Positions 1-64,000 of a stretch of 64,000 nucleotides of DNA are shown one piece after another; the first letter of the stretch is position 1, and every line of letters starts with the position of its first letter. The translations under genes were made by a program, and so were the position numbers. The notes beneath the pieces are model-generated. The model made no database searches. It saw nothing but the letters and a program-made list of their open reading frames with translations, and had not been told where the DNA came from. Where the stretch lies: the IMG/VR virus record IMGVR_UViG_3300043403_000051, positions 1-64,000 of that record; one strand, written 5' to 3'. The stretch is from a virus.

Positions 1-1
1 A

Positions 2-505
2 GAAAATAACAAATCTTCTTTTTTAGACGCTCGTAAAAAATATTATCAAAACAATATTGATAAAATGAGAGTTTCTAAACGAGAATATTATAAACTTCAT
101 GTTGAAGAAAAGAAGCAATATGATGTTTTATATAGAGAAAAAAACAAAGAGAAGATAAAACAATACAAGAAAGATTGGGAAGCTTTAAACAAGGACAACC
201 CGATATTTAAAATAAAAAGAACTCTTAGAACAAGAGTTAGAAATGCTTTAAAAAGTGTATCGAAAACTGATAAAACTTTTTCTTTAATTTGTTGTACTCC
301 ATCTAAATTTAAAACACATATTGAAAAACAATTTGCAACAGGTATGTCTTGGGATAATTACGGAGAATGGCATATAGACCACATAATTCCTTGTTTTACA
401 TTTAATCTTTTACTTGAAGAAGAACAGAAAAAATGTTTTCATTATTCCAACCAACGTCCACTTTGGGCAAAAGATAATTTAAGTAGAGTTAGAAGTATCT
501 GGTAA
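2..505 (+). CDS. HNH-type endonuclease, possibly 5'-partial
   Basis: WHIDHIIP...CFHYSNQRPLWAKDN motif with a basic coiled N-terminus; frame is open from the window start; overlaps the 3' end of the NAMPT fragment on the opposite strand. Confidence 0.75.
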   Translation, partial: ENNKSSFLDARKKYYQNNIDKMRVSKREYYKLHVEEKKQYDVLYREKNKEKIKQYKKDWEALNKDNPIFKIKRTLRTRVRNALKSVSKTDKTFSLICCTPSKFKTHIEKQFATGMSWDNYGEWHIDHIIPCFTFNLLLEEEQKKCFHYSNQRPLWAKDNLSRVRSIW

Positions 506-1277
506 CAACCCATTGTTGTTTTTCTTCATCCCATGTTTCTTCAACTTGTGTATAGTTATTACCAAATATATTCATACAGGCCACACTATGTTCGCTGGCT
601 GGTACAGAAGCACCGATTAAACCAGTTGCTTTATAAGACTTTTCAAGCTGATAAATAGCAGGGATAGTATCAGTGCCTGTAAAGGATGTAAGGTGTCCCA
701 TACCACTAAGAATAGCAGACTCCACAGAAGACATTCCCCGCATACTAAAATCATGGCCCTGCCATTGAACACCTTCATCAGTCCCTGTAGTTTCGATAGC
801 ATATTTACTAAGTAGTTTTTTGTATTCATGAGCAATTGTTGCTGAAGTGTAGCATTGCCACAAGGAACAGCTGATTAACGTTTCAAGATAGTTTACTAAC
901 CACCCAAATCCTCGATGAGTATTAGTAATAGTAAGCATAGGAACGCCTATTGGACATAAAGACCCTTCTGGAAGAGCCTTTAACACAATAGGTAAATACC
1001 CTAACTCATGTAATTTTTGTATATGGTCAGTATTTACAGGACAATGCTTTTCATATTCTGTTTTTATATCTTTCCAATCTTTTAAGAAAAACTCCTTATT
1101 AAAAGTTTCAATAAGGTATGTCTTAACAAAATGTTGTATACCAAATACTACTACTGAATTAATACCAGGAATTCTTGATTTTCTACATGTACCATTAGAG
1201 TATAACTTAGTCATATTCTCTGGATACATTGGATGGTGATGGATTTTGTAGCTGTCTACTAATAGTAATGGATTCAT
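489..1277 (-). CDS. nadV: Nicotinamide phosphoribosyltransferase (NAMPT), N-terminal part only
   Basis: LLVDSYK, NYLET, HDFSMRG, GTDTIPA and PASEHSV motifs; stops at 262 aa, about half the usual length. Confidence 0.85.
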   Translation of the reverse strand: MNPLLLVDSYKIHHHPMYPENMTKLYSNGTCRKSRIPGINSVVVFGIQHFVKTYLIETFNKEFFLKDWKDIKTEYEKHCPVNTDHIQKLHELGYLPIVLKALPEGSLCPIGVPMLTITNTHRGFGWLVNYLETLISCSLWQCYTSATIAHEYKKLLSKYAIETTGTDEGVQWQGHDFSMRGMSSVESAILSGMGHLTSFTGTDTIPAIYQLEKSYKATGLIGASVPASEHSVACMNIFGNNYTQVEETWDEEKQQWVVTRYF

Positions 1278-1314
1278 ATTTTATTTTTAATTTTTAATTG
1301 TTAATTGTTAATTA

Positions 1315-1587
1315 TTAAATAGTCTTTGCCTTCGTTTTTTCACTTTTGAAATTTAATGTTAGTTCTTTTAAATCTTCTTCTGTTATATAATATCGTCCTT
1401 CCTCATCCTCACCACCACCAAGAATTATTCTTCCTTCGGCATCAATATGAGACCATGAATGGCTATATACAAAATATCGTATCATAGTATTATTTTCATC
1501 TTCTGTAAGTTCTCTTTTAATGGGGTAGGCGGGAGCAATAAACTTTTCCGCATCTTTTTTAATAAAATCACCAAGACTAAAAAACAT
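1315..1587 (-). CDS. hypothetical protein
   Basis: ORF in the minus-strand gene block. Confidence 0.5.
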   Translation of the reverse strand: MFFSLGDFIKKDAEKFIAPAYPIKRELTEDENNTMIRYFVYSHSWSHIDAEGRIILGGGEDEEGRYYITEEDLKELTLNFKSEKTKAKTI

Positions 1588-1993
1588 AATTATTTATTTT
1601 AAAAGTTTTAAAAACAACTTTACAGGAATAAGGATAGGTGAAAGAACAATTAGAACAATGTAAAAAACAACAAACTTTACATTTACTATAAAATAGCGTG
1701 TAAGAAAACTCCACCAAAATATAATGCCTGTTCCCCACATAAAACCTAAATAAGAACTAAGTAATTCTGTCATAAAATTAATATTTAAACATTTGATAAT
1801 TTGTTTTTGCTTCTAATTTTAAACGATTATATACAATCCATTCAATTTCATGAAACTCTATAAAAGTGTGTGATGGTTTTAACTCTTCTTTTGAATTAGC
1901 AGTTACATAACCAATTACAGTACCCCTATCATTAGGGCCACCATCAGATAACAATATTTCCTGAAAGATTTTTTTCATGTTTTTTTAGTTTTG

Positions 1994-2090
1994 TTCTCTT
2001 GGGTGAGTCCGAGCCACCTACCTTCACTATGTTGTATTTGTTTCACCACTTTCCAACAACGCAACGCTCTACCAAATGAGCTACAAGAGA
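1994..2090 (-). ncRNA. tRNA-like RNA with expanded anticodon arm
   Basis: Minus strand: TCTCTTG/CAAGAGA acceptor, TAGCTCATTTGGTAGAGC D-arm, GGTGG-CTCGGAC-TCACC T-like arm; anticodon arm replaced by a longer hairpin. Confidence 0.6.
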
Positions 2091-2100
2091 GACCTTTATC

Positions 2101-2382
2101 TTAGGCGTTTGTACGCACGGCTAAACGAACAAGGTGTGATATTGGTTTAAATACATCACGGGTTGGGTACTTATCTTTTACTACATTTAAGGCAGCTTTT
2201 GTTGCATGTTTACGGGCAATACGCTTATCGCACTTATCTGTGTAATACCGCTTCACCGTCCCAACGAATTCCTCGTTAGTATCAGTGTTTTTTATTACAC
2301 AATTAGTAACAATAGGTGCCATTTTGTTGTCATACTGCCATGTAATATGCAGTTTGCCAATTGAAGTTTCTACTTTTAACAT
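2101..2382 (-). CDS. hypothetical protein
   Basis: ORF starting MLKVETSIG; A-rich upstream region. Confidence 0.5.
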   Translation of the reverse strand: MLKVETSIGKLHITWQYDNKMAPIVTNCVIKNTDTNEEFVGTVKRYYTDKCDKRIARKHATKAALNVVKDKYPTRDVFKPISHLVRLAVRTNA

Positions 2383-2624
2383 AAAATTTAATTTATTGAG
2401 ATTAAGAAAAAACAAGGAAAAAAACAAAGCGGGGTCTGTACCTAAGCACAGACTCCCCCAATAAGGTAGGTTAATTTCTCAACCTCATTACAGATAACAA
2501 CCTTATTCCGCAACAAACAACTAATATGAATACTCTGATACTGGCCTCATCTATAAATAGACTACTACATTGATACTCGTAATATATAATTTTGCTTGTT
2601 ACCTAACTTTGTTTTATATTTTTA

Positions 2625-2795
2625 AATAAATAAATATTTCCACAACTACAACAGTTAATTGTAGATTCGTAAAGCAGGTGCTTTCTCCTTGATAGGGAGC
2701 TACATTGACCTATACCTGACAGTTTACAAGCTCGCTTCTTACGCTACAAATAGATTAGCAAGTTCTCTATTGTGTAGTTATGAAAATATTTATTT
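2625..2795. ncRNA. candidate rod-like structured RNA (~170 nt)
   Basis: Nested inverted repeats AAATAAATATTT/AAATATTTATTT, ACTACA/TGTAGT, TTGTAG/CTACAA, GTAAA/TTTAC, CAGGT/ACCTG in a non-coding gap. Confidence 0.5.
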
Positions 2796-3445
2796 ATTCT
2801 TCTAAAAATTTAGTTACAAAGAATACTATTACTATAAAAATTAATATAAATAATAAAACTGTATGATTCGCAGCCATCCACATACTGCCTACAGTAATAG
2901 ATACAACAGCGCATCCAATAAGAGTATTTATAAAAAAACCTTTTAAGAACTTTCTTGTTTGGCGTGAAAGTTTAAATAAATTAAATAACTCTATAATATT
3001 TGACATATTTTTAACAATTTATTTTTTGATAAAAAATAAAGATACAATACCTTTGTACATCTTAGAAGCTATGCTAAACGAAACAGCCTCTCTCAGTCCT
3101 GATATAAGGGGAATATGGAACAATTATGGAAATGTGTCAGAGGAATATTTTTTATCCAATACGTATGAAACAAAATTGCAACTGGCTACTTGTGACGAAA
3201 TGCGCCAACCTAATTTTAATAAGGTATTTATTTCCTCCAGTTTACCTGGAATGTAAACTATGATTACCATCTGTTCCATAAAAATATAATTTTAAATGAT
3301 TAAAAAAGGTGGGAAACTTGTTACCTGTAATCAGCCTCGACGTACGACGGAAGCATAATGGTAATTGATTACAGTTTACAAATCTTTTACAGGGGGTAGG
3401 GGGTTTGTAAACTTGTTTTTTATTACCTAACTCCCTCAAAAAGCA

Positions 3446-3816
3446 TTAATCTTTCACAAAATCACCTATATTGATTAAATAAATACACATGTTTGAATCA
3501 TTTGTAGATTTATATGGTGTCTTATTAATAAGATAAGGTCTGAAAAAAAGTATCAATCTTTACACCAATATTACTACAAATATTAACATCTACTAATAAT
3601 ATTGGGGTTGATATATAATTAGGAAACAATTTTAACGTCATCAGCAGTATCAAAAAGCTCCAGGAAGTGAGCAAAATAAGCCATTGTTGATAACTGGCAA
3701 TTTCCCGTTACTTGATGATTAAGAATATATTGATATTGATAAGCATTTGCTTTAAAGTAAATTCCAACTGTTTGGGATGCTTTTTCTTGGATACGAACTT
3801 CAGATATTGTTGCCAT
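3446..3816 (-). pseudogene. apparently frameshifted hypothetical gene
   Basis: ORF 3619-3816 stops after DDVKIVS; another frame continues FPNYISTPILLVDVN...KTPYKSTNDSNMCIYLIN to TAA at 3446. Confidence 0.4.
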
Positions 3817-3979
3817 ACCTTATTTATTTTTTTTCATACTACCAGGCTTCCTCATAAAGAATTCTCCTTTGGGAGATTTGCTGTTTTTATTATCTACTTT
3901 ATCAGATAGGGTATTCCATTCTGCGATTCGTGCTGCTAATTTTGCAGCAATTTTTTTACCTTGCTTTGCCATATTTTGT

Positions 3980-4357
3980 TTATTTTAATTTTAATTTTTT
4001 AAATTCCTTGTAAAGATAATCAACGGGGTGAGTGTATGCAAAGTTTAAAATTCTCACACTGGAACAATTGTTTTCAAAGTGTGGGTCAATACCATTTTGA
4101 AGTTGTTTTTGTGCAAGTCTTGTCGTAAGATGTGTCATACAAAATTCAAACCAATGAATAGATAAATCTAATACTCCATATTTACCTATTCTTAGTATGT
4201 TATTATTAATCATTTCATCTTCATCAGGGTCTTTAAAATTAACACGACTCGACTTAGAATCAATTCTAAAATAACAAATGTTATAGTCAGGAAACAGTGC
4301 TTTGCACATTTCCAGCAACATTTCTTTTTGCAAAGAAGTCAATGAAAGATTTGTCAT
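3980..4357 (-). CDS. hypothetical phage protein
   Basis: 125-aa ORF with IHWFEFC and HPVDYLY segments. Confidence 0.6.
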   Translation of the reverse strand: MTNLSLTSLQKEMLLEMCKALFPDYNICYFRIDSKSSRVNFKDPDEDEMINNNILRIGKYGVLDLSIHWFEFCMTHLTTRLAQKQLQNGIDPHFENNCSSVRILNFAYTHPVDYLYKEFKKLKLK

Positions 4358-4615
4358 AGTAATAATTAATTTATATAATGTCTACATTAGCTGGAAAATT
4401 TTCAAACACTTCTTTATTGGATGTAAAAACATGTCCGACAGATTTTATTACATCTTTTCTTGCGTTATTATGATATCCAATATTATTATCGGAACAAAAT
4501 TTTTCAAAAGCCACATCATCTTCAATTGCAACATGAAACTTTAATTCTTCATAATTTGTGCAATAATAATCAGCGTTAGTAGGAATTTTTATTTTTGACA
4601 TACTGTTATTTATTG

Positions 4616-4843
4616 TTACCAAATTCTATCGGGCACTTGTTTAAATCTTTCCCCTAATACAACTCGCCAATCAGTAGCAAGTATATCGTCCTGTGTTAAA
4701 TTCCAGAAATGGGTAGTGTGTTCGTTCTTCATTTTTGTATGAAGTTGTCCACCAACCATTTTTACTGATAGTCTTTCAGACCAAATAGCTCTTTGTATAG
4801 AGCCATTAACATCAATGTGCTGTTTTGCTTCTTCCCATTTCAT
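4616..4843 (-). CDS. DUF2829 / Tad2-like anti-defence sponge protein
   Basis: MKWEEA...RAIW N-terminus and C-terminal WNLTQDDILATDW signature. Confidence 0.65.
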   Translation of the reverse strand: MKWEEAKQHIDVNGSIQRAIWSERLSVKMVGGQLHTKMKNEHTTHFWNLTQDDILATDWRVVLGERFKQVPDRIW

Positions 4844-4858
4844 ATATGGAGTTTTAAA

Positions 4859-5266
4859 TTATTTCCAGTTAATAGGTTTTGTAAAAAAGTTTTTGATTGT
4901 CGCAAATATTATACTTTTAGAAAATGTTATTTGGCATTGTCTAAATATGTATATAGTTGTAAATATTAAAAATGTTATAAAACACAGTAAAAATGATGCA
5001 TGAATAACTGTTTTTTCAGGAACATCGCAAAACAGTAATATAAGAGCAAATAAAAACCACTCTATAATATATATACAAACACCAGCTAAAAATTGTATAA
5101 TAGGGTCAGATAGCCAGTCATCTAATACAATTATTAAAACCCTAAAAGGAAAAGTAATCAATGCCCAAAACACACACCAAGGAATTACTAATAACTCCAA
5201 CCTTGTACGAGGCAATCTATTATAAAAAAGATATACACAATCTGCATACCAGCTATTACGTTTCAT
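4859..5266 (-). CDS. membrane protein
   Basis: Three hydrophobic segments. Confidence 0.5.
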   Translation of the reverse strand: MKRNSWYADCVYLFYNRLPRTRLELLVIPWCVFWALITFPFRVLIIVLDDWLSDPIIQFLAGVCIYIIEWFLFALILLFCDVPEKTVIHASFLLCFITFLIFTTIYIFRQCQITFSKSIIFATIKNFFTKPINWK

Positions 5267-5289
5267 AAATAAAAGCTTTAAAATTTGAC

Positions 5290-5350
5290 AGGTGACAGTT
5301 TGGTTTTCATTAAAAGTGAAAGTTTGTTTGTAGTTTGCTGTGTGTCACCT
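5290..5350 (-). ncRNA. ACAGCAAA-motif structured RNA, copy 1
   Basis: AGGTGACA/TGTCACCT closing stem, ACAGCAAAC, inner hairpin TTTCA-CTTTTAA-TGAAA. Confidence 0.6.
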
Positions 5351-5359
5351 TTTTATTAT

Positions 5360-5716
5360 TTATATATCACCACCCGCCCAAAAATTTTCTTTGGCTTCTA
5401 TTGCCACATCTTTTAGGATTTCATATAGTTGGGGAATATGCATTAATATATCAATATCCACTTTATATATAAGGTTGTCGGTAAATTGCATGAATGTAAA
5501 TGTAGTTATGTCATTGTTTGTTGACAAACAAACTCTTATTTTCCATTCCGACAGTGTTTTACAGACTACAGCGTGGGTCTTATAAGTATCATCGTATGTA
5601 TATGTTACTTCATCTAACCATTTTGGCTTTTGATGAGGAAGAGTAATTCCATAACTTGCTATATGCTTATCATAGAATTTTTTAACTTGCTCAAAACTTG
5701 CAGGAATTATTTGCAT
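5360..5716 (-). CDS. hypothetical protein
   Basis: 118-aa ORF in operon context. Confidence 0.55.
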   Translation of the reverse strand: MQIIPASFEQVKKFYDKHIASYGITLPHQKPKWLDEVTYTYDDTYKTHAVVCKTLSEWKIRVCLSTNNDITTFTFMQFTDNLIYKVDIDILMHIPQLYEILKDVAIEAKENFWAGGDI

Positions 5717-5739
5717 ATTTATGATTTTAAAGCGTAATA

Positions 5740-6279
5740 CTATGGTTTAACGTATTTAATAATTGCTGACCCCTTAAGATTTCTTCCACCTAATTTTTTT
5801 AGGTACTGACCCGCGCCACTCGCAGGTAAAAAATAAAATATAGCTCCTGATTTCATGGTTGCAATTATATTATCTATCCCCTTAATCATAAGGGCCTCGT
5901 TTTGTATTGGATTATAACTATATAATACATCCCACTCTTTAAAATCATAATCCAACAAGTCTCCTTGAAAAAGCCAATCTGGCTCCAAATTAACATATAA
6001 GTCCTGATATTCAAGACCCATGCTTTTGGCAAATCCCATTATAGACATTATTGTAGGAATTGTTGATGTTCCTGCACCCACATCTAAAAAAGAAAGTGTA
6101 TTAATTTCTTTTAATTTTTGAATTTCTTGTTCCAGCAAGTCTTCTATTGCATTCTCATAAGATGGTATATAATTCCAATAACTTTTATCACTACCCAACT
6201 CTAATTTACGTCCAAGTTTATAGGCTAAACCTTCACGACTTATATCAAGTAATGTTTTGGCAAATAATTTGTAATTCAT
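5740..6279 (-). CDS. SAM-dependent methyltransferase (class I)
   Basis: FLDVGAGT motif I, GLE, GDLL, DVLYSYNP. Confidence 0.75.
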   Translation of the reverse strand: MNYKLFAKTLLDISREGLAYKLGRKLELGSDKSYWNYIPSYENAIEDLLEQEIQKLKEINTLSFLDVGAGTSTIPTIMSIMGFAKSMGLEYQDLYVNLEPDWLFQGDLLDYDFKEWDVLYSYNPIQNEALMIKGIDNIIATMKSGAIFYFLPASGAGQYLKKLGGRNLKGSAIIKYVKP

Positions 6280-6313
6280 AGTTGTTTGTTAAAATTATTA
6301 TAAAATAGTTAGC

Positions 6314-6572
6314 AGTTTATGTTTGTTTTCAAATACCATTTTGAATTTTTGTTGTTGTTTGCTGTACATAAACTTATCAGAAGGGACTGTATTTCCATCA
6401 CCAGGATGCCACAGTTAAGGCGTTAGGAGTCGAACCCAACTTGTCTTTTTTAAATAAAAGTAATTGTTTGTTTTTGTTTGCTGTATCCCTTCTTATCTTT
6501 GACAGGTTGCTTTTAATAAACGCTACAAGTTAGAAAATTGTTGTTTTTATTTTTTTTTGCTGTAAACAACCT
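6314..6572 (-). ncRNA. three tandem ACAGCAAA-motif structured RNAs (6314-6374, 6379-6493, 6504-6572)
   Basis: Each has a different closing stem followed by ACAGCAAA and an A/C-rich tract; copy 6379-6493 contains GTTGGG-TTCGACT-CCTAAC, a TPsiC-like arm. Confidence 0.6.
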
Positions 6573-6586
6573 TATTTATTATGAAA

Positions 6587-6850
6587 TTATTTATCCTCAG
6601 CAAGTAGTTCTTTAAACACTTTGTCAGATAACTCTCTTGCAATTTTTTGTTGCACAAGATTTCGAATAATCGAATCAGAAACATACTTACTTTTATCTAT
6701 AAGTGTTTTAATTCTTTCGTTAATAATTTGTTCAATATCTATTTTTTGTACAACTTCCTGAAAAGCCTTCTCTATCTTTTGTTTTAACAAGTCATTGATA
6801 GTACTTTTAACTTCGTTATCAAAGTCATTGATAGTTACGTGAATATGCAT
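6587..6850 (-). CDS. hypothetical helical protein
   Basis: ORF directly downstream of the DUF2828-like gene. Confidence 0.55.
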   Translation of the reverse strand: MHIHVTINDFDNEVKSTINDLLKQKIEKAFQEVVQKIDIEQIINERIKTLIDKSKYVSDSIIRNLVQQKIARELSDKVFKELLAEDK

Positions 6851-6859
6851 AAAATTATT

Positions 6860-8536
6860 TTAGAGTGAAATATATTGCATTAATTCTTGATTAAGAGCTA
6901 TATCAACCACATCCTCAGCAGTTTGGGGTTTTTTATCATTTGATTTGGAACCTGTTAAAAATGTAATTACTGATGGGTCATAACCACCATAATAAAATAC
7001 ATTCTTTTCAGTAGATTTTGATTCAAACGTTGTCTTACGATTACCATAAAACGTGTTACGTATATCCCAAAAAACAAAAGAAAAATTATTAACAAAATGT
7101 TTACTAAACCCAACCTGATGTAGTTTATATTTAAAGGCATTAATGTTGGTGGTATCGTACATTTTTGTAGAGTCAAACTCCCCATCAGATATACAAATTA
7201 TACCTTTAGGAAAATCCTCTTCACGGAATCCTTTTTGCTTAATTATACACAGTAAATCAGCAACAGCAAGAAAGTTTGTATTAGCTGATGCAATCCGTGT
7301 TTCCGTGCGCCAAAGTTCAGTCACATTTTTGCCAGTTAATGTACGCAATATTGCAGTGCTTGCAAAGTCAATGTATGTTCCTGCAAACTGTCCTTTTAAC
7401 ATTTGTGCAAAAAAGATTGATAAAGTTTTTGCTATGTGGTAAGAGGAAACATTTGTGCCATATGCCATAGAATTCATGGATTCACTCGTGTCCTTCACTA
7501 CAATATATTCACCTGCTAATCCACCTGCCAATTGCAGCAAACCATCCCATTGTTTGTTAATGGTATCTGTTTGATACTTTTCAGCACTATGAGTAATTTT
7601 TGCAGTCAATTCATGAGGATAACCAGTGAATTTCGCTATTGGTTGCCCTGCAATCCACGTTTGGTATTTGCCCTGCAATCCCTGATTACTTAGGTATTTG
7701 GACTGTACCAATAATGATAAAGCTCGACCATGTATTTTACCAAAATCAATAGACTTGTGTTTACCCTGACTTATTAATTGTTGCCATTGGTGGGCAGTGC
7801 CTGATGTTTTTAATTTGCGGTATTGTTTGTATGTGTTGTAATTTTGTTTGAGTACACCCGAACCTTCCTTACCTCCAAACAATTTACTACATAACCATTT
7901 AGCAATTATATTATCAGCTTGTGCCTCAACAGTTTTACAGGCAGAATTGGCTTTGATTTGTGGTAGGTATTTTTTGATAAGATTAACCTGAAGGTCATCA
8001 CTTAATCCTTCAGCAATAAATGTAAAGAAAATATCCCATTGTAATTTTTTATCAGGCCACCCATGATATTGTAGGTCATACGATAACATTTGAATTAAAT
8101 CATTCCATGACCCTGCTGCAATAAACAAATAAATATTTTTCCAAAACAGTTCGGAGTGATTAATTTGTAACCACATCATTCTCATCAATGATTCATGCTT
8201 CAAACCTGCACCACGTTGAACTTCATTTGTTTGCTCACCATTAGACATTTTACACTTTCGTGTAATCAACCTGCAATAAAGTGTAAATGCAATTGCACTC
8301 CTTGCATCTTCTGCAAATAACACAATCATATCACGCTCAACCTCTGCATAATCACGAGGCTTTTTATATGAACCAATCTTTGCAAATTGGTCAACCAACA
8401 CAGAGCCCGTAGTATTAAACTTACGGGCACCATTACCAGACACATCTTCTGCTGCTATATTTTTAGCAGCATTAACAAAAACAGATGTCTTTTTTTCTTT
8501 TTCCATAAAGAGAGTTTTTTTCTTACTGTTAAACAT
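6860..8536 (-). CDS. DUF2828-like (TROVE/Ro60-related helical domain plus vWA) protein
   Basis: GNGA..TTGS..VDQF N-terminus, GSWNDL, KKYLP, MIDAS-like KDTSESM, TNF, ISDGEFD, VFWD. Confidence 0.7.
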   Translation of the reverse strand: MFNSKKKTLFMEKEKKTSVFVNAAKNIAAEDVSGNGARKFNTTGSVLVDQFAKIGSYKKPRDYAEVERDMIVLFAEDARSAIAFTLYCRLITRKCKMSNGEQTNEVQRGAGLKHESLMRMMWLQINHSELFWKNIYLFIAAGSWNDLIQMLSYDLQYHGWPDKKLQWDIFFTFIAEGLSDDLQVNLIKKYLPQIKANSACKTVEAQADNIIAKWLCSKLFGGKEGSGVLKQNYNTYKQYRKLKTSGTAHQWQQLISQGKHKSIDFGKIHGRALSLLVQSKYLSNQGLQGKYQTWIAGQPIAKFTGYPHELTAKITHSAEKYQTDTINKQWDGLLQLAGGLAGEYIVVKDTSESMNSMAYGTNVSSYHIAKTLSIFFAQMLKGQFAGTYIDFASTAILRTLTGKNVTELWRTETRIASANTNFLAVADLLCIIKQKGFREEDFPKGIICISDGEFDSTKMYDTTNINAFKYKLHQVGFSKHFVNNFSFVFWDIRNTFYGNRKTTFESKSTEKNVFYYGGYDPSVITFLTGSKSNDKKPQTAEDVVDIALNQELMQYISL

Positions 8537-8542
8537 CTTATC

Positions 8543-9205
8543 TTATTTTAAATATAATTTAATTAGCGGTATAACAAAGTAATAATCTGATTTTTTATTA
8601 GTGTATTTTACTCGCACGGCTTTCTCAAATTCTTTTATTGAACCGTAAAAACAACCAGCTTTTATTTTTTTATTAGATTTTGTTATGGTAACAAATCTAT
8701 TATCACCAATGGGGCCAATATTTAAATAATCTTTTGTTTTTATAACCTGCGCATCACCAGAAACCCACGCATTACCAGAAACCTGCGCATTACCAGAAAC
8801 CCACGCATTACCAGAAACCCACGCATTACCAGAAACCTGCGCATTACCATAAACCTGCGCATCACCAGAAACCCACGCATTACCAGAAACCTGCGCATTA
8901 CCAGAAACCCACGCATTACCAGAAACCTGCGCATTACCATAAACCTGCGCATCACCAGAAACCTGCGCATCAGCAGAAACCCGCGCATCAGCAGAAACCC
9001 GCGCATTACCATAAACCTGCGCATTACCATAAACCTGCGCATCATCATAAACCCACGCATCACCCTTTTGTGAAAGATTGGTTTCTTTTTCAATCCATCC
9101 TCCAAGAGTATTCTTTTTTATATCGTCAAAAGTTTCTAATGCTTTTATTTGATATAAAATAACACCATTTATGTTTTTATTGTTTTTAGTTAATATGTAT
9201 TTCAT
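8543..9205 (-). CDS. hexapeptide-repeat (left-handed beta-helix) protein
   Basis: LYQIKAL..GGWIEKE.NLSQ.G.AWV followed by V(S/Y)G(N/D)A(Q/W) repeats and a GCF.G C-terminus. Confidence 0.8.
   Translation of the reverse strand: MKYILTKNNKNINGVILYQIKALETFDDIKKNTLGGWIEKETNLSQKGDAWVYDDAQVYGNAQVYGNARVSADARVSADAQVSGDAQVYGNAQVSGNAWVSGNAQVSGNAWVSGDAQVYGNAQVSGNAWVSGNAWVSGNAQVSGNAWVSGDAQVIKTKDYLNIGPIGDNRFVTITKSNKKIKAGCFYGSIKEFEKAVRVKYTNKKSDYYFVIPLIKLYLK
8745..9062. repeat. 18-bp tandem repeat coding the hexapeptides
   Basis: Variants of AAACC(TG/CA)CGCATTACCAG. Confidence 0.9.
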
Positions 9206-9502
9206 TTGAAAACTTTGGTTTTTAGATTATTTCTTTTTAGTTAACTCAACCTGAACTATTTTACGTTTTCCTATTTTAAACTGTACACCAATCAACTTTT
9301 TCCTTTCTTTTTGGGAAATTTTTACTTTCCCCTTTGCCTCCTTTTTTAAATCTTTTTTTATACCTTTCAACCCTTCGTGGTATATCTGTCCTCCAATGGC
9401 GTAAAACCCTTTTTTTACATCAACTACTAACTTTTCTTTTGTTGTTCCAACTAATGACATAATAGTAAATTTAAAACATTAAAAAATAATCGTAATCTAC
9501 TC

Positions 9503-9730
9503 TTATAAAGAGTGTACTACAATTTCAAAGTTATTTTGAAAATATTCTTTTGCCACAAGCCATTGGTCATCGTGGTTTTTAGGATTTCGAGCAATCATAT
9601 CCCCAACTTTAGGACTTCCCGCTTCTTTATCGGCTTGTGATACGGAAACCCTTTCTGATAATTGTTCACCATTTTTATAAGGTCGCAGTTCTGCGATTTG
9701 TTTTCTGCGGAATTGTTTGAATTCTGACAT
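9503..9730 (-). CDS. small phage protein (PGDYG-like)
   Basis: PKVGDMIARNP...QWLVAKEYFQNNFE. Confidence 0.5.
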   Translation of the reverse strand: MSEFKQFRRKQIAELRPYKNGEQLSERVSVSQADKEAGSPKVGDMIARNPKNHDDQWLVAKEYFQNNFEIVVHSL

Positions 9731-9958
9731 AGTTTTAAATTTAAAATTGTTATTTAATTATTGCTGAATCTTGAATTTTATTTAGTAATACAATTTTTTC
9801 ATAATCATAAACTATTGTATCATCAATTGCATATCCTTTTTTTAAATATATAACTTTAATAGTTCCATTTAACAATAGTTTTGCTCTCCAACTTTCAGCC
9901 ATCTCTGATTCGTTGCATGATATAACAAGTACTAATAAAGCAAATAAAAACTTTTTCA

Positions 9959-10228
9959 TTACTTAAATATTTTTGGTATAAATGATTGATTCATCTTAAC
10001 GCCTTGTGATACGCCCGTACCAGCGCGTCGTGAAAGCTTTTCAAATCTTTCGGCTTGTTCAGGTGTGCAGATTTCCAAGCCACGCTCAGTCTTTCCTGAT
10101 ATAACTTGTACCCCTGCTAACTTAACTACCTTACCCTCAGCACATGGAATACACTGAATTTTCATCCCTTTTTTCTGTAGAAACTCTACACGTTTAGGAT
10201 GAATTTCATTAGAACATGAACACATCAT
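9959..10228 (-). CDS. TraR/DksA C4-type zinc-finger-like protein
   Basis: CSC..EIHPKR...CIPCAE. Confidence 0.55.
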   Translation of the reverse strand: MMCSCSNEIHPKRVEFLQKKGMKIQCIPCAEGKVVKLAGVQVISGKTERGLEICTPEQAERFEKLSRRAGTGVSQGVKMNQSFIPKIFK

Positions 10229-10254
10229 AAGGTATTATTTAAATGTTATTTTTG

Positions 10255-10328
10255 TGAACGGGATTGGATTCAAACCAATGACCTACTGCTTAGAAGGCAG
10301 TTGCTCTATTCAACTGAGCTACCCATCC
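10255..10328 (-). tRNA. tRNA-Arg(TCT)
   Basis: GGATGGG acceptor, TAGCTCAG D-arm, ACTGC-CTTCTAA-GCAGT, ATTGG-TTTGAAT-CCAAT. Confidence 0.85.
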
Positions 10329-10724
10329 GTGTAAAAAAAAGGATATTTTTTGTGGCACCCGACCAGGCCACATCAGACCTACCTTATGAGGGGCAAAACT
10401 TATAGCTGATAAAATTGTGCACATCTATCAAACTTTTCATTTTACGCTACAACGCACCAGAATCACGCGTTACTGGATTTTTTTGCTGCTATCTAAACCC
10501 AAACGTCTTTGGGTCGTCATATCCTTTTTTATTTTTTTTAACGATTTAACTTATCAACCACCGCACAGGCTTCTGCGTAGTTGTCGGGGTGTTTCTTATA
10601 CCATTTATTATCAAAGCAATATTGATTTTTCAATACACTTCTGTGGCAATTTGACCCCTTACTTCTACCTGGAGTTGATGATTTTTTAGTGCTAAACCGA
10701 TTTTTTTTGCTACCTTGCGCCATA

Positions 10725-11273
10725 TTATTCTGTTTTTGGTTTAAATTTTTGAGTTGATTCAGGAGAGATATACCCAAAACTATATTTTATATCGGGTAAT
10801 TTTAAATACCAATTAATAACATTATTAGGGAATGTCCTTAACAATAGTTGTTGTTTGGCCACAATATCCTGTTTACTATTTTCAATTGCTGAATACTTAC
10901 TGTACTGTTCAGCAACGAATGAAGAGAGGCTTGCATAAAACGTAGTAAATTGTTCATACGGTATATAGGTATTTTCCTGCACCCATTTCCATGAAACAGT
11001 CGGGCCATCCTTTCTATTAGACATTATAATTTGCGTTACCTCAACGAACACATCCTTACTAATGTTAGCAATTTTTGATTGCTCCACGAAGGATAGATAA
11101 TCAGCATCAAACGTGCTGATTTGATTACGGGTTTGTTGTTGATACCCAACTACAAGTTGAGTATTTTGGTTATATACATCTATGGTGGTATTTACCACCC
11201 AATTACAACCTTTCCATAGTGATACTGTTAGTACTATGCTAATAAGTATCCAAATTTTTGTTTTCAGTCCCAT
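10725..11273 (-). CDS. LemA-like membrane-anchored protein
   Basis: N-terminal TM segment, helical body, C-terminal LRTFPNN motif. Confidence 0.5.
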   Translation of the reverse strand: MGLKTKIWILISIVLTVSLWKGCNWVVNTTIDVYNQNTQLVVGYQQQTRNQISTFDADYLSFVEQSKIANISKDVFVEVTQIIMSNRKDGPTVSWKWVQENTYIPYEQFTTFYASLSSFVAEQYSKYSAIENSKQDIVAKQQLLLRTFPNNVINWYLKLPDIKYSFGYISPESTQKFKPKTE

Positions 11274-11299
11274 TTTATTTTATTTTAGTTTTTGTTATT

Positions 11300-11728
11300 T
11301 TAATTTGTTATGGATGCTTCCCTTTTTATTATAAGGCACCTATCATCTATTTGCGCTACATGTATGCTACCTTGTTTATAAGGGTCTCCATTGAAAGCCT
11401 GCCTTATATCTGAGATAAGAACATCATTAAAGTTTGAATTATTCCTCGCTACTTTCCACTCAAAGTCATTTTTTTTTATCGCTTTAAATCGTTCTTCAGA
11501 CTTTAATTCTTTAACGTACTTTTCAAAGAATGTACACCACAGTATAATCTCTGCCAAAAAGGCAATGATTCGAAAAATGGCAGCACCTGTATTTTCTGAT
11601 GTTACAAACGCAACAAATTTTGTCACGTTAAAAAACCAGAAGAACAAGAGTAACAACAATGCCACTGTGGGCATAAACAAAAACTTTGCGGCTTTTATAC
11701 CCGCTTCAAGATGGATTGATTTTTTCAT
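11300..11728 (-). CDS. membrane protein
   Basis: Two TM segments. Confidence 0.55.
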   Translation of the reverse strand: MKKSIHLEAGIKAAKFLFMPTVALLLLLFFWFFNVTKFVAFVTSENTGAAIFRIIAFLAEIILWCTFFEKYVKELKSEERFKAIKKNDFEWKVARNNSNFNDVLISDIRQAFNGDPYKQGSIHVAQIDDRCLIIKREASITN

Positions 11729-11753
11729 TATTATTGTTTTTAATTAACAAAAG

Positions 11754-11883
11754 TGCCTTAGGCAGGACTCGAACCCGCACTCTAAAAGAACTGAATGTTT
11801 AGTTCAGCGTGTATTCCGAGTTTAATCAAGCGCTAGGTTTGGAAGCTAACAGACCCCTTGATTAAACATTTCACCACTAAGGC
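11754..11883 (-). ncRNA. tRNA-Leu-like RNA with ~48-nt hairpin in the D-loop and an AAA anticodon
   Basis: GCCTTAG/CTAAGGC acceptor with A73, TGGTGAAA...GGAATACACG D-arm split by a GTTTAATCAAG/CTTGATTAAAC hairpin, CTGAA-CTAAACA-TTCAG, variable arm, GCGGG-TTCGAGT-CCTGC. Confidence 0.7.
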
Positions 11884-13318
11884 AAATGGAAAAGGTAACC
11901 CATTTAAAAAACAAGTGTAATTGTTAATAAAATAAATGAGTTACCTTTTATAATTGAATTTTTTGCTATGATTCACATAATTTAGGAAATTGCTAACCTG
12001 TTAGACAGCAGCAAATAATCGCCGTCAATTGGAAAGTAGCCAATATTCCCACCTTCAACACGGAAAAGAACAACTTGTATTTATTTTCTGAAGTTATGTC
12101 TCTTTTCCAAAGGTATTGTGTCATTGCAGTACCGGCTTTCTTATGTATATGTTTTTGTCATTTGCCACTCTCAAGTGACAAGACGATAATTGCAGGTAAG
12201 TAGTCAGCCAAAAGTACACTTACCGAAAAAAGAATAGCGTGGCATAGGGCTTATTTTGCAAAATAATTGTTAGCTAATTTTATTCCATTTATATACAACG
12301 CAACATCTTTGTGCCATAATGGAACTTCGATGTCACCATTTTGAGTCATTGCACGCTTCATATATTGCGTGCTTACTTTGTTTAGTGCAAACCATGCCTG
12401 TATAGGTAATGGTTGGTCGGGATTAACTGTTTTTACTGTTGTTGCGGCCATTGTATTTACTTTAAAAGTGAAATAATCCATAAACCATACACTAAAAAAC
12501 ACAAAAGTAATGCTTGAATAGCATATTTTTGCTGCTTTTTATTATCTGTATCAAGATGAGCTATACAGAATAACCCCGCACCAACGAATAGAAAGTGCCA
12601 AGAATTCTGTTGATATTTGTCGAGTGAGATAAAACACAGACAAAAGAGTATTCCTATTATGATTGCTATTTTTTGTACCATTATATGTTTATTTTTAGTT
12701 GCACCCTGTCGTCAAGGGTAAATTTTGTTAAGATAAATGAACCTGTCACATTGGCAGCCCTCATATCATGGATAATTTCCCATAATGAGGTTCCGCATTT
12801 TTTATTATATACCAATTCCCCATTATAAAAAACAGAAAAGCCACTCAATTCTTCTTTTTTAAATGGCATATAGTCTATTACTTTTATACGAGGTCGAGAA
12901 TGCAATTTTCCTTTTGGCTTATATTCAATAAAGAATTCTTTTACATCCATATAATTATTTAACAGGTACAATTACGTTTGCTCCAATCATTCTTAATGAT
13001 TCCACATCTTCATCGGAAAGAGTTTCATTAAGAACTACCGAGATAGTTACTTTTACCATTTCTTTACCCACGATGATATTTAATACATCGTTTTCTAAGG
13101 TAGCATTGTAATTTATTACCGTCATTTCTATTATAATTTAAATGAATTAATAAAACACCTCACGTCATAGAAATAACTGAGGGGCTCTAACCAAAAAAAA
13201 ATTACTTTAATATGACTTAGGTATCACCTTGCTTTTAGCTTTGGAGTTGGGGTGTACACAAGAATGTGTGGGCGCACAAGAAATCATTCCAACAAGAAAT
13301 GTAATGATAAGAAACAGT

Positions 13319-13546
13319 TTAATCTTTCTCATAAAATGTTAATTTTTTATTAAATATAATATTTGCTTCAATTGGGCAGGTTTCTGTAAATTTAACAGTT
13401 TTCTTTTTGAAGTGGCTGGGTGGTATTATGGTAACCACGAACAACAATTTTCTTTTAACAGGCTCCCTCTTAGAAGACACAATATTATTAGTTTCAACAA
13501 GAGTAATGGTAAAACCCATCTCTTTTCGTGATTGTTTTACTGGCAT
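13319..13546 (-). CDS. hypothetical protein, paralogue of 14616-14864
   Basis: Shared GF.I.L...VKRK..FVV...PP pattern. Confidence 0.55.
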   Translation of the reverse strand: MPVKQSRKEMGFTITLVETNNIVSSKREPVKRKLLFVVTIIPPSHFKKKTVKFTETCPIEANIIFNKKLTFYEKD

Positions 13547-14389
13547 ATTTAATCAATTAATTTTGAATAAAAAGTCATAATATTACGCCTAAGATAGGTT
13601 TTACCCTCTATTGTTATTACATCTTTATCACGATAAAAATCAGGGGACGTTAAATTACCTACTGTTTTACAGGGCACTTTAAACTCCAATGATGTAGGAG
13701 CATATTTTAAACGTAATTTAACAATATAATAAGCCATACTATTTATTTTTAATTCTATCAATAAAACAAAAAAGAAAAAACAAACCAAACATAGGTGTCA
13801 TTACCCATTGGTGGGGTTTAACTACACTAATGTTATAGCTTACATGGGTTATGTATGCCCCTATTGTAAGACAACTCATTGCAAAAAGAAGTATACACCC
13901 AATAGTTTTTAACTTTTCCATTTTGGTTAGATTAGATAAATAAAAAAATGAGTGTGCAAACATCACAAAAGGGTTACCACCCATCAATTGGGGTGACAGA
14001 ATCATACATCCTTCCCTAATGTTAGTTTATTGGGGGTTTGTGATAAAATATATTATGGGTGTGTGAGTGTCCATAATACCACTATTAAGAGACGCAGGCA
14101 CCAACGCCAAAACGCCACGTTCACTATATAATGAAAGGCTTGAAACCTAATAGCGATAAGGGTTTCAGCCCATCATATAGCACAAAATAAAACAATGGAT
14201 ATTATCCATCTTTTAGTTTCTTAACAAGAAGAGCACGTTCTTCAAGTAATTTTATACGCTCTTCTAATTTCTTTTTTATCTCATTTAATTCAGTAAGGTT
14301 GCAATAACCTATACCGTTTAATACTTCTTCCAGTGTATAATTATTTTATTTATTAAACAATATGATGTTAGGGTGTTGGGGTAAGCGAA

Positions 14390-14653
14390 CTAAGAGAACA
14401 ACGATTCACTCAAATCTAAAATCTCTTTTTTACCTTTAAGGTGTAATGGTGGATTGATAAGTTTAACACGTATCTTTTTCAAACGTGTTTGACCCTTACC
14501 TTGAATGCACACAACTAACCCATGCTTTTTTGCCATGTATTCAGACATCTTTGTTCCATCCAATGTCTTAATTACTTTAGCGGCCTGACCTTTAGCCAAA
14601 CCTTCAATGGTTCGGTTAAGATACACTGTTTGATTGTCCTGAAATAAAGCCAT
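14390..14653 (-). CDS. hypothetical basic protein
   Basis: 87-aa ORF. Confidence 0.5.
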   Translation of the reverse strand: MALFQDNQTVYLNRTIEGLAKGQAAKVIKTLDGTKMSEYMAKKHGLVVCIQGKGQTRLKKIRVKLINPPLHLKGKKEILDLSESLFS

Positions 14654-14864
14654 GTTTTTCTATTTTTTTAGTGTATAATTTTAATGCAGCACTCTTTGTT
14701 TTCCTAATAAAAGTTTCGTTCTTTTCCTTGTAGTTATCAGGTGGTACAACTGCCACAACGAACACTTGTTTCCTTTTTACGATTTCCCCGTTAGATATAA
14801 AGGATAATTTTGTATTAAGGGCAATATAAAAGCCCTTTGATGTTGTTGTTGCCAATAACAATGC
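14616..14864 (-). CDS. hypothetical protein, paralogue of 13319-13546
   Basis: Start MALLLATTT; shares motif with 13319-13546. Confidence 0.55.
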   Translation of the reverse strand, partial: ALLLATTTSKGFYIALNTKLSFISNGEIVKRKQVFVVAVVPPDNYKEKNETFIRKTKSAALKLYTKKIEKHGFISGQSNSVS

Positions 14865-14940
14865 CATAATTGTACTTTTTAATATGCTTTCTTCGTGGGT
14901 TACAAATCCACCCAATATATTACTACATGGGTAATGTATA

Positions 14941-14980
14941 AAAGAAAAGCCCCAACCCTACACTAAATGTAGGATTGGGG
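14941..14980 (-). terminator. intrinsic terminator
   Basis: Minus strand CCCCAATCCTACA-loop-TGTAGGGTTGGGG followed by CTTTTCTTT, downstream of ORF 15001-15594. Confidence 0.75.
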
Positions 14981-15000
14981 AAAGTAGGATACTAACCTAA

Positions 15001-15594
15001 TTAGTTAGCAAGTAATTTTTGACGGGTTGCGTTCAATTGATTAACTCGCTTAGCTGTAATTGCGGCAAGGTATTCTTTCTGCTTTAAATTTACAGATTTC
15101 ACCGCTGCGTCAATACCCTTTGCCCACGATTTCACCGAACCCTGCATGGACTCAGTATCACCACCGAACAATTCAACAGGCAGTCCCAGTGCCCTTAACA
15201 CGTTTGCACCCACAATATTAGCGGGTTCCTCACCTTCAATTACATCCATTAGGTTTGGATTTTTTTCACCGCCTGCTTCAATGAAAGCCACGGCCACTTC
15301 AGCTACTGCCCTTGCTGAAGTTGTTGCGCTACCTGCCTCAAAGGTAACATTAACATCCTTTGAGATGATAGACACGATTTTTTTACCCTTGATATCTTTA
15401 ATATAACGGCCAACAACACCTACAATTTGCCGAAGGGCACGCATGGTATTAGGCTCAATATCAGGGTAAGTAAATAAATTTTCGGTTGTAACAGGGCCAT
15501 CCTTTTTTTCCTGTGTTGCTTTGATACCGAAAACCAACCCCGTTTTAACCTCTTCAGTTGGGGTTGCGGTTGGAGTTGCAATTTTGTTTGCCAT
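15001..15594 (-). CDS. hypothetical protein, first gene of the leftward block
   Basis: 197-aa ORF, higher GC, followed by its own terminator. Confidence 0.75.
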   Translation of the reverse strand: MANKIATPTATPTEEVKTGLVFGIKATQEKKDGPVTTENLFTYPDIEPNTMRALRQIVGVVGRYIKDIKGKKIVSIISKDVNVTFEAGSATTSARAVAEVAVAFIEAGGEKNPNLMDVIEGEEPANIVGANVLRALGLPVELFGGDTESMQGSVKSWAKGIDAAVKSVNLKQKEYLAAITAKRVNQLNATRQKLLAN

Positions 15595-16455
15595 AACAAT
15601 TTGATTTTTTTACTTTTTGAATAAATGAATAGTTTAAACATCCTACACAATGGTGTAAGTTGTACCACTCATATCAGAACAAAAGCCCCAACAAAGGGCG
15701 CAATTAACAAATTAGACGGTTAATTTTATATATGTTATGGGTTGACTTATGGTTGCAACCCTATTTTAACGTCTGCAATGCAACTTACTTTTGTTTGTTC
15801 CTATTTGTTCCTATTTGTACCTTCGTGCCACATAAATATATACGTGGAAAGTACAGGAAACTATTTTTGAAGTAATTTTCATTTTGTCAAATATACATTA
15901 CACACTTGTATATGCATATTTGGGTATCTGTTATTTTGTATCCTTTACAAAACAGTGCATTGATACCGATATCTTTGGGATGGCCATGTATTATCCCTGT
16001 TTCATAATGTGCTAATAGGCGTCCTTACTGATTTTCAGAACTCTATAAAATGCAGTGCATAATATAGCCATAAGAAATTCACACATTTACCTTCGTGCCA
16101 TGCTTTTTTTGCAGTTTACACCACTTAAAAGCACCAATATGTCAAAGTTTCACCCTTATTGCCTGCCATCCCTAAATTTACTTACTATTCACAAAGGTTT
16201 GTAATATCATAGCTTGCGGCTCATTACCTTACTTTGTGCCTTTCGGCGACCTTAGTGGCTTTTGCGGGTTGTGTACCGCTTTGGTACTCTTCAAAGGTGG
16301 CTTACTTTACCCCTACACTCCTATTTATTTTGCAGATATTAGCCGACGGCAAAGGCGGGGGATACCATAATGCCCCCACATGACCGGGGGAGTAGTTATA
16401 ACTGAGTCTACCCTGGAGTGTATTTATACCATTTTAGTTTTTTTAGAAAAAAAAA

Positions 16456-16487
16456 TTTGGTGGTCTCCTTTCTTTTCCTTATCTTTG
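16456..16487 (+). promoter_or_regulatory. Bacteroidota sigma-type promoter
   Basis: TTTG-N20-TATCTTTG. Confidence 0.7.
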
Positions 16488-16520
16488 CTTATTGTTTCCT
16501 CTTATAAAATAAATTAGAAA

Positions 16521-16793
16521 ATGGAGAAATTGAAAAAGATTGATTGTCCAATGCTTGAACTTGAGCAATATAAAAAACTTACAATAGGTGAAATTGAGGA
16601 TGCTATGAAAGAATATCGTAAAGATAATCCTAACACATTCAGGCATCCTATTCATTATAGTGGCCCAGGATATTCATATTGGGATTTTGGTGGCCTTATA
16701 ACAGGAGATGGGGGGAAGATACTTTATGATGAAGCTATGAAAAAGGCGGCTGAAGTTTATTTGGAGAAATTTGGGGAAGCTTATAATAAATAA
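16521..16793 (+). CDS. hypothetical protein
   Basis: ORF after a promoter. Confidence 0.6.
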   Translation: MEKLKKIDCPMLELEQYKKLTIGEIEDAMKEYRKDNPNTFRHPIHYSGPGYSYWDFGGLITGDGGKILYDEAMKKAAEVYLEKFGEAYNK

Positions 16794-16794
16794 A

Positions 16795-16826
16795 TTTGGT
16801 AGTTTCAAAAATTTAACGTATCTTTG
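16795..16826 (+). promoter_or_regulatory. Bacteroidota sigma-type promoter
   Basis: TTTGGTAG...TATCTTTG with 20-nt spacing; ATG 5 nt downstream. Confidence 0.75.
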
Positions 16827-16831
16827 TATTC

Positions 16832-17053
16832 ATGAAGGATGTTATAGAGAATACTTTTTTAGATTTACCTCTTATGAGGAGAGCTATTGTTTATGGTATT
16901 GCTTTGTATGATGAAAAATATGAGTTATTGAAGGTTATTGACCCCCTTATAAAAGAAGATAGGGATGAATTTTTAAAAGCGGCAGAACTCATTAAAGATA
17001 TATGTACACTGTCAGGTGGTGAAATTGGTATACGCGCTGCCTCGTCTCGGTAG
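16832..17053 (+). CDS. hypothetical protein, probably leaderless; 3' end overlaps a tRNA-like RNA
   Basis: ORF starts at the predicted transcription start. Confidence 0.5.
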   Translation: MKDVIENTFLDLPLMRRAIVYGIALYDEKYELLKVIDPLIKEDRDEFLKAAELIKDICTLSGGEIGIRAASSR

Positions 17054-17134
17054 TGCAATTCTTGATAAGGACAGTCATTTAAACATATTGGACGCTTATA
17101 GAGTTGCTTGTAGGTTCGAATCCTACCCTGACAG
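17010..17134 (+). ncRNA. tRNA-like RNA with giant variable arm
   Basis: TGTCAGG/CCTGACA acceptor, Leu-type D-arm TGGTGAAATTGGTATACGC, CTGCC-TCGTCTC-GGTAG, ~55-nt hairpin GCAATTCT...AGAGTTGC, GTAGG-TTCGAAT-CCTAC. Confidence 0.7.
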
Positions 17135-17150
17135 CTTAAAATTATTAATT

Positions 17151-17486
17151 ATGAATGTGGAATTTATAGTACGATTTGATAAAGAATTAACCGCAGAGCA
17201 AAAGAGAGAACGTAAAGAGGCTCAACAATTACATAAAATGGTTAATCCTAATGATTATGAAGGCCCTGTATATGAAAAGGAGTATGAGTACTTGCCTATT
17301 ACATTACCTATTACTGATAAGGTGATTTTTAATGTGTATGATAAAAACCATACAACCGTATATATACCTAAAATAGCAACATATATGCTTAAAATAAAGT
17401 ATGATGATTTTAAACAAGTCTTTGGTATTGCAACAGGAAATCTATTAATTCCAAAAGCTGAAAGCTTAATTCCCCCGACCCCATAA
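17151..17486 (+). CDS. hypothetical protein
   Basis: Likely start MNVEFIVR just after the tRNA-like RNA. Confidence 0.6.
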   Translation: MNVEFIVRFDKELTAEQKRERKEAQQLHKMVNPNDYEGPVYEKEYEYLPITLPITDKVIFNVYDKNHTTVYIPKIATYMLKIKYDDFKQVFGIATGNLLIPKAESLIPPTP

Positions 17487-17514
17487 TTAAATTTGATTAA
17501 TTTCTAAAAATAAA

Positions 17515-17546
17515 TTTGGTAGTTTCAAAAAAGTTACTTACCTTTG
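17515..17546 (+). promoter_or_regulatory. promoter of tRNA operon 1
   Basis: TTTGGTAG...TACCTTTG with 20-nt spacing. Confidence 0.8.
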
Positions 17547-17564
17547 TATTTCAATAAAAGAAAA

Positions 17565-17669
17565 ATGAATTCAAGAACTGTCATAGATAATATTAGAAAC
17601 GCGGAGGGCTGTAAAAAGGCTCTTGTGGGTAATGTATGTTTTTATGACGGAGGTTGCGGATGTAACTAA
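17565..17669 (+). CDS. attenuator leader peptide 1, MNSRTVIDNIRNAEGCKKALVGNVCFYDGGCGCN
   Basis: Short ORF between promoter and terminator; codons 6-19 match the downstream tRNA set. Confidence 0.8.
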   Translation: MNSRTVIDNIRNAEGCKKALVGNVCFYDGGCGCN

Positions 17670-17692
17670 AGACAGATAAAATAAAATATATG

Positions 17693-17732
17693 AACCCCTC
17701 AAGAGCCAAAGCTTCTGAGGGGTTTCTTTTTT
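17693..17732 (+). terminator. attenuator terminator 1
   Basis: AACCCCTCA...TGAGGGGTT followed by TCTTTTTT, directly before tRNA-Lys. Confidence 0.85.
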
Positions 17733-17806
17733 CCCCTTATAGCTCAATTGGTTAGAGTACCAGACTTTTAATCTGGGTGTTCAGAGTTCGAGTCTCTGTG
17801 GGGGGA
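17733..17806 (+). tRNA. tRNA-Lys(TTT)
   Basis: CCAGA-CTTTTAA-TCTGG, TTCGAGT T-loop. Confidence 0.9.
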
Positions 17807-17819
17807 CATAAAATAATAA

Positions 17820-17891
17820 GGGCGTGTGGCCGAGTGATTCAGGTAGTGGTCTGCAACACCATTGACACAGGTTTGAATCCTGTCATGCCCT
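17820..17891 (+). tRNA. tRNA-Cys(GCA)
   Basis: GTGGT-CTGCAAC-ACCAT, U73. Confidence 0.85.
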
Positions 17892-17901
17892 CTTAATATA
17901 T

Positions 17902-17976
17902 GCATCGGTAGCTCAGTTGGTTTAGAGCAGGGTCTTTACACGGCTCTGGTCGGGGGTTCGAATCCCTCTCGATGTA
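17902..17976 (+). tRNA. tRNA-Val(TAC)
   Basis: GGGTC-TTTACAC-GGCTC. Confidence 0.85.
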
Positions 17977-17982
17977 CATTCT

Positions 17983-18053
17983 CCACCTGTCGTTCAATGG
18001 AAGGACAACATGCTTCTAACTTGTTTACAGAGGTTCGACTCCTCTCAGGTGGT
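17983..18053 (+). tRNA. tRNA-Arg(TCT)
   Basis: ACATG-CTTCTAA-CTTGT, CCACCTG/CAGGTGG acceptor. Confidence 0.85.
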
Positions 18054-18072
18054 CTAACAAAATTTTAACAAT

Positions 18073-18405
18073 ATGATTAAGTTTTTATCAGCTATATTTC
18101 TTATCTTTGTAGTTGCTACAATGTCAAAGACAGGAACAGCAAGTTTTTATCACTCTAAGTTCGAAGGTAGGAAAACAGCAAACGGTGAAGTATTTAGAAA
18201 TAATGGGTATACGGCAGCATCAAATCAGTTCAAGCTTGGTGATAGTGTAAGAGTTACTAACCTTGAAAATATGAGGAAAGTAAATGTGAAGATTAATGAT
18301 AGAATGGCTGATGGTATAAGATTGATTGATTTAACACAAAAAGTAGCAAGAGATTTAGGTTACTATAAAAAAGGTATAACAAAAGTAAAAGTAGAAAAAA
18401 TATAA
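18073..18405 (+). CDS. RlpA-like double-psi beta-barrel protein (lytic transglycosylase family)
   Basis: Signal-like N-terminus, GTASFY, TANGE, TAA, VRVTN, VKINDR, IDL. Confidence 0.85.
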   Translation: MIKFLSAIFLIFVVATMSKTGTASFYHSKFEGRKTANGEVFRNNGYTAASNQFKLGDSVRVTNLENMRKVNVKINDRMADGIRLIDLTQKVARDLGYYKKGITKVKVEKI

Positions 18406-18411
18406 ATAAAT

Positions 18412-18483
18412 TCCCCTTTAGCTCAACGGAAGAGCAACACCCTGTTAAGGTGAAGGTTGAGATATCGTAATTCTCAGGGGGAG
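18412..18483 (+). tRNA. tRNA-Asn(GTT)
   Basis: CACC-CTGTTAA-GGTG, G73. Confidence 0.85.
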
Positions 18484-18490
18484 CATATAT

Positions 18491-18563
18491 TGTGGGGTGC
18501 AAGTAATGGTAACTGGTCGGTCTCATAAGCCGTACGATAATGGTTCGACTCCATTCTCCGCAA
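18491..18563 (+). tRNA. tRNA-Met(CAT) (Met or Ile2 identity not resolved)
   Basis: CGGT-CTCATAA-GCCG, TTCGACT T-loop. Confidence 0.8.
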
Positions 18564-18627
18564 CAGAAACGCTTTATATCTCGGCTCGTATATAAAGGGA
18601 AGATTCTTGAAATAAACGGGCCCTCAC

Positions 18628-18701
18628 GCAGTATACGCATAATTGGTGGTGCATCTTCCTTCCACGTAGAAATAGAGTCGGTTCGATTCCGACATACTGC
18701 T
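18628..18701 (+). tRNA. tRNA-Gly(TCC)
   Basis: GCAGTAT/ATACTGC acceptor, CTTCCAC loop, U73. Confidence 0.8.
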
Positions 18702-18745
18702 CAGGGGGTTTTATCAGTTTCCCGTGACAAAAAAACTGGTGTTAT

Positions 18746-18821
18746 ATCCCTGTTGACAAAATTGGAGTAAGTCCCTTCCCTTTCAAGGAAGTTATTGCGA
18801 GTTCGAGCCTCGTCGGGGATA
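18746..18821 (+). tRNA. tRNA-Glu(TTC)
   Basis: CTTCC-CTTTCAA-GGAAG. Confidence 0.85.
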
Positions 18822-18826
18822 CAGTA

Positions 18827-18917
18827 AAAGTAGTTGGCGTAATTGGGAATGAATACCAACAATAGTTAACGCCCTATATCAGTATAGGAGATGCGGGTGG
18901 AAGTCCTGTACTACTTT
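18827..18917 (+). ncRNA. degenerate tRNA-like element
   Basis: AAAGTAGT/ACTACTTT acceptor, GCGT..ACGC D-stem with enlarged loop, CCTATA-TCAG-TATAGG, GCGGG-TGGAAGT-CCTGT. Confidence 0.5.
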
Positions 18918-18924
18918 AACATAC

Positions 18925-18998
18925 GGAATTGCAGCATATTTGGCGTATGCAACTCACTGTCTATGAGTTGATTGCGGGTTCGAGTCCCGTCTTTTCCG
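18925..18998 (+). tRNA. tRNA-Asp(GTC)
   Basis: ACTCA-CTGTCTA-TGAGT, G73; two acceptor-stem mismatches. Confidence 0.8.
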
Positions 18999-19068
18999 CA
19001 GTAGTTTGGGAAACGAAGGCATGTAAAACTGAAAAGTGTCTACTCAAACAGCCCTTAACGGGGCATCT

Positions 19069-19141
19069 GCTTTCTTAGCTCAACGGTGAGAGCAGGACGC
19101 TTATATCGTCAAGGTTACAGGTTCGAATCCTGTAGGAAGTA
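19069..19141 (+). tRNA. tRNA-Ile(TAT)
   Basis: GACG-CTTATAT-CGTC. Confidence 0.85.
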
Positions 19142-19146
19142 CATAT

Positions 19147-19220
19147 TGAGATGTAGCTCAATTGGTGAGAGCATATGACTGATACTCATAAGGTTGAAGG
19201 TTCGACCCCTTTCATCTCAA
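19147..19220 (+). tRNA. tRNA-Ile(GAT)
   Basis: TATGA-CTGATAC-TCATA. Confidence 0.85.
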
Positions 19221-19225
19221 CACAC

Positions 19226-19299
19226 GGGGCAATAGTTTAAGCGGCTTAAAACAATTGATTTGCAATCAGTAGTTCCGATTTCGAGTATCGGTGGCTCCA
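19226..19299 (+). tRNA. tRNA-Ala(TGC)
   Basis: ATTGA-TTTGCAA-TCAGT, G3:U70 pair. Confidence 0.85.
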
Positions 19300-19313
19300 C
19301 ACAAAGAACAACA

Positions 19314-19793
19314 ATGGACAAATATTTTAAAACTGAGACTGGTAAAATAGTTGATATAATAGAATACACGGCCCAACAAATAAAAGACAATCCCTCTGTT
19401 AAGATATACATAGGTGCTGATAGCCAAGTCTACGGCCCTAAGATTAAGTTTATCTTAGCTATTGTATATAGGGTTGGTAATAGGGGTGGGCACTGTATTC
19501 ATAAGCTTATAAAGACTGAAAGACCACCCAAAGGGATTCCTGATGAAATTCAGGTTAATAACAGGCTTACAGAGGAAGTTTACTTAACTATGGAGCTTGC
19601 CCAATATTTTATTGATAATAGTTCTTTTAAACTGGAGGCAGTTGAATTTGACTTTAATCAAGAGGAAAGTTACCTAAGTAACAAGCTAATAAACTTATCA
19701 ACAGGTTGGGCTAAAGGACTTGGTTTTAAAGCACGTACTAAGCCTGATGAACTGATAGCTTGCAAGTATGCAGACCATCTCGTAAGATTTTAA
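19314..19793 (+). CDS. RNase H-like YkuK (DUF458) family protein
   Basis: IYIGADSQ, GGH, RL.EEV, KPD..IA...AD; start MDKYFK. Confidence 0.75.
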   Translation: MDKYFKTETGKIVDIIEYTAQQIKDNPSVKIYIGADSQVYGPKIKFILAIVYRVGNRGGHCIHKLIKTERPPKGIPDEIQVNNRLTEEVYLTMELAQYFIDNSSFKLEAVEFDFNQEESYLSNKLINLSTGWAKGLGFKARTKPDELIACKYADHLVRF

Positions 19794-19795
19794 TT

Positions 19796-20392
19796 ATGAT
19801 TGTAATATATAAAATAGAAAATCCAAAAGGTAAAGTTTATATTGGTCAAACCAAAAGACTTATTCAAAGAAAGTCTGCTTACAAAAATTTAAGATGTAAG
19901 AAACAAAGAAAACTTTATAGTTCTTTAAATAAATATGGTTGGGAAAATCATACACTTTGTGTTTTACATGAGTTACCTGATGATATAGAGCAAAGAGTAG
20001 TAGATGATTATGAAATTTTTTACTATGAACAATTTATTGCTTGTGGATTTGAAATGCTAAACCTAAAAACATGCGGAAACGGCGGAGGATTACACTCGGA
20101 GGAAACAAAGAGATTGATAGGAAAACAAAGTAAGGAAAGATTTAAAGCTAAATCTGGAATGAAAATAGCTCAGGTAAATCTTAATTTGGAAATTATTAAT
20201 TTTTGGGAGAACGGTTATACACTACAACAAGAAAGAAAGTATTACAATATATCAAGAAAATGCAGAGAATTTCCAAGTATAGCTTATGGATATTTTTGGT
20301 TATACGAAAAAGATTTACATAAATTAACGCAAATAGACAAGCTTAAAATAAAAAAAGACGGGAATGGTGTTTATAGTTATTTCAAAATGTAA
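19796..20392 (+). CDS. GIY-YIG homing endonuclease with NUMOD-type C-terminus
   Basis: VIYKIEN..KVYIGQT, LN...GG, HSEETKRLIG, AYGYFW. Confidence 0.85.
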   Translation: MIVIYKIENPKGKVYIGQTKRLIQRKSAYKNLRCKKQRKLYSSLNKYGWENHTLCVLHELPDDIEQRVVDDYEIFYYEQFIACGFEMLNLKTCGNGGGLHSEETKRLIGKQSKERFKAKSGMKIAQVNLNLEIINFWENGYTLQQERKYYNISRKCREFPSIAYGYFWLYEKDLHKLTQIDKLKIKKDGNGVYSYFKM

Positions 20393-20431
20393 TAATCTCT
20401 GTAGAGTTTAGTAATTCATTAACATTATTTA

Positions 20432-20463
20432 TTTGGTAGATTAAAAAAAGATTTATACCTTTG
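20432..20463 (+). promoter_or_regulatory. promoter of tRNA operon 2
   Basis: TTTGGTAG...TACCTTTG with 20-nt spacing. Confidence 0.8.
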
Positions 20464-20469
20464 TATCCC

Positions 20470-20547
20470 ATGAAGAATTTCAACACATATTATAGTCTCT
20501 CATTGTTATCCAGCCTAACGGGTCGGGAGCTAAAGGTATGGGTATAA
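20470..20547 (+). CDS. attenuator leader peptide 2, MKNFNTYYSLSLLSSLTGRELKVWV
   Basis: YYSLSLLSSL run upstream of Leu/Leu/Ser/Ser/Tyr tRNAs. Confidence 0.85.
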   Translation: MKNFNTYYSLSLLSSLTGRELKVWV

Positions 20548-20576
20548 TAAAGATAAACTCTTAAATCAAAACATAT

Positions 20577-20604
20577 AAAAAAGCTCCCTATTGGGGGCTT
20601 TTTT
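20577..20604 (+). terminator. attenuator terminator 2
   Basis: AAGCTCCC-TATT-GGGGGCTT followed by TTTT. Confidence 0.85.
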
Positions 20605-20611
20605 AGTTTAT

Positions 20612-20684
20612 GGCTCTATGACGTAATTGGAAACCGTCTTGGCTTTAGAACCCAAGTTTCCGAGTTCGAGTCTCGGTAGAGCTA
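20612..20684 (+). tRNA. tRNA-Leu(TAG), short variable loop
   Basis: TTGG..TTTAGAA..CCAA, A73. Confidence 0.8.
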
Positions 20685-20687
20685 CAT

Positions 20688-20760
20688 GCCTTTGTGATGA
20701 AACGGAATACATGTCAGACTTAAAATCTGAATTTTACGGGTTCGACTCCCGTCAGAGGTA
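20688..20760 (+). tRNA. tRNA-Leu(TAA), short variable loop
   Basis: TCAGA-CTTAAAA-TCTGA, A73. Confidence 0.85.
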
Positions 20761-20765
20761 CATTT

Positions 20766-20850
20766 GGAAGCACGTAAAGTTGGCGTACTTATCCGTCTTG
20801 AAAACGGTGAAGAGGTAACACTTGTGCAGGTTCGACCCCTGCTGTTTCCG
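20766..20850 (+). tRNA. tRNA-Ser(TGA)
   Basis: CCGT-CTTGAAA-ACGG, long variable arm, G73. Confidence 0.85.
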
Positions 20851-20853
20851 CAT

Positions 20854-20937
20854 AGAGAGGTGACTGAATGGTAAGGTACTGGTTTGCTAAACCAGGGTCA
20901 GATAAAACTGGAGTGGGTTCGATACCCATCCTCTCTG
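20854..20937 (+). tRNA. tRNA-Ser(GCT)
   Basis: CTGGT-TTGCTAA-ACCAG, long variable arm. Confidence 0.85.
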
Positions 20938-20998
20938 CTAAAGGGTTCCTGTATCAGGCAAAATATAACCCCCGTTGTGGTATAGGAATCGTTTATTT

Positions 20999-21083
20999 GA
21001 GATAGCTGTCGTGATGGAGGAACGGCACTGGTCTGTAAAACCAGCACTATGAAACACAGTAGGTTCGAATCCCACCTATCTCA
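20999..21083 (+). tRNA. tRNA-Tyr(GTA)
   Basis: CTGGT-CTGTAAA-ACCAG, long variable region. Confidence 0.85.
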
Positions 21084-21109
21084 CATTAACAATTAATTTT
21101 AATTATTTA

Positions 21110-21141
21110 TTTGGTAGTTAGATAAAAAGATACTACCTTTG
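21110..21141 (+). promoter_or_regulatory. promoter of tRNA operon 3
   Basis: TTTGGTAG...TACCTTTG with 20-nt spacing. Confidence 0.8.
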
Positions 21142-21145
21142 CTTT

Positions 21146-21226
21146 ATGAATGTAACACGTACACATACGCAACAGTTTTGGTTCCCTACAAGGGCTGGGC
21201 TTGGTATGTGTGATAATAGAGGATAA
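21146..21226 (+). CDS. attenuator leader peptide 3, MNVTRTHTQQFWFPTRAGLGMCDNRG
   Basis: TRTHTQQFWFPTR run upstream of Pro/Thr/Phe/Gln/His/Arg/Trp tRNAs. Confidence 0.85.
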   Translation: MNVTRTHTQQFWFPTRAGLGMCDNRG

Positions 21227-21250
21227 ATTCCCCCAAACACTCACTCATTG

Positions 21251-21288
21251 AAAAGCCCAGGACATAAAATCCTGGGTTTTTTATTTTT
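21251..21288 (+). terminator. attenuator terminator 3
   Basis: AAAAGCCCAGGA-CATAAAA-TCCTGGGTTTT followed by TTATTTTT. Confidence 0.85.
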
Positions 21289-21291
21289 AAT

Positions 21292-21365
21292 CGGGATGTG
21301 GACTAATGGCAAGTCACTTACTTTGGGAGTAAGGCATCATGGAGGTTCGAGTCCTCTCATCCCGA
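21292..21365 (+). tRNA. tRNA-Pro(TGG)
   Basis: CTTAC-TTTGGGA-GTAAG. Confidence 0.9.
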
Positions 21366-21370
21366 CATTT

Positions 21371-21442
21371 GCCTCGTAAGCATATATGGTGATGCAGCGC
21401 ACTTGTAATGCGCAGAATAGGTTTCGAGTACCTAACTTGGCT
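21371..21442 (+). tRNA. tRNA-Thr(TGT)
   Basis: GCGCA-CTTGTAA-TGCGC. Confidence 0.85.
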
Positions 21443-21449
21443 CAGTAAT

Positions 21450-21521
21450 GGAGATATAGCTCAGTTGGAAGAGCAACGGATTGAAGCCCCGTGAGCACCA
21501 GTTCGACTCTGGTTATCTCCA
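21450..21521 (+). tRNA. tRNA-Phe(GAA)
   Basis: ACGG..TTGAAGC..CCGT, GGAGATA/TATCTCC acceptor. Confidence 0.85.
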
Positions 21522-21528
21522 CATATAT

Positions 21529-21599
21529 TCCCATTTGGCGTAACGGAAGCGTAGGACTCTTTGAAAGTCTTGGAAATTGTTCGATTCAATTAATGGGAG
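21529..21599 (+). tRNA. tRNA-Gln(TTG)
   Basis: GGACT-CTTTGAA-AGTCT. Confidence 0.85.
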
Positions 21600-21604
21600 C
21601 ACAC

Positions 21605-21676
21605 GGGTTTATTGATGTAATGGAAGCATGGCAGTTTGTGAAGCTGCTCGTATGGGTTCGAACCCCATATCTACCC
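21605..21676 (+). tRNA. tRNA-His(GTG)
   Basis: GCAGT-TTGTGAA-GCTGC, G-1:C73. Confidence 0.85.
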
Positions 21677-21681
21677 CTTTT

Positions 21682-21753
21682 ATCCTCTTAGCATAATGGA
21701 AGTGCAGCAAGCTACGAACTTGCGTTGTGTGAGTTCGAGTCTCATGGAGGATT
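21682..21753 (+). tRNA. tRNA-Arg(ACG)
   Basis: GCAAG-CTACGAA-CTTGC. Confidence 0.85.
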
Positions 21754-21765
21754 CTTTTTATAACT

Positions 21766-21835
21766 GCGTATGCCTAAAGGAGTAGTAAGCGGTCTCCAAA
21801 ACCGTGATTTATCAGTTCGAGTCTGGTCATGCGTG
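21766..21835 (+). tRNA. tRNA-Trp(CCA)
   Basis: GCGGT-CTCCAAA-ACCGT; weak D-arm. Confidence 0.8.
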
Positions 21836-21846
21836 CTTAAATAGTA

Positions 21847-21896
21847 TACCCAAGTTAATTATTTGTTAAAAGTAATTGATTTGGGTTATTTTTTTT
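21847..21896 (+). terminator. terminator closing the tRNA region
   Basis: ACCCAAGTTAATTA/TAATTGATTTGGGT stem followed by a T-tract. Confidence 0.7.
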
Positions 21897-21925
21897 GGTA
21901 GTGTCATAAATTCTTGTTATTTTTG
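21894..21925 (+). promoter_or_regulatory. promoter of the packaging/virion block
   Basis: TTTGGTAG...TATTTTTG with 20-nt spacing. Confidence 0.7.
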
Positions 21926-21940
21926 TATAAATTAATTACT

Positions 21941-22294
21941 GTGAGCAACCAAATACCTTTTATAAAGATTTCAAAGAACACAGACTCTAAAATAGAGATG
22001 GTTAAAAAGATTGTTTCTATCTATTGTGTGTTGTCTGATATTAAACTTTCTGAAACTGATATTATAGTTGTTTCATATTTCATTCTATATGGAATCAATG
22101 AAAAAACTAAAAAATTAATTATTGATAGCAAACTCCTTAATAGTGATAGTATCAAAAATACAATGTCAAAATTAAGAAAAGCAGGTATAATTAAAAAATC
22201 AGAATTCAGGAGAAAAGAAGATTATCTAAATGAAAACTTAAACATACCAATTAATAAAGTTGTTGGATTAATGATTAAAATAGATAACTCCTAA
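21941..22294 (+). CDS. putative winged-helix DNA-binding protein
   Basis: SIKNTMSKLRKAGIIKK; start uncertain (GTG 21941). Confidence 0.5.
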   Translation: MSNQIPFIKISKNTDSKIEMVKKIVSIYCVLSDIKLSETDIIVVSYFILYGINEKTKKLIIDSKLLNSDSIKNTMSKLRKAGIIKKSEFRRKEDYLNENLNIPINKVVGLMIKIDNS

Positions 22295-22614
22295 TGAAAA
22301 ATATAGATTATGTAACCAAGAAAGTAGCAAAAGAACTACAACTTAATGAAGACATTGTATCGAAAATTTATTATGATTTTTATTGGAAGAATGTAGTATT
22401 TCCAAAAATAAAATCTTTTGAGTATACGGCAATAACATTACCAAAGCTTGGTACATTATATCTATCATACTATAAACTAAGAAAAGAAATAACAGACATA
22501 ATATTTAGACTTAGACGAGTTAGAGATAATGACACACTTACAGATGGAAAAAGAAAACAATTAGATGACCATTATGTAAATTATCTTAGAAAATTATTAT
22601 TACGTAGAAACTAA
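22294..22614 (+). CDS. HU/IHF-like protein
   Basis: KKVAKELQL...AITLPKLGTL; typical position upstream of TerL in crAss-like phages. Confidence 0.5.
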   Translation: MKNIDYVTKKVAKELQLNEDIVSKIYYDFYWKNVVFPKIKSFEYTAITLPKLGTLYLSYYKLRKEITDIIFRLRRVRDNDTLTDGKRKQLDDHYVNYLRKLLLRRN

Positions 22615-22636
22615 TTACTTTTAAAAAAATAATAAA

Positions 22637-22984
22637 ATGTTAAATGCATTAAAAGAATATGTAAAACTTTTACCCACAGCTATTGAAAATATTGATAGTG
22701 TAGCAGAGGGATTATGGAATAAGTTAAATCATGATTCTTTAACAGACCCACAAAAAGAAGAAATCGTAAAAAGAAAACTAATTTGTTTAGAATGCCCGTA
22801 TAATAGTAAGAATGCAAGTGATTTATTTAACTACATATCTTATAGAACAGACGACCATTGTATACATTGTAGCTGTAATATTGACTTAAAAACAGAATGT
22901 TTGTCTTGTAATTGTGGAATAGAAGTTTATAATCAAAACAATCCAACAAAAAAATTATCTCTTAACTGGGAAGCCTACAAATAA
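22637..22984 (+). CDS. Cys-rich zinc-binding protein
   Basis: ICLECP, CIHCSC, CLSCNC. Confidence 0.6.
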   Translation: MLNALKEYVKLLPTAIENIDSVAEGLWNKLNHDSLTDPQKEEIVKRKLICLECPYNSKNASDLFNYISYRTDDHCIHCSCNIDLKTECLSCNCGIEVYNQNNPTKKLSLNWEAYK

Positions 22985-22989
22985 TATAT

Positions 22990-23250
22990 ATGAACGACCA
23001 ACTACAATCAAACAACGCACCGTTTAACAAATACGATGTGAGATTACAAAAACATATTTTGTACCTACTTACGCAATCACTGGAATTATTCCCTCAGTAC
23101 ACAATTGCTCAACACCTTTGTCATATCCTTAGAAAAAAAGGTGATGTAAAAGAACCTTACTTTTGGGATGACTTAACGCTATTAAAAAAAGTAGAACATT
23201 ATTATGATGAATTACAAACTGAATTAGTTAACCAAATAGAAGAAGACTAA
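22990..23250 (+). CDS. hypothetical protein
   Basis: ORF coupled to the next gene (TAATG). Confidence 0.6.
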   Translation: MNDQLQSNNAPFNKYDVRLQKHILYLLTQSLELFPQYTIAQHLCHILRKKGDVKEPYFWDDLTLLKKVEHYYDELQTELVNQIEED

Positions 23251-23516
23251 TGGCCGCAGCAAAAAAAGTGTCTGATAGTTTAATTGCAATTGAGTTATTA
23301 AAATTTGAGAAGAAAATTAATGAGTTCTTTGATTATCTTGATAAATCAAAATTAAACAAAATTGAGGACTTAAAGGAAATTGATACTCAAATAAAAATGA
23401 TTGATGCTTTGACAAGATGGTTACCAATTCTTGAAAAGTTAAGAGAAAATGAAATTTCTAAAAAAATGGAAACTCGTGGTGACCAAGAGGCTGGTGGAGC
23501 TTTTAAAGTATTATAA
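23250..23516 (+). CDS. hypothetical protein, candidate terminase small subunit
   Basis: Helical, directly upstream of and coupled to TerL. Confidence 0.45.
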   Translation: MAAAKKVSDSLIAIELLKFEKKINEFFDYLDKSKLNKIEDLKEIDTQIKMIDALTRWLPILEKLRENEISKKMETRGDQEAGGAFKVL

Positions 23517-25525
23517 TGATTACATCAACAGAATTTCTTAGAAATATAAAACAAACGCCCCCCAAAGATAGTATTGACTATGAGCAATTTTGGCAAAATG
23601 AATTAGCCAAAGTTAAGTATGGTGTAACAATAAACGGAACATATATACACGGATGGCTTTATTGGCATAGCAACCTCTGGAATATTTACATGGATGATTT
23701 AGACCCTGTAAATAATGAGGTTGTTCGTGTTTTACAGAATCCTGATTTACGTGATAATGAATGGATGATTGCAGAAAATTTAAAGTATGCAGAGGATGAG
23801 AAAAAAGGTTTATTTATAATCGGTGCAAGACGACTTGGTAAAACTATGTTTATTGCATCGTATATTGGTAGGTCTGCCACAATATACAAAGGTAGTGACA
23901 ATATTATTGTAGGAAATAATAAGGATGACATTAACAACATTACTGCTGCTTGTGACTTAGGATTAACCAGCATAAATCCATATTTTTACTCACCAAGAGT
24001 AGCGGATGACTGGAAAAAACATGTAAGCTTAGGGGTTAAAGAAAAAAGGACAAATGTACGTCATATTTTTTCAAACATATATATTAGGAATACAGAAGGG
24101 GGTATTAATACAGAAGTTATTGCGGGTCTTACCCCGAAGGCTCTTGTATTTGATGAAATTGGAAAAGGCCCTTTTTTAGAGTCATTTAACGCCGCTAAAA
24201 AATCTTTTGAATCTCCTTATGGTTGGAGATGTGTTCCTGTTCTGTTGGGGACGGGAGGTGCCTTTGATAAGGGTGCTGATGCGGAGAAGGTATTCTATGA
24301 ACCACAGGTGCATAATTTATTGGCTATTGAGTTGAAAGAGGAGCCTGGTAAAAAAACATCTGTTTTTATAGGTGGTACTTATAGTTTGGAATTTCCAAAA
24401 GTAAAACAATCCCTTTCAGATTTTCTATCTGTAGAAAAAGGAACTATCCTTGATACAATAAATATAGGTGTATCAACCCATGAAGAAAATCGTAGAATAA
24501 TAGAGGAAAAAAGAAAAATAACTGAAAAAAGTTCAGATATAAAAACTCACCTTAAAGAGATTATGTATCTACCTCTTACACCAAAAGAGGCATTCCTAAA
24601 AGATACAGAAAATGATTTCCCTGTTGAAGCTGCTCAAAAACATTTAGAGTATTTACTCTCAAATACGGATTCTACAGGAACTGCTGTATCTTTATATAGA
24701 GATATTGATGGGTCAATCAAACACTCGTTTGAGAATACTAAAAAACCAATATTCGATTATCCCGTTGACAAGAATGTAAGTAAGGATGCTCCTATTATGA
24801 TATATGAGTTTCCTATAAAAAATCCGCCTTACAATCTTTATATTGCGGGGGCTGACCCATATAACCAATCAGAATCATCTTGGTCAGCATCGTTGGGAAC
24901 AGTCTACATCTATAAAAGATTTTACGACCCCCTTGCAGGAACATATCAAAGAAGGATTGTTGCCTCTTATGCAGCAAGACCTAAAACAATGAAGGAGTGG
25001 CATGAGAATGTAGAACTCTTATTAGAGTTTTATAATGCTACGTGTATGCCTGAAAATGAAGGTGGTACATTTATTCAATATTTTGACCAGAAAAATAAAG
25101 GACATTTACTTGCAGATGGCTACAATATGTTAAAGGAAATTAGCCCTAACACATCAATTGTTGGTAGGGTAAAAGGATTACCTGCTACACCTAAAGTAAA
25201 AGGTTACTGGATGAATCTACTTGTACAGTACACATTGGAAGACATAGTTGTAGGCCAAGACCCCGTAACAAAGGAACCAATTAAGAAACTTGGCATATAT
25301 AGAATATCCGACCCTGCTTTATTAAGAGAAATGATTGCATATGATAAAGATGCAAACGTTGACCGTATCGTTGCGTTTGGTCATGCTTTAGCCTATGATG
25401 CATATCTTGAAAAGTATTTTCCTACAGTTGATGTACGACCAGAAAAAGAACAAACTAATAAAAAGAACTTTAAAGTAAGAAGCCCTTTTGCTTTAATTAA
25501 GTCAAATCCTTTCCGCCTCAAATAA
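23516..25525 (+). CDS. terL: terminase large subunit
   Basis: ARRLGKT Walker A, LVFDEIG Walker B, GTGG, AGADPY nuclease motif, NVDR. Confidence 0.92.
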   Translation: MITSTEFLRNIKQTPPKDSIDYEQFWQNELAKVKYGVTINGTYIHGWLYWHSNLWNIYMDDLDPVNNEVVRVLQNPDLRDNEWMIAENLKYAEDEKKGLFIIGARRLGKTMFIASYIGRSATIYKGSDNIIVGNNKDDINNITAACDLGLTSINPYFYSPRVADDWKKHVSLGVKEKRTNVRHIFSNIYIRNTEGGINTEVIAGLTPKALVFDEIGKGPFLESFNAAKKSFESPYGWRCVPVLLGTGGAFDKGADAEKVFYEPQVHNLLAIELKEEPGKKTSVFIGGTYSLEFPKVKQSLSDFLSVEKGTILDTINIGVSTHEENRRIIEEKRKITEKSSDIKTHLKEIMYLPLTPKEAFLKDTENDFPVEAAQKHLEYLLSNTDSTGTAVSLYRDIDGSIKHSFENTKKPIFDYPVDKNVSKDAPIMIYEFPIKNPPYNLYIAGADPYNQSESSWSASLGTVYIYKRFYDPLAGTYQRRIVASYAARPKTMKEWHENVELLLEFYNATCMPENEGGTFIQYFDQKNKGHLLADGYNMLKEISPNTSIVGRVKGLPATPKVKGYWMNLLVQYTLEDIVVGQDPVTKEPIKKLGIYRISDPALLREMIAYDKDANVDRIVAFGHALAYDAYLEKYFPTVDVRPEKEQTNKKNFKVRSPFALIKSNPFRLK

Positions 25526-25590
25526 CTTATTTTAGTTACTTAATGAGGAATTTTAACAAAATTCATTTACTTTTACATAAATTCTAATAA

Positions 25591-28266
25591 ATGGCATTAT
25601 ATAACGCTGCTGATAATTTTAATTCTTTAGTTATGCCCCCACAAATGGTATCTCTTTCTGATAAGATGAAGGATGATAGATTGTGGGGTAAAAAATGTAT
25701 GGATACTCTTGAACAAGTTGCTTATACACAAATTCAAGGAAACTACAAACTTGTTGAAAACTATGAGATGGTAAAAGGTCAGTTCATACCAACACATTAT
25801 TTTGGAGATGAAGGTTACCAAAGTATGTTAACCCAACTATCTTCTGAATTAGAACTACCAAATTATCTTAGACACTATGATATTATATCACCTGTATTAA
25901 ATACATTATCTGGAGAATTTCAAAAAAGACCAGACTTATTTAGAATTAAGGCATGGGATGAGAATAATAAAAATGAGTACTTAACTAAGAAAACAGAACT
26001 TATAAAAAACTTTATTTCATCTATCATAGAGAAGCAAGTAAACGATAAATTAATTGAGCAAGGTATTGATACCAATCAACAATTTCAGAGCCAAGAAGAG
26101 GCTGACAAGTACGAAGAATTCAAGAATACCATACGTACTGCACTCACTCCTCCTGAAATTGAGGAGTATATGACAACTGAGTTTAGAACAGCCGCAGAAA
26201 TTTGGGCAGAGTGTGTATTAGATATGGATAAGGAAAGATTTTCCTTAGATGAAAAAGAGAAAGTGGAGTTCGAAGACATGATTATTTCAGATAGATGTTT
26301 TCGACATTTTTATATTACAGGTAAAGGTTACGAACAAGAAACATGGAATCCTGTAAATGTATTCTACCACAAATCTGATGAAACCATATACATCGAAGAT
26401 GGTGATTATGTGGGTCGTCAATTCTATGGAACTCCCTCGGATATCATTGATAGATATGGATTTAGAATGAAAAAGTCTCAAATTGAGATGCTTGAAAAAT
26501 TTAAAGAAAACAACGATAGACGTTGGAATGAGACACCTGGCTCAGGGTATGTTTACCAAAACTACATGTTCCCTTTTAAAGGCTATCAGGGGTGGGATAT
26601 TGTAAACAAAGGAATGGGGGCAACTGACCCATCATCACCATATGGTATCCCAAAAATACCTGATAACTTCTTTGATAGCTTTGGTTCAAATATGTATTCA
26701 GAGAAACTCGGTATGTTTCTTATTACAGAGGGATATTGGATGTCACAAAAAAAAATAGGCTTATACACATACTTTGATGAAGAACTTGGGATAGTAACAA
26801 GCACTTTAGTGGATGAAAATGTTATTCTCCCTGATGATATTATAGTTATAGATGAAATTGAAGAAGGTAGTGAGGAAGAAAATATTAATACAATTGCTTG
26901 GACATATGTAAATGAAGTTTGGCAAGGTGTTAAAATAAATGTAAGAAACGCTGATGTGACAGATGAGCATAATACGGACGCAATCTATTTAGACTTACAA
27001 CCGTTGTCTTTTCAATTTAAAGGTGATATAAATCCCTATAATGCTAAACTACCCGTGTGTGGACAAATATTTAGTGTAAGGAATTCTAAATCTGCATCTC
27101 TTGTTGATTTAATGAAACCTTACCAGATTGGTTTTAATGTAGCAATGAATCAAGTCTATCAAATGATGGAGAAAGAAATTGGTGCATTTATGGTAATGGA
27201 TGTGAATATGTTTCCTGATAGTAAAGATTGGGGTGGAGAAGATGCTTGGGAGAAATGGATGCTTATTGCCAAAAACTTAGGTATGCTTCCCGCAGATACA
27301 TCACCCGCAAATACAAAAGGGGCAAGTGCCGCAGCAGGTGGTCAATTTCCAAAAATTCTTAATCTTGACTTAGCTGCTCAATTTACATCAAGAATAAATT
27401 TAGCACAAATCTTTAAAAAGTTTGCTTTAGAGCAAATAGGATTTAACGATTATCGTCTTGGTAATTTTAATCAAAGTTCTACAGCTACGGGTATTGAAGA
27501 AGGGCAACAACGTTCTTTTGCACAAACAGAGAGTTACTTTACAAATTTTTATAATTATTTAAAAAGATGTAAAAGAATGAATTTAGATATTGCACAGTTT
27601 GTTCAAGCTAAAGATGCTGATATAACTTTTAATTATGTTAAATCAGATTTATCTACGGCATATATAAAAATAGCAGGAACCGATTTAATGGGTTCTGACC
27701 TACATGTATTTGTTACAAACTCTCAAGAGCATCTAAGACAATTAGAGGCAAGCAGACAACTTGGTTTACAGAACACAACACAAATGACAGAAGACAACCT
27801 TCTTGAACTTATTACATCAAACTCTTTATCATCTATTAAAAAGAAAATTAAAGATGGTGTTAAGAAAAGACAAGAGAAAGAGCAACAAGCTTTAGATATG
27901 CAGCAACAACAAACAGAAGCAATGAAGGAAGTTGAGACAATGAAACAACAAAAAGAAGATGAACGTCTTGAAAAGAAACTTGCTTCAGCAGAGTATATTG
28001 CACAAATTCAACTTGAAGCTGCAAATGGTGGGGATATCCCTGATTCCATAAATATGCAAAATCAGTTAAAGAACCAAGAAATGACAAATAGACAATCTTC
28101 TGAATCAACTAAAAATCAGATTGCTAATCAACAACGTATTGATAATAGGCAACTCAAAGAAAAAGAACTTGCTTTAAAAAATAAGAAAATTGACACAGAT
28201 TTAGAGATTCAAAATAAAGAACTTGAAAGTGTAAAAATATTAAAAGATAAGACAGATAAAAAATAA
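25591..28266 (+). CDS. portal protein (crAss-like)
   Basis: 891 aa after TerL; HYDIISP, SLVDLMKPYQ, coiled C-terminus. Confidence 0.85.
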   Translation: MALYNAADNFNSLVMPPQMVSLSDKMKDDRLWGKKCMDTLEQVAYTQIQGNYKLVENYEMVKGQFIPTHYFGDEGYQSMLTQLSSELELPNYLRHYDIISPVLNTLSGEFQKRPDLFRIKAWDENNKNEYLTKKTELIKNFISSIIEKQVNDKLIEQGIDTNQQFQSQEEADKYEEFKNTIRTALTPPEIEEYMTTEFRTAAEIWAECVLDMDKERFSLDEKEKVEFEDMIISDRCFRHFYITGKGYEQETWNPVNVFYHKSDETIYIEDGDYVGRQFYGTPSDIIDRYGFRMKKSQIEMLEKFKENNDRRWNETPGSGYVYQNYMFPFKGYQGWDIVNKGMGATDPSSPYGIPKIPDNFFDSFGSNMYSEKLGMFLITEGYWMSQKKIGLYTYFDEELGIVTSTLVDENVILPDDIIVIDEIEEGSEEENINTIAWTYVNEVWQGVKINVRNADVTDEHNTDAIYLDLQPLSFQFKGDINPYNAKLPVCGQIFSVRNSKSASLVDLMKPYQIGFNVAMNQVYQMMEKEIGAFMVMDVNMFPDSKDWGGEDAWEKWMLIAKNLGMLPADTSPANTKGASAAAGGQFPKILNLDLAAQFTSRINLAQIFKKFALEQIGFNDYRLGNFNQSSTATGIEEGQQRSFAQTESYFTNFYNYLKRCKRMNLDIAQFVQAKDADITFNYVKSDLSTAYIKIAGTDLMGSDLHVFVTNSQEHLRQLEASRQLGLQNTTQMTEDNLLELITSNSLSSIKKKIKDGVKKRQEKEQQALDMQQQQTEAMKEVETMKQQKEDERLEKKLASAEYIAQIQLEAANGGDIPDSINMQNQLKNQEMTNRQSSESTKNQIANQQRIDNRQLKEKELALKNKKIDTDLEIQNKELESVKILKDKTDKK

Positions 28267-28341
28267 TGCTATAGAAGTCAAAAAAAATTTAACAGTTTTT
28301 TTAATTCAAAATAATTACATAACTTTACAAAACAACCAATA

Positions 28342-29550
28342 ATGGATTTTCAATCACAAATTGCAACAATCTCACAAGAACAACTCGACAGTCTATTTAA
28401 CGATACTCCAGAAACAACAGTAACGGTAAATAACTTAGAGGCAACAACTAATCCTAATGTCCGTGATGAGGATAAAAAGGAAGTATCACCAAGAATAAAT
28501 ATGTCAGACAGAATTGATTTTGTTGACACCGATACAATAGATGTTGATGAGGAGGAAGAAAAAGAAGAAAAAATAGAGACTCCTATTATAGAGGAGGAGC
28601 CAAAACCCAAAAAAGATAAAAAACCAAAACCCGAAGAAGAGGAAATTCCTCCTGTAACTTCTGATGATGCTAAAGCCATTCTTAAAAATACAGTAGACTT
28701 TTTAATTCAATCTGGTAATTGGTCTGATTTTGAAGGACGAGAAGATATGGAGTTTGATGATGACTCCTTTGGAAAATTAGCACTTGCCCAAGACCAATCA
28801 AGAGTTCAAAGTATGTTTAGTGAGCTTCTTGATGAAACAGGTGAATACGGTAAAGCTATTATATCACATATTAAAAATGGTGGAAATCCAGATGAAGTAA
28901 TTGATATTTTCAAAGAACAAAAACAACTTGCCACAATAGACACTAATACTTTTGAAGGACGTGTTGAAAAAATAGAGGCATATTACACTGATGTAATAGG
29001 TTGGAAACCAGAAAAGATTAAAAGATATCTTGAAAGAATATCCCAAGACCAAGATGAATTCGATACAGAATTTACAGAGGTTGAGGAAAAATATAATGAG
29101 TATTATCAGGAAAAGCTTGATGAGATTAATGAAAGAACAAATACTCAGAAAAAAGAACAAGAGCAAAAAAAACAACAATTTGTTTCTAATATAAAAAATG
29201 TTTTAGAAGCAAGAACAGATTTAACTAAAAAAGACCAAGGTCTAATAGAATCTGCTCTATTTAACTATAAATATAAACTACCTAATGGTCAGCAAGTAAA
29301 CGAATTTTTTGTAAAATTTGCAGAACTTCAAAAAGACCCACAAGCTTACGTAGACTTAGTACTTTACGTAATGGATAAAAAAAGAGTAGTTGAAAAACAA
29401 AACCAAACTATTGCAAAAAAAGAATCTATAAAACAATTCAATTTTGTAAAAGGAAACACCGCAGTTAAGAAAAAAACTACAGGTGGGATAGTTAAAGAGA
29501 TAGATGATTCTAAGATAAATCGGACAGATTTTTCATCGCTATTTAAATAA
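28342..29550 (+). CDS. acidic coiled protein, putative scaffold
   Basis: E/D-rich; lies between portal and MCP. Confidence 0.6.
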   Translation: MDFQSQIATISQEQLDSLFNDTPETTVTVNNLEATTNPNVRDEDKKEVSPRINMSDRIDFVDTDTIDVDEEEEKEEKIETPIIEEEPKPKKDKKPKPEEEEIPPVTSDDAKAILKNTVDFLIQSGNWSDFEGREDMEFDDDSFGKLALAQDQSRVQSMFSELLDETGEYGKAIISHIKNGGNPDEVIDIFKEQKQLATIDTNTFEGRVEKIEAYYTDVIGWKPEKIKRYLERISQDQDEFDTEFTEVEEKYNEYYQEKLDEINERTNTQKKEQEQKKQQFVSNIKNVLEARTDLTKKDQGLIESALFNYKYKLPNGQQVNEFFVKFAELQKDPQAYVDLVLYVMDKKRVVEKQNQTIAKKESIKQFNFVKGNTAVKKKTTGGIVKEIDDSKINRTDFSSLFK

Positions 29551-29559
29551 TAAAATAAA

Positions 29560-31236
29560 ATGACAGATTTCAAAGTACCAAGTTTGAATCAACTGAATAA
29601 CGGAGTAGTTATTGGTCAATCTCGTTTTGACCCCCGTAAGTTTACAGATTTAAACTTCCTTTACACAAACTATTCCAAAGATGCCTTTACAGTATATAAG
29701 GGTCTTCTTGCATTGTGGAATCAAAGGAGCATAATTAATACTCCATTGATTAATAGCACATTGCTAAAAAACAACGTAATGTATGTTCCTAATCAGGAAG
29801 GTAAGTTCCGTTTTGATGTTCCTTATGAATTGGGACTTCCTTATATTGTAGAAAATCTTGAGGTTGATACAGACAAGCCTGGTCTTGATGGTCAAAAATT
29901 CAAAATTAAACTTAATGAAGATTGTTATACTAACACTGACCGTTTGATTGCAGACTATCGTGATGGTATTGAACTTTATATTACGGAAGATGAAATCATT
30001 CAAGAAGCTGATGGATTTGTATATACAGTAGAAATTGTAAGTAACAATCGTAGAGGTACTTTCTATCCTAAAGAATGGTTAGAGCCTGGTACACAATACA
30101 TGAAACTTTCTAATATCAATGGTGAATATGATACACAAAAATCATCTATTTCATCAGAAGGTCTTCGTACTGGTATTATGAATCTTGAAATGGAACTTGG
30201 TGGTGGTCACCGTTCCGTAACTCACTGGATTACTGGTTATGCTGATATGGCTCGTGTTGATGAAAACAAACACCCTAACTTAGCGTTTATTAACCAACGT
30301 CTTGAGAGCATGGGTTCAACAATGCTTTACTACAATACTAATCCTAAAACAGGAGCACCTCTTGCTAAAACTACTACATGGCAACCAACTGTGGAAGTAT
30401 TGCTTCGTGCAGAGATGGAGATGATGACTGAAAAGGACTTAATGTGGTCTAAAGGTGGTTTTATTACAGGTTCTGGTAGAAGACAAACTCGTGTAGGCCC
30501 TGGTCTTTATGAGCAACTTCGTAATGGTAACCGTTATCAATATAATAAGATTAGTCTTACCCTTATTGAGCGTGCTGTAGCCAATCTATTCTCTAAGTCA
30601 GGTATTCCTCTTGACCAACGTCGTACAAAGATTGTAACTGGTACAGGTGGTCTTATTCAAGTTTCGAAAGAAATTGAAGAAAAATACAAACAAGTAGTTC
30701 CATTTATGACTCAGGTTTCTGATGTTCCTGGTGGAGTACTTTATGGTGACCAAATGAATCTTGGTTATAAGTATCGTTTTACAAAATTCTTCTCTCCAAT
30801 TGCGGGTGAAATCGAATTCGAAATCAACCCTGCTCTTGATAACCTTAGTTCTAATCGTGTACAAGATAACTTCAACGGAGAATATCCTATTGAGTCTTTC
30901 ACATATATGATTCTTGACGTTACTGATAGTCGTTCTACAAATGCTGCGGCAAGAGTAAATACAACTAAGTATCGTGTACAAGACGGATTTAATTCAGACG
31001 CTAATATCGTTTTAGTTAAACCTGAAAACTACGGTGATTTATATTGGGGTTATATTGCAGGTACTCACCACCCACTTGGGCCTTCTTACATGAAGGGAAT
31101 GATGTCTGCTAACCAGTATGATGGTTATCAAATTTGGATGAAAGCGTTTGCAAATCTTTGGGTTAAAGACGTAACACGTACACTACTTATTGAGAAAGCT
31201 CGTCCGTTCTATAATGGATTATTTGCTCAACAATAA
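29560..31236 (+). CDS. major capsid protein (crAss-like)
   Basis: 558 aa, high-expression codon bias, GPGLYEQL, TGTGG, NPALD, ES.TY motifs; gene order. Confidence 0.85.
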   Translation: MTDFKVPSLNQLNNGVVIGQSRFDPRKFTDLNFLYTNYSKDAFTVYKGLLALWNQRSIINTPLINSTLLKNNVMYVPNQEGKFRFDVPYELGLPYIVENLEVDTDKPGLDGQKFKIKLNEDCYTNTDRLIADYRDGIELYITEDEIIQEADGFVYTVEIVSNNRRGTFYPKEWLEPGTQYMKLSNINGEYDTQKSSISSEGLRTGIMNLEMELGGGHRSVTHWITGYADMARVDENKHPNLAFINQRLESMGSTMLYYNTNPKTGAPLAKTTTWQPTVEVLLRAEMEMMTEKDLMWSKGGFITGSGRRQTRVGPGLYEQLRNGNRYQYNKISLTLIERAVANLFSKSGIPLDQRRTKIVTGTGGLIQVSKEIEEKYKQVVPFMTQVSDVPGGVLYGDQMNLGYKYRFTKFFSPIAGEIEFEINPALDNLSSNRVQDNFNGEYPIESFTYMILDVTDSRSTNAAARVNTTKYRVQDGFNSDANIVLVKPENYGDLYWGYIAGTHHPLGPSYMKGMMSANQYDGYQIWMKAFANLWVKDVTRTLLIEKARPFYNGLFAQQ

Positions 31237-31306
31237 TAGAAATACTAAGTTGGGTGACCAATAACTTTAAGCACAATATTTTTTAGAACAACAACAACAA
31301 AATAAT

Positions 31307-32194
31307 ATGATTGCAGAAAAAGTAATAATAAGACAGATATCTGATAAAAATGCTGAACTAACAGGTTTAGCAAAGTATAAAAGAAGTAAAATGCCTGGAA
31401 CATCTGATTGGCTACAAGTAGCAGAAGGTTTAGATGGTAGGTATATTACAGGTATTGATGAAGATTCTTACGAAATTAATTTAATTACTGACCCTTTAGA
31501 AAAAGAAAATAAACGTAATGAAATTAAACAACTTCGTGAATATCTTGAATCAAGAACAGGTAAAGACTTAAAAGCAAATAGTTCTTTTTGGGAAGAGTTT
31601 GGAGTTAGAATACAAGCTGATGAAGATTTGATTTTAAATAAATCAAACCCTATGCATCAAATTGTATATCATCTCCTTCTTGCAAATAAGTATGCGGCTC
31701 CTTCTGAAGAAGCGGCAGGTGACCCAAGATTTTTAGCTTGTAAGTATTATACCCACGTAGCAAGTTCTATTACAAAACAAAGTGTTTCATTAAGAAAACT
31801 AAGAGATAAAGCAACTAAGAAACTTATAGAAATTTCTGAAAAAGGAAAAGAATATATGGTTCTTATCGGACAATATCTTGATGGTAAAAAATTCCATAGT
31901 AAACTTAGTGAAGATGATTTGTATGAAATGTTTTCATCATTATATATTGATAGTAAAGATGAATCTGATATAAACAGATTTATAAAAGCTACTGATAAAT
32001 CAATTGAAGAAATTCAATTTAAAATAGTAATTGATAAAGCTGTAAGAAGTAAAATCATTAAATATGTAAATGGCTACTATCAAAGAGGTCAAGTAACAAT
32101 TGGAAAGACTCTTGATAACGTATATAACAATTTACAATCACCTGAATTTGCTACAGAATTTTTATCAATTAAAGAAGAGATTGAGACTAACTAA
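31307..32194 (+). CDS. conserved crAss-like virion-module protein
   Basis: RYITGID, L.LN...P; position after MCP. Confidence 0.65.
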   Translation: MIAEKVIIRQISDKNAELTGLAKYKRSKMPGTSDWLQVAEGLDGRYITGIDEDSYEINLITDPLEKENKRNEIKQLREYLESRTGKDLKANSSFWEEFGVRIQADEDLILNKSNPMHQIVYHLLLANKYAAPSEEAAGDPRFLACKYYTHVASSITKQSVSLRKLRDKATKKLIEISEKGKEYMVLIGQYLDGKKFHSKLSEDDLYEMFSSLYIDSKDESDINRFIKATDKSIEEIQFKIVIDKAVRSKIIKYVNGYYQRGQVTIGKTLDNVYNNLQSPEFATEFLSIKEEIETN

Positions 32195-32856
32195 TGACAT
32201 CACTTGAAGTATATAAAAGATTTCTTTTAAAGCTTAATAAAAATGATACAAACACTCGAATAAATATATCAAAAGGTGAATTTGTATTAGTTTTTAATGA
32301 GCAAAAAAGAATTTGGTTGAATGATGTATTGGATGAGCCATACTCATTTAAATCTCAAAATATATTATCTGACTTATATGTTCCTGATGTAGAAATTGAA
32401 AAAATAGAAGAACTAAAAGATAAAGACATTTTTAAAGTTCCTGAAAATTTTGAAGAACTAACATCGTCTTACTCAATAGCTAAACGTAGAGAGTGTATAA
32501 GAAAATTATACAACTTTCCAAAAAATCCTCGAAATAGAAATACTGTTCAACAAAATACTAATGATAATCCATCATTTGATTTTGAAGAAACATTCACAGA
32601 GGAGTCAAAGAAAAAATTAATTGTTTACAAAACAGATTTTTCAATTGACAAACAACTAATTAGTTATTATAGAGAACCTATTGATATTGATATAGAGGGA
32701 TATATAACGATAAGTGGTGAAAAATCTAAAACAATAAATCCTGATATAAAAGATGCATCCATAGATGATATATTAAACAGGTGTATTGTAGAAGTATCAA
32801 TTAATTACGAAAATGCTGAGCAAGCACAAATGTCAGCACAAAGAATACAAAAATAA
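32194..32856 (+). CDS. ring/head-tail connector protein
   Basis: LNKND, FNE.K, YYREP..ID; gene order. Confidence 0.6.
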   Translation: MTSLEVYKRFLLKLNKNDTNTRINISKGEFVLVFNEQKRIWLNDVLDEPYSFKSQNILSDLYVPDVEIEKIEELKDKDIFKVPENFEELTSSYSIAKRRECIRKLYNFPKNPRNRNTVQQNTNDNPSFDFEETFTEESKKKLIVYKTDFSIDKQLISYYREPIDIDIEGYITISGEKSKTINPDIKDASIDDILNRCIVEVSINYENAEQAQMSAQRIQK

Positions 32857-32887
32857 TTTTTAAAAACAATAAACTAAAATTTTCAAA

Positions 32888-34786
32888 ATGGGTTTAAATC
32901 AATCGTTTAGGCAAGTATTTGTTGCAAACAATACAGCCTTACTCGCGCAAGGTAAAACCGTGGAGACTATTGCTGTTGGACAACTTGGTATCCTTGATAT
33001 CAGTACGTACAAGGCAGTAACCGCTCCCACTTACGCGACAACAAAAGCCTTACAATTCGTATGGGGTACTCCTAACATCGAAGGCAGAATGAGTCTTATG
33101 TCGGGTGTGCCGAATGAGAACATCTACTCTAAACCAATTAAGGGTAGAAAAATTAAAAACTTTAGAGGTAAAGCCGCAAAACGTGGTAGAACTCAAATAG
33201 TTGTAGTTGGTAATAGTGGAGATGTTACAGACACAGACACATTATTTGCTTATCCTGGTGATGTACGTCACGTATTTCTTAATTTATCTGGTGCACCAAT
33301 TGACAAGTTTTATACAAGACAAGGTCTAATGCGTCAATATTCTTATGAAGTTCCGTATACAGCAGAATGTGCAGATGATTGCGCAACTGTAAGCTGTGAA
33401 GGTATTGTTGATAATATCGTTGCACAAATCAATAGCGACCCACAAGTAAATCGTTTCGTTAAAGCATCTGTTATTAAAAGTTGCGCGCCAACTGGTGATA
33501 CAGAAGATTGCTACAGATTCGAGGCACGTCTTTGTGATACTCGTGATGATAATGCATTAGGTATAGTTCAAGCACAATATCCTGACTTTACAGTTACTCG
33601 TATTGGAGTAGAAGGAGCCGTATCAGTTTATCAGATTATAAAAGATACAGATACTCTTCCAACAGCAATTTCTAATGAAGGATTTGTAGTAATTCCAAAC
33701 TGTTCTGTTTGTCCTACAGGTTATACTAAAGAAACTGGTGGTTTTGTTTATGCTGTTGTAGCAGAAGATGCTAATGCTAATATTTCTGCAACGATTGTTT
33801 CAAAAGTTAATACTGCTAATGCTTTAGCCGCTGCATATGCAGTGAAAGTATCTAATGATAATTACATTGTAGTTTCACAAGTTGAATTTAGTATTGCTGC
33901 ACTCGAAGCTGCTATTGAAGCCTCATCAGGCCCAGCAGTATCATCGGTAACATTTAAATATGAAACAAATAGAGACCTTTGTGTATTAACCTCTGCAACA
34001 ACAAGTGCATGGGTAGAAGTAGAAACTTTGTTAAAGTATGCAAAAGTATTCAGACTTACAGTAGCTGACACAGTTTGTGGTACAACAAGACTTGCTGATA
34101 TTCAAGCAGCATATCCCGACCTAACTGTTAGTCTTGTAGATGCTGATGGAGACTGTGTTCACACATATGAAACTACAGTTTATTCACAATGCGTATCAGA
34201 AGGTTGTTCGTATAGCCAACTTGTATTCCCTAAACTTGACACATTTGAGCAAGTTCGTTGGATAGAAGTTCCTACTACACCTACCAATGGTTGTCTATGT
34301 GGTATTAAAATTGAAACAGCATTTGTAAATAGAATTACTAATGAATGTACTTTTGACCACTTCACTTATGAGGCTGACCCTGTACATATCACTGTTTCAT
34401 GTTTTGACCCGAACTATAATAATTTACCATCAAGACAAGAATGGAATGTTAAACAAATTCAAAGTATCCAATACCCTGCTGGACATGGTGTTGAAATTCG
34501 TAAACATGAGCAAGTATCTAAAAGCTACAATCTCAGAGAACGTTCTTTCAATCCTGTTGTAAGAGAGATTGAAGGATATGAATTTATAACAGACCCAAAT
34601 AAGTTCTATGATGAGTATGTTATAGAGTTTGATTTTGATTACAAAACTGGTGGATGGAGTGAAAAATATACAGATAGTTATCATGCGTTCTTCTACTTCC
34701 CAGAAGGAATGGGTAAAACGTTTGAGACAGCTATCAACGACTATATTGTTAGTGCTAACTTACCAATTGACCCTGTTGTTCTTTAA
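32888..34786 (+). CDS. abundant virion structural protein
   Basis: 632 aa, high-expression codon bias, Cys-rich, followed by a strong terminator. Confidence 0.65.
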   Translation: MGLNQSFRQVFVANNTALLAQGKTVETIAVGQLGILDISTYKAVTAPTYATTKALQFVWGTPNIEGRMSLMSGVPNENIYSKPIKGRKIKNFRGKAAKRGRTQIVVVGNSGDVTDTDTLFAYPGDVRHVFLNLSGAPIDKFYTRQGLMRQYSYEVPYTAECADDCATVSCEGIVDNIVAQINSDPQVNRFVKASVIKSCAPTGDTEDCYRFEARLCDTRDDNALGIVQAQYPDFTVTRIGVEGAVSVYQIIKDTDTLPTAISNEGFVVIPNCSVCPTGYTKETGGFVYAVVAEDANANISATIVSKVNTANALAAAYAVKVSNDNYIVVSQVEFSIAALEAAIEASSGPAVSSVTFKYETNRDLCVLTSATTSAWVEVETLLKYAKVFRLTVADTVCGTTRLADIQAAYPDLTVSLVDADGDCVHTYETTVYSQCVSEGCSYSQLVFPKLDTFEQVRWIEVPTTPTNGCLCGIKIETAFVNRITNECTFDHFTYEADPVHITVSCFDPNYNNLPSRQEWNVKQIQSIQYPAGHGVEIRKHEQVSKSYNLRERSFNPVVREIEGYEFITDPNKFYDEYVIEFDFDYKTGGWSEKYTDSYHAFFYFPEGMGKTFETAINDYIVSANLPIDPVVL

Positions 34787-34801
34787 TATAAAATCCTAAA
34801 C

Positions 34802-34846
34802 AAAAAAAAAGGGTAAGTAAGTTTAATACTTACTTACCCTTTTTTT
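34802..34846 (+). terminator. intrinsic terminator
   Basis: AAAAAGGGTAAGTAAGT/ACTTACTTACCCTTTTT perfect hairpin with T-tract. Confidence 0.9.
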
Positions 34847-34860
34847 AATATACATATATC

Positions 34861-35376
34861 ATGATTAAAAAAACAACACTCACATTTGATTATTTAGATG
34901 TAGATGATTTACACACAATTCCCTTATTGGATTTAAGTCAATATCATGAAAATCCTGATAGTCCTGTATTTATTGTTAAGACACCTGGAATAGAGTCTTC
35001 TGTGAAAGTTCCCTATAATCCAAACAAATTAAATATATTGAATTCTCATATTTTAGGCTTAACTTTGCATAACGGAGATTTTGCAATACTTCAAGATGGA
35101 GTATACGAAATTACACAAGCAATTTGCCCATATGAGTCTGTAAATTATACAAAATTTATATTTAGAGATTCTACATTAAAGCAAATTTTATATAAAAATC
35201 TTGAGCAAAAAACAATATGTTGTGATTGTCCAGATTCAGCAGTAATAGAATCAAAAGTATCAAAAATTAATTTTTTATTAGCATCTGCAAAAGCAAATGC
35301 AGTTTTTGGTAAAAAAGATATAGCAACAGAACTATATCAAAAAGCATTAAAAATTGTTAATAGTTTAACAGATTAA
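34861..35376 (+). CDS. virion protein (tail hub-like)
   Basis: DGVYEI motif, Cys cluster. Confidence 0.5.
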   Translation: MIKKTTLTFDYLDVDDLHTIPLLDLSQYHENPDSPVFIVKTPGIESSVKVPYNPNKLNILNSHILGLTLHNGDFAILQDGVYEITQAICPYESVNYTKFIFRDSTLKQILYKNLEQKTICCDCPDSAVIESKVSKINFLLASAKANAVFGKKDIATELYQKALKIVNSLTD

Positions 35377-35377
35377 T

Positions 35378-35653
35378 ATGTGTAGTAGTTGTGGAAAAAG
35401 TTCAACCCCTTACATTCAAACAATAGTACAACAAACTATTATAGAACCATGTAACTATGTATTAAATGATGCAATTTTTTTCTTTAACATATTAAAGTGT
35501 ATGAAAGAAAAAAGTTTAATTGATTCACAAACATTGAATTCATATAATGGTGTTTTAAAATCTGTATTTAATTCACCAACATATATATGTTCCTTTAAAA
35601 GGAATCTTGATATTATACAAAATCATATTTTAAGTTTAAACGATTGTTTATGA
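35378..35653 (+). CDS. hypothetical Cys-containing protein
   Basis: MCSSCG start. Confidence 0.5.
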   Translation: MCSSCGKSSTPYIQTIVQQTIIEPCNYVLNDAIFFFNILKCMKEKSLIDSQTLNSYNGVLKSVFNSPTYICSFKRNLDIIQNHILSLNDCL

Positions 35654-35807
35654 ATAATAGATTAGAAAATTTATCGGTAAACGGCAAAAAACTTTTGGAT
35701 AATATAAAATATGGTTTGAAAAATAAAATTAACTATTGTTCTATTTATAAAGATATATATCTTGTAGAAAAAAGCAATAAACAAAAAAATAGAAAAGCAT
35801 TATACTA

Positions 35808-36272
35808 ATGGAACCTTTCGTTTTTGCAAAAAATAAAAATACATGTTCTGCTGTCATATCAGCATCTTGTGTATTATGGCCTGGCTATAAGTTAGAATCT
35901 TTTGATTATACTAACGTGCAATGTGTGCTACAAGTAGATGATATTATACTAAGTATTGATAAACTATTAAACAAAATAAATAAGGCAATTTCCACAAATG
36001 ATTTAACAAGACAATGTTTAATTGTTGAAGATACTGAAAAATTAAATTCTTATGTTAAAAGTTTGGTTTCCAATTATTGTCAATTAAAAGAAGATTTTGA
36101 TACTTTAAAAGAAGATTTTGATAACTTAGACGTTTTTCAAAAAGTACTAAATATAGACTTATCATGTATTTTAGGACAATATAATTGTACTCCTGGTAAT
36201 GAACATAAACTTTCATTTATTTTGTCAACTCTTGCAAAGGAAATTTGTTCACTAAAAACACAAATTAACTAA
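35808..36272 (+). CDS. Cys-rich coiled virion protein
   Basis: ISASCV.W, IDLSC. Confidence 0.55.
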   Translation: MEPFVFAKNKNTCSAVISASCVLWPGYKLESFDYTNVQCVLQVDDIILSIDKLLNKINKAISTNDLTRQCLIVEDTEKLNSYVKSLVSNYCQLKEDFDTLKEDFDNLDVFQKVLNIDLSCILGQYNCTPGNEHKLSFILSTLAKEICSLKTQIN

Positions 36273-38173
36273 TGTCAACTACAAACTGTGGATGTCCTGA
36301 AACTCCATGTACTGCTACTATTGACCCTTGCACAAACAAAGGTTGTCCAATTCCGCCAACTGATGCGGAATGTATATATTTTAATTTATTTTCAGATAGT
36401 GGATTACCATGTATAGGTGTTACAGGTGGGACAAATTTAAAAACTATTTTAGAGAAAATAGATGTAAAATTATGTAGTATAAATCCATATGATTTTAGTG
36501 CTTATGATTTAAAATGTTTAGATGATACTACTACAATATTAACATTTAAAAATTTTGCAGAAGCTGTTGCAACACAATTGTGTCAGGCTAAAACAAATAT
36601 TGCAACTTTAACAAATACATTATCCGCTCTATCAACAACAGTTGACGTAAATAATGTTCCTGTTATTGCAGATAATTGTTCTATAGGGATATTACCAAAT
36701 GACACAGTAAAACAAGTTCTACAAAAACTTGTAAATAAAATTTGTACGTTAACTCCAACAGATGTCAGTCCATCAATAGGTGTATCAAGTACGAATAGTA
36801 TTTCATTTTTAGCGTCAGGTACAAAAAATCATAATATATCAGCAAATGTTAGAGTATCTCCAAATATTGGTAATACTTTACAAACATTAGTAAATGGATT
36901 ATATGTTGCCACACCTGCGTCAGTAGCTGCACAAACATTAAGTTATAATACACTATCAAGAGAATTAGCTATATCGGGTGGTAATTCGATAACACTTCCA
37001 CCAGACTTAGATAATCAAACACTTTCGTTAAATTTATTAACAAATATATTAACTATAAGCGGTGGTAACTCTGTTGATTTTACTCCATTATTTTCTGCAA
37101 TTTCTATAACAGAAACTGATATAACAGCAAACGATAGTCAAACAATTAATTTTACTACATCGGGAACAGCAGACCATACCTTAACAGGAAGTGTAATTGT
37201 TGACAATACTCAACCCAACGCTCTTATTGCAAATAGTAATGGTTTATATGTAGCCCCCGTTTCAGTTCCACTGCAAACAGGACAAAATGGTATTACAACA
37301 AATCTTGGATTAATTGAACTTGGCGGAAGCCTTATAAAAGATACGGTATTATCAGAAGTTACAGGAACTCATGAATTTGCGCTTGAGGCAAAAAATATTT
37401 GGTTTGGTAATGATTATCTTACATATCTAAATAATTTTGATATTACTCAATTTGGGGTTGTGTCAACAAAAAATGTTACAGATTTTTTAACATATAGTAA
37501 TATGTTAAGCTCATTTGACTTAACTATAGACGGTGGATTTTCAACAGGTAAGGTATTTACAGCAAGTAATAATGGATTAGTTTTAAATTTAGATAGTTCA
37601 TCAACTGTTCCCAACTCTACAGTTGTTGGTGCAAATGTCAGTACAGTTAATCTTAAAACAAATAACGAAAATTTAACATTTTCTCAAGCTACAGATTTAG
37701 TTGGTACATCAGTAAGAGCTTTATATACATCAAGATTATCTTTTCAAATTTTAGAGGAAACAACAACATCTTCTACAATCAGTCATGCAGCAACCCTTGC
37801 TATTGGCTCTCCTTATTATGTACCTGGTGGTGTAGATTTTGCTACAATAACAAATTACTATGGAATTTTATTAAATAGGTCTAATTCTTTTAATTTAAGT
37901 CTTATTACTAATAGATGGGGTATTTATCAAGAAGGAGAAAGTGATAATAACTATTTTGCAGGATTTACAAGTTTTGGAAATACAACTACGCCAACCTCTC
38001 AAATAGATATTGCTACAACAAATGGTTATCAAGCCCTTCGTTTAAGAAATGATTATACTCCAAGCGCAACAGGTGATACTAACGGAGAAATTGGTAATAT
38101 TACATGGGATGATAGCTTTATTTATATAAAGACATCCGTTGGTTGGAAAAAAGCAACATTAGCAGCAATATAA
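36272..38173 (+). CDS. tail fibre protein
   Basis: Cys-rich N-terminus, QTLS...ISGGNS repeats, C-terminal G.I.WD...IYI....WK. Confidence 0.7.
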   Translation: MSTTNCGCPETPCTATIDPCTNKGCPIPPTDAECIYFNLFSDSGLPCIGVTGGTNLKTILEKIDVKLCSINPYDFSAYDLKCLDDTTTILTFKNFAEAVATQLCQAKTNIATLTNTLSALSTTVDVNNVPVIADNCSIGILPNDTVKQVLQKLVNKICTLTPTDVSPSIGVSSTNSISFLASGTKNHNISANVRVSPNIGNTLQTLVNGLYVATPASVAAQTLSYNTLSRELAISGGNSITLPPDLDNQTLSLNLLTNILTISGGNSVDFTPLFSAISITETDITANDSQTINFTTSGTADHTLTGSVIVDNTQPNALIANSNGLYVAPVSVPLQTGQNGITTNLGLIELGGSLIKDTVLSEVTGTHEFALEAKNIWFGNDYLTYLNNFDITQFGVVSTKNVTDFLTYSNMLSSFDLTIDGGFSTGKVFTASNNGLVLNLDSSSTVPNSTVVGANVSTVNLKTNNENLTFSQATDLVGTSVRALYTSRLSFQILEETTTSSTISHAATLAIGSPYYVPGGVDFATITNYYGILLNRSNSFNLSLITNRWGIYQEGESDNNYFAGFTSFGNTTTPTSQIDIATTNGYQALRLRNDYTPSATGDTNGEIGNITWDDSFIYIKTSVGWKKATLAAI

Positions 38174-38184
38174 AATAATATATA

Positions 38185-39780
38185 ATGAATAATTGTGGGT
38201 GCAATAACTCAAGTTCTGTGTACAACTTAGATATAAACTGTTCACCATGTACATCAAAAAAATGTTCGTATTTTCTTGACTCAGCATGTGTTTACTTTAA
38301 ATTAGATGAACCATCTATTGCAAGGTTGTCCTGTTTAGATATTGGTGGTAACACATCACTTGAAGACATAATCGTTAAAATAAATACTTTATTGTGTGAT
38401 GGGGTAGATGTTAATATTCTTACAAGAAATGGAATATCACAGACTGATTCATATGTGGAACTTGGGGGTAATCTTACAAAAGATACTACTATAAACACAA
38501 CAATTTATGATTTTATCATATCAGGAGAGTTATTTAAATTACCCATGTACCCATCATCAAGAGATGACTTTGATGAAGATACCGTAAATTTTCTTTTTAC
38601 TCTACCAGATGGTAATATACAATCAGGTAGTTTATCAGAACTACAAGAAACTTTTTTTAGTAGTGTTTTAACATTTAATAATGGGTTAACAAGAACAAGT
38701 AATACTATAACACTTGGGGGAAATTTAATTGAACCTACTGTTATTGATGCTGCTACAGAAGGAGATTTAGTAACAAATACTCTTTGGATTAAGAATAATA
38801 CTGCCATAGGAGGATTTAATAATACAGATGTAGCAGTATTACAAGTTGTACATTCTGCAAATGCAACAAGATTTGATGTAAATCCTTTATATGTAAATAA
38901 AGTTTATATTGATGATAGTCCTACTGTAGATAGTTATGCTATTCTTGGATTTCAGTCAATGGCCACTGATGCTACAAATACATTAGACCTAACAGGAGTT
39001 TATAATGCCAGTATATCAGGTATTATATCACAACCGTCTAATGCTAATATTGATGGTAATATTAATTGCTTTGCAGCAAGATTAGGCGTTAATGCAGCTA
39101 TAGATGGAGAAGGTGGAGATATAGAATCAGTTACATTATATAGAGCAGTATCATCTGTTGATGCATATATACCCGAAAATTATGGGGGAACAATACCTAA
39201 TATATATGGTTTCTATTGTGAAGATTTATCTACTATTGTAAATAATGATGATACAGCAACTATAACTAATAGTTGGGGTATTTATCAAGCTGGAGCAAGT
39301 GATGTAAACTATTTTAATGGTAATACAGGATTTGGTACTACTACTCCTTCTGTACCAGTAGAAATATATGGAGTAGTTAATACTTCTACATTTACTGGTT
39401 TAAGAGTAGTAAATAATGCTCCCTCAAGTGGAAATGCTAAAATTGAAATAGTTGGTGGAAATGCAATGAACAGAACAGTAAGTATTAATGACCAAGGAAT
39501 AACTGCCAATCATGGAGCATTATTTATTGGTTCTACTGATAGAGTGTTAATTGATAATAGATTAGGAGTAGGAGTTTCATCTTTTCAAACAACTGCCGCA
39601 CTGCAAGTAGATAGTACAACTCAAGGATTTTTACCACCAAGAATGACAGCAACACAAGGTAGTGCAATAGCAAGTCCAGCAGAAGGATTATTAATTTACG
39701 TAACGAATACAAATGGTACTTTTACTTCAAAAGGATTTTGGGGATATACAGGTGCAGCTTGGGAAAAATTAAACAATTAA
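38185..39780 (+). CDS. tail fibre protein
   Basis: NG...ELGG.L repeats, STTQGFLPPRMT...EGLLIY. Confidence 0.7.
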   Translation: MNNCGCNNSSSVYNLDINCSPCTSKKCSYFLDSACVYFKLDEPSIARLSCLDIGGNTSLEDIIVKINTLLCDGVDVNILTRNGISQTDSYVELGGNLTKDTTINTTIYDFIISGELFKLPMYPSSRDDFDEDTVNFLFTLPDGNIQSGSLSELQETFFSSVLTFNNGLTRTSNTITLGGNLIEPTVIDAATEGDLVTNTLWIKNNTAIGGFNNTDVAVLQVVHSANATRFDVNPLYVNKVYIDDSPTVDSYAILGFQSMATDATNTLDLTGVYNASISGIISQPSNANIDGNINCFAARLGVNAAIDGEGGDIESVTLYRAVSSVDAYIPENYGGTIPNIYGFYCEDLSTIVNNDDTATITNSWGIYQAGASDVNYFNGNTGFGTTTPSVPVEIYGVVNTSTFTGLRVVNNAPSSGNAKIEIVGGNAMNRTVSINDQGITANHGALFIGSTDRVLIDNRLGVGVSSFQTTAALQVDSTTQGFLPPRMTATQGSAIASPAEGLLIYVTNTNGTFTSKGFWGYTGAAWEKLNN

Positions 39781-39792
39781 AGAAGTAATAGA

Positions 39793-40383
39793 ATGGATTT
39801 TAATGCAGCAAAGGATATAGGAGAAACATTAACAATTTTAGTAATTGCTATTAGTGGTTCAATTAAGTGGTTTCAGGAGCACAAAAAGAAAAAAAATAAA
39901 CCAGATTTAAATGATGATGATTATGATGATATGATAGGTGATATCATGGAAGGAATCAAAGAAAGATTAAATTCTTATCGTTGTAGTTATTGGGCATTTA
40001 GCAATGGTAGTAAAACAGCAGATGGGTATAGTTTGAAGTATTTTAGTATTATGGCTGAACGTAATAGAGAAGATGCAGCAAGTGTATTACGTGAAATGCA
40101 AAACTTACCAGTAGCTGGATTTAAGAGAAATATGAATAGGTTAAAAGTAACTAAACGTTTCATATTTACAGATGAAACAAAAGAAAATGACGAATTATCA
40201 AAGTTTCATTTAGCATATAATGTAAAATCTGCTTTGTTTTATAAAATAAATACTCAAGGAAAATGGAATGGTATTTTAGGTATTACATTTGATGAAGTTA
40301 TCACTCTATCTGAAATAGATGAAGCGTGGCTTGAAAAACAAGTAGAGAGAATAGAGTATCAAGTTTCTAAAATGAATAAATGA
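39793..40383 (+). CDS. membrane-anchored GAF-like protein, holin candidate
   Basis: N-terminal TM segment, FSNG, GILGITF. Confidence 0.5.
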   Translation: MDFNAAKDIGETLTILVIAISGSIKWFQEHKKKKNKPDLNDDDYDDMIGDIMEGIKERLNSYRCSYWAFSNGSKTADGYSLKYFSIMAERNREDAASVLREMQNLPVAGFKRNMNRLKVTKRFIFTDETKENDELSKFHLAYNVKSALFYKINTQGKWNGILGITFDEVITLSEIDEAWLEKQVERIEYQVSKMNK

Positions 40384-40673
40384 AAAAGTTTTTATTAAAC
40401 CTTTTAAAACCTAATTCAGGTACAAGTAGTAGAAGATTAATAGCATTAAGTTATTTAATTCCTTCTATTATTGGTGTTATGATAGGGTACTTTTCTAAGG
40501 ATTTTAGATATTTTTTAACATCTACAATATATACCTTTTTAGTATTATTTATGGCTTATTTTTCATTAAGTTGGGAAACTATTGTAAAATTAACAACTAA
40601 TATTAAAGATTTCTTTAAAAAAGAAGAATCTATTGTTGAGTCTACAACTAATCCTTTAGAACCTCCAATATGA
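40380..40673 (+). CDS. two-TM protein, holin candidate
   Basis: SSRR followed by two TM segments. Confidence 0.5.
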   Translation: MKKFLLNLLKPNSGTSSRRLIALSYLIPSIIGVMIGYFSKDFRYFLTSTIYTFLVLFMAYFSLSWETIVKLTTNIKDFFKKEESIVESTTNPLEPPI

Positions 40674-41767
40674 GAATAAAAACAATTTCAAGCATTTTTA
40701 ATAAGTGCTTAATACAATATCCTGATGCAATTTTAGTAAATGAATCAGCAGTAGTTAATATAGATATTGATTTATCATTAGATATTTATGAATTTAATTT
40801 AAGAATAATTAAAGGAATGTGTAATATCAAAGGTGGTTCAGAACAGTCTTGCTTATGGGGATATTATGAATACTTAGAAAGATTTTATGGTTATATTTGG
40901 AAATCTCCTACTATAACAGTAAAGAATAAAACTATAGTTACTCCTCTTAGAGATTTAAATGTTACATATGAGTTACCATATGTAATGTGTGAATGGAAGA
41001 AAGTATTAAATAAAGATGTTAGAGAATGGTTAAACATACATAGATGTATTTCAAGAAGAAATAGGGATACATTTATAGAAGTTTCCCTTCAAAAAGATTG
41101 GGCATTAGACCCAAATAACATTAATCTAATAGCAAGAGATACTAATGGAAGCCTTCAAAAAGTAAATGAAGATGGAGATTTTGTTAAGTTTCAATATGAT
41201 AATCCAATATTTATTAATAAAGTAATAGAGCAATTAAGTAATATTGATTTAGATATATTAAACTTATTTCCTCCTGATGGTACTAATTTTGATAGCTTTT
41301 CAATCCCTGCTAAAAATACACTTTATGTTAAAAGAGGATGGTATTCTTTAACAGAATATTTTTTACAATACTATACCAAAATAGCAAATGCTATACCAAA
41401 TAAAAGATTTGATATTTTAGCATATTCATCATATAAACAATTTCCTGATAAAACAAATTTTGATGGAAGCAGGTTTAATTGTTTTTTTGTTCCAACAAAT
41501 GATTATATTAATTATATAAGGTGGATGGAATCAGGATGTGATATGTATTATAGACCTAATTATTGGAACAAGCAAATAGATACAAAAGAAGATTTTATTG
41601 CTGAAGCAGATGGTTTTAGAAAAATGAAATCAATAGGGTTTAAAGGATATGTAATGGATGGATTTGAAAATGATTTTAACAAATATGGGTTAAGATATTA
41701 TTTACATGCTCGTCAAACATATAAGAACAAAAGCATAGAAGATTTAATAAAAGAATATGAGTCCTAG
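40670..41767 (+). CDS. DUF4838-like putative glycan-active protein
   Basis: PPDG, LAYSSY..P, YYLHAR pattern; tentative. Confidence 0.4.
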   Translation: MRIKTISSIFNKCLIQYPDAILVNESAVVNIDIDLSLDIYEFNLRIIKGMCNIKGGSEQSCLWGYYEYLERFYGYIWKSPTITVKNKTIVTPLRDLNVTYELPYVMCEWKKVLNKDVREWLNIHRCISRRNRDTFIEVSLQKDWALDPNNINLIARDTNGSLQKVNEDGDFVKFQYDNPIFINKVIEQLSNIDLDILNLFPPDGTNFDSFSIPAKNTLYVKRGWYSLTEYFLQYYTKIANAIPNKRFDILAYSSYKQFPDKTNFDGSRFNCFFVPTNDYINYIRWMESGCDMYYRPNYWNKQIDTKEDFIAEADGFRKMKSIGFKGYVMDGFENDFNKYGLRYYLHARQTYKNKSIEDLIKEYES

Positions 41768-44162
41768 AGAATTTGATATAGCAATTATGAACTTAAAGCG
41801 TAGGTTAAAATGCCTAAGCTGCGAAGACGTTGAGATAAATGCTCAAATTCAAGATATTCTTGATAGGTTAACTATTTTAGAAGAAGGTGGAGGTGGAGAT
41901 TTAACAGAAATCTTACAAAGACTTGATGATTTAGAAGCTGCTGTATCAATTATAGAAGGAGACATTACAACAATAAACTCTACCTTATTAACCAAGGCAG
42001 ATTTAGTATTAGGTGTAGTTCCTTTAGCTCAACTTCCAGTTCAAACATTTACTACATATGTAAATACATATGCTGATTTACCTGCTGCTAATACAGTAAC
42101 AGGTCAGAAATATGGAGTAATAAATTCACAAGGTACAAATTGGTTGCCGGGAACATTAGGTGGAACATATTATAGTAAAGGATATTATTATAGTGATGGT
42201 GCAGTTTGGATATTTATGGGTTCTTTCCCTTTCCAAGCAACACAAAGCGATGTAAATGCTGGAATAATAACAGACCAATTTGTTAGTCCTGCTACATTTG
42301 AAGGTGCAAGTAAATGGAGTACACATAATCAAGCATGGAGTACAATAATAAGTACACCAACTACATTAAGCGGTTATGGTATTACAGATGCTATTGATGG
42401 TAGTGGTACAACAAATCAATTATCTTATTGGGTTGATTCAAATACACTTGGTTCTCTTACTACTGCTACATATCCATCATTAACTGAACTATCCTATATT
42501 AAAGGACTTACATCTGCTATTCAAACTCAATTAAATAATAAATGGGGTAATACAGGAAATGCAGGAACAATAGCAGGTGCAAACTTTATTGGTACAATAG
42601 ATGATATAGATTTTGTAATAAAAAGAAATAATCAAAGTGCTGCTAGGTTTTATGAAAATTCACTTAGTTTAATTGCAGCAGGTACAGCACCTTATGGTTC
42701 ATTTTTTTTAGGTTCTAACTCAGGTAGTGCTGCAACAAATGCTTTATATTCAAACTTTTTAGGTTCTAACTCAGGTAATGCTGCAACAAATGCTTCTAAT
42801 TCAAATCTTTTTGGTTTTAATAGCGGTTATCAAGCAACAAATGCTTCATATTCAAATTTTATTGGAGCAAATACAGGATTCCAAGCAACAAATGCTTCAT
42901 ATTCAAATCTTTTTGGTTATCAAGTAGGTTATAGTTTTATTTCTAATAACATTGGTTCTAACAACATTATTATTGGTACAAATATTTCTTTACCTAATGC
43001 TACTGCAAATGCTATAAATTTAGGAGGAGTGCTATTTGGTACAGGAACATATGCAACTACAACAGGTAATCCATCTATTATAGGTAGTAGTGGTGGAAAA
43101 ATTGGCATTCTTACACCTACTCCCACTTCTACATTTTCTGTAGGAGCATCATCTCAATTCCAAGTAGATTCTTTAGGGGCTATTGCAGCAGCATTATCTC
43201 TTACTTTAACAGGTAATATTTCATCTACAGCATGGACAACTAATGGTATAAGAATAAGAGGAATATCCTCAACGTTCACTGACACAAGTTCAAGTGGTAC
43301 TGTAGCAACAGCATATACAAATGTATTAGGTGGAAACACAATTGCAGCAAGTAATTCAACAACCTTTACAAATTATATAACAACTTTTTTAAGAGACCCT
43401 GTAGCAGGTTCTTTAGTAACATTTACAAATAAATATGCATTAGGTGCAGAGAGTGCAATATTTGGAACAAGTAATCAAGTAGCTATATCAAATGCAGGTA
43501 TAATTACAGCAAACTCTTTAACAGCATCATTATTAATAGCAACAGATGCAAGTAAGAATTTAGTATCTTTAGCAACAGCTACATATCCTTCTCTAACTGA
43601 ATTAAGTTATGTTAAGGGTGTTACAAGTGCAATTCAAACTCAATTAAATACAAAAGCTGCTACATTAAGTGGAACAAATAATGAAATAGCATATTTCAAT
43701 AGTTCATCTACAATAGCATCTCTTGCAGTTTCTACATATCCAAATTTAACAGAACTTTCATATGTAAAAGGTGTAACTTCAGCAATTCAAACACAAATTA
43801 ACGCATTACCAGCAGCAAGTAGTACAACTACATTTACTAATAAAAGAATAACAAAAAGAACAGGAACTACAACATCTTCTGCTACACCAACTATAAATAC
43901 AGATAATGTTGATATGTATTTAATAACTGCTCAAACAGCAGATATTACTTCTTTCACAACAAATCTTTCAGGAACACCAACTGAAGGCCAAACATTATGG
44001 ATAGTTATAACTGGTACAGCAGCAAGAGCAATTACATGGGGTACTTCATTTGAAGCTTCAACAATAGCTTTACCAACAACGACTGTAAGTACTAATAGAT
44101 TAGATATAGGTTTTGTTTGGAATTCAGTAACATCAAAATGGAGATGTATAGCTTCAGCATAA
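41757..44162 (+). CDS. tail fibre/spike protein
   Basis: Coiled N-terminus, TELSY.KG.TSAIQTQ repeats, 14-aa ATNASYSNF.G repeats. Confidence 0.75.
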   Translation: MSPREFDIAIMNLKRRLKCLSCEDVEINAQIQDILDRLTILEEGGGGDLTEILQRLDDLEAAVSIIEGDITTINSTLLTKADLVLGVVPLAQLPVQTFTTYVNTYADLPAANTVTGQKYGVINSQGTNWLPGTLGGTYYSKGYYYSDGAVWIFMGSFPFQATQSDVNAGIITDQFVSPATFEGASKWSTHNQAWSTIISTPTTLSGYGITDAIDGSGTTNQLSYWVDSNTLGSLTTATYPSLTELSYIKGLTSAIQTQLNNKWGNTGNAGTIAGANFIGTIDDIDFVIKRNNQSAARFYENSLSLIAAGTAPYGSFFLGSNSGSAATNALYSNFLGSNSGNAATNASNSNLFGFNSGYQATNASYSNFIGANTGFQATNASYSNLFGYQVGYSFISNNIGSNNIIIGTNISLPNATANAINLGGVLFGTGTYATTTGNPSIIGSSGGKIGILTPTPTSTFSVGASSQFQVDSLGAIAAALSLTLTGNISSTAWTTNGIRIRGISSTFTDTSSSGTVATAYTNVLGGNTIAASNSTTFTNYITTFLRDPVAGSLVTFTNKYALGAESAIFGTSNQVAISNAGIITANSLTASLLIATDASKNLVSLATATYPSLTELSYVKGVTSAIQTQLNTKAATLSGTNNEIAYFNSSSTIASLAVSTYPNLTELSYVKGVTSAIQTQINALPAASSTTTFTNKRITKRTGTTTSSATPTINTDNVDMYLITAQTADITSFTTNLSGTPTEGQTLWIVITGTAARAITWGTSFEASTIALPTTTVSTNRLDIGFVWNSVTSKWRCIASA

Positions 44163-44169
44163 TAAAATC

Positions 44170-44856
44170 ATGGCAGTAGAAACATTTACATCAAGTACAT
44201 CATGGGTATGCCCCGCAGGAGTAACATCTGTTACTGTTGAATTATGGGGAGGTGGTGGTGGTGGTGCGGGGTCAGGTGCTACCACTAATAGAGGTGGTGG
44301 TGGTGGAGCAGGTGGTGCTTATTCAATAAAAGTGATTTCTGTAACTCCAGGGAATAGTTATACTATTACTATTGGAGCAGGAGGTAGTGCAGGAGGTGCT
44401 AATACAAGTGGGGCAGTAGGAGGAGATAGTTGGTTTTCAGCCGTAGGAACTGCATTTGCTCAAGGTGGAGCGTTTGGTGTGGTTGGTTCAGGAACTCAAT
44501 TGGGTGGAGTAGGTTCATCAGCTTCTTCAATTGGAGACACCGTTTATAAAGGTGGAGATGGTGCAAATGGAACAAGTGCGTTATCAGGTGGTGGCGGTGG
44601 CGGTGCTGGTTCAACAGGTATTGGTAATAGTGCATCTGGTATAACAGCAGGAGCAGCTAAATCATTAAATGGTGGAGGCGGTGGTAATGGTAGAAATACT
44701 CAAGCCGCTGGTATAGCAGGAAATATATATGGTGGAGGCGGTGGAGCAGGATTCAATGTATCAGCTTCAAGAGGTGGAGCAGCAGGAGCACAAGGTTTTT
44801 GCCAATTAACTTATTTTTCAAGTGCAGCTAATAGTAACTTTTTTCAATTTATGTAA
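44170..44856 (+). CDS. glycine-rich tail-associated protein
   Basis: W.CPAGVTSV.VE.WGGGGGG; VTPG.SY.ITIGAGG. Confidence 0.8.
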   Translation: MAVETFTSSTSWVCPAGVTSVTVELWGGGGGGAGSGATTNRGGGGGAGGAYSIKVISVTPGNSYTITIGAGGSAGGANTSGAVGGDSWFSAVGTAFAQGGAFGVVGSGTQLGGVGSSASSIGDTVYKGGDGANGTSALSGGGGGGAGSTGIGNSASGITAGAAKSLNGGGGGNGRNTQAAGIAGNIYGGGGGAGFNVSASRGGAAGAQGFCQLTYFSSAANSNFFQFM

Positions 44857-45032
44857 TGAGAATAGCATTAATTAAAAATAAAATCGTAGAAAATATTATC
44901 ATTTGTGATAGTATAGATTTTGCAAAGGTAATATTACCAGATTATGAATATGTAGATGTAACTAATCTATATGTATCAACTGAATTTATATATGAAAACA
45001 ACAAATTTACAAATCCTAATGAAGAAGTATAA
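44856..45032 (+). CDS. small protein, candidate tail-fibre chaperone (MRIALIKNKIVENIII...)
   Basis: 58-aa ORF not in the track; TAATG-coupled to the Gly-rich gene. Confidence 0.5.
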   Translation: MRIALIKNKIVENIIICDSIDFAKVILPDYEYVDVTNLYVSTEFIYENNKFTNPNEEV

Positions 45033-45690
45033 ATACATAATATATAGTATCTTAGTACTATTTTTACTAAATATAGTAAATAAGTGCAATAAAGAGAAAT
45101 ATACAGAACTTGAAGATAAATATAAACTTACACAAATTGATAAACAAAAACTTGATTCTATTGTAAACAAACAAGGAGAAGTTATAAAAACTCAAGAAGT
45201 TACTATTTTAAGAGATAAGGAATCATTAAAAGAATACACGGATACAATCTTCAATCTTAAAAACAAACAGGAAAGAAAGATTAAGGAAGTAATTGCATAT
45301 TATAATAATAAAACAAGAGTGCAATTAGATAGCTTCTTTGTATATGAAGTGGATAGTATTCCATATCCATATGTTATTACAGAGCAATATATTAGTGATT
45401 CTATGATAAATGTACCTCGTACATATAGAGTAGATTCTCCTTATTTTAAGTTTGATGCTACAGTATTAAAGAAAGGAATGGTAATTAATTCATTAATTCT
45501 TCCTGATACAACATATGGAAGATTTATAGAATTAAAGCATGGAAAAATACAATATCAAATATTCAATAAAAATCCGTATATTAAGATTGAGAACAGTAAT
45601 TCAGCAATATACAAACCTAAAAAGAAAAGGCTAAAGTGGTTAATTCCATTGGGAATTGGAATTGCAACAGGTATAATAATAGCAAAATGA
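45019..45690 (+). CDS. spanin-like protein
   Basis: N-terminal hydrophobic signal with Cys, coiled region, C-terminal TM segment. Confidence 0.45.
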   Translation: MKKYKYIIYSILVLFLLNIVNKCNKEKYTELEDKYKLTQIDKQKLDSIVNKQGEVIKTQEVTILRDKESLKEYTDTIFNLKNKQERKIKEVIAYYNNKTRVQLDSFFVYEVDSIPYPYVITEQYISDSMINVPRTYRVDSPYFKFDATVLKKGMVINSLILPDTTYGRFIELKHGKIQYQIFNKNPYIKIENSNSAIYKPKKKRLKWLIPLGIGIATGIIIAK

Positions 45691-46022
45691 GAGCAGCTAA
45701 TATAACAGTTGACATATACGAATGCTCTGTAGAATTACATATATTTAATACAGAAAATGAAATTAAAGATTTTGCTATATCCTTATGTAAAAAATATAAA
45801 TTGGATTCATCTATTATAGTGGATGCCAGTGGATGGACTATAAAAGGTTTAAATAAATATTTTATACTTTTGCATAATTACCAAATATGTAATACTTTCT
45901 TTCATGAATTATTTCATACAACAAATAGAATATGTAATGATAGAGGTATTCATAATGAAGAAGCAAAATGTTGGCTACATGGATATCTTGGTGAAAAATT
46001 AATAAAATTTATTAACACATGA
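45687..46022 (+). CDS. HExxH zincin-like protein
   Basis: FHELFH...EEA. Confidence 0.6.
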   Translation: MRAANITVDIYECSVELHIFNTENEIKDFAISLCKKYKLDSSIIVDASGWTIKGLNKYFILLHNYQICNTFFHELFHTTNRICNDRGIHNEEAKCWLHGYLGEKLIKFINT

Positions 46023-46945
46023 ATTTAACATATATCAATCAAGTATTAAATAAAATACTTTGTGACATAAAAGATTTACAAGTAATCAAAAAACTTCGTA
46101 TCTTATCGGAAGGGATTATTATTGAAGAGGATACTAAATCTATTAATTTTACAGGTAATGTAGAGGTATCTACTGATATAAGTGGGAACACTACTGTGAA
46201 TATTCCACCTAATGATTTTGATGCAAATAGAGTTATCACAAGAGATGTAATAGGACTCTTAGGAGAAAATCTTGGTACACAAGGAGTTATTGATACATTA
46301 GAACAATTATTATATCCTTACTTGGCCCCAAGTATAGTTTTATCAGCACCTTCTAATAGCGTATTCGAAAAAACAACAGGGTCAACAAATATTACAATAA
46401 CAGGAACATCAACAAAAAATAGTTTAAATATTACTGAATTTTTATTCTTGTTAAATGATATAGAAATTAGTGATGTTGCTCCTGTTGATATAGGTGGAGA
46501 AACTGCTTCATATATTCATTCTACACCTAATACAGATAATACTTCAACAACACCAATATTACAAACCTTTAGTACAAGTGTATCAGATGGGACTACTACA
46601 ATAGAATCAAACACAAGAATAAGAACATTAGTATATCCTTATTATCGTGGAGTAGGAACAGCAGCATTAAATGAAGCTGGTATAAAAGGATTAACAAAAC
46701 TTGTTCAGACAAGTGGAGATAAAACTGCTACTTTCTCACCTTCAAATCAAAAGATATACTTTGCATATCCATCTACATATGGAGCATTAACGCAAATAGA
46801 TGATGGAGCATTCAATGTTACATCAGCATTCAGTTTAACTACTCCTACATTTACAATGTTAGATGGACAAAGTGTACAATATAATGTATATGAATCAAAC
46901 AATCTACTTACTGTAAGTGGATATATATTAAACTTTATTTTATAA
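46019..46945 (+). CDS. virion protein with Ig-like domain
   Basis: LLYPY.APS, VYPYY.G, YFAYP..YG.L. Confidence 0.6.
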   Translation: MNLTYINQVLNKILCDIKDLQVIKKLRILSEGIIIEEDTKSINFTGNVEVSTDISGNTTVNIPPNDFDANRVITRDVIGLLGENLGTQGVIDTLEQLLYPYLAPSIVLSAPSNSVFEKTTGSTNITITGTSTKNSLNITEFLFLLNDIEISDVAPVDIGGETASYIHSTPNTDNTSTTPILQTFSTSVSDGTTTIESNTRIRTLVYPYYRGVGTAALNEAGIKGLTKLVQTSGDKTATFSPSNQKIYFAYPSTYGALTQIDDGAFNVTSAFSLTTPTFTMLDGQSVQYNVYESNNLLTVSGYILNFIL

Positions 46946-49695
46946 TGGCAATACCAATAATAGATAGTCTTGAAGTAGTTACTAATAAACCCATAGAAAC
47001 AAAAATGCAAGTTGCTACACTTGCAGAAAGAGATGCTATTCCATTAAATGAAAGATGGGAAGGCATGTCAACTTATGTTTTGGAAGATTCTACTACTTAT
47101 ACATTAGTAAGTGGAATTACAAATGGAAACTGGGCTACACAAGGAGGTGGAAATGCTTCTCTATGGTCTACTTTTCCAGCAATACAAGATGTTGATATAA
47201 ATGATGAAGACATAAATAATATCAATAATGCTACTATAAAAGGTAGTTTATATATTGGTAGATATGGGGAAGGTGACCCTGCCAATATAACATTTGACAG
47301 AGCAGATACCAAAATATATGTTGGTATGGGATTCCATATTCGTAGTGGAGAAGGAGTTGTATTAGAAGCACCTGATTTAACTGACCCTGAAGCTCCACTT
47401 GAAAGAGGTTTAATTTTTGGTACAGATGCTATAATGGGTGTTTATAATGATAGTGGTTTATTAGGAACAATTGATTTAGGAGGAGATGGTGGTTCAGTAT
47501 TGCTTAAATCAGGTGGTACAATGGATTTAAATGCTGCCATAGCATTTAATAATGGTAGTAGTATTCATCAAGGAACTACAGATGCAGGATATGGTGGTAA
47601 TGGAGGTATTGAATTAGAATGTAGTGTAGGATATAAGTTGAAATGGGATGCAGGTAGATTATTTACTATGCAACAAGATGGTTTTACTATACGAGAAGTT
47701 GCACACCAAGCTATAGCACCTACTTCAACAGATGATGATACAAAAGGATATGTAGTAGGTTCAAGATGGATAACTGATGCAGGGGAAACTTATAATTGTA
47801 TAGATGCTACTACAAGTGCAGCAGTTTGGGAACTTTTTATTCTAAGCTTATCAGGATGGGATTTAAATGGTAATAATGGAACAGACCCCGATATTAATAG
47901 TGCAGGTACTAATGATAATGTAGGATTTAGTATAAAAACAAATGATATCGAAAGAATATATATTTCCGAAGGTGGTAAAGTTGGAATTGGTAATAGGAAT
48001 AATACTTTTAATTTAGATGTTGGTGAAGTAGTTAGTGAAGATACTATTGAAGTAGTTACTGATATTGCTGCTCCTTATTTTGAAGCATATATAGCACCAC
48101 TTGACGATGCAACTATAGATTTTAGTACACACACTTTTACACCAGATTCATATATAAACTATGATTTTAATATTTCCTCTCTTTCACCAGATACAATTAA
48201 TTGGACAGATTATACTAATTCTGGTTCATTTATCATTACCCCAAATGTTCCTCAATTATTAAGTAATGGAGTTAAAGTAACTTTTGCTAACGATACTGGT
48301 CATGGCGGTGATGAATATTGGTCATTTGGTATTTCTATTTATAATAATACTATTACCACAACAACTCGTGTTAATGGTGTAATAAATGCTACTAATGAGT
48401 ATAGAATAAATGGTGATTTTTTTGCAACTCAAAAGAATAATTCTCTTTTTATTAATAATGAAAATGGAGCTTTATCAAATAATACTACCTATTCAAATTT
48501 CATTGGAATAAATGCAGGGAATCTTGCAACAGCAGCAAGTAGTTCTAATTTTATTGGTACAGATAGCGGAAATGGTGCAACTAATGCAAATAATTCAAAC
48601 TTTATAGGAAAAAATACTGGTGTAAGTGCAACTAATGCATATAATTCAGTTTTTATAGGCTCTGATGCAGGAAATGGAGCAACTAATGCAGACCATTCAC
48701 ATTTTATTGGAGGAGGTGCAGGTTATTTAGCAACAGGTGCAAATGATTCACAATTTATTGGACATCAGACAGGAGCCTATTCAACTAATGCTCACCAATC
48801 TCAATTTATAGGAAATGGAGCAGGTGGTGCTGCAACAGAAGCAAATAGTTCAGTTTTTATTGGTACAGATAGCGGAAATGGTGCAACTAATGCAAGTAAT
48901 TCAGTTTTTATTGGGGCTGTTTCAGGAACATACGCTACTAATGCTTCATATTCAAACTTTATAGGTGCATATGCAGCATACGGATTAGATGGATTTGGTA
49001 ATCAATCAACTAATGCTCATCATTCTAATTTCTTTGGATATTGGTCAGGTGGTTCTGCAATAGAAGCAAACAACTCTAATTTCTTTGGAAGCCAAACAGG
49101 GAATCGAGCAACAAATGCTTCATTTTCAAATTTTATTGGTTCAAGTGCAGGAGAATACGCTACTAATGCTAATAACTCAAACTTTATAGGGGCTGGAGTT
49201 ACTGGAATATATGGAACTGGTTATTTAGCAGTTAATGCAAGTTATTCAAACTTTATTGGTTATTCGGCAGGACAAGGAGCGACTAATGCAAGCTATTCAA
49301 ATCTTATTGGATATAAGGCAGGTATATATAATTATACTAATGCTCATACTATTGGTTCTAATAATATAATTATTGGTACAAATATTTCCCTTCCTAACAC
49401 AAGAGCAAATGGTATTAATATTGGAAGTATTATTTTTGGAATAAATACTTATGCAACTACAACAGGTGACCCTTCAATAGCAGGTACAGCTACAGGTCGT
49501 ATAGGAATAGGAACTGTAACTCCAACAGCAGTATTAGATTTAAGAGCAAGTACAACAGCAGATGCAGCATTAAGATTAAGAGTAGGTTCTGCTCCAACAA
49601 GTCCTAATGATGGTGATATTTGGCTAGAATCAAATACAAATACAGGATTAAAAATAAGAATTAATGGTGTAACAAAAACAATAACATTAATATAA
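46945..49695 (+). CDS. tail fibre / receptor-binding protein
   Basis: ERDAIP..RWEGM N-terminus and a long array of 14-aa ATNA..S.FIG repeats. Confidence 0.75.
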   Translation: MAIPIIDSLEVVTNKPIETKMQVATLAERDAIPLNERWEGMSTYVLEDSTTYTLVSGITNGNWATQGGGNASLWSTFPAIQDVDINDEDINNINNATIKGSLYIGRYGEGDPANITFDRADTKIYVGMGFHIRSGEGVVLEAPDLTDPEAPLERGLIFGTDAIMGVYNDSGLLGTIDLGGDGGSVLLKSGGTMDLNAAIAFNNGSSIHQGTTDAGYGGNGGIELECSVGYKLKWDAGRLFTMQQDGFTIREVAHQAIAPTSTDDDTKGYVVGSRWITDAGETYNCIDATTSAAVWELFILSLSGWDLNGNNGTDPDINSAGTNDNVGFSIKTNDIERIYISEGGKVGIGNRNNTFNLDVGEVVSEDTIEVVTDIAAPYFEAYIAPLDDATIDFSTHTFTPDSYINYDFNISSLSPDTINWTDYTNSGSFIITPNVPQLLSNGVKVTFANDTGHGGDEYWSFGISIYNNTITTTTRVNGVINATNEYRINGDFFATQKNNSLFINNENGALSNNTTYSNFIGINAGNLATAASSSNFIGTDSGNGATNANNSNFIGKNTGVSATNAYNSVFIGSDAGNGATNADHSHFIGGGAGYLATGANDSQFIGHQTGAYSTNAHQSQFIGNGAGGAATEANSSVFIGTDSGNGATNASNSVFIGAVSGTYATNASYSNFIGAYAAYGLDGFGNQSTNAHHSNFFGYWSGGSAIEANNSNFFGSQTGNRATNASFSNFIGSSAGEYATNANNSNFIGAGVTGIYGTGYLAVNASYSNFIGYSAGQGATNASYSNLIGYKAGIYNYTNAHTIGSNNIIIGTNISLPNTRANGINIGSIIFGINTYATTTGDPSIAGTATGRIGIGTVTPTAVLDLRASTTADAALRLRVGSAPTSPNDGDIWLESNTNTGLKIRINGVTKTITLI

Positions 49696-49731
49696 AACTT
49701 CAACAGGAGTATTAATGATAAAATATTAATT

Positions 49732-50316
49732 ATGAATTTACTTAACTTACCAGTACCACTTAGTATAAAAGAGGAATTACCCTTTGTAATGAAAACATTT
49801 GGTATTAACACAGAATTAAGATTAGCTCATTTTTTAGCACAATGCGCACATGAATCAGGCAACTTTAGAATGTTTACAGAAAATCTAAATTACTCTGAAC
49901 AAGGCTTATTAAATATTTTTAAAAAGTATTTTACACCTGCACAGGCTAAACAATACGCTCGTAAACCTGTAGCAATAGGTAGTAGAGTATATGCTAATAG
50001 AATGGGTAATGGAAACGAAGAAAGTAAAGATGGATTTAATTATAGAGGTAGGGGATGTATTCAACTAACAGGTAAATCTAATTATGCTGCTTTCAGTAAG
50101 TTTGTTCCTGATAATGTAGTAATAAGTCCTGATTTAGTATCAACTAAATACCCACTTAGTTCAGCAGGTTGGTTTTGGAGTATTAACAATATTAATGCTC
50201 TTGCTGATAAAGATGATATAATTTCAGTTACAAAAAGAATTAATGGTGGAACAAATGGAATAGAAGACAGAAAAAAATATTTAGCAATTTATAAAAAACA
50301 TTTTAATATAAACTAA
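49732..50316 (+). CDS. GH19-family endolysin
   Basis: AHFLAQCAHES, ENLNYS, YRGRG.IQLTG..NY, TKRINGG.NG..DR. Confidence 0.92.
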   Translation: MNLLNLPVPLSIKEELPFVMKTFGINTELRLAHFLAQCAHESGNFRMFTENLNYSEQGLLNIFKKYFTPAQAKQYARKPVAIGSRVYANRMGNGNEESKDGFNYRGRGCIQLTGKSNYAAFSKFVPDNVVISPDLVSTKYPLSSAGWFWSINNINALADKDDIISVTKRINGGTNGIEDRKKYLAIYKKHFNIN

Positions 50317-50354
50317 AGCTTGTCCTATTGGCTTACAAATAGGTCATTAAAATT

Positions 50355-50906
50355 ATGAGAGATACAGTAATTCAAAAACACTTAGTAGAAACCGCAGAGG
50401 TAGATACTAAAAAATCAGCAAAATTTAACCTTACTAAATGGTTACGTGATTCTTTTAATAAAAGATTGAATGTTCCTTTTTATGATAAGTGTTGTCCCAC
50501 ATCAAGTCTCAGCCTACCAGTAAAAGCTGTTGTTGCAGACAATGTAGCCACATTAAAGTATTTTGATTCAACCACAGAAGATTGGGAAGAAGTTTCACCA
50601 GTTGTGGCAGCAGTTACAGCTACACAAATAACTTCTAAAACTACAGCCGTAGTAGCAAATGGTGTTAAAGGAGTAATTACAACAGTTGCTCTTACTGACG
50701 CATTAGACACCGCATTTACATTTACACTTACTAATAGTAAAATTGTTAGTACTTCTGTGATACAACTTACCGCATTAAACAGTGGTAATGGTATTGCGCA
50801 TGTATCTATTGTATCAATAGCAACAGGTAGTGCAGTAATTAGGGTTAGTAATGTTGGAGTAGCTGCATTTAATAGTTTGTTAAAAATACACTTTAATATT
50901 ACTTAA
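50355..50906 (+). CDS. virion structural protein
   Basis: Beta-rich; TQITS.TT.V...G.ITT, FTLTNS.I. Confidence 0.6.
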   Translation: MRDTVIQKHLVETAEVDTKKSAKFNLTKWLRDSFNKRLNVPFYDKCCPTSSLSLPVKAVVADNVATLKYFDSTTEDWEEVSPVVAAVTATQITSKTTAVVANGVKGVITTVALTDALDTAFTFTLTNSKIVSTSVIQLTALNSGNGIAHVSIVSIATGSAVIRVSNVGVAAFNSLLKIHFNIT

Positions 50907-51184
50907 TTTATTTTGTAGCCATATATAAAAAAGAGGTTATTATATTTGATACATTATTTAGTATACTATAGTATGTAAATCACAGATTAATAATTTATTT
51001 TTATATCAGGCTACTAAATAATTTGTCGAGCTTATTAATTTGTTGGTTACTATTTTAGTAGTTATATTTTGTATAGCTTCCTTTGGAACTCAAAGTTACG
51101 ATTTTTTTCGCACATTTCCAAATTTATAAACTATACTTAATGTTAAGATTATCTTAAAACAAGAAATTTGTTGGTTGTTCTATA

Positions 51185-51222
51185 TAAACCTTACTATTCT
51201 TAGTAGGGTTTTTATTTTTTTT
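51185..51222 (+). terminator. intrinsic terminator
   Basis: AAACCTTACTA/TAGTAGGGTTT stem with T-tract. Confidence 0.7.
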
Positions 51223-51297
51223 AACAAAAAAAATTTCGCCATATCAAATAATAGTTGTATCTTTGTATTCTATTATTAACAATCAAAAAAATCTGTC

Positions 51298-51465
51298 ATG
51301 AAAAAAACATCAATTAGTGCTTTTTTAAAAGCAAATCCTTCATATTTAAAGTGGGGTGCAGAAAGATTAGCTAACAAATTTAATGTTGAATTGGAAACAA
51401 TTGAAAGAATTTGTAAGCGTTTACGTAATGTTAAACGTGACTATATAGCAAGTCTCTCTGCGTAA
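51298..51465 (+). CDS. small HTH-like protein (MKKTSISAFLKANPSYLKWGAERLA...)
   Basis: 55-aa ORF downstream of a TATCTTTG -7 box. Confidence 0.55.
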   Translation: MKKTSISAFLKANPSYLKWGAERLANKFNVELETIERICKRLRNVKRDYIASLSA

Positions 51466-51517
51466 GAGATTTGACTATGGGTGGGTGGGTCGGTTAATTT
51501 AAAAACTACAATAATAT

Positions 51518-52783
51518 ATGAATTCAATACAAGAAATAAAAGATTATTTAATTAGTAATCCTATTGATAGAAGTAAACAATTCTGTTATAAGGATACTGC
51601 TGAAAAGTTTGGGGTTTCTACTGAAAAGATTAGGTCTATATATAAAAGATTGAGAAAGGCTAACTTGGTAGAAACTTCAATTAATTATCATCAAGTTCTT
51701 CCAATAGACCATATTCCTTACACTTATACTACAAGTAGTACTGATAATACAATGACTATTACTACTGGCACGGATGAAGAGGTACGGAGTCTTGAAGACC
51801 TTATCCGAGTTTGTGATATAGATGTTGAAGAGTGGATTATAAAAGGATGGGAGTGTTCAAACTCAAATGGTAGATATAGGGTATGTGCTAAACTAATTAA
51901 ACGTGGTATTGATACAGACGCATATGCTCAAAAGAATGAGTTAATTAAGGAGTTATATGCAAAATCTCCAAAAGCAGAAAAGATAGATAGAGTTAAATCT
52001 ACTTCTCCAAAACTTTTGGAAATATCAATTCCTGATATTCACTTTGGTAAAATGTCACATAGGGATGAAACAGGAGAGGATTATGATTTAAAAATTGCAG
52101 AAGCAAGATTTAAAACAGCTATAGATTCTTTACTTGAAAATATTAATATTGCAAATGTTGATAGAATTTTATTCCCAATAGGAAATGATTTAATTAACTT
52201 TGATAATAAAAATAATACAACTACACAAGGAACTCCACAAGATTCTGATTCAAGATTTCATAAAGTTGTAAAAACTGTTAAAAGAATCTTAATTGAAACA
52301 ATTGATTATCTTTCACAACTTGCACCTGTTGATATTGTAATAGTACCAGGTAATCATGATGAAACTATAACTTTTACAATTGGAGAAATATTGGATGCTT
52401 ACTATCATAACAATGATAATGTACGCATTGATAATTCTGCTAAACTTAGAAAATATTACTGTTACTATAATGTTGGTATACAGTTGACGCACGGTGATAA
52501 GGAAGCTCACTCAATGCTTGGTTTAATATTTGCAACAGAGAAGCCTCAAATATGGGGTTCAACAATTCACAGATATTGTCAACTTGGGCACTTCCATAAA
52601 ACCAAAAAACTGAATTTTGTATCTGTGGATGAATATCCTGGATTTCAAATTCAAATCATTCCTTCTTTATCAGGTACTGATGCATGGCATTATGGTAAAG
52701 GATACATGTCAAAGAAAACAGCAAAAGCTTTCTTATTTGACAAGAAGAACGGTCTTATTGCTGAGTTTAACCACAACATTTAA
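51518..52783 (+). CDS. calcineurin-like metallophosphoesterase with N-terminal HTH
   Basis: PDIHFG, GND, PGNHD, HGD, GHFH. Confidence 0.85.
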   Translation: MNSIQEIKDYLISNPIDRSKQFCYKDTAEKFGVSTEKIRSIYKRLRKANLVETSINYHQVLPIDHIPYTYTTSSTDNTMTITTGTDEEVRSLEDLIRVCDIDVEEWIIKGWECSNSNGRYRVCAKLIKRGIDTDAYAQKNELIKELYAKSPKAEKIDRVKSTSPKLLEISIPDIHFGKMSHRDETGEDYDLKIAEARFKTAIDSLLENINIANVDRILFPIGNDLINFDNKNNTTTQGTPQDSDSRFHKVVKTVKRILIETIDYLSQLAPVDIVIVPGNHDETITFTIGEILDAYYHNNDNVRIDNSAKLRKYYCYYNVGIQLTHGDKEAHSMLGLIFATEKPQIWGSTIHRYCQLGHFHKTKKLNFVSVDEYPGFQIQIIPSLSGTDAWHYGKGYMSKKTAKAFLFDKKNGLIAEFNHNI

Positions 52784-52805
52784 AATTTTCATATTCGTAG
52801 TTTTT

Positions 52806-52833
52806 AAGCCCCTGTGTTTTCACAGGGGTTTTT
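52806..52833 (+). terminator. intrinsic terminator
   Basis: AAGCCCCTGTG/CACAGGGGTTT followed by T. Confidence 0.8.
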
Positions 52834-52907
52834 AATTGTAAAGAATTACTGTTTTTTATATTTTAACTTTTATGTTTATCTTTGCGTATATTTAATTAAG
52901 TTTGATT

Positions 52908-53570
52908 ATGCAAACATATAGAGAAGTGATAAGTGATATTGTATCGGAATTAAAAGCTGTAAATCTTGATGATAGATATAGCTATAGATTTCTATGCAAT
53001 AAACTACAAGATGCTGCAAATCAGTTTCTAAAAATTGATTCTGAGTATAGAAAAATATTTAAAAATAATTCATTCTTCTATAAAATAGATTGTTTCCCTC
53101 TTACCGAAATCCCTTTAATAGACTGTGGGTGTGACCTTAATTACATAGGAAAGGTAATGAAATCATGTAAACCTTTACCTGTAACATTCGAATCAACTTA
53201 TGGTAATATTGTCAAAATTTTAACATTAGACTTTTCAAAAGAGTTTACAAAGATTGAACCATTTACATATAAGGATTTTAAGAATAGAAAATATGGCCCT
53301 AAAAATTTTTATTGGATTATAGATAATTATGTTTATATCCCTGATTCTGAGATTGAGGATGTTTATGTTCTTGGAGCATTTAAATATAAAAACGATGTTG
53401 ATGTACTTAATGGTGTGTCAAATGAATGTTTTTCTTTTTTAGATTCTCCTTTTAATTTTCCTGATTACATGGTATCATTAATAAAAAATGAAACTATTAA
53501 AACTTTAGTTGCTGCAAATAAACAAATTATCGAAGACGTAAAACCTAATCTTAATCAAAACGATAAATAA
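52908..53570 (+). CDS. crAss-like tail ring protein
   Basis: Position and DD.Y...PLP...Y.Y pattern. Confidence 0.55.
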   Translation: MQTYREVISDIVSELKAVNLDDRYSYRFLCNKLQDAANQFLKIDSEYRKIFKNNSFFYKIDCFPLTEIPLIDCGCDLNYIGKVMKSCKPLPVTFESTYGNIVKILTLDFSKEFTKIEPFTYKDFKNRKYGPKNFYWIIDNYVYIPDSEIEDVYVLGAFKYKNDVDVLNGVSNECFSFLDSPFNFPDYMVSLIKNETIKTLVAANKQIIEDVKPNLNQNDK

Positions 53571-53573
53571 TTT

Positions 53574-54065
53574 ATGCCAGCTAAAGGAAGTAAACTAAAA
53601 ATAAATAATCGAGAATCAACTATATCAAAAGAAATTTATTCTCAATATGTAGAAAAGTATGGAGACCTTGTAGATTATAAGACCTTTAAAAAAATAATAC
53701 AAACTTGCAATTTAGAAATTACAAATTGTGTATTAGATGATATATCAGGGTTTAAACTTCCTTTTAATCTTGGATATATAGTTGTTACAAAGTTTAAAGG
53801 TCGTTATACAAAACCCGATTATAAAAATAGTAAAATATATAATAAGACTATTCCTTTATTGAATCTACATTCTTTTGGTTTTATTTTTAATATTAAATGG
53901 TTTAAAACAACAAATGCAAAAGGTATATATAGTAACTCTAAACTATATCCTTATAAATTTAATTTTCATAGAGAGTTCAAAAGAGCATTAGCAAAAAAAA
54001 TAAAGAGTGGGAAAGTTTATGATTCTTGGGTTGCTTCTGATTTTTACTCAAAAAATAGATTATAA
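53574..54065 (+). CDS. IHF/HU-like protein (crAss tail module)
   Basis: FKLPFNLGYI, KRALAK.IK. Confidence 0.6.
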   Translation: MPAKGSKLKINNRESTISKEIYSQYVEKYGDLVDYKTFKKIIQTCNLEITNCVLDDISGFKLPFNLGYIVVTKFKGRYTKPDYKNSKIYNKTIPLLNLHSFGFIFNIKWFKTTNAKGIYSNSKLYPYKFNFHREFKRALAKKIKSGKVYDSWVASDFYSKNRL

Positions 54066-54067
54066 TA

Positions 54068-54949
54068 ATGTCTGTAATTAGTGGTGAACATATTGAATTT
54101 GTTTCAGCAACACCTATATTTTCAAAAGTTAAAAGATTTTTGAAATCATACGCTGGTACAAATATGCTTGATGAGGGTGAATTTCCTACATATTTATATG
54201 AGGTTTTAAGTACAATTGGTATAAACGTAATGGATGAAAGTGAAGCTATTATCCCAATTAATAATTATAAAGGATGTTTACCCAATGATTTTGTACAATT
54301 GTATTGTGCTTATAAATGTAAGCCAACACTTTCTACAAAGGGGGAACAACAACTTCAAAACGTGAGTTCTGTATATTATGAATTATCTAAAGAGTGTTAT
54401 CTTGCTGAAAAAAATTGTCAACTTAACTGTGACGCAACTGACCCTCTTTGTAAATGGACAATGACTACATACGTTAATGAGCTACCTATAACTCATCATT
54501 TAGAAAATCCTACACTATTAAGGCTTAGTCCAAATGTAAAAGAGAAAAGCAGTAAAGACTGTTTAAATCTTTTACATTCATCTCCTTATGAAATGAGATT
54601 TTCAGGTAGAGATATACTTGTTAATTTTACAGATGATTGTGTTTACATGAAGTATTACTCTATACCTGTAGATGAGGATAACATTCCATTAGTTCCTGAT
54701 ATTATACAATTACATAAAGCAATAGAGTGGTATATAATATATCAAATAAGTTTATCTTGGTGGATGAATAATGAAGCACCTGATATACAATCAAAATGGC
54801 AAAAAGCTGAACAAGAGTATTATGATGCTTTAGGTGGCATAAGACATAATAGAAAGCTACCAAGTTTCAGCAGACTTATTAATTACATCAGAAATAAAAG
54901 GAAATACAATATGGTATCTGTATTTTCTTCATCGGATAAATTTAGATAA
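54068..54949 (+). CDS. tail tubular/ring protein
   Basis: LP.DF, Y...PVDE...PLVPD; gene order. Confidence 0.6.
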   Translation: MSVISGEHIEFVSATPIFSKVKRFLKSYAGTNMLDEGEFPTYLYEVLSTIGINVMDESEAIIPINNYKGCLPNDFVQLYCAYKCKPTLSTKGEQQLQNVSSVYYELSKECYLAEKNCQLNCDATDPLCKWTMTTYVNELPITHHLENPTLLRLSPNVKEKSSKDCLNLLHSSPYEMRFSGRDILVNFTDDCVYMKYYSIPVDEDNIPLVPDIIQLHKAIEWYIIYQISLSWWMNNEAPDIQSKWQKAEQEYYDALGGIRHNRKLPSFSRLINYIRNKRKYNMVSVFSSSDKFR

Positions 54950-57900
54950 TGGCTCAAAATAATCAAATCGTTTCTGTAAGTAAAGGAATGGTTGATGATT
55001 TGCATAGTGTACTTACACCAGAATCAAATCCAACTTATGTCTTAAACGGGAATGTATCTAATTTTAATGGTAATGAATTTTTTATTCAAAACGAACCTTC
55101 TAACATTTTAAAAACAAAAATGGAAGAAGGCTTTAAAGTTATTGGCTTTATTGAAATTCATGAACAAAAAAGAGTAGTTTATTTTCTTGTTAATCCTTTA
55201 ACAAATGATTCTGAGATAGGTGAAATTAGAGAATGTTTATATAATGACATAACTGATAAAGAATACATTAGTGGTTGTGAAGATTGCACGGATGTTTATA
55301 ACTATGAGGCCACACCTTTAGAGGAAAAAGAACAAGTTCCTTTTTGTTCATACAGAACAATTATTTCAGAAAAATGTTTAAATTTTAATATTAATAACCC
55401 TATTGATATTGAATATGAATTAAAAGCGTGTACTGTAAATTTATATTTTACTGATAATTTAAGTCAAAGAAGACATATTAGATTTACATATGAAAATAAT
55501 ATTCCTTCAAATGATTTAGAATTAGATATCTATTACAAAAATGTAATCGGTTTTGTTGATGACGCATGTCGAGAACCTATATACGGTGACTCATTAGATT
55601 GTAATAAATTAAATTATCATCCAGATTTTAAAAAACCGTGTATTGATTTAGTAGGTATAACTACAGGTGGTGCATTAAAAGCAGGAACCTATCAATTTCT
55701 TATTTCTTATTGCGATGAAAAGGGTAATGAATTAACTCAATACTTTCCTGCTTCTCAAAATATACCCATTAAAACAAAAAATGTAACAGTTGCCACAAAC
55801 TATGTTACAGATTCTTCTATTAATATATTAATAAACAATATTGAAAATGTTGTTTATGAATATTTCAATATGGTGGTTGCTGAAACAGTTGATGGTATTA
55901 CTTCTTTTAAACTTATAGGTACTTACTCAACACAATTAGCTGATACAAATAATACAATTACTTTTACATATAATGGTATAAACTTCATAAGAGATTATTC
56001 TATTACTGATGTAATATACAAAAGACCTTATTACGATACTGCTGCGTCAATTACAAAAAGTAATGATTATTTATTCTTTTCAAATTTAAAAGAATTTCCC
56101 CAACCAAATCTTCAAAGAGTTGCTAATAACATTAAACTATATTGGCAAACTATAGCTATTCCTGAATCAGTTTATAATAATCCTAATAACGTATATAAGT
56201 ATAGAACTTATCAAAGAGATGAGGTTTATGGATTTGGAATAGTATTTGAAACAACTCATGGTGAGGATACTTGCGCATTCCATATTCCTAACAGGGAACC
56301 TGTGGATAGTGACTTACAATATGTAACAGGTGATGATGTATTTAAAGAGAATGGTTGTGAAACAGAAACAATTCACGGCATCCCTGTAAATTCAAAACCA
56401 CGTTGGGAAATTTATAATACTGCATCAGTTCTTGGTCAACCACATAACATATTTGAAGATTGTAAAGATAATTCTTGTTGGGAGTGGGGTGACTTTGCAT
56501 ATTGGCATTCTTCTGAAAAATATCCAAATGAACCAGAAGTTTGGGGAGACCTTTGTGGAAAAAATATAAAGTTACATAAATTTCCTGATTCTTGTGTATC
56601 TCACATTCATGATGGATTTAATGGTACAAAAGATTATTCTGATGGAAATATTGTTTATCCTATTGGGGTTAAAGTAGACCATTTAAGTATCACAAACGCT
56701 TTAGATTTAGCTGTTCAACAAACTGTTATAACTCAATCACAAAGAGATTCTATAAAAGGTTATCGTATAGTTAGACTAAATAGATATGGACAAAAGTCTG
56801 TTATTGCTAAAGGTCTCTTATATGATATGTGGAAGTATGACAGAAGTGGTAGTGGTTATTACTATGCTAACTATCCGTTTAATGATTTACGTCCTGATAA
56901 GTTTATTTCTACAACAGATAAAACTTATGGTGATAGTACAACATCTGACCCAAGACCTATAAGTTTTGTGAAATCAGGTAGATATACATTCCACTCACCC
57001 GATACACATTTTAATAGTCCTTCTTTAGGTTCTTATTTAAAACTTGAAACTGAAGAGTATGGTAAATCTGAAGGTTTCTTTAACTATGCAGAAGAGCAAG
57101 CTAAGTACAAAAGACCTTCTACAACAGCAGTAACTATTGCTTTAGGCATTGCATTGGCATCGGCTCTCTCACAAGAAAAACATAAAGAATGTAAAACAGT
57201 TGTTATTAAATCAGAAACAACCGTTGGTCTTACTGCTGGTACAACAGCAGGAACTATCGTTGACCCAATTAATCCATCTTTATACGAAAAAAATACAGGA
57301 CTACCTATAAGATTTCAACCATTGGTTGGGGAGGTTCATAAAAATACATGTACAGGTACTCCATACCATATGTCAAGTTTAGCTTCTGCTATACCAGGAA
57401 CTCCAAACTTTGACCCTTTAATGGCTGCTTTTAAAATAGTATCTGGTGTATTTAATCAGATTACTTATTTATTATCTATAGTTCTTAGAGAGCTTGATAG
57501 ATGGATGAAGTTTTTTGAATCATTAATTCCATATAAAAATTATGCTGCCCAATATCAAGCAGTAGGTAAATACAATAATTATAAGTGTGTATCAAATAAT
57601 CAAGGTATTAAAATTAGAAGACTTGATAGAAGTGCATATCTTGAACCAATAATTCAGAATGTTGATGAAACAATTCAATCATCTGGTTTATTTTCAACAG
57701 TTAATATTAATAATTGGAATAGAGAATCTTCTGTATATTTAAAAACAGACTCTAAAAAATCATTATTACCAAATACATCAGTGGTAGATAATAGTAGAAT
57801 TTTAATGAGTGATGTTGGTATAAAAGAAACCGACTCTGATAAATTTACAAAAAAACTTTATAGAGATATATCATCATTTTATGGTTCAATAAAAAGAAAT

Positions 57901-59886
57901 ATACCAAATCAATATGGTTCCGTTAATGGATTTGAATATCTTGAAACTGATGGTTGTGTAACATTATTATCTTCTAATCCATCAGAGTGTACAACTTATT
58001 TTGGTGGGGATACTTTTATAAATAGATTTGCATTAAAAAGAAAAATGCCTTTCTTCTTAGAAACAAGGTTTAGATTTTCAAATGATGCTGATGTTATTTA
58101 TTCAGAACTTGGTAATGTAGGATATCCTAACTTCTACATGAATACAGAAGAACCACTATTCCAAAGACTCGAAGATTTAAATGGGGGTCTTGGTTCAATT
58201 TATCAAAAGTTGATTGGTGTTGATAGAGGTCGTCTTGATGGAAGAACATCAAAACTGTTTTATCAAAATGGATTTATTCATTTATACAATTATGGAATCC
58301 CTTATTTCTTGGTTGAGTCTGATTATAATGTTGATTATCGTCATGCAGAAAACTTAAAAGAAAAAAGTTATTATCCCTTATCATCTGATATAAAAGAATG
58401 GTTACAAGAAAAGAATGTTCCTATTAGTTTTGATAATACATATATTTATAATAATACATATTCAAGACAAAATAAAGAAAGCTTTATTTGTACACCCTCA
58501 TATAATATAAATAGTTTTAAAGATTGTGTTGCAAAATTACCAAATCGTCTTATATATTCGGAACCAAATAAATTCTTAGTATTTAAAGCTAACAGTTTTA
58601 AAAACTTTGATTTAACAAATGGAACACTTATAAGTGCCGACGGCATAGAATCTGATAAAGTACTTGTACGTTTTGAAAATACATCAAAAATATTTAATGC
58701 TTACAATACTATTCAAACAAGTTCTGAAACTTTACAAGTAGGTACTGGCGGTATGTTCCAATCAAGACCACAAGATTTTTCTACAACTGACCTTGGATAT
58801 GCAGGAACTCAACATAGAGATATTTTAAAAACAGAGTACGGCCATATTTGGGTTGATGCAGAAAGAGGTCAAGTATTTAATTTACAAACAGGTGGTGAAG
58901 GATTAGATGAACTTACTAAAGAAGGTATGCGTCATTGGTTTAAAAATAATTTGCCATTTGAAATTAAAAAACACTTTCCTCAAATAGCAAGCGAGGATTT
59001 GGATAATAACTTTAAAGGCATAGGTCTTCACCTCGGTTTTGATAAACGGTATGCAAGATTCTTTATTACTAAACTTGATTATAAACCAATTATAACAGGT
59101 ATAGTCTATGACACACAAGTAAAAGAATTTTACTATAACAAAGAAAGAATATTTGTACATGACACAAAATATTTTTGTAATAAATCTTGGACAGTATCGT
59201 ATAGTTTTTTCCTAAAAGGTTGGTTGAGTTACTATAGTTTTAAACCTAACTTCTATGTTGAAAATATAGATAATTTTGAAACAGGTATCCAACAAGACAC
59301 TTGCTCAATCTGGTCACACGATTTAACTAATAAATCATATCAGGTATTCTACGGAAAGCTTGAACCATTTACTGTTGAGTATGTAACTAAGTTTAACGCA
59401 GCAAATAACTTTGTAAATTCAATTGAATATTTAGTTGATGTAATTCGTTACCATAATGATAATGATTATTTTTATAATACTAACATAACATTTAATAAGG
59501 GTATAGTATATAACGAGAATCAATCATCTGGTTTATTGGAATTTGTAAAAGAAAATCCTGACGACCTTTCACAATTTGTTGAATACCCAATAGCTAAAAA
59601 AGATTCTACAGAGATACTAACAAGTAATTCTGAGAATATGTGGAGATTTAATGATTTCTATAATATTTGTAAATCTGAAATTAATAATGTTCCTTTATTT
59701 TTAAATACTTGCGCAAACGACAATAAATTTATAAATGAAAAATCTGTTAACTACTACACATCTGACTTTAATAAAAGTAGAATTCGTTCACGCCAAACAA
59801 GAGTACGTTTAACAAATGATAAACATTCTAACTATAAATTCATTTTCCTTCTTAGTTTACTCAATCAAAATATTAGTTTTAGATAA
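54949..59886 (+). CDS. tail stabilisation / muzzle protein
   Basis: 1645 aa; YFTDN, RDEVY.FGI, FHIP, FGGDTFI, W.S.YSF.P. Confidence 0.75.
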   Translation: MAQNNQIVSVSKGMVDDLHSVLTPESNPTYVLNGNVSNFNGNEFFIQNEPSNILKTKMEEGFKVIGFIEIHEQKRVVYFLVNPLTNDSEIGEIRECLYNDITDKEYISGCEDCTDVYNYEATPLEEKEQVPFCSYRTIISEKCLNFNINNPIDIEYELKACTVNLYFTDNLSQRRHIRFTYENNIPSNDLELDIYYKNVIGFVDDACREPIYGDSLDCNKLNYHPDFKKPCIDLVGITTGGALKAGTYQFLISYCDEKGNELTQYFPASQNIPIKTKNVTVATNYVTDSSINILINNIENVVYEYFNMVVAETVDGITSFKLIGTYSTQLADTNNTITFTYNGINFIRDYSITDVIYKRPYYDTAASITKSNDYLFFSNLKEFPQPNLQRVANNIKLYWQTIAIPESVYNNPNNVYKYRTYQRDEVYGFGIVFETTHGEDTCAFHIPNREPVDSDLQYVTGDDVFKENGCETETIHGIPVNSKPRWEIYNTASVLGQPHNIFEDCKDNSCWEWGDFAYWHSSEKYPNEPEVWGDLCGKNIKLHKFPDSCVSHIHDGFNGTKDYSDGNIVYPIGVKVDHLSITNALDLAVQQTVITQSQRDSIKGYRIVRLNRYGQKSVIAKGLLYDMWKYDRSGSGYYYANYPFNDLRPDKFISTTDKTYGDSTTSDPRPISFVKSGRYTFHSPDTHFNSPSLGSYLKLETEEYGKSEGFFNYAEEQAKYKRPSTTAVTIALGIALASALSQEKHKECKTVVIKSETTVGLTAGTTAGTIVDPINPSLYEKNTGLPIRFQPLVGEVHKNTCTGTPYHMSSLASAIPGTPNFDPLMAAFKIVSGVFNQITYLLSIVLRELDRWMKFFESLIPYKNYAAQYQAVGKYNNYKCVSNNQGIKIRRLDRSAYLEPIIQNVDETIQSSGLFSTVNINNWNRESSVYLKTDSKKSLLPNTSVVDNSRILMSDVGIKETDSDKFTKKLYRDISSFYGSIKRNIPNQYGSVNGFEYLETDGCVTLLSSNPSECTTYFGGDTFINRFALKRKMPFFLETRFRFSNDADVIYSELGNVGYPNFYMNTEEPLFQRLEDLNGGLGSIYQKLIGVDRGRLDGRTSKLFYQNGFIHLYNYGIPYFLVESDYNVDYRHAENLKEKSYYPLSSDIKEWLQEKNVPISFDNTYIYNNTYSRQNKESFICTPSYNINSFKDCVAKLPNRLIYSEPNKFLVFKANSFKNFDLTNGTLISADGIESDKVLVRFENTSKIFNAYNTIQTSSETLQVGTGGMFQSRPQDFSTTDLGYAGTQHRDILKTEYGHIWVDAERGQVFNLQTGGEGLDELTKEGMRHWFKNNLPFEIKKHFPQIASEDLDNNFKGIGLHLGFDKRYARFFITKLDYKPIITGIVYDTQVKEFYYNKERIFVHDTKYFCNKSWTVSYSFFLKGWLSYYSFKPNFYVENIDNFETGIQQDTCSIWSHDLTNKSYQVFYGKLEPFTVEYVTKFNAANNFVNSIEYLVDVIRYHNDNDYFYNTNITFNKGIVYNENQSSGLLEFVKENPDDLSQFVEYPIAKKDSTEILTSNSENMWRFNDFYNICKSEINNVPLFLNTCANDNKFINEKSVNYYTSDFNKSRIRSRQTRVRLTNDKHSNYKFIFLLSLLNQNISFR

Positions 59887-60692
59887 TGGCAAAGTATAAA
59901 ATATATCCAGAAGGTGGTTATGTTCAAAATGATGAGTGGCAGAATTACGACCACACATCTCCTTATATGGATATTTTAAATTCATTACAAGAACAAAACT
60001 CAATTGACCCTTATGAACAACAGGCTTATTATAACCAGCAAGTTCCTTCACAAGAACAGGCTGATGAATATAATTATAATGATACTCGGTATGAAGAGTT
60101 ACAAGACCAAATAAAAGATTTAGAGAGTAGATTAAGTGAATCTTATCAAAGTTCTGATACTCAAAATTCTGATGAATTAATGGATTATATTCTTGGTGGT
60201 TCAGAACCTGGACAACCTATTGATTGGTCAAATATTCAATCAATGATTCCTACATCACAAGTACAAAGTAGTGAACCTATATCAAATCCTGCTAAGCATG
60301 CTTACCAGTTTTTTATAAATAAAGGATACACTCCTGCACAAGCAGCAGGTATTGTAGGGAATATAAAACATGAATCATCATTTAATACTTCTATAAAAGG
60401 TGATAATGGTCAAGCACAAGGTCTTGTTCAATGGCATCCTGATAGACGTAATAGAGTTTTCTCTTACTTAGAGAGTAGGGGTTTAAATCCAAATGATTTC
60501 AATTCACAACTCGAAGGTATAGATTATGAATTAAATACATCTGAACAAAGTGCATTATCAAAATTAAAGACAGCACGAACTCCCGCAGAAGCTGCACGAC
60601 TATTTGATAAACATTATGAAAGAAGTGCAGGTAAAACAACAGGGTCAAGAGAGGCATACGCAGAAAAGTTATATAATGAATTAAATGGTTAA
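59886..60692 (+). CDS. virion protein with phage tail lysozyme domain
   Basis: AAGIVGNIKHES, GLVQW...R, FDKHYER. Confidence 0.8.
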   Translation: MAKYKIYPEGGYVQNDEWQNYDHTSPYMDILNSLQEQNSIDPYEQQAYYNQQVPSQEQADEYNYNDTRYEELQDQIKDLESRLSESYQSSDTQNSDELMDYILGGSEPGQPIDWSNIQSMIPTSQVQSSEPISNPAKHAYQFFINKGYTPAQAAGIVGNIKHESSFNTSIKGDNGQAQGLVQWHPDRRNRVFSYLESRGLNPNDFNSQLEGIDYELNTSEQSALSKLKTARTPAEAARLFDKHYERSAGKTTGSREAYAEKLYNELNG

Positions 60693-62616
60693 AATGAAAC
60701 GTAGAATAAAAAAATATCAAACCGCAGGTGATAATAATCCTCCATCAAGTGACTTAGAAAAACTTGTTCGTAGTATAATGGAAGAGTATAAGATTGACCC
60801 CAAGAATAAAATTCCTGGTGTTTCACAAACTGAAGCTCCTGATGGTGCATTGTTAAAATACAACTTTGACAATTCTCTTAACAGGCAATCAAGAAGACAA
60901 GGTGGGCCAGAATTTGATAACTTACTTTACTACGGTAACGATAAAAACACAGGCTCTGATATTTTTAGTTACGACGTAACAACAACAACAAAAGGAGATT
61001 ATGGTAGTGGAAATATAGGACAAGCTGTTGACGCTATTAGTCCGTTAATTGATGCAACAACCTTTACTGCAAACAGTATTACTGATATGAAAAATAGAAA
61101 ACAAAACATGAATAAAAGGTACGAACTTGCACGTACTAATTCACAATACTCACAAAATGAAAGTGGGTTAAACAACATACCTGCTTATTTTAAAAAAGGT
61201 GGTAAAAATAAAAAAGAACCACAGGCTGATGAAACAAACTTCTATGATTGGAAAAGACCTGGAAATGTAAATAAGGGAACTTGGCAATACGAAGTTGGTA
61301 AAATGCCTAATGCAACAGAGGGAAGTTTTGGACAGCAATTAAACATGTTGCAAGATATGTATGGAATTAGTGAAAACGATGCGGGTTTTAGAGGTCTTGT
61401 TAATGCACAAACATTTGCAGGAACAGATTACGCTAAAGACCCTTACGCACCAGTTATGACTGCTGACGCACAAGGTAATCAGAAATATAGACCTGTTACA
61501 AGAACTATTGATTTCCATAACGCCGACGAAGACATTCAAGAGTATATCAGGCAATCAACAGCAGCAAGACTTGGCACTAACAGTAACACAACAGGATTTA
61601 GTAAAGTAGGGGAATACAGCAATGGTCAACCTATTGACATGTCACAGTTTGATTTAAGCAATCAATACTACCTAAGAGATTACGCAGAAAATCCTGATTA
61701 TAATATGCCTGACCTTTCAGCAGGTATGCCTCTTGATGGTATTACCGATAGATATCAACCTATTGATATTCCTTTACACCGTCCTAAAGTACCTATTAAA
61801 CAAAGAGTACCTGTTCCTCGTAAGCCCACAACACCTGAAAAAACAGCTTCTCCAATGAATGTGGATAACGGTTTAATGCCGCCTAACTTACCAACACGAG
61901 ACAATACGCTAAATAGAGGAAGTGACCTTTACGCTCCAGATGGTTCACTGATTCCAAAAGAACTTTTAGCAATGGGTAAATATAAAAATGACCCTTCTAC
62001 ATATAATACGGAAATTATGAAACCTGTTTACGATGAAAAAACAGGTGAGGTTATTGATATGAAGCCAACTAAAGTATGGAATGGTCAATACAAACAAGAT
62101 AGATTGAACTGGGGAGATGATTCTGCTCCTTGGCGTGATAAGGACTCAGAAGGAATGGCTGTTGATATTGCTTTACTTATTGCAACAGGTGGTATTATGA
62201 GTGGCTTAGCTCGTTTGAGTGCAGCAGGTATTCGTGGTGCCGAAGCTGCAAATCTAATGCAAAAAGCAAAATCTATAAAACTATCAAAAAAGGTAATTGA
62301 TAACTATTCTAAAATGTCAAAAGGAAGTAAAGTTTGGAAAAGTGGAATCAATGAATTAAAAAAATTACCAAGTGAAATAAAAAATATAGCCCCAAAAGTT
62401 CCAATAAAACAAATAGGAAATGGTAGAATAATACCAACACCTACACCTATTGGTAATCTACCTATAGCTAATCCTCAAAAAGGACAATGGATACTTGATA
62501 GATTAGGTGTATCAGGTTATCAACAAGGTGGTCATAATATTGGAGATACTATTGATGTTTCACCAGATGATATTGCTTATTTAATAGAACAAGGGTACGA
62601 TTTTGAAATAGACTAA
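60685..62616 (+). CDS. putative ejected cargo protein
   Basis: Low-structure sequence with FKKGG/YQQGG motifs and one hydrophobic segment. Confidence 0.55.
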   Translation: MVKMKRRIKKYQTAGDNNPPSSDLEKLVRSIMEEYKIDPKNKIPGVSQTEAPDGALLKYNFDNSLNRQSRRQGGPEFDNLLYYGNDKNTGSDIFSYDVTTTTKGDYGSGNIGQAVDAISPLIDATTFTANSITDMKNRKQNMNKRYELARTNSQYSQNESGLNNIPAYFKKGGKNKKEPQADETNFYDWKRPGNVNKGTWQYEVGKMPNATEGSFGQQLNMLQDMYGISENDAGFRGLVNAQTFAGTDYAKDPYAPVMTADAQGNQKYRPVTRTIDFHNADEDIQEYIRQSTAARLGTNSNTTGFSKVGEYSNGQPIDMSQFDLSNQYYLRDYAENPDYNMPDLSAGMPLDGITDRYQPIDIPLHRPKVPIKQRVPVPRKPTTPEKTASPMNVDNGLMPPNLPTRDNTLNRGSDLYAPDGSLIPKELLAMGKYKNDPSTYNTEIMKPVYDEKTGEVIDMKPTKVWNGQYKQDRLNWGDDSAPWRDKDSEGMAVDIALLIATGGIMSGLARLSAAGIRGAEAANLMQKAKSIKLSKKVIDNYSKMSKGSKVWKSGINELKKLPSEIKNIAPKVPIKQIGNGRIIPTPTPIGNLPIANPQKGQWILDRLGVSGYQQGGHNIGDTIDVSPDDIAYLIEQGYDFEID

Positions 62617-62626
62617 TTTAATTAAA

Positions 62627-63985
62627 ATGAGGATAAGAATTACTGCAATACCAAAAGCTCAAATGGGATTAGATAATCAAGGAGTTCCACCTGCTGAATT
62701 AGAGGCAGGTGAAATCTATTCATCTACGGAAGGAACTATTAACAAAATTTCTGATAAGGGGAATACCCATGAAGATGGTGGAGAGATTGTGCTTGATGCA
62801 GATAGAATTTTAGAGGATACTTCTGATAAAAGAACGGATGTGGCATCTAAAAATTTAAAAGTATTACCAGAAGAACTTAAAGATTCTTTTGGAGTAACTG
62901 TTAAAAAACCAGTAACCCATTCAAAAGCATTTGAAATTGTTTCTGCATACTATGAAAAGAAAGCAAAAAAGATTGAAAATGTTTTAAAGAAAAATAAAAA
63001 ATCAATAAATTGGAATGATAAATATGCAGAGAATAGCTTAAATATAAATGCAAAAAATCTACAATCTATCCCAACAGACCAAAGTATTTTTGATACATTG
63101 TTTGAAATACAAGAGGCTAAAAAAGCACCTGTTAGTCAAGAAGGTATGCCTATGGCTCAATATGGTTGGAATAACAAAGTTCTTAATAGTGCTGTTGACT
63201 ATGCAAAGAAACATCCAAAAGGTGTTGGTATGCAACCATCTTATCAAGCACCCCCTCCAATATTAAATGACTATAACGCAGATTTGCAATGGTTTAATAC
63301 TGCTGGCCCATTAATGGGTATTATGGATTCTGCAAGACGTGGGTCTACTCAATATTTTGGACAGGAGTCATCCCCCTACACACCGAAGTACGCAACAGCA
63401 GAACCTTATCTGCAACGCAATCAATCTGACTATAACGCAGCTATGCAGGGTCTTGATGGAACAGGTATAGGTAACGCTAACAGAGCAAATTTATATGCTC
63501 AAAAATGGTTAGCTAATCAGCAAGCTTTTGGACAAGTTGACCAAATGAATACCTCTATTGGTAATACTGCTGCCGCAGCAGAAGCTACTCGTAGAACAAA
63601 TCAATCTGTAAATAACCGTATTAATATGGGTGATTTTGATAATAGATTCCTTAGTTCTATTGAGGCACAAAGATTACAAAAGAATACATCATGGGATAAT
63701 CTTTTCTCAACTATTGGCGCACATAATAAGCATCTTACAGAAGGAGATTTGATAATGTCAATGTACCAATACTTTAACCAACAAGGTGACTATAATGGAA
63801 ATCAAGTAAGGTTTAATAATGGTTTTGGTAAATCTAATAAGTCATCTTCTGACGTAGAGACAATCCCTATAAGAAGTAAATACAATGCATTAGATGCCTA
63901 TGTAACAACTTTACGTGACCAAAGAGGTAATAGACGAGCAATTCGTACAGAGCAACCCCCTAAAAAAACAGCTACTTTTAGATAA
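62627..63985 (+). CDS. putative ejected cargo protein
   Basis: AELE.GE, G.THE.GG, AQ.G motifs; Q/N-rich. Confidence 0.55.
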   Translation: MRIRITAIPKAQMGLDNQGVPPAELEAGEIYSSTEGTINKISDKGNTHEDGGEIVLDADRILEDTSDKRTDVASKNLKVLPEELKDSFGVTVKKPVTHSKAFEIVSAYYEKKAKKIENVLKKNKKSINWNDKYAENSLNINAKNLQSIPTDQSIFDTLFEIQEAKKAPVSQEGMPMAQYGWNNKVLNSAVDYAKKHPKGVGMQPSYQAPPPILNDYNADLQWFNTAGPLMGIMDSARRGSTQYFGQESSPYTPKYATAEPYLQRNQSDYNAAMQGLDGTGIGNANRANLYAQKWLANQQAFGQVDQMNTSIGNTAAAAEATRRTNQSVNNRINMGDFDNRFLSSIEAQRLQKNTSWDNLFSTIGAHNKHLTEGDLIMSMYQYFNQQGDYNGNQVRFNNGFGKSNKSSSDVETIPIRSKYNALDAYVTTLRDQRGNRRAIRTEQPPKKTATFR

Positions 63986-64000
63986 TCATATCTCATTATC

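Follow-up and report, generated by a model that had tools for sequence, protein, structure and literature searches.

In the 83-kb genome of this crAss-like phage, three blocks of tRNA genes are each preceded by a tiny open reading frame (ORF) whose codons match the tRNAs that follow. The window, meaning the whole 64,000-nucleotide stretch that was analysed, carries the three units on its plus strand at positions 17515-21836, and each is built from a promoter, an ORF (34, 25 and 26 codons, respectively), a hairpin with a T-run, and tRNA genes. We refer to them by their first tRNA as the Lys-led (K), Leu-led (L) and Pro-led (P) units. An earlier note on this DNA had described the same layout as occurring three times, and every element it listed is in place. 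All three promoters have the form TTTG-N20-TACCTTTG; the window contains 16 copies of the looser pattern TTTG-N17-23-TAnnTTTG where 6.8 ± 2.2 would be expected, and 16 or more were found in 0 of 100 shuffles.

The K unit starts with a Bacteroidota-type promoter (17515-17546), and its ATG lies 18 nt after the -7 box. The leader ORF (17565-17669; 34 codons and a stop) contains a sensor run of 14 codons, VIDNIRNAEGCKKA (17580-17621), in which 10 of the 11 operon amino acids are represented, Arg is encoded by AGA, and both ATA and ATT are present; Met occurs in this leader only as the start codon. A predicted antiterminator strand, region 2 (17618-17631), would form a duplex of -16.7 kcal/mol with the 5' arm of the intrinsic terminator (17692-17732), which consists of a hairpin at 17692-17725 (-20.7 kcal/mol) and a T-run. 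The operon (17733-19300) begins with tRNA-Lys at 17733 and continues with Cys, Val, Arg(UCU), Asn, Met, Gly, Glu, Asp, Ile(UAU), Ile(GAU) and Ala. A gene for a DPBB-domain protein lies within it at 18073-18405. The leader peptide ends in Gly-Gly-Cys-Gly-Cys, a recurrent motif found next to leaders at 8 places, with synonymous changes.

In the L unit, the promoter (20432-20463) is followed after 6 nt by the ATG of a leader of 25 codons and a stop (20470-20547). Its sensor run of 10 codons, YYSLSLLSSL (20488-20517), devotes two codons to each of the boxes Tyr, Ser AGY, Ser UCN, Leu CUN and Leu UUR. The predicted region 2 (20524-20531) would pair at -11.9 kcal/mol with the 5' arm of the terminator (20583-20604; hairpin 20583-20598 plus T-run), and the operon (20612-21084) encodes Leu(UAG), Leu(UAA), Ser(UGA), Ser(GCU) and Tyr. 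The tRNA-Ser(UGA) gene, at 20766-20851, is matched by ARAGORN only at a relaxed threshold.

The P unit has its promoter at 21110-21141 and, 4 nt after the -7 box, the ATG of a leader of 26 codons and a stop (21146-21226). Its sensor run of 13 codons, TRTHTQQFWFPTR (21155-21193), includes all seven operon amino acids; the first Arg codon is CGT and the final one AGG, which tRNA-Arg(ACG) should not read. The predicted region 2 (21194-21203) would pair at -15.1 kcal/mol with the 5' arm of the terminator (21249-21290; hairpin 21249-21283, -18.2 kcal/mol, plus T-run), and the operon (21292-21836) encodes Pro, Thr, Phe, Gln, His, Arg(ACG) and Trp. Because the ATG follows the -7 box by just 4-6 nt in the L and P units, their mRNAs would have almost no 5' UTR or none, or transcription could start past the ATG. 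In all three units, the leader carries the segment that the earlier note had described as complementary to the 5' arm of its terminator.

The unbroken runs of 14, 10 and 13 codons use solely amino acids of their own operon's tRNAs, as the earlier note had quoted them, and the tRNA lists bear out its statement that the pooled operons cover all 20 amino acids. Short ORFs in AT-rich spacers might resemble tRNA sets by coincidence, and the K run taken alone speaks most for this, given that its set accounts for 59% of residues in the long ORFs of the phage (0.59, against 0.20 for L and 0.24 for P) and that a run at least as long as observed has P = 0.006 when calculated from these frequencies. The same calculation gives 1e-6 for L and 1e-7 for P. 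Moreover, the 83-kb genome holds 495 ATG ORFs of 15-45 aa, and among them each leader ranks first for its own set, with runners-up of 12 (K), 7 (L) and 9 (P) codons; the runs lie well outside what chance would give. This ranking, the recurrence of the leaders in 43 units with matching Cys codons and composition, and the co-variation with the terminators described below lead us to regard coincidence as refuted.

A catalogue of such leaders comprises 43 on 18 phage contigs (14 K, 16 L and 13 P). A hairpin and T-run follow all of them, and the first tRNA lies 8-19 nt past the hairpin in 38 units; in the remaining 5 the distance is 160-571 nt (503 nt in the L011 L operon) because genes have been inserted. 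The composition of the runs is conserved, while the order of residues drifts, as in the K runs VIDNIRNAEGCKKA, NMIVDRIGGANEK, MIADNGDVRGIEKNG and KNIAINMICKEVGRD. Every amino acid of the base set is present in 38 of the 43 runs, all five boxes are held by 16/16 L runs, and ATA and ATY are both held by 14/14 K runs.

The leader codons co-vary with the tRNA cluster, a point that the earlier note had proposed to check in related genomes. For instance, 4 contigs have the tRNA-Cys gene in their K operon and the others have it in the P operon, and a Cys codon occurs in the run exactly where the operon has tRNA-Cys in all 27 K and P leaders. The two states require at least two changes on the YkuK protein tree; the switch may reflect one or two historical events in which modules moved with the adjoining leader, so that 27/27 counts sequences rather than events. 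Similarly, the Arg box is split between leaders as it is between tRNAs: AGA in K leaders, whose operons carry tRNA-Arg(UCU), and CGU/C/A in P leaders, with tRNA-Arg(ACG). Arg is AGA in 13 of 14 K runs, the fourteenth having AGA adjoining a broken run, and CGT, CGC or CGA in 12 of 13 P runs, the thirteenth having CGC two codons ahead of the run; genome-wide, AGA makes up 0.61 of Arg codons and CGT, CGC and CGA together 0.27. There are also mismatches. The Lbo-JY46 L operon has lost its Tyr and Ser(GCU) tRNAs and its leader retains TAT TAT and AGT, the L050 L operon is without Leu(UAG) and CTC is retained in its leader, a Leu codon breaks the L051 K run, and three K leaders lack an internal Met codon.

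These patterns bear on whether the leaders respond to the supply of particular tRNAs or, as attenuators, to general amino-acid starvation or translation stress, with the tRNA arrays forming a stress regulon comparable to the Anabaena trn operon. Stalling does not distinguish a missing from an uncharged tRNA, runs of 10-11 amino acids would react to many starvations, and PMC8421152 and PMC10272220 describe a tRNA array that is switched on under translational stress. However, a general sensor needs neither a composition matched to its own operon, nor Cys codons that follow the tRNA-Cys gene, nor Arg codons divided by box between operons, and amino-acid starvation is not cured by more tRNA. We consider this reading unlikely, though it is the one among the alternatives that deserves most weight.

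The match between runs and tRNAs lies at the level of the codon box. The runs favour codons that are rare in phage genes (GTG, 0.80 vs 0.07; GCG, 0.60 vs 0.05; GAG, 0.93 vs 0.27), and the favoured CTC, TCC, CCC and GGC fit the encoded U34 tRNAs poorly. Under strict wobble rules, the operon anticodons read 424 of the 532 run codons against 390.6 expected, a third-base match that barely exceeds expectation. Such misfits weigh against the runs acting as RNA, with triplets binding tRNA anticodons directly in the manner of a multi-specifier T-box to set the terminator/antiterminator choice. That triplets match tRNA sets and that a terminator/antiterminator pair exists would suit this mechanism, yet all 43 units have a single open frame to a stop codon ahead of the terminator, starting with ATG in 42 and GTG in one, and some leaders are coupled to an upstream ORF through an ATGA or TAATG overlap. 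An Rfam search with E up to 1 gave no T-box and no other family, apart from a chance-level Phe_leader match to a hairpin on both strands. We therefore find direct anticodon binding very improbable.

The pairing between region 2 and the terminator is specific to each unit. Each region 2 of the window is the best of 31 leaders against its terminator 5' arm, and the own-arm duplex energies sum to -545.5 kcal/mol over the leaders, compared with -385.7 ± 15.7 kcal/mol when the 5' arms are permuted within class. None of 20,000 permutations matched the own-arm sum, and the same holds within each class separately; in the control with 3' arms, the sum (-310.5 vs -315.9) was reached by 14,244 of 20,000 permutations, which indicates no own-arm preference. 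Region 2 thus co-varies with its own terminator. In 40 of 43 leaders it starts between -3 and +12 nt relative to where the run ends, and the peptide coded over it (GSG, ASG, ALG, APG or GSVG) shifts along with the terminator sequence. Among the first 31 leaders, about 9, including L001 K, L004 K and 5 of 9 P leaders, have an own-arm duplex that does not outperform those of shuffled leaders (z above -1.5).

When a ribosome is represented in the folds by a 30-nt mask, placing its A site within the run sequesters the terminator arm more than placing it 2-7 codons beyond does in 40 of 43 leaders, and in 26 of 43 at a stricter cut; for the P leader of the window, the masked folds are alike (0.57 vs 0.63). 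Folded in truncated form with no ribosome, 25 of 43 leaders already have the arm sequestered, including 13 of 14 K leaders, so the default state may be read-through. Of the 1:2/2:3/3:4 logic invoked by the earlier note, the competition of 2:3 with terminator pairing is supported by the co-variation. Minimum free energy folds of the whole leader predict the protective 1:2 hairpin for all three window leaders, but it is not a general feature: in folds cut before the terminator 3' arm it retains region 2 in 18 of 43 leaders, mostly of the Leu/Ser/Tyr class.

The ORFs and terminators could also be real without forming a switch, encoding functional small peptides or merely ending a short transcript while the tRNAs come from constitutive leak-through or other starts. 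The synonymous changes in the recurrent Gly-Gly-Cys-Gly-Cys motif suggest that there may be some selection on the peptide itself, several of the predicted antiterminators are weak, and some relatives have internal promoters that could feed downstream tRNAs independently. We nevertheless judge this improbable: run composition is conserved and residue order is not, region 2 lies at the run end and follows the terminator while the peptide is freely altered, and the three units of the window have no promoter match between terminator and first tRNA.

Our findings thus suggest, with a probability of roughly two in three, that the units are ribosome-mediated transcription attenuators that feed back on decoding capacity, and that each tRNA set is probably made only when ribosomes read its own codons slowly. 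The attenuator proposal of the earlier note is supported in its codon content and its antiterminator, and not in the full three-hairpin scheme. In this model, host RNA polymerase would start at the Bacteroidota-type promoter and transcribe the ORF of 25-34 codons, and a ribosome would read the run of 10-16 codons from boxes served by the operon's tRNAs, directly past which lies region 2, predicted to pair with the terminator 5' arm. With fast reading, the ribosome would cover region 2 as the polymerase makes the terminator, the hairpin would form, and transcription would end a few bases ahead of the first tRNA. A ribosome slowed on any codon of the run would leave region 2 free to capture the 5' arm, and the polymerase would continue into the tRNA genes. 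Since the sensor is read by the very tRNAs that are produced, the result would be negative feedback, running through a separate loop for every one of the three codon sets; switching on of only the matching set is a prediction of the model. We infer that the leader ORFs are translated and that stalling leads to read-through, and the cause of lowered decoding capacity in the infected cell belongs to the same inferred part. Host tRNAs that are depleted, cleaved or uncharged are candidate triggers, as are PrrC and PARIS; a trigger through an anticodon nuclease is speculation.

Leader-peptide attenuators are known from enterobacteria, including trpL, hisL, leuL and pheL, the multivalent thrL (Thr, Ile) and ilvL (Leu, Val, Ile), and pheM before pheST, and they use rare sensor codons such as CUA in the leu leader. 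The phage units share with them a promoter-near short ORF, a regulatory codon run followed by an intrinsic terminator, an alternative pairing that takes the terminator 5' arm, rare sensor codons and, as in the thr and ilv leaders, several amino acids per leader. In contrast to these systems, which control enzymes or synthetases, the phage units would control tRNAs, so that the product reads the sensor; they are phage-borne, have Bacteroidota-type promoters and a very short or absent 5' UTR, address 3 to 11 amino acids per leader with three leaders sharing out all 20, and have neither a general 1:2 protector nor a match to an Rfam leader family. T-box riboswitches likewise tie a specific tRNA state to a terminator/antiterminator choice before translation-related genes, but they have no ORF, and their specifier loop and T-box sequence make direct contact with a single uncharged tRNA.

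Phage tRNA arrays can offset host tRNA loss, as in T4 against PrrC and T5 against PARIS and other anticodon nucleases. Like the present operons, such sets are phage-borne and cover many or all amino acids, but accounts of them deal with the function of the tRNAs rather than with the control of their transcription, and we know of no sensing leader on T4- or T5-type arrays. The stress-induced long tRNA array of the trn operon in Anabaena sp. PCC 7120 is, as far as the available portions of PMC8421152 and PMC10272220 describe it, similarly an accessory array that is silent until translation is impaired; there, however, the RHH protein TrcR represses the promoter, and a single switch without a codon-matched sensor serves one array. 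The terms "leader", "attenuat-" and "terminator" have no occurrence in the available portion of PMC8421152. Our literature searches returned no description of codon-matched attenuators gating phage tRNAs, in agreement with the belief of the earlier note that the design is undescribed. If the proposed mechanism is true, the tRNA output of this phage would feed back negatively on decoding capacity, separately for each codon set.

The viral genome is a single contig of 83,054 bp, of which the window covers the first 64 kb, and it encodes a crAss-type major capsid protein on the ORF at 29560-31233 (Pfam PF23898 Crass_capsid, E 5e-33). Its plus strand carries 24 tRNA genes between 17515 and 21836 (23 called by ARAGORN at the default threshold, Ser-UGA at a relaxed threshold only), arranged in three blocks that jointly represent all 20 amino acids and are designated K, L, and P after their leading Lys, Leu, and Pro tRNAs. 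Each block is headed by the same trio of elements: a promoter-like site, a short ATG-initiated ORF, and a hairpin followed by a T-run. A pattern search of the window placed the promoter-like sites (TTTG-N20-TACCTTTG) at 17515, 20432, and 21110 on the plus strand; this pattern class has 16 matches in the window, compared with 6.8 ± 2.2 expected. The leader ORFs comprise 34, 25, and 26 codons in K, L, and P, respectively, with ATGs 18, 6, and 4 nt past the -7 box, and the terminators consist of a G+C-rich hairpin and a T-run ending 8-14 nt ahead of the first tRNA. Folds of the three leader regions outperform those of shuffled sequences (z = -5.0, -2.6, and -2.9). Downstream of the terminators lie the tRNA genes, together with a DPBB-domain gene within the K operon. 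A second tRNA-Arg(UCU), at 10254-10328 on the minus strand, stands alone, and a search for a codon-matched leader beside it found none.

Each leader ORF contains a sensor run, an unbroken stretch of codons drawn from the amino acids of that operon's tRNAs, which spans 14, 10, and 13 codons in the K, L, and P leaders of the window. Based on amino-acid frequencies in the phage's 40 long ORFs, the chance of runs so long in such short ORFs is 0.006 for K, whose set accounts for 59% of residues, 1e-6 for L, and 1e-7 for P. Of the 495 short ATG ORFs (15-45 aa) in the 83-kb genome, the one with the longest run for each set is the corresponding leader, whose matches to the foreign sets are short (1-7 codons versus 14, 10, and 13). 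The three-unit layout and the runs quoted in the earlier note are borne out, with all elements in place; the runners-up among the short ORFs of the genome reach 12, 7, and 9 codons for the K, L, and P sets.

Regarding the partition of tRNAs, the L operon holds exactly those with long variable arms (Leu, Ser, Tyr), the K operon receives those for codons starting with A or G, and the P operon those for codons starting with C or U, plus Thr. Three K-operon spacers of 63-102 nt (18565-18627, 18823-18924, and 19000-19068) are not called as tRNAs at the ARAGORN default, and within one of them a 92-nt “Val(AAC)” is called at 18827-18918 at the relaxed threshold. Homing-endonuclease-like genes interrupt the arrays, sometimes separating a leader's terminator from the first tRNA. 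The insert in the window (19796-20392) is GIY-YIG-like at 22.2 bits, slightly below Pfam's cut-off, and those of relatives are Cys-rich HNH-like ORFs (from 4104 in contig L011, 3814 and 5680 in L013, and 2577 and 10364 in L005).

Related loci were sought by several routes. Searches of a phage collection with megablast and blastn returned a single true relative, the GenBank entry for Leptolyngbya phage Lbo-JY46 (PP438436.1, contig L001), which carries all three units; the remaining hits were promoter-only matches to crAss-like phages. Viral contigs queried with one protein and by alignment yielded no relatives. A YkuK-like RNase H-fold gene within the array (Pfam PF04308) led to 16 metagenome loci, and a scan with the leader DNA pattern gave 29 loci, of which 24 were discarded as chance, having no tRNA near the match, and five were viral contigs; three long viral records were extended further. 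Overlapping records were reconciled (L035 repeats L011, L037 lies within L050, and L041 within L049). Left out of the counts were L010 and L035, whose leaders are identical to those of L011, L008, L012, and L017, whose operon starts fall outside the available DNA, and the K leader of L007, which is cut by the contig end. The crAss-like phage cr111_1, with a 13-codon ORF and a hairpin lacking a T-run, was set aside because its single array for nearly all amino acids cannot test codon/tRNA matching.

The resulting catalogue comprises 43 leaders on 18 contigs (14 K, 16 L, and 13 P). All but one begin with ATG (42/43, the other with GTG), and every one is followed by a hairpin and T-run. Wherever sufficient upstream DNA is available, operons led by Lys, Leu, or Pro tRNAs have a leader; the two apparent misses are a lone Leu call at the relaxed threshold and an ambiguous Gln-like tRNA called as Lys. 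The latter, at 5633-5703 of relative L003, occupies the Gln position of a P operon; ARAGORN reads its anticodon loop as Lys(UUU), and its acceptor stem resembles that of the window's tRNA-Gln.

Across lineages the order of residues in the runs varies and the amino-acid set is retained, with 38 of the 43 runs containing every amino acid of their base set. This drift in order under constant composition suggests that selection acts on the codons that are read, and it speaks against conservation of a peptide. The clearest case involves Cys. In four contigs (the window, Lbo-JY46, L004, and L005) tRNA-Cys lies behind tRNA-Lys in the K operon, and elsewhere it belongs to the P operon, a position consistent with the first-base rule of the tRNA partition (Cys codons being UGY). 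Cys occurs in the K run of those four contigs and in none of the other ten; conversely, the P runs lack it in the four matching contigs and contain one to three Cys codons in the other nine. Agreement is thus complete in 27/27 K and P leaders, a figure that counts sequences rather than events. On a YkuK protein tree (151 columns), the two Cys states need at least two changes, in 200 of 200 bootstrap trees, which implies either repeated moves of tRNA-Cys or exchange of whole modules.

Similarly, Arg is represented according to the tRNA behind it. The K operon holds tRNA-Arg(UCU), and its runs use AGA in 13/14 leaders (in the fourteenth, AGA adjoins a run interrupted by one Leu codon); the P operon holds tRNA-Arg(ACG), and its runs use CGT, CGC, or CGA in 12/13 (in the thirteenth, CGC lies two codons upstream). 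For reference, AGA makes up 61% and CGT, CGC, and CGA together 27% of Arg codons in the phage's genes. All 16 L runs include Tyr, both Ser boxes, and both Leu boxes, and all 14 K runs include both ATA and ATY, matching the two Ile tRNAs. Third-base fit is weak: under strict wobble the operon tRNAs can read 424 of the 532 run codons, and genome usage predicts 390.6. Pooled across related sequences, the runs prefer codons seldom used in the phage's genes (GTG, GCG, GAG, CAG, CTC, TCC, CCC, and GGC) and avoid common T-ending ones. Exceptions to the matching also occur: Lbo-JY46 has lost tRNA-Tyr and tRNA-Ser(GCU), yet its leader still has their codons; L050 lacks Leu(UAG) and retains CTC in the leader; and three K leaders have no internal Met codon. 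A read comparison over four DNA runs, which bears on the K leader, found 44 substitutions across 17500-18631 in a variant contig of different freshwater metagenomic origin; all those listed lie in tRNA genes at or beyond 17736, and none among them falls in the K promoter-leader-terminator stretch.

The leaders also contain a segment, region 2, able to pair with the 5' arm of their own terminator. Searching each leader, from its ATG to just ahead of the terminator, for the best duplex with the 5' arm identified the partners 17618-17631, 20524-20531, and 21194-21203 in the window, each outranking the other 30 leaders tried against that arm. Over the 43 leaders, own duplexes sum to -545.5 kcal/mol, compared with -385.7 ± 15.7 when arms are permuted within class; this sum was attained by 0 of 20,000 permutations, and the same holds in each class separately. 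The 3'-arm control showed no such effect (-310.5 versus -315.9, reached by 14,244 of 20,000 permutations). This comparison of own and permuted duplexes was used because a MAFFT alignment of the 16 L leaders left the terminator arms out of register. Individually, about 9 of the first 31 leaders have an own-arm duplex no better than that of shuffled leaders. Region 2 and the arm change together, as in GGCTCTGGG with CCCAGAGCC, GGCTCCGGG with CCCGGAGCC, and GCCTCAGGG with CCCTGAGGC. The peptide encoded by region 2 shifts along with these pairing partners (GSG, ASG, ALG, APG, GSVG), which indicates that the constraint acts on the RNA. Both comparisons that the earlier note had proposed for relatives, of leader codons with tRNA content and of compensatory changes in the stems, came out in its favor.

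Region 2 starts between -3 and +12 nt from the run end in 40/43 leaders. In folds of transcripts ending at the terminator loop, with 30 nt masked to mimic a ribosome, the 5' arm was more sequestered with the A site in the run than 2-7 codons beyond it in 40/43 leaders (26/43 by a stricter cut), its mean paired fraction being 0.77 and 0.32, respectively; the P leader of the window showed no mask effect. The stop codon lies 18-56 nt from the terminator start, a gap implying that a terminating ribosome itself cannot cover the hairpin. In truncated folds free of ribosomes, the arm was already sequestered in 25/43 leaders (K 13/14, L 4/16, P 8/13), so a trp-like 1:2 protector, in which sensor codons pair with region 2, is predicted mainly for the L leaders. 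When the three leaders of the window are folded whole, their MFE structures do show the sensor codons paired with region 2. Of the 1:2/2:3/3:4 scheme originally suggested, the pairing of region 2 with the 5' arm is supported by the comparison, and the 1:2 hairpin may apply mainly to L leaders.

The ATGs of the window's L and P leaders, 4-6 nt behind the -7 box, would give mRNAs that are leaderless or nearly so. Other contigs have a leader ATG that shares bases with the stop codon of an ORF upstream (ATGA or TAATG), suggesting that leader translation is coupled to that ORF. Every copy of a synonymously varying Gly-Gly-Cys-Gly-Cys codon motif adjoins a leader, in the K-leader tail, the P-leader head, or a separate upstream mini-ORF of 12-21 codons. 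The motif occurs once in the window (17649-17663; 0.00 expected) and, among relatives, at 1929-1943 in L001, 4922-4936 in L009, 3777-3791 in L011, 1431-1445 in L016, 300-314 in L018, 1980-1994 in L049, and 631-645 on the reverse strand in L050. Two relatives carry a suppressor-type tRNA with anticodon CUA (“Pyl” by ARAGORN; L009 9056-9127 and L015 5439-5509), located between the K and L operons with its own promoter and no leader ORF, which hints at TAG recoding in these phages. L001, deposited as a phage of the cyanobacterium Leptolyngbya, shares its Bacteroidota-type promoter motif and leaders with the crAss-like phage of the window, and its host assignment may be worth re-examination.

Leader-peptide attenuation is the textbook control of amino-acid and synthetase operons, and the logic of the phage units is that of the trp, his, leu, thr, and ilv leaders, with which they share a promoter-proximal short ORF, a codon cluster, an intrinsic terminator, and an antiterminator. 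Unlike those attenuators, which serve biosynthesis, transport, or synthetase genes, the phage units would control tRNA genes, and they differ in the number of amino acids per leader and in their phage and Bacteroidota setting. Rfam models searched across 16500-22200 (E up to 1) gave no leader-family match at the gathering score and no T-box (RF00230); the sole leader hit, Phe_leader, fell on the L terminator in both orientations and scored 25 bits (E 0.66), well short of its 55-bit cut-off. The E. coli tRNA-Phe genes pheU and pheV were rejected as an attenuator-like precedent, since in K-12 the tRNA directly follows its promoter, leaving no leader ORF. Searches of the openly accessible literature, old scans excepted, found no account of tRNA genes controlled by a leader peptide, and an older report may exist. 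The nearest published case found is the trn tRNA array of Anabaena, which responds to translational stress by way of the repressor TrcR and not by way of a leader (PMC8421152, PMC10272220); the terms leader, attenuat-, and terminator are absent from PMC8421152.

Taken together, these patterns in the DNA make ribosome-mediated attenuation the best account of the units, with a probability of roughly two in three. Codon/tRNA matching, the terminators, and antiterminator co-variation support part of this interpretation, first put forward in the earlier note, and its 1:2 protector is predicted mainly for L. Under attenuation, slowing of a ribosome in the run would keep region 2 available for pairing with the terminator's 5' arm, so that the polymerase would continue into the tRNA genes; a fast ribosome would cover region 2, and the terminator would form. 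Because the tRNAs made are those reading the run, the outcome would be negative feedback on decoding capacity, separate for three codon sets. Slow decoding could result from host tRNA loss by nucleases, tRNA run-down in the course of infection, late-gene codon demand, or amino-acid starvation. More tentatively, and with odds that we place well below even, the units may constitute a three-channel homeostat of decoding capacity in large Bacteroidota phages, doubling as an automatic counter-measure to host tRNA cleavage or run-down. A test ORF composed from an operon's own codon boxes would then act as its switch, only the slowly read tRNA set would be topped up, and the same device would counter tRNA cutting by host anticodon nucleases or depletion during infection.

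If this homeostat reading holds, these would be the first tRNA genes regulated by ribosome-mediated attenuation, and no known attenuator would be more multivalent, with up to 11 amino acids per leader. In these units the attenuation logic appears to be applied to tRNA genes, so that the sensor reads its own product, and they would give a sensor of decoding capacity that is simple, portable, and codon-addressable. They would offer a way of testing whether phages make their tRNAs when host tRNAs are lost, and bench tests are feasible because Lbo-JY46 is a cultured relative with all three units. The finding would bear on how phages with near-complete tRNA sets avoid making unneeded tRNAs and on why their tRNA arrays are split into fixed blocks.

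What the first reader, a model, noticed from the sequence alone, without database searches (positions are those of the whole stretch)
17565..17732. Attenuator 1: 14 consecutive codons sampling ten amino acids
Codons 6-19 (GTC ATA GAT AAT ATT AGA AAC GCG GAG GGC TGT AAA AAG GCT) cover every amino acid of operon 1 except Met, the start codon. Arg is AGA, matching tRNA-Arg(TCT), and both ATA and ATT occur, matching the TAT and GAT Ile tRNAs. Protector: CTGTCATAGA (17578-87) pairs with TTTATGACGG (17641-50) and GAGGGCT (17604-10) with GGCTCTT (17618-24). Antiterminator: GGCTCTTGTGGG (17618-29) pairs with CCCTCAAGAGCC (17696-707). Caveat: a ribosome stalled on the final Lys codons might cover part of the antiterminator.
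Basis: partly seen in the sequence, partly recalled or inferred. Interest (0 to 1): 0.88.

Follow-up and report, generated by a model that had tools for sequence, protein, structure and literature searches.

The report
Leader-peptide switch before phage tRNA genes
A tiny gene spelled in the amino acids of the twelve tRNA genes behind it, joined to a switchable transcription stop, probably lets this phage make those tRNAs only when ribosomes decode slowly, a control I found no paper describing for tRNA genes.

Summary
Observation confirmed. 17565-17669 is a 34-codon ORF between a promoter-like motif and a hairpin plus U-run that abuts tRNA-Lys. Codons 6-19 use only, and all, the ten non-Met amino acids of the 12 downstream tRNAs; this is the only such 14-mer among 56,172 six-frame windows. 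Two more units of the same build precede the other two tRNA blocks, each matching its own block.

The decisive evidence is comparative. In 21 units from 8 related phages, including cultured Cellulophaga phage phi4:1, the tRNAs are grouped differently and the leaders follow: 230 of 273 codons 4-16 lie in the unit's own set against 82.7 expected. Each leader's codons about 17-24 complement its own terminator's 5' arm (mean rank 3.3 of 21; 0 of 20,000 permutations).

Best reading: ribosome-mediated attenuation of tRNA operons.

Weak points:
- There are no RNA or bench data.
- Modelling of this unit shows only a modest effect.
- Its Cys and Lys codons sit where a stalled ribosome would cover the antiterminator.
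- The protector pairing and codon-to-anticodon tuning do not exceed controls.

Eight literature searches found no paper. Earlier notes of this scan reported the same kind of element on other phage DNA.

The parts
17515..17546 (+). Promoter-like two-box motif of unit 1
   Evidence: Pattern search: 16 hits in the window against 6.8 expected, reached by 0 of 100 shuffles. Five copies share the same 32-base span, at 16795, 17515, 20432, 21110 and 21894, all on the + strand. The likeness to the Bacteroidota -33/-7 consensus is recalled, not tested.
17565..17669 (+). Leader ORF 1, 34 codons plus stop
   Evidence: 28 of its 33 non-start residues lie in the tRNA set of the unit. No Pfam or PHROGs family. 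Homologous ORFs are in Lbo-JY46, L022 and L101.
17580..17621 (+). Sensor run, codons 6-19: ten amino acids in 14 codons
17578..17587 (+). 5' strand of the outer 'protector' (clamp) helix
   Evidence: In the minimum-energy fold it pairs with 17641-17650. The energy is not beyond shuffles (95 of 300).
17641..17650 (+). 3' strand of the clamp helix
17601..17610 (+). Region 1: pairs with the start of region 2 in the minimum-energy fold
   Evidence: codons 12-16, -11.7 kcal/mol, reached by 28 of 300 shuffles.
17618..17636 (+). Region 2, the antiterminator 5' strand (core 17618-17629)
   Evidence: -17.3 kcal/mol with the terminator's 5' arm, reached by 2 of 300 shuffles; its own arm ranks 2 of 21.
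17652..17667 (+). Small hairpin at the end of the ORF
   Evidence: Minimum-energy fold. No role assigned.
17692..17725 (+). Terminator hairpin: 5' arm 17692-17706 (region 3), loop 17707-17710, 3' arm 17711-17725 (region 4)
   Evidence: -20.7 kcal/mol, with a one-by-one internal loop. The simple terminator scan did not flag it.
17723..17732 (+). U-run, ending one base before tRNA-Lys
17733..19300 (+). tRNA block 1: Lys, Cys, Val, Arg(tct), then ORF 18073-18405 (DPBB_1), then Asn, Met, Gly, Glu, Asp, Ile(tat), Ile(gat), Ala
   Evidence: The two-box motif does not recur between 17546 and 20432.
20432..20603 (+). Unit 2 (context): motif 20432-20463, leader ORF 20470-20547, antiterminator strand about 20524-20541, terminator about 20576-20603. 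It precedes Leu(tag), Leu(taa), a Ser(tga)-like tRNA, Ser(gct) and Tyr
21110..21283 (+). Unit 3 (context): motif 21110-21141, leader ORF 21146-21226, antiterminator strand about 21194-21214, terminator 21249-21283. It precedes Pro, Thr, Phe, Gln, His, Arg(acg) and Trp

Best explanation
Unit 1 is a ribosome-mediated transcription attenuator in front of a phage tRNA operon.

Proposed mechanism:
- Transcription starts at the motif at 17515-17546, and a ribosome translates the 34-codon leader.
- If decoding is fast, the ribosome runs over region 2 (17618-17636). Afterwards the leader refolds, so the hairpin at 17692-17725 forms and RNA polymerase stops at the U-run, one base before tRNA-Lys.
- If the ribosome stalls on the sensor codons for want of usable aminoacyl-tRNA for any of the sampled amino acids, region 2 stays free. 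It pairs with the terminator's 5' arm as that arm emerges, and polymerase reads through into the 12 tRNA genes.
- The new tRNAs then relieve the stall, closing a negative-feedback loop.

Shown here: the parts, their order, the match between leader and tRNA set, and the co-variation of both across phages. Inferred: translation of the leader, termination at the hairpin, the direction of the switch, and the purpose. The purpose would be tRNA supply on demand, for instance when host tRNAs are scarce, degraded or cut by tRNA-targeting defences.
For: 1. Content match in this window. Each of the three leaders has a run made only of its own block's amino acids: 14, 10 and 13 codons. Each is the only such window in the six-frame translation (1 of 56,172, 1 of 68,808 and 1 of 58,946). 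The longest runs against the other two sets are 1-7 codons.

2. Co-variation of content.
- In Cellulophaga phage phi4:1 (TerL 32% identical) the blocks are Pro-Glu-Gln-His-Leu-Leu-Arg(acg), Ala-Lys-Ile-Gly-Met-Asp-Thr-Val-Arg(tct)-Met and Tyr-Ser-Asn-Trp-Phe. Their leaders have runs of 11, 16 and 10 codons from those sets.
- In L022 and L101, Asp and Asn sit in the third block and its leader gains them.
- With curated sets for 12 units, 135 of 156 codons 4-16 lie in the unit's own set (52.3 expected). Only the true assignment, 1 of 1,296 label permutations, reaches this; the next best gives 119.
- With automated sets for 21 units, 230 of 273 lie in the own set (82.7 expected), and every tRNA amino acid is present in its leader in 21 of 21 units.
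- Arg codon box follows the Arg tRNA. Units with only acg hold a CGN codon, units with only tct hold AGR, and the two units with both tRNAs hold both boxes. One AGR codon in window unit 3 is an exception (read).

3. Switch anatomy.
- In the 15 units the first tRNA is preceded by a hairpin of -11.8 to -21 kcal/mol, with a U-run inside or just after it. The stop codon lies 15-29 nt before the hairpin in 14 of 15.
- The best partner of the terminator's 5' arm lies just after the sensor, starting at codons 15-21. Shuffles reached its energy in 0-10 of 300 trials for 14 of 15 units.
- Across 21 units the own arm ranks on average 3.3 of 21, and 3 or better in 16. None of 20,000 permutations does as well.
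- Homologous units with different terminator sequences have matching changes in region 2.

4. Direction of the switch. With a ribosome footprint masked on the sensor codons, terminator probability falls from 0.74-0.97 to 0.0-0.2 in L022 units 1-3 and L021 unit 3. It stays high with the footprint further downstream.

5. Signs of a read frame. Differences between homologous leaders fall 41, 38 and 72 at codon positions 1, 2 and 3, and length differences are whole codons (the alignment was protein-guided, which favours this pattern).

6. Controls.
- crAss001, with 23 tRNAs, gives no such unit.
- A blind scan found 16 of 83 gaps at adjusted P < 0.001 against 3 of 110 antisense decoys.
Against: - No RNA run holds this DNA, so no transcript end, read-through or ribosome occupancy is known.
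- For the window's own units the equilibrium model is weak. Unit 1 drops at best to 0.56 (codon 11); most sensor codons stay at 0.85-0.96. Unit 2 does not respond (0.80-0.84).
- In the truncated-transcript proxy the antiterminator forms as well without any ribosome as with a stalled one (0.70 for unit 1). The state without translation is therefore unclear.
- Cys and Lys occur in the run only at codons 16-18, where the footprint covers region 2: the proxy falls to 0.48, 0.28 and 0.13. In all four unit-1 homologues Lys sits directly before region 2.
- Direct pairing of region 1 with region 2 is not beyond shuffles in most units. The clamp helix is specific only as a group: mean rank 6.7 of 21, 1 of 20,000 permutations, with single units at 1-265 of 300 shuffles.
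- Codon choice is not tuned to the anticodons: 96 of 156 strict matches against 96.3 under a synonymous null.
- The match has exceptions. The Lbo-JY46 and L019 unit-2 leaders keep Tyr codons, though no Tyr tRNA was found downstream. The third leaders of phi4:1 and L039 hold Thr and Cys without such tRNAs in the block. L039 unit A has only 8 of 13.
- csAssE-Sib has a promoter-like motif, hairpin and T-run before a tRNA but no matching ORF, so such hairpins may have another role.
- Unit-1-type leaders do not pass the blind scan on their own.
Confidence: 0.7

Rival explanations
1. The parts form a real attenuator, but what it reads is general translation stress or amino-acid supply, not the tRNA pool. 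Any slowing of ribosomes (starvation, ribosome-targeting toxins or antibiotics) would open the tRNA operons. The leader composition would then only ensure that the test peptide resembles the demand that the operon serves.
For: Codon choice is not tuned to the block's anticodons beyond amino-acid identity (96 of 156 against a null of 96.3). That fits sensing at the level of the amino acid. The extra tRNA operon of Anabaena is switched on by translation-targeting antibiotics (abstract of PMC10272220).
Against: Three separate units, each limited to its own block, would be needless for a global signal. The Arg codon box follows the Arg isoacceptor of the unit. Extra tRNA does not relieve amino-acid starvation (inference).
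Confidence: 0.2
2. The hairpin and U-run are not a regulated terminator. They would be a fixed 5' element of the tRNA precursor for processing or stability, or a leaky stop. The short ORF would then have some other role or none.
For: csAssE-Sib has a promoter-like motif, a hairpin and a T-run before tRNA-Met without a matching ORF. The simple terminator scan does not flag unit 1. The window's units respond weakly in the equilibrium model.
Against: This does not explain why leader content follows the tRNA set in 21 of 21 units. Nor does it explain why the segment after the sensor is complementary to its own terminator arm, with matching changes between homologues (0 of 20,000 permutations).
Confidence: 0.07
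3. The leader RNA acts without ribosomes. Its row of codons would bind the anticodons of tRNAs directly, as a T-box-like element or a tRNA sponge.
For: The codons match the tRNAs of the unit at the amino-acid level.
Against: - Start and stop codons are kept, and length changes are whole codons.
- Third positions vary about twice as much as the others.
- The start codon lies 4-8 bases after the promoter-like box in many units.
- No T-box or other leader family of Rfam matched.
- Ten to sixteen adjacent codons could not all be read by bulky tRNAs at once (inference).
Confidence: 0.02
4. The match of unit 1 is chance: an ordinary short ORF in a spacer before a tRNA array.
For: The set of unit 1 covers 58% of residues, so 12 of 13 in a fixed window has P of only 0.009.
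Against: It is 1 of 56,172 windows when diversity is counted. It lies at the one place where an attenuator would lie. Units 2 and 3 and 18 further units in relatives show the same match.
Confidence: 0.01

Closest known systems
Multivalent leader-peptide attenuators of enterobacterial amino-acid operons (thr leader with Thr and Ile codons; ilvGMEDA leader with Ile, Leu and Val codons; also trp, his, leu, pheA). Recalled from textbook knowledge, no paper read here
   Same: Both have a short translated leader with a run of regulatory codons. Both have an intrinsic terminator before the first gene. Both have an upstream strand that can pair with the terminator's 5' arm instead, so the position of the ribosome decides.
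   Different: The controlled genes are tRNAs, not biosynthetic enzymes, so the product acts directly on the signal that is read. The sensor samples 3 to 10 different amino acids, one set per operon. The element is phage-borne. The antiterminator strand lies inside the ORF, well before the stop. The 1:2 pairing is not clearly conserved. No Rfam leader family matches.
pheST attenuator of E. coli (leader peptide rich in Phe before the Phe-tRNA synthetase genes). Recalled, no paper read here
   Same: Leader-peptide attenuation is applied to a gene of the translation machinery, not to a biosynthetic pathway.
   Different: It reads one amino acid and controls a synthetase. Here the tRNAs themselves are controlled and many amino acids are sampled.
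T-box riboswitches (Rfam RF00230)
   Same: The leader of an operon related to tRNA charging senses the state of a tRNA and chooses between terminator and antiterminator.
   Different: A T-box binds one uncharged tRNA directly through a single specifier codon and needs no ribosome. Here there is an ORF with many codons, and RF00230 did not match.
Silent 26-gene tRNA operon of Anabaena sp. PCC 7120, repressed by TrcR (PMC10272220, abstract read)
   Same: An extra tRNA array is kept off and turned on under translational stress.
   Different: Control there is by a ribbon-helix-helix repressor protein acting on the whole array. Here it is a cis-acting leader peptide and terminator for each block, in a phage.

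Membership tests
Ribosome-mediated (leader-peptide) transcription attenuators | A short ORF with start and stop in the 5' leader of the operon, kept as a reading frame | tested here: met
   The ORF is at 17565-17669. Homologous ORFs occur in Lbo-JY46, L022 and L101. Length differences are whole codons, and differences by codon position are 41, 38 and 72. Translation itself was not observed.
Ribosome-mediated (leader-peptide) transcription attenuators | Regulatory codons for the amino acid(s) that the operon's products deal with | tested here: met
   14-codon run with all ten amino acids; 230 of 273 codons in the own set over 21 units (82.7 expected).
Ribosome-mediated (leader-peptide) transcription attenuators | An intrinsic terminator between the leader ORF and the first gene | tested here: met
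   Hairpin at 17692-17725 of -20.7 kcal/mol, with the U-run ending at 17732 and the tRNA starting at 17733. The simple scan flags units 2 and 3 but not unit 1, whose stem has an internal loop.
Ribosome-mediated (leader-peptide) transcription attenuators | An antiterminator pairing that excludes the terminator | tested here: met
   17618-17629 with 17696-17707: -17.3 kcal/mol, reached by 2 of 300 shuffles. The own arm ranks on average 3.3 of 21; 0 of 20,000 permutations do as well.
Ribosome-mediated (leader-peptide) transcription attenuators | An anti-antiterminator (1:2) pairing that overlaps the regulatory codons | tested here: inconclusive
   It is present in the minimum-energy fold. Its energy is reached by 28 of 300 shuffles, and that of the clamp helix by 95 of 300. 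As a group the clamp is specific (1 of 20,000 permutations).
Ribosome-mediated (leader-peptide) transcription attenuators | Stalling on the regulatory codons lowers termination | tested here: inconclusive
   This was modelled only. The effect is clear in L022 units 1-3 and L021 unit 3 (to 0.0-0.2). It is modest in window units 1 and 3 (0.56 and 0.55) and absent in unit 2. Stalls on codons 16-19 of unit 1 cover region 2. A bench test is not possible with these tools.
Rfam leader families (Phe_leader RF01859 and the other amino-acid operon leaders) | A match to the family's covariance model at its gathering score | tested here: not met
   (17000-22500, E up to 1). The only hit is Phe_leader at 25 bits against a gathering score of 55 (E 0.64), over the unit 2 terminator on both strands. 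Nothing matched at unit 1.
T-box riboswitch (RF00230) | A match to the covariance model (specifier loop and T-box sequence) | tested here: not met
   No hit.

The most novel reading that the evidence does not exclude
Phages of this lineage run their tRNA genes as closed-loop supply circuits. Each tRNA block has its own multiplexed sensor peptide that reads, codon by codon, whether the cell can still decode the amino acids that the block serves. Transcription opens only for the block that is short. This would let the phage answer host tRNA loss, including cuts by tRNA-targeting defence nucleases, with exactly the tRNAs needed. It would be the first case of tRNA genes under leader-peptide attenuation, and of one attenuator sampling up to ten amino acids.
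Probability: 0.35. Interest if true: 0.92.

Novelty: new variant of a known kind. Interest (0 to 1): 0.85.

Why it matters
Why phages carry tRNA genes is an old question. Recent work ties them to host defences that cut tRNAs (search listing and abstract openings of PMC10264068 and PMC11555353).

A built-in sensor that turns each tRNA block on when its codons are decoded slowly would show that phage tRNAs are regulated by demand. It would give a direct read-out of which tRNAs a phage expects to lose. It would also extend leader-peptide attenuation from amino-acid operons to the decoding machinery itself.

The idea is testable, because the same architecture is present in a cultured pair: Cellulophaga phage phi4:1 and Cellulophaga baltica. 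The leaders could also serve as compact reporters of tRNA availability for many amino acids at once.

Tried and rejected
Searches for relatives that gave nothing:
- The search for related loci in viral contigs with the DPBB ORF, the RNaseH-like ORF and TerL alone.
- A degenerate DNA pattern from leader 3 gave one chance hit inside a tail gene.
- The metagenome scan with the TerL alignment returned 80 loci, of which 3 had three or more tRNA calls. Only L101 was a real same-strand array.

Other phages:
- Bacteroides phage crAss001 has 23 tRNAs but no matching leaders or terminators.
- csAssE-Sib has a hairpin and T-run but no matching ORF.
- FpV4, cr55_1, cr10_1 and the Azobacteroides phage have 0-3 tRNAs and were not followed.
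- The lone tRNA-Arg at 10254-10328 (minus strand) has no obvious leader by eye.

Expression and population data:
- No RNA holder was listed.
- Laying DNA contigs of four runs gave nothing usable on the leader. 39 differences were not shown.

Ideas tested and dropped:
- Codon-to-anticodon tuning.
- A conserved direct 1:2 pairing.

Other steps:
- The DNA alignment of the four unit-1 homologues was too diverged for column-wise pair counts.
- Pfam and PHROGs found nothing for the three leaders.
- Pfam on upstream ORFs gave nothing bearing on tRNA.

Rows dropped before the counts:
- L020, L028 and L075, because they gave results identical to L019, L022 and L008.
- Unit 1 of L021, and units 1 and 3 of L019, which were not identified within the loci.

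The automated sets contain some doubtful low-threshold tRNA calls and miss some tRNAs seen by other calls or by eye.

Supplementary files of papers were not opened. No claim here depends on them.
Full report
**What is there.** The window is part of an 83-kb IMG/VR virus record. It carries 23 tRNA genes on the + strand between 17733 and 21836. Rfam also found a Ser(tga)-like tRNA at 20766-20849, and low-threshold ARAGORN found homologues of it in relatives.

The finding covers 17565-17732. An ATG at 17565 opens a 34-codon ORF that stops at 17667-17669. My first coordinates were off by one, so one search is void.
- Upstream, at 17515-17546, lies a two-box motif. It recurs with the same 32-base span at 16795, 20432, 21110 and 21894. 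The window holds 16 hits against 6.8 expected, reached by 0 of 100 shuffles.
- Downstream, 17692-17725 folds into a hairpin of -20.7 kcal/mol. Its U-run ends at 17732, one base before tRNA-Lys.

**The observation.** Codons 6-19 use only Ala, Arg, Asn, Asp, Cys, Glu, Gly, Ile, Lys and Val. These are all ten non-Met amino acids of the 12 tRNAs up to 19300.
- Among 56,172 six-frame 14-residue windows of the 64-kb window, 17 lie wholly within this set. Only this one has ten different residues.
- A residue-independent simulation reached both properties in 48 of 200,000 peptides.

**Two sister units.** The same order of motif, short ORF, hairpin with U-run and tRNAs occurs at 20432-20611 and 21110-21291.
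- Leader 2 has a 10-codon run of Leu, Ser and Tyr only, before the Leu, Leu, Ser, Ser and Tyr tRNAs.
- Leader 3 has a 13-codon run of Arg, Gln, His, Phe, Pro, Thr and Trp only, before exactly those seven tRNAs.
- Each is the single such window in the six-frame translation (1 of 68,808 and 1 of 58,946).
- Against the other two sets the longest runs are 1-7 codons.

**Relatives.** TerL places the phage among crAss-like and other Bacteroidota phages. Its identity is 75% to "Leptolyngbya phage Lbo-JY46", 32% to Cellulophaga phages phi4:1 and phi17:2, and 23-30% to gut crAss-like phages.
- Lbo-JY46 has a syntenic array with all three leaders.
- phi4:1 groups its tRNAs differently, and its three leaders match the new groups with runs of 11, 16 and 10 codons. 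For example, Thr sits in the second block there, and the second leader has Thr codons. In the window Thr sits in block 3 and leader 3.
- A TerL alignment retrieved 80 IMG/VR loci and 80 metagenome loci. tRNA arrays within 10 kb of TerL were found in L019/L020, L021, L022/L028, L039, L075 (which is phi4:1) and L101.
- In L022 and L101, Asp and Asn lie in the third block and Arg(acg) in the first. The third leader gains Asp and Asn. The first leader holds both an AGR and a CGN Arg codon.

**Statistics across units.** I used a window fixed in advance (codons 4-16).
- For 12 units with curated sets, 135 of 156 codons belong to the unit's own set (52.3 expected). Of 1,296 permutations of set labels within phages, only the true one reaches this, and the next best gives 119.
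- For 21 non-redundant units with sets called automatically, the count is 230 of 273 (82.7 expected). In 21 of 21 units every amino acid with a tRNA in the block occurs in the leader.
- A blind scan of all gaps before tRNAs gave 16 of 83 at adjusted P < 0.001, against 3 of 110 antisense decoys. That count includes duplicate loci and one spurious hit at 46.6 kb that rests on low-threshold tRNA calls.
- Unit-1-type leaders do not pass the blind scan alone, because their set covers more than half of all residues (P 0.009 for this unit).

**The switch.**
- In the 15 units the terminator's 5' arm has its best upstream partner just after the sensor run, starting at codons 15-21. Shuffles reached that energy in 0-10 of 300 trials for 14 units and in 35 of 300 for one.
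- Over 21 units each leader prefers its own terminator arm: mean rank 3.3 of 21, rank 3 or better in 16, and 0 of 20,000 permutations as good.
- Homologous units whose terminators differ in sequence carry matching changes in this strand. This holds for unit 1 in the window, L022 and L101, and for unit 3 in the window, L021 and L022.
- For this unit the duplex is -16.7 to -17.3 kcal/mol, against -18.5 to -20.7 for the terminator. The two folds are thus close in energy.
- The stop codon lies 15-29 nt before the hairpin in 14 of 15 units.

**Modelling a ribosome.** I masked a footprint from 15 nt before to 11 nt after the first A-site base, at each codon in turn.
- In L022 units 1-3 and L021 unit 3, terminator probability at equilibrium falls from 0.74-0.97 to 0.0-0.2 for stalls on the sensor codons. 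It returns to the high value for stalls further on. This is the polarity expected of an attenuator.
- The window's units respond weakly. Unit 1 reaches 0.56 at codon 11 and stays at 0.85-0.96 at most other sensor codons. Unit 3 reaches 0.55 and unit 2 does not respond.
- As a kinetic proxy I took the probability that the terminator's 5' arm is already paired upstream before its 3' arm exists. For unit 1 this is 0.70 for stalls on codons 2-15. It is 0.48, 0.28, 0.13 and 0.13 on codons 16-19, and 0.10-0.24 on codons 20-27.
Cys and Lys, which occur in the run only at codons 16-18, are badly placed.
- The same proxy is 0.70 without any ribosome, so the state without translation is not settled by this model.

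**Weaker parts.**
- Direct pairing of the sensor with region 2 is not beyond shuffles in most units (28 of 300 here).
- The outer clamp helix is specific as a group (mean rank 6.7 of 21; 1 of 20,000 permutations). It is not specific unit by unit (95 of 300 here).
- Codons are not tuned to the block's anticodons: 96 of 156 strict wobble matches against 96.3 under a synonymous null, and 128 of 156 with four-way U34 reading. The Arg codon box is the exception.
- The content match has exceptions. Tyr codons occur without a Tyr tRNA downstream in Lbo-JY46 and L019 unit 2. Thr and Cys occur in the third leaders of phi4:1 and L039. L039 unit A has 8 of 13.

**Signs of translation.**
- Homologous leaders differ by whole codons in length.
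- Their differences fall 41, 38 and 72 at codon positions 1, 2 and 3 (the alignment was protein-guided).
- In many units the start codon lies 4-8 bases after the second promoter box. This would make the leader mRNA leaderless or nearly so, which is an inference.
- No Pfam or PHROGs family matches the peptides.

**Limits of distribution.**
- crAss001, with 23 tRNAs, has no such units.
- csAssE-Sib has a hairpin and T-run before tRNA-Met but no matching ORF.

**What is known.**
- Eight full-text searches found no paper on leader-peptide attenuation of tRNA genes or of phage tRNA arrays.
- The nearest items were the Anabaena tRNA operon repressed by TrcR (PMC10272220, abstract read) and papers on phage tRNAs as an answer to tRNA-targeting defences (PMC10264068 and PMC11555353; listing and abstract openings only).
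- Rfam has no matching leader family.
- Earlier notes of this scan describe the same kind of element in other phage genomes. None of those genomes is a look-alike of this window. They are unchecked AI notes and I did not test them.

**Verdict.** The best explanation is a classical ribosome-mediated attenuator put to a new use, gating a block of phage tRNA genes by how well their own amino acids are decoded. I hold this at about 0.7. The further reading, that it is an on-demand answer to tRNA loss, I hold at about 0.35. It is a new variant of a known kind of control.

Noticed in passing
window 17010-17134 (+): A tRNA-like element with intact acceptor, D and T arms and about 65 extra bases where the anticodon and variable region should be (Rfam tRNA, 32 bits, E 3.6e-05). 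It lies just upstream of unit 1 and overlaps the start of ORF 17016-17486. Another first-reader note reports a similar split tRNA body at 11754-11883.
   Followed up: partly
window 18565-18627, 18823-18924, 19000-19068: Spacers of 63, 102 and 69 bases inside tRNA block 1 with no tRNA call from ARAGORN or Rfam. They could hold degenerate tRNAs or other small RNAs.
   Followed up: no
window 19069-19142: A tRNA-Ile with a genomic TAT anticodon lies beside tRNA-Ile(GAT). At the same place Lbo-JY46 has a CAT tRNA, called Met by ARAGORN and possibly an Ile tRNA that reads ATA after modification.
   Followed up: no
window 18073-18405, 19314-19793, 19796-20392: Protein genes are embedded in or attached to tRNA block 1: a DPBB_1 (RlpA-like) protein, a PF04308 RNaseH-like protein (its Lbo-JY46 homologue is annotated as like KVP40 Orf299), and a weak GIY-YIG match just below Pfam's cut-off. 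If the attenuator works, they would be co-regulated with the tRNAs.
   Followed up: partly
L004 (PP438436.1, Leptolyngbya phage Lbo-JY46): The closest named relative is recorded as a phage of a cyanobacterium. Yet its TerL relatives are phages of Bacteroidota, and it shares the two-box promoter-like motif. The host label may deserve a check.
   Followed up: no
L008 5354-5427 (phi4:1) and L039 1932-2005 (minus strand): A conserved tRNA-like gene at the end of the third block, annotated as a pseudo-tRNA, has no regular anticodon arm. Both third leaders contain Cys and Thr codons that no called tRNA of the block serves.
   Followed up: partly
window 21848-21886 (+): A long A/T-rich hairpin with a T-run directly after the last tRNA (Trp), probably the terminator of the whole array. 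The next copy of the promoter-like motif follows at 21894.
   Followed up: no
L015 640-900 (csAssE-Sib, minus strand): A promoter-like motif, about 60 bases without a plausible ORF, then a hairpin with a T-run directly before tRNA-Met. This stop-like hairpin before a tRNA array has no leader peptide.
   Followed up: partly

Follow-up and report, generated by a model that had tools for sequence, protein, structure and literature searches.

A phage leader ORF and terminator that probably form a ribosome-mediated attenuator of five tRNA genes

We analysed a 64,000-nucleotide stretch (positions 1 to 64,000, here called the window) of the 83-kb phage record IMGVR_UViG_3300043403_000051. A block of five tRNA genes on the + strand encodes tRNA-Leu (UAG, 20612-20685, 47.1 bits in Rfam), tRNA-Leu (UAA, 20688-20761, 58.3 bits in Rfam), tRNA-Ser (UGA, 20766-20851), tRNA-Ser (GCU, 20854-20938, 51.2 bits) and tRNA-Tyr (GUA, 20999-21084). 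All except Ser (UGA) are called by ARAGORN at default settings, and tRNA-Tyr scores 23.8 bits against RF00005, below the gathering score of 29. The Ser (UGA) gene is non-canonical and low-scoring. It is missed by default ARAGORN, is called at relaxed settings and reaches 33.1 bits against the Rfam tRNA-Sec model (gathering score 47); a counterpart lies at the same place in two close relatives (L001 and G001). The first-pass annotation described the block as class II tRNAs. It named the set correctly (two Leu, two Ser and Tyr), but both Leu tRNAs are 74 nt long with a variable loop of 5 nt and are thus not class II in shape.

Upstream of this block, on the same strand, lies a 25-codon leader ORF closed by TAA (MKNFNTYYSLSLLSSLTGRELKVWV, 20470-20547; ATG at 20470, TAA at 20545-20547). 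Five codons (AAG AAT TTC AAC ACA) separate the ATG from a run of ten in-frame Tyr, Ser and Leu codons, TAT TAT AGT CTC TCA TTG TTA TCC AGC CTA (20488-20517), and nine further codons separate the run from TAA. The sequence and position of this run are as first annotated. The run holds two codons for each downstream tRNA box: TAT TAT (Tyr-GUA), AGT/AGC (Ser-GCU), CTC/CTA (Leu-UAG), TCA/TCC (Ser-UGA) and TTG/TTA (Leu-UAA). The probability of two codons per box, given ten codons drawn from these boxes, is 0.0073 for a pattern that was noticed after the fact.

The five boxes make up 0.199 of the codons in the window's long ORFs. Among 563 short ATG ORFs in the six frames of the window, the longest run of five-box codons is the one in the leader ORF, and the runner-up is 7 codons long. 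Under strict wobble rules, the phage tRNAs read eight of the ten codons and the run length is 3; CTC and TCC are readable by phage tRNAs only through four-way wobble at U34. The four Ser and four Leu codons are all different, as had been pointed out, with a chance of 0.090 x 0.057 = 0.0052 given the codon usage of the window's long ORFs. This feature is not conserved, however: among relatives, Lbo-JY46 repeats AGT, G001 repeats TTA and L027 repeats CTC.

The leader ORF is preceded by a predicted Bacteroidetes-type promoter (20432-20463, + strand) with a TTTG element (-33) at 20432-20435, a 20-nt spacer and a -7 box (TACCTTTG) at 20456-20463. The composite motif TTTGGTAG-N18-22-TTTG occurs five times in the window, always on the + strand, against 0.15 expected, and three of these occurrences head the three tRNA units of the record. 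The -7 box by itself is not enriched in the window (106 matches, 112 expected). No + strand TANNTTTG box is present in 20464-20611, and the five tRNA genes have no other promoter. In Flavobacterium, the -7 box is placed at -12 to -5 (PMC9723704). The predicted transcription start in the phage is 0-2 nt 5′ of the ATG, and the leader mRNA would be leaderless or nearly so. Leaderless mRNAs are uncommon in Bacteroidetes, with proportions of 5.5% and about 3.7% of mRNAs given in two studies (PMC9723704, PMC7366714). Because of this rarity, the model presented below has to assume that ribosomes translate an ORF starting 0-2 nt past the predicted 5′ end.

The leader RNA contains strands that can pair in alternative ways. 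Region 1 (20486-20501, + strand), the 5′ strand of a protector (anti-antiterminator) in the minimum free energy (MFE) folds, overlaps the codon run. Region 2 (20525-20540, + strand) comprises GGGAGCT (20525-20531) and GTATG (20536-20540) and can pair with either region 1 or the terminator 5′ arm. The intrinsic terminator (20576-20604, + strand, -17.5 kcal/mol), which was identified by hairpin scan and MFE folds, lies between the ORF and the tRNA genes. It consists of a 5′ arm extending to 20588 (core AGCTCCC, 20582-20588), a TATT loop, a 3′ arm (GGGGGCT, 20593-20599) and a T run (20599-20604) that stops 7 nt short of the first tRNA gene. GGGAGCT and AGCTCCC are exact complements, as the first-pass annotation had it, and the imperfect protector pairing that it also named is part of the full-length MFE structure (hairpin 20483-20543, -13.0 kcal/mol).

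Folding of the full leader gives an MFE of -33.5 kcal/mol (z -2.73), and no equally good fold was found in 200 shuffles. The antiterminator (2:3) helix has an energy of -16.1 kcal/mol. Upstream pairing of the terminator 5′ arm contributes -8.2 kcal/mol, compared with -1.4 +/- 1.6 in shuffles, and this gain was matched by 1 of 300 shuffles. In the full-length RNA, the terminated state (-33.5 kcal/mol) is favoured over the alternative (-26.5 kcal/mol), and antitermination must therefore be kinetic. In a truncated transcript without a ribosome, the MFE structure is the antiterminator and not the protector. The classical default, in which an untranslated leader is terminated, is thus not assured.

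Masking a ribosome on the RNA changes these pairings in step with its position. With the A site at codons 2-14, 12 nt of the terminator 5′ arm are paired upstream; this number falls to 10 at codon 15 and to 5 at codons 16-18, and with the A site at codon 20 or beyond, including the stop codon, it is 0. The same pattern was obtained in all 12 units folded, and in nine of these 12 the arm-pairing energy was matched by at most 5 of 300 shuffles. The sequences of the antiterminator and terminator arms vary among relatives while their complementarity is retained, as judged by folding each sequence separately (a DNA alignment of three sequences misaligns the terminators and was set aside).

The Tyr/Ser/Leu unit is the middle one of three similar units in the record. 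The first sister unit (17515-17732, + strand) has a promoter, a 34-codon leader (17565-17669), an antiterminator and a terminator, and precedes tRNA genes for Lys, Cys, Val, Arg (UCU), Asn, Met, Gly, Glu, Asp, Ile (UAU), Ile (GAU) and Ala. Its leader contains a 14-codon run for its own tRNA set, which covers 28 of the 33 codons. The third unit (21110-21291, + strand) has the same parts with a 26-codon leader (21146-21226), and precedes genes for Pro, Thr, Phe, Gln, His, Arg (ACG) and Trp tRNAs. Its own-set run is 12 codons long, and none of 300 shuffles reached its arm-pairing energy. The three tRNA sets partition all 61 sense codons 28/14/19. When each leader was scored against each set, the longest runs were 14, 10 and 12 on the diagonal and 7 or less off it. 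Each run thus fits only the tRNA set of its own unit.

Relatives were sought through a 19-nt anchor in the anticodon arm of tRNA-Leu (UAA), a search that makes no use of the leader. Such leaders are present in nine of 16 anchored viral stretches, and none was found in the other seven (L020, L021, L022, L024, L028, L029 and L032). The run could have been missing from homologues, an outcome that the first-pass annotation had named as evidence against its reading; instead, a Ser/Leu/Tyr run is kept in all six distinct Leu-headed units (the window, Lbo-JY46, G001, L027, L023 and L034). All six leaders sample all five boxes (CTN, TTR, TCN, AGY and TAY), and both Lbo-JY46 and G001 retain an open reading frame for the leader. 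In merged blocks (L026, L030 and L031), leaders mix Leu or Leu and Ser codons with Pro, Gln, His and Arg codons, matching the merged tRNA sets. In L026 and L030, specifically, Pro/Gln/His/Arg and Leu/Ser blocks are fused and the leaders mix exactly those codons.

Further searches added little to this sample. An exact 26-nt stretch of tRNA-Leu (UAG) had no match in viral contigs, and a 36-nt stretch of tRNA-Leu (UAA) had none in metagenome contigs. Searches with the RNaseH-like and DPBB proteins of the array gave pattern matches and no confirmed relative. A 21-nt stretch of the promoter of the middle unit had 16 matches in viral contigs, none of them a homologue of that unit; seven match promoters from other phages and the other nine fall within a coding sequence, and all were excluded from the leader counts. 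Genome contigs yielded 16 stretches, and the region upstream of the array was inspected in five (L036, L039, L040, L044 and L050). The L040 leader repeats that of L031, and no leader was seen upstream of the array in L044. The three Pyrinomonadaceae (Acidobacteriota) arrays among those inspected have a long hairpin with a T run and no matching ORF.

These observations suggest that the unit is likely a ribosome-mediated (leader-peptide) transcription attenuator that gates the five tRNA genes. The locus has a short ORF whose start codon lies 6 nt past the -7 box, a codon run tied to the product of the downstream genes, an intrinsic terminator between the ORF and those genes and, by computation, an antiterminator that uses one strand of the terminator and is exposed only by a ribosome stalled in the run. 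Classical attenuators control genes for amino-acid biosynthesis or transport or for aminoacyl-tRNA synthetases. Here the targets are five tRNA genes, which places the unit outside every named leader family.

In the proposed mechanism, host RNA polymerase would start at the Bacteroidetes-type promoter 0-2 nt 5′ of the AUG, so that a ribosome could load on the nascent 5′ end. Fast decoding of the ten Tyr/Ser/Leu codons would carry the ribosome to the stop codon, where it would cover region 2; the terminator (3:4) would then form and transcription would end 7 nt before tRNA-Leu. Slow decoding of any codon in the run would hold the ribosome over region 1 and leave region 2 free to pair with the terminator 5′ arm, allowing read-through into the genes for Leu-UAG, Leu-UAA, Ser-UGA, Ser-GCU and Tyr-GUA. 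Expression of the five tRNAs would thus probably be confined to conditions in which translation of these Tyr, Ser and Leu codons is slow. Since the tRNAs so made decode the sensor codons themselves, we propose that the loop acts as negative feedback on supply, one codon box at a time. The parts and their positions, the codon-tRNA match, its conservation and co-variation, and the alternative pairings were obtained by computation; beyond these, we infer that the leader ORF is translated and that read-through is regulated.

It is unlikely, though of the alternatives the least so, that the attenuator instead senses general translation capacity or amino-acid supply, with no function for codon identity or the link to isoacceptors. 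Such a sensor would be consistent with the masked folds, in which any slowing at A-site codons 2-14, including the non-cognate codons 2-6, yields the antiterminator. It would also be consistent with Lbo-JY46, whose leader retains two TAT and two AGT codons upstream of a block of only Leu, Leu and Ser (UGA) genes; no Tyr or Ser (GCU) tRNA is present among the 21 RF00005 matches of that genome. However, leader composition tracks the tRNA set across rearrangements. We scored 20 units, picked by a positional rule with relaxed ARAGORN calls, and obtained a sum of own-set runs of 170, compared with 83.2 +/- 12.8 (maximum 150) when the sets were permuted; none of 50,000 permutations reached the observed sum. 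The rule dropped three terminator-headed tRNA blocks without an ORF (L023:5620, L023:10047 and L004:7697) and reduced the set of L023:5493 to Ala alone, which scored 1 and was retained in the test.

Codons for 138 of 144 downstream tRNA boxes are present in the corresponding leader, against 89.0 +/- 7.7 in permutations (0 of 20,000). An earlier test with default ARAGORN, which missed several tRNAs, gave a sum of 101 against 56.6 +/- 8.3 for 18 units (1 of 20,000). The units are phylogenetically related, and all of these permutation counts therefore overstate independence. Individual rearrangements likewise argue against a general sensor. In G001, tRNA-Cys lies in the Pro/Thr block, and the Cys codons have moved with it: the leader of that block has four, and the Lys/Val leader has none. 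In all nine units with one Arg isoacceptor, the first Arg codon of the leader is in the box of the block's own Arg tRNA, and over all Arg codons the match to the own isoacceptor holds in 13 of 15. This match, together with the sampling of five boxes in the six Leu-headed leaders, lends indirect support to the first-pass suggestion that the run senses individual isoacceptors.

We consider it quite improbable that the ORF encodes a functional small peptide and that the hairpin is a leaky, unregulated terminator with the tRNAs made by constitutive read-through. Conservation of the ORF among relatives and the intrinsic terminator 3′ of it would fit this idea. The pattern of change is unlike that of a functional peptide, however. 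Compared with Lbo-JY46, the window differs within the run by synonymous changes and by exchanges between Ser and Leu, while divergence of the peptide tail is unconstrained. A strain with about 98% identity is unchanged across 20470-20524 but carries three amino-acid changes in the tail, which points to constraint on the codons and the RNA rather than on the peptide. Moreover, this one genome has three different leader peptides, each written in codons of the tRNA set behind it, and antiterminator complementarity is kept despite sequence change and is better than in shuffles.

Least probable of all is an RNA-only element, whether a hairpin for 5′ processing or stability or a T-box-like leader that binds tRNA, with an incidental ORF whose Ser and Leu codons are a by-product of a pyrimidine strand: Leu and Ser codons are U/C-rich and the run pairs with purine-rich region 2, which entangles coding with structure, yet no cis-regulatory family of Rfam, the T-box included, reaches its threshold in 16500-22500, the by-product idea leaves the TAT and AGY codons unexplained, the runs of the first and third units are not pyrimidine-rich and still fit their own tRNA sets, and every run is in frame with an ATG 4-7 nt past a -7 box. 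On this evidence we rejected the T-box, the processing hairpin, the functional small peptide and the pyrimidine-strand by-product.

Within the favoured attenuator reading, the limiting quantity is presumably tRNA, for example because host tRNAs are cleaved or diluted during infection, and not an amino acid. A more specific and tentative possibility, which we rate somewhat below even, is closed-loop control of each tRNA block with single-isoacceptor resolution, in which the meter samples every codon box that its genes serve and loss of one tRNA species turns on the replacement genes. Such a loss might be caused by a host anticodon nuclease or by tRNA turnover in infection. The meter would include rare C-ending codons that are poorly read by U34 tRNAs, and the three meters together would span the 61 sense codons.

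The usual view of phage tRNA genes is that they are constitutively expressed passengers that tune codon usage or make up for tRNAs cleaved by host defences (PMC11464382, PMC12409363), and control of their expression is seldom addressed. The literature covered gave no report of tRNA genes under leader-peptide attenuation; supplementary lists of candidate leaders and small ORFs that belong to two of the sources (PMC9723704, PMC7366714) could bear on this novelty. If the proposal is correct, the phage gauges decoding speed separately for each codon box and replenishes just the tRNAs in short supply, and leader-peptide attenuation extends from amino-acid metabolism to the tRNA pool. The unit would then serve as a compact, naturally occurring sensor for the supply of isoacceptors and would allow a direct test of whether phage tRNAs answer tRNA-targeting immunity. 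The relative Lbo-JY46, a Leptolyngbya phage, is a cultured isolate, which makes the idea testable at the bench.

None of the Rfam leader families (Leu, His, Thr, Trp and Phe) matches the unit at its gathering score, and the only leader match, Phe_leader over the terminator (20546-20607), reaches 25.0 bits where 55 are required (E 0.7). The T-box model has no match at E <= 1 in 16500-22500. T-boxes read tRNA status and control a terminator or antiterminator ahead of tRNA-charging genes, a logic that the phage unit would share. They differ in binding tRNA directly through a specifier codon and in having no ORF. Counterparts in architecture are the multivalent leader-peptide attenuators of amino-acid operons in enterobacteria, including the ilvGMEDA leader (Ile, Val and Leu codons) and the thr leader (Thr and Ile codons). 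These share with the phage unit a short ORF with mixed regulatory codons, alternative pairings (2:3, 3:4 and, in the full-length fold of the phage leader, 1:2) and an intrinsic terminator before the regulated genes; in the phage unit, too, ribosome position would be the deciding factor. They regulate biosynthetic enzymes, whereas the phage unit would regulate tRNA genes, and its run in the window draws two codons from the box of each isoacceptor encoded downstream. The phage unit further differs in being phage-borne and in its predicted leaderless or near-leaderless start behind a Bacteroidetes-type promoter.

The trn operon of Anabaena sp. PCC 7120 is likewise an accessory tRNA array; it is long, stays off in the default state and is switched on by impaired translation (PMC8421152, PMC10272220). 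It resides on a cellular megaplasmid rather than in a phage, and its control acts on the promoter, by way of direct repeats and a repressor; the terms "leader" and "attenuat" are absent from both texts. In Flavobacterium psychrophilum, leader-peptide attenuation has been suggested upstream of amino-acid operons (PMC9723704). Such reported signs of attenuation in the host phylum count in favour of the attenuator reading of the phage unit. Those leaders share with the phage unit the phylum-level setting of TAnnTTTG promoters without Shine-Dalgarno sequences and the same presumed mechanism. They differ in their targets, which are amino-acid biosynthesis operons in F. psychrophilum and tRNA genes in the phage.

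We identified a unit in the window (unit 2) that, on computational evidence, is probably a ribosome-mediated attenuator gating five tRNA genes. In the window, which comes from a virus record of 83,054 bases, relaxed ARAGORN places 24 tRNA genes and one tRNA-like call of 92 nt at 17.5-21.9 kb. Unit 2 lies between a GIY-YIG-like gene (19796-20392; 22.2 bits, slightly below the Pfam cut-off of 22.6) and tRNA-Leu(UAG). Its promoter consists of TTTG (20432-20435), 20 nt and TACCTTTG (20456-20463). A 25-codon leader ORF starts 6 nt after TACCTTTG (ATG at 20470, TAA at 20545-20547) and contains, in frame, a ten-codon Tyr/Ser/Leu run (20488-20517). A 28-nt A/T-rich spacer separates the stop codon from a terminator hairpin (core AGCTCCC, loop TATT, GGGGGCT) with a T run at 20599-20604, and the first of the five tRNAs begins 7 nt further on. 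Inspection of the sequence bore out all the coordinates of the first-pass annotation.

Default ARAGORN finds Leu(UAG), Leu(UAA), Ser(GCU) and Tyr(GUA). Ser(UGA) (20766-20851) is a weak call, made by relaxed ARAGORN only; its match to the Rfam tRNA-Sec model, at 33.1 bits, falls short of the gathering score. Its cloverleaf is plausible by eye, and it has same-position counterparts in Leptolyngbya phage Lbo-JY46 (relaxed ARAGORN) and in G001, a related IMG/VR phage (by-eye reading). The first-pass description of these tRNAs as class II holds for the amino acids and fails for the shape of the Leu tRNAs, since both window Leu tRNAs are 74 nt long with a five-base variable loop. The tRNA-Leu genes of the window (20612-20761), Lbo-JY46 (L001 5274-5426) and G001 (L019 5229-5383) are all 74-75 nt, with a 5-nt variable loop and A73. 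In two related stretches, L030 and L034, an identical Leu anticodon arm belongs to a long-armed body of 90 nt. The long variable arm of tRNA-Leu seems to have been lost in the lineage of the window and these two phages.

The Tyr/Ser/Leu run is exceptional within the window. Counted by box (the codon set read by one tRNA), the five tRNAs read 14 codons, whose share of codon usage in the 36 long ORFs of the window is 0.199. A six-frame comparison of 563 short ORFs (ATG start, 15-45 codons) ranks the unit-2 leader first for run length from these boxes (10; the runner-up has 7). Given ten codons from these boxes, two codons per box has a probability of 0.0073 for a pattern spotted post hoc. The absence of any repeat among the four Ser codons and the four Leu codons, which the first-pass annotation stressed, has a probability of 0.0052 under the window's codon usage, where CTC is 2.5% of Leu codons and TCC 2.9% of Ser codons; this distinctness is not conserved in relatives.

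The same layout recurs before a Lys...Ala block (unit 1, leader 17565-17669) and a Pro...Trp block (unit 3, leader 21146-21226). Against an expectation of 0.15, the window contains five matches to the composite promoter motif, three of which head these tRNA units. The tRNA sets of units 1, 2 and 3 divide the 61 sense codons 28/14/19. Their leaders have own-set runs (consecutive codons from the downstream tRNAs' boxes) of up to 14, 10 and 12 codons, and runs from the other sets of at most 7; each of the 23 non-Met tRNA boxes in the three blocks is represented by a codon of its own leader. After tRNA-Trp, unit 3 ends in an A/T-rich hairpin of 17 bp and its T run (21848-21886). No terminator lies between unit 2 and the unit-3 promoter, so unit-2 read-through would enter the unit-3 attenuator.

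Related phages carry similar leaders. Lbo-JY46 (PP438436.1; 72.4% identity over 42% of the query) has all three, and its unit-2 leader begins MKNFNTYYSLSLSLS before continuing. Within the run it differs from the window by synonymous changes or Ser/Leu swaps, and the tail of the leader peptide differs at most positions. One G in region 2 (20525-20540, which pairs with either the 5' strand of the protector, region 1, or the terminator 5' arm) is A in Lbo-JY46, and one terminator-arm C is T. G001, a complete 155-kb record retrieved through the tRNA-Leu(UAA) sequence, has a unit-2 leader that begins MKKLYTYYSLSLLSL and continues; its antiterminator and terminator arms are quite unlike the window's in sequence yet pair with each other. 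A leader-blind anchor, 19 nt of the tRNA-Leu(UAA) anticodon arm, recovered 16 viral stretches. Nine have leaders (L018, L023, L025, L026, L027, L030, L031, L033 and L034; L025 and L027 have one sequence in common, and L030 and L033 another), and seven have no such leader.

Several features of these relatives stand apart. In Lbo-JY46, a promoter and a 74-codon gene (5580-5804) replace the Ser(GCU)-Tyr part (L001 5431-5810), and the leader retains two TAT and two AGT codons despite this replacement. The loss looks recent, with the leader yet to follow. The Lbo-JY46 record names a cyanobacterial host, and its tRNA units have Bacteroidetes-type TTTG-N20-TAnnTTTG promoters, as in the window. A further unit of the type, with the L031 leader, is found on a Cyclobacteriaceae MAG contig (L040). 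Either the host assignment or the promoter reading may need revision. The G001 Pro/Thr/Cys... unit (L019 749-826) has two small ORFs in tandem, the first of which (MKAVEKLYGCGCGKPKPVVVKPPSR) begins 4 nt past the -7 box and precedes the actual leader. In three Pyrinomonadaceae/Acidobacteriota MAG stretches (L036, L039, L050), an array of ~30 tRNAs follows a conserved, structured region of ~150 nt whose last element, directly before the first tRNA, is a long hairpin and T run. We saw no matching leader ORF upstream of that tRNA, and the region may gate these cellular tRNA arrays in another way.

Several observations indicate that leader codons track the downstream tRNA sets. First, in G001 tRNA-Cys lies within the Pro/Thr/Phe/Trp/Gln/His/Arg block, whose leader contains Cys codons at four positions; the Lys/Val/Arg/Asn/... 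leader (M-I(ATA)-V-R(AGA)-N-I(ATT)-L-G-A-D-E-K) has no Cys. Second, where Pro/Gln/His/Arg is fused with Leu/Ser (L026, L030), leaders mix exactly those codons. Third, we defined 20 units by position (terminator within 60 nt of a tRNA, ORF end 40-80 nt before that tRNA), leaving out three blocks in which no ORF fits this rule. Their own-set runs sum to 170 against 83.2 ± 12.8 (maximum 150) when permuted, with 0 of 50,000 permutations reaching 170, and 138 of 144 tRNA boxes are present in their own leader against 89.0 ± 7.7 when reshuffled, with 0 of 20,000 reaching 138; because the units are related, these figures are not independent-event probabilities. Fourth, nine units have just one Arg isoacceptor, and in every one of them the earliest Arg codon of the leader falls in the box of that isoacceptor (5 CGN, 4 AGR). 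When each leader Arg codon in such units is counted, 13 of 15 match, and both misfits belong to the tail of one leader, that of window unit 3; in the long ORFs of the window, the AGR share of Arg codons is 0.70. Finally, the Tyr/Ser/Leu run is kept in the Leu-headed leaders, six in number, and each of them contains codons from all five boxes. These last two observations indirectly favour reading by codon box over reading by amino acid.

Unit 2 can adopt alternative RNA folds. The full-length minimum free energy is -33.5 kcal/mol, and 0 of 200 shuffles fold as well. This fold contains the terminator (-17.5 kcal/mol) and the protector that the first-pass annotation had proposed (20483-20543, -13.0 kcal/mol). 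The proposed pairing of GGGAGCT with the terminator arm was likewise recovered, in an antiterminator (-16.1 kcal/mol) that joins 20525-20531 to 20582-20588 and 20536-20540 to 20572-20576. We then folded the transcript to the last base before the terminator 3' arm, with a mask that began at the 5' end and extended 12 nt beyond the A-site codon. Upstream pairing takes up 12 nt of the terminator 5' arm with the A site at codons 2-14, 10 nt at codon 15, 5 nt at codons 16-18, and 0 nt from codon 20 onward and at the stop codon. This model puts codons 7-15, nine of the ten in the run, where a stall would favour read-through. The same pattern appears in 12 of 12 units folded, and the energy gain from arm pairing exceeds mononucleotide shuffles in most. 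Of 300 shuffles each, the observed gain is reached by 8, 1 and 0 for window units 1, 2 and 3; 31, 2 and 0 for Lbo-JY46; 0, 1 and 5 for G001; and 0, 0 and 18 for L027, L023 and L034. When unit 2 is forced into one state or the other, the terminated form (-33.5 kcal/mol) is more stable than the antiterminated form (-26.5 kcal/mol), and switching must therefore be kinetic. With no ribosome present, the antiterminator is the preferred fold of the truncated transcript, and the classical default, in which an untranslated leader terminates, is thus not assured.

A ~98% identical strain, assembled in contigs from three freshwater runs, differs by 19 letters and two gaps over 901 bases. It has no changes in 20470-20524, four in 20525-20547 (Arg to Gln, which also costs one antiterminator pair, Val to Ile, Trp to Cys and one synonymous), eleven in the spacer (20555-20580) and one extra T in the terminator loop. 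This variation fits constraint on the run and region 1, not on the peptide product; with ~1.3 changes expected in the 55 unchanged bases, the conservation is suggestive only.

The leader start is the weakest link of the attenuator argument, because we only infer translation. In Flavobacterium, the sigma-A -7 box TAnnTTTG is placed at -12 to -5 (PMC9723704). The box-to-ATG spacer is 6 nt in window unit 2, 4 nt in window unit 3, 7 nt in each of Lbo-JY46 units 2 and 3, and 4, 5 and 4 nt in L027, L023 and L034; it is 18 nt in both unit-1 leaders. Such short spacers predict that unit-2 and unit-3 leaders are leaderless or nearly so. Leaderless transcripts account for 5.5% of mRNAs in F. psychrophilum (PMC9723704) and about 3.7% in B. 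thetaiotaomicron (PMC7366714). The predicted start is a consistent trait of these leaders and unusual for the phylum.

Other features of the array were also noted. At 17000-17130 lies a tRNA-like element in which a 5' acceptor strand and D arm are followed by a stem of 8 bp closed by a 7-nt loop, ~50 nt of inserted sequence, a canonical T arm and the 3' acceptor strand. The last part of an ORF (16832-17053) overlaps this element, which neither Rfam (E <= 1) nor relaxed ARAGORN calls. The 92-nt call (18827-18918; 'Val(aac)', relaxed ARAGORN) lies between tRNA-Glu and tRNA-Asp, and two spacers, at 18565-18627 and 19000-19068, are longer than is usual in tRNA arrays. All three related phages have a PF04308 (RNaseH_like, 61.8 bits) gene inside the array (window 19314-19793; L001 4592-5071; L019 about 3886-4320), whose product may act on tRNA precursors.

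A stronger reading, that unit 2 meters individual isoacceptors as a closed loop, is one we put forward only tentatively. The switch is testable in a cultured relative. Unit 2 belongs to no Rfam leader family, nor to the T-box family, by Rfam models. Its proposed mechanism matches leader-peptide attenuation, and the multivalent attenuators of the ilv and thr leaders are the closest; its regulated genes, which are tRNA genes, fall outside the classical scope of that mechanism. We found no published account of leader-peptide attenuation before tRNA genes in searches that covered freely accessible articles without their supplements. For physiological logic, the nearest published case that we found is the Anabaena trn operon, which, according to PMC8421152 and PMC10272220, is induced by translational stress via promoter repeats and a repressor.

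Follow-up and report, generated by a model that had tools for sequence, protein, structure and literature searches.

Leader-peptide attenuators are known from enterobacterial amino-acid operons, among them ilvGMEDA (Ile/Leu/Val), thr (Thr/Ile), trpL, hisL, pheL and leuL. In E. coli, the pheST (pheM leader) attenuator controls phenylalanyl-tRNA synthetase. Older papers on the E. coli tRNA-Phe genes pheU and pheV reportedly mention an attenuator-like upstream sequence, for which a literature search gave no relevant match. Leader-peptide attenuation of tRNA genes is not described in the literature that we searched in full text (subscription journals and supplementary files were not covered). The lone mention of a 'tRNA operon' in PMC3082878 was found to be irrelevant.

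A long tRNA array under regulation has been reported in Anabaena sp. PCC 7120. This trn operon is reported to be silent and to become induced by translational stress, and it is controlled at its promoter, where direct repeats are bound by the repressor TrcR (PMC8421152; PMC10272220). PMC8421152 makes no use of the terms 'attenuat-', 'leader' or 'terminator'.

Here we describe a tRNA array in a viral genome, based on a stretch of 64,000 nucleotides (the window) of a virus record that consists of a single contig of 83,054 bp and has near-identical contigs in freshwater metagenomes. No RNA data set is listed for 20400-21900. In the absence of expression data, we consider it likely that the last tRNA operon of this array is controlled by a ribosome-mediated leader-peptide transcription attenuator of the trp/ilv type. 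The phage unit shares with the amino-acid operon attenuators a short ORF next to the (putative) promoter with regulatory codons, predicted 1:2, 2:3 and 3:4 pairings that exclude one another, an intrinsic terminator just 5' of the regulated genes and, in the proposed mechanism, a stalled ribosome that senses aminoacyl-tRNA supply. Unlike them, it would regulate the tRNAs themselves, so that the sensor would read its own product and the feedback loop would be closed. Its sensors sample seven amino acids (ten in sister unit 1, see below) compared with one to three in the classical attenuators, and their codons are chosen at the level of the isoacceptor (CGN versus AGA). The phage-borne leaders also differ in having a promoter motif that is not sigma-70-like and almost no 5' UTR, and they are unrelated to the classical families both in sequence and in Rfam.

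With pheST the unit would have in common that leader-peptide attenuation acts on a component of the translation apparatus and not on a biosynthetic pathway; however, pheST is chromosomal, controls a synthetase and not tRNA genes, and senses a single amino acid. Like the proposed unit, the T-box couples tRNA status to terminator read-through via an antiterminator, but it recognises uncharged tRNA by direct binding, lacks an ORF, and regulates synthetase and amino-acid genes. Like the Anabaena array, the phage array would be an accessory set of tRNAs that is kept off until translation is impaired, whereas the control reported for Anabaena is neither codon-specific nor block-specific.

Layout of the tRNA array

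The array occupies 17.5-21.9 kb on the + strand and contains 23 tRNA genes detected by ARAGORN, plus a 24th, tRNA-Ser(TGA) at 20766-20851, that was detected at a relaxed threshold. It is split into three units with an identical order of parts, namely a motif, an ORF, a gap, a GC-rich hairpin with a T tract, and tRNAs. The third unit, which precedes the Pro block, and its two sister units contain the following features:

21110-21141, + strand: promoter-like motif TTTGGTAG-N-TACCTTTG (TTTG / TAnnTTTG type), from a regex scan of the genome
21146-21226, + strand: leader ORF MNVTRTHTQQFWFPTRAGLGMCDNRG, with 26 codons and a stop, letters checked, with homologous ORFs in 8 other loci
21155-21193, + strand: sensor run of 13 codons (codons 4-16), with residues limited to the amino acids of the seven downstream tRNAs
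21249-21283, + strand: attenuator terminator of 14 pairs with a loop of 7 and a T-rich tail, ending 8 nt 5' of tRNA-Pro
21292-21836, + strand: seven tRNA genes, Pro(TGG), Thr(TGT), Phe(GAA), Gln(TTG), His(GTG), Arg(ACG) and Trp(CCA), from ARAGORN
21848-21896, + strand: closing terminator-like hairpin and T run at the end of the tRNA operon, kept in phage Lbo-JY46
17515-17732, + strand: sister unit 1, with promoter motif, leader ORF at 17565-17669 (run VIDNIRNAEGCKKA) and terminator
20432-20604, + strand: sister unit 2, with promoter motif, leader ORF at 20470-20547 (run YYSLSLLSSL) and terminator

Sister unit 1 is followed by 12 tRNAs (Lys/Cys/Val/Arg(TCT)/Asn/Met/Gly/Glu/Asp/Ile/Ile/Ala; the Lys block) and sister unit 2 by Leu/Leu/Ser/Ser/Tyr. 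Six of the seven genes of the Pro block also have Rfam tRNA matches, the Trp gene at 21764-21836 being without a listed match. The genes 3' of the Pro-block leader are tRNAs followed by the closing terminator, and not amino-acid biosynthesis enzymes or a synthetase. The ORF and the terminator are established as features of the DNA, while translation of the leader is inferred. All coordinates and letters given for this locus in the original prediction, which had been made from the sequence alone, were correct when the window was re-read.

The three units open at 17515, 20432 and 21110 with the motif TTTGGTAG-N-TA(C/T)(C/T)TTTG. Their ATG comes 4-18 nt after the motif, their ORFs have 25-34 codons, and 20-30 nt separate the ORF from the hairpin; in units 2 and 3 the first tRNA starts 8-9 nt past the stem (scripted measurement). 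In the Pro-block unit the motif stops 4 nt short of the leader ATG. We found extended copies of the motif at 16795, 17515, 20432, 21110 and 21894, each of them 5' of a gene or leader, and the extended motif also precedes most of the homologous units in other loci. The copy that follows the Pro-block unit begins, at 21894, at the closing terminator of that block. That the motif at 21110-21141 functions as a promoter is inferred from a consensus for Bacteroidota. The minus-strand tRNAs of the window (10254-10328 and 11754-11883) had no comparable leader on reading.

Searching GenBank phages for relatives, we found a single true one, Leptolyngbya phage Lbo-JY46, which shares 72% DNA identity over 42% of the array and has homologous leaders 5' of all three tRNA blocks. 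Other GenBank phage DNA matches (266 records in all) were restricted to single tRNAs, and a search in protein mode gave 6 records with no further relative. The array includes a gene for an RNase H-like YkuK/DUF458 protein (Pfam PF04308; 19314-19793), with 29 homologues at 51-72% identity in a large protein collection. An alignment of YkuK (A1) led to 16 metagenomic loci, all of which are syntenic tRNA arrays. Within the viral_contigs collection, the YkuK protein alone gave 8 pattern matches and no relative, and the promoter motif as a DNA pattern picked up 12 loci that all lack a tRNA array; alignment A1 retrieved no relatives from viral_contigs and none from genome_contigs. A homologous leader of the Pro-block family is present in eight related metagenomic or GenBank loci, making nine with the window:

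L001, Pro-block leader: MKITRQHTQFWFPTGTGLGML
L015, Pro-block leader: MKQFQHTRFWFTPTISGGGCTTCN
L016, Pro-block leader: MIKFQHTRFWFTQPTGIGLTMRDGDTLR
L014, Pro-block leader: MKRFTHTWFTFCPQCPTGGEGCCVCILLN
L020, Pro-block leader: MNLHRTHTWFTTCPQCPFGGEGCCMCENK
L021, Pro-block leader: MKLQRTHTQWFTCPQCPCTGEGCCVCILN
L024, Pro-block leader: MKAQRTHTWFTFCPQCPTGEGCSVCVTKIFS
L026, Pro-block leader: MKRNTQHTWFTCPQCPTQGEGCVLCSLKIFS

For layout statistics we defined 25 units, and five further units were read separately. A strong terminator was detected by script in 24 of the 25 units and by eye in the remaining one. In 23 of the 24 scripted units, 18-31 nt lie between stop codon and terminator, and the other has 53 nt (the unit found by eye was not measured); 4-13 nt separate the end of the terminator from the first tRNA in 22 of the 24. 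The exceptions, with 89 and 159 nt to the first tRNA, are unit 1 of Lbo-JY46 and unit 1 of L021; the gap in the former contains a tRNA-Lys missed at the default threshold. As a separate observation from a comparison with contigs of four freshwater or leaf-litter runs, 17 of the 19 substitutions in the spanning contigs of X2 and X3 fall in 20458-20700, mostly in the unit-2 leader.

Leader codons and the tRNAs behind them

Codons 4-16 of the Pro-block leader read ACA CGT ACA CAT ACG CAA CAG TTT TGG TTC CCT ACA AGG. The residues of this 13-codon run, TRTHTQQFWFPTR, are Thr, Arg, His, Gln, Phe, Trp and Pro, precisely those served by the seven tRNAs at 21292-21836, and the run includes the predicted synonym pairs CAA/CAG, TTT/TTC and ACA/ACG. 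The original prediction of a match over 13 codons thereby stands for the residues, but not for the codons: AGG, the last Arg codon, cannot be read by tRNA-Arg(ACG), so that the codon-level match covers 12 codons (to 21190). In addition, the CCT codon is readable by tRNA-Pro(UGG) only with relaxed four-way wobble at U34.

It could be argued that the match arose by chance, the frame and the codon set having been chosen after the tRNAs were known, and it is true that the set was defined post hoc from the tRNAs. However, the sensor is the only run of at least 13 residues of its seven-letter set in the 166,104 six-frame codon positions of the whole genome, compared with an expectation of 0.004, and the pattern occurs at three units of this genome and again in the 8 further loci of the Pro-block family. 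We therefore regard chance as effectively refuted. The YYSLSLLSSL run of sister unit 2 has a single occurrence in the genome, with 0.09 expected (six-frame scan), and the VIDNIRNAEGCKKA run of sister unit 1 is one of two genome runs of that length with at least 10 different residues. Together, the three units partition the tRNA set of the phage, and their sensors have non-overlapping codon sets.

Comparison of the nine Pro-block leaders reveals that the order of residues in the sensor varies across loci while the composition stays within the set of the block, which argues for selection on the codons and not on the peptide. The position of tRNA-Cys provides a further case. Where tRNA-Cys(GCA) lies in the Pro block (L014, L020, L021, L024 and L026), the sensor contains two Cys codons and the Lys-block leader is free of them; in the loci with tRNA-Cys in the Lys block (the window, L001, L015 and L016), Cys appears in the Lys-block leader and is missing from the Pro-block sensor run. 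The placement of Cys codons agrees with the location of tRNA-Cys in all nine loci. A maximum-likelihood tree of YkuK (14 rows, none dropped) joins the window and L001 to L014 as their sister (100/100) and places L015 and L016 apart from these three, which forces at least two changes of the tRNA-Cys arrangement; among 200 bootstrap trees, 0% permitted a single change. The tree rests on a single gene from mosaic genomes, and recombination of modules could mimic independent events.

The Arg codons follow the isoacceptor. They are CGN (CGT, CGC or CGA) in 7/7 typed Pro-block leaders, which have tRNA-Arg(ACG) behind them, and AGA in 9/9 Lys-block leaders, which have tRNA-Arg(TCT) behind them. The earlier remark that the first Arg codon, CGT, fits tRNA-Arg(ACG) while the first leader uses AGA is thus upheld across the homologues. 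For the seven loci with all three units, 19 of the 21 leaders had a readable-codon run that was strictly longest when read with the tRNA block behind them, and we attribute the two ties to tRNAs that ARAGORN missed or typed ambiguously. The tRNA set of L014 is incompletely typed: tRNA-Phe is detected by Rfam only, and the tRNA at 5633-5703 could be either Lys(TTT) or Gln(TTG), with 46-50 of its 72 positions identical to either kind. We also found one observation against the codon-tRNA match. The Leu/Ser/Tyr leader of Lbo-JY46 keeps TAT TAT AGT although no tRNA-Tyr or tRNA-Ser(GCT) is present among the typed tRNAs of its array; the record has 21 Rfam tRNA matches, and the lone tRNA outside the array is annotated as Leu. 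Co-variation of leader codons with tRNA content is nevertheless established at the level of these sequences.

A translated leader with a regulated terminator might instead sense general translation stress or amino-acid starvation, leaving little functional weight to the tRNA match. A ribosome on a 26-codon ORF would stall whenever elongation slows, the final sensor codons are badly placed for a specific sensor (see below), and general translational stress is what the Anabaena tRNA array is reported to respond to (PMC8421152; PMC10272220). A general sensor, however, does not need a codon set that follows tRNA-Cys between blocks, a CGN/AGA split according to the tRNA-Arg behind it, or three sensors that have no codons in common, and we consider this explanation unlikely.

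Predicted alternative pairings in the leader RNA

Specific sensing by the leader would depend on four RNA regions:

21155-21179, + strand: region 1, the 5' strand of the protector (anti-antiterminator), within the sensor codons, from the minimum-energy fold and leader-only folds
21191-21211, + strand: region 2, partner of region 1 or, by its core CTGGGCTT (21195-21202), of the 5' arm of the terminator, from folds and duplex energies
21249-21262, + strand: region 3, the terminator 5' arm, with AAGCCCAG at 21253-21260
21270-21289, + strand: region 4, the terminator 3' arm (up to 21283) and the T tract that it leads into

When 21140-21291 is folded to minimum energy, 21155-21179 is base-paired to 21191-21211 and the 14-bp terminator is present; the energy is -41.4 kcal/mol (z = -2.5, 200 shuffles). 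The protector had been predicted as ACACATAC (21161-21168) paired with GTATGTGT (21204-21211) and enclosing the antiterminator. These letters and positions are correct, but in the minimum-energy fold GTATGTGT pairs with ACACGTAC (21155-21162, with one G-U). The hairpin itself is likewise recovered, but the antiterminator strand is partly base-paired within it (21173-21179 with 21191-21197) and not merely enclosed. Leader-only folds gave the 1:2 hairpin in 7/7 homologues folded; with the A site of a ribosome at codon 5, 8 or 11 and region 4 absent, 2:3 formed in 7/7; and the full transcript folded into 1:2 plus 3:4. The alternative pairings are established to the extent that such folds can do so.

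The antiterminator CTGGGCTT was expected to be complementary to the terminator arm AAGCCCAG, and we found that this complementarity is kept by differing sequences in the 9 homologues, of which three antiterminator/terminator arm pairs are given here:

L014: GAGGGTTGTT/AATAACCCTC
L016: AGGGCTAAC/GTTAGCCCT
L026: AAGGCTGC/GCAGCCTT

In every locus, the best duplex between leader and terminator arm falls at codons 16-25, right after the sensor. Among the nine Pro-block leaders, cognate region 2/region 3 duplexes average -13.8 kcal/mol compared with -9.1 kcal/mol for non-cognate combinations, and none of 20,000 permutations was as low. The same cognate test of antiterminator and terminator gave p = 0.0009 and p = 0.0003 in the two sister families. 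The 2:3 duplex of the window has an energy of -15.8 kcal/mol versus -10.1 +/- 2.2 for dinucleotide shuffles, of which 40/2000 were as low. Co-variation between regions 2 and 3 is thus established for the sequences at hand. No extra covariation could be gained from the spanning contigs of X2 and X3, since they have no listed difference in 21102-21412, which covers the whole leader and its terminator.

The 1:2 protector had strong predicted energies in 9/9 leaders (-17 to -30 kcal/mol), but cognate strands paired no better than non-cognate ones (p = 0.07), because ACATAC and its partner are nearly invariant. This pairing is thus backed by conservation but not by covariation. Consensus folding by RNAalifold, with 7 leaders aligned by MAFFT, yielded just 6 pairs, all in the terminator core. 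This low recovery reflects the poor middle of the alignment, and we therefore relied on per-sequence duplex energies and cross-locus controls.

These data bear on two explanations in which the codons play no part. In the first, the leader RNA would be a switch that binds a factor or a tRNA directly, as the T-box does, the ORF being incidental. The alternative hairpins are features of RNA, and the nucleotides of ACATAC and TGGTT are unchanged across 7/7 aligned homologues, as such a switch would have it. Against it, the frame is open from an ATG beside the promoter motif in 9/9 homologues, and the residue set is kept while residue order and synonymous codons vary. Moreover, no Rfam leader family matched the leader at the gathering score; a permissive scan listed only His_leader (RF00514), with 12.6 bits against a cut-off of 49 (E = 8.5), and the T-box (RF00230) was not matched at the gathering score nor at E up to 10. 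We find a switch of this kind very hard to support.

In the second, the ORF would be an ordinary small gene or micropeptide with its own terminator, with the tRNAs arising from constitutive leak-through or from another source. Phage early regions often contain small ORFs and terminators, and this region has 10 terminator-like sites compared with 3.4 expected. The terminator, however, ends so close to tRNA-Pro that there is no room for another promoter; a small gene does not account for a codon match as rare as that of the sensor; and covariation of region 2 with the terminator arm is needless for a plain terminator. This explanation appears to us extremely improbable.

Two results limit how a ribosome-controlled switch could operate. 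Before region 4 is made, free RNA favours the 2:3 fold in 6/7 homologues even without a ribosome, so that termination would need either a kinetically trapped 1:2 hairpin or a ribosome that covers region 2. In addition, an A site at codon 14 leaves 5 of the 8 antiterminator pairs in the window and 0 of 7 in Lbo-JY46. A stall at this codon spoils the antiterminator, and the only Pro codon (14), Thr15 and Arg16 are therefore poorly placed as sensors.

Proposed mechanism and its implications

We propose that the Pro-block leader operates as follows, with stall-dependent read-through and the direction and size of the response being inferred. Host RNA polymerase would start at the motif at 21110-21141, and a ribosome would load on the ATG a few bases downstream. 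When all seven aminoacyl-tRNAs are plentiful, the ribosome would clear the sensor and region 1 would re-pair with region 2; with 1:2 paired, the terminator at 21249-21283 would form, and transcription would halt 8 nt before tRNA-Pro. When any of the tRNAs that read the sensor is scarce, the ribosome would stall on region 1, and the free core of region 2, CTGGGCTT, would pair with the 5' arm of the terminator. The terminator would then be blocked and the polymerase would continue into the seven tRNA genes, whose accumulating products would relieve the stall, giving negative feedback. The phage would in this manner probably make its seven tRNAs only when ribosomes slow on the matching codons. 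Since a stall reports a shortage of charged tRNA, loss of a tRNA and starvation for its amino acid would be indistinguishable.

A four-region attenuator that senses its own tRNAs is what the original prediction had put forward, and what it implied for the sequence was met by the folds (7/7), by the 2:3 covariation and by the tracking of tRNA content by codons; the 1:2 pairing is without covariation. We therefore view this element as a supported, predicted tRNA-gene version of a known attenuation mechanism, with strong support from comparison and none from experiment.

More tentatively, and with real doubt on our part, the three leaders may gauge the decoding capacity of the host at the level of isoacceptors, so as to sense the loss of a single tRNA and replace the affected block only, and control by own codons may be general in phage tRNA arrays. 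If this is true, each leader would be an OR gate over 5 to 12 tRNAs, and the loss sensed could be caused by host anticodon nucleases, by other defences that deplete tRNAs, or by host shut-off that the phage induces.

Why phages carry tRNA arrays, and how these are regulated, is an open question. If the proposed attenuation is true, textbook attenuation would extend to tRNA genes in the form of a direct product-feedback loop. The elements would also be small natural sensors for the supply of individual tRNAs, and could be reused as reporters of tRNA availability. The output of phage tRNAs would be demand-driven, with decoding speed gauged per codon and only the block in short supply topped up, and this would tie the counter-measures of phages, in a concrete and testable manner, to host defences that target tRNAs or to codon-usage mismatch.

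Strain variation across units 2 and 3

Comparison with near-identical strains from other freshwater runs placed 17 of the 19 substitutions, together with both insertions, within positions 20458-20700 of the window, a stretch occupied mostly by the leader and terminator of unit 2. The strain substitutions there include G to A at 20525, in the predicted antiterminator strand of unit 2. Over positions 21102-21900, the leader of unit 3 and its tRNAs were unchanged in the spanning contigs compared.

Departures from the unit layout in related loci

The window and three related loci with syntenic tRNA arrays (L020, L027 and L029) share a peptide motif rich in Gly and Cys, (D/G)GGCGC:

Window 17641-17669: (D/G)GGCGC motif
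L020 4904-4951: (D/G)GGCGC motif
L027 1413-1451: (D/G)GGCGC motif
L029 282-347: (D/G)GGCGC motif

In the window and in Leptolyngbya phage Lbo-JY46 the unit-1 leader has this motif as its tail, and in the relatives it is a distinct mini-ORF immediately 5' of other leaders.

Two further related loci, L021 (3978-4571) and L024 (1893-2351), have ~450-580 nt separating the attenuator terminator from tRNA-Pro. This interval contains in both cases a Cys- and His-rich ORF, which is interpreted here, without a domain search, as an HNH-type homing endonuclease. On the 3' side of the attenuator terminator, L021 also carries a 5' fragment resembling a tRNA, along with a new promoter motif.

A tRNA with anticodon CTA, of the amber-suppressor type and labelled 'Pyl' by ARAGORN, occurs in two relatives:

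L020 9056-9128: CTA tRNA
L026 5439-5510: CTA tRNA

Each has its own promoter motif directly 5', and neither has a leader ORF or a terminator.

In the record of Lbo-JY46 (PP438436.1; L001 / L030), the host is given as the cyanobacterium Leptolyngbya boryana. The promoters of its tRNA units are of the TTTG / TAnnTTTG kind, which is typical of Bacteroidota, and given these promoters the host label may need checking.

Unusual tRNA calls and embedded protein genes in the window

Window features:
11754-11883 (-): over-long tRNA-like gene, Rfam tRNA match of 130 nt
17010-17134 (+): over-long tRNA-like gene, long insert between tRNA-like ends
18073-18405: DPBB/RlpA-like lytic transglycosylase domain protein
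19314-19793: RNase H-like YkuK/DUF458 protein
19796-20392: GIY-YIG-like endonuclease, score slightly below the Pfam cut-off
20766-20851: tRNA-Ser(TGA), relaxed ARAGORN threshold

The tRNA-Ser(TGA), called neither by ARAGORN at default settings nor by Rfam at gathering score, completes the Leu/Leu/Ser/Ser/Tyr block. The same relaxed run gave a doubtful extra call, 'Val(AAC)', at 18827-18918.

No leader or attenuator was found at either over-long tRNA-like gene. The length of the minus-strand match suggests that it contains an insert or intron; the plus-strand gene is overlapped by an ORF at 16832-17053.

The three protein genes all lie within tRNA block 1, and from this position attenuator 1 presumably controls them too.
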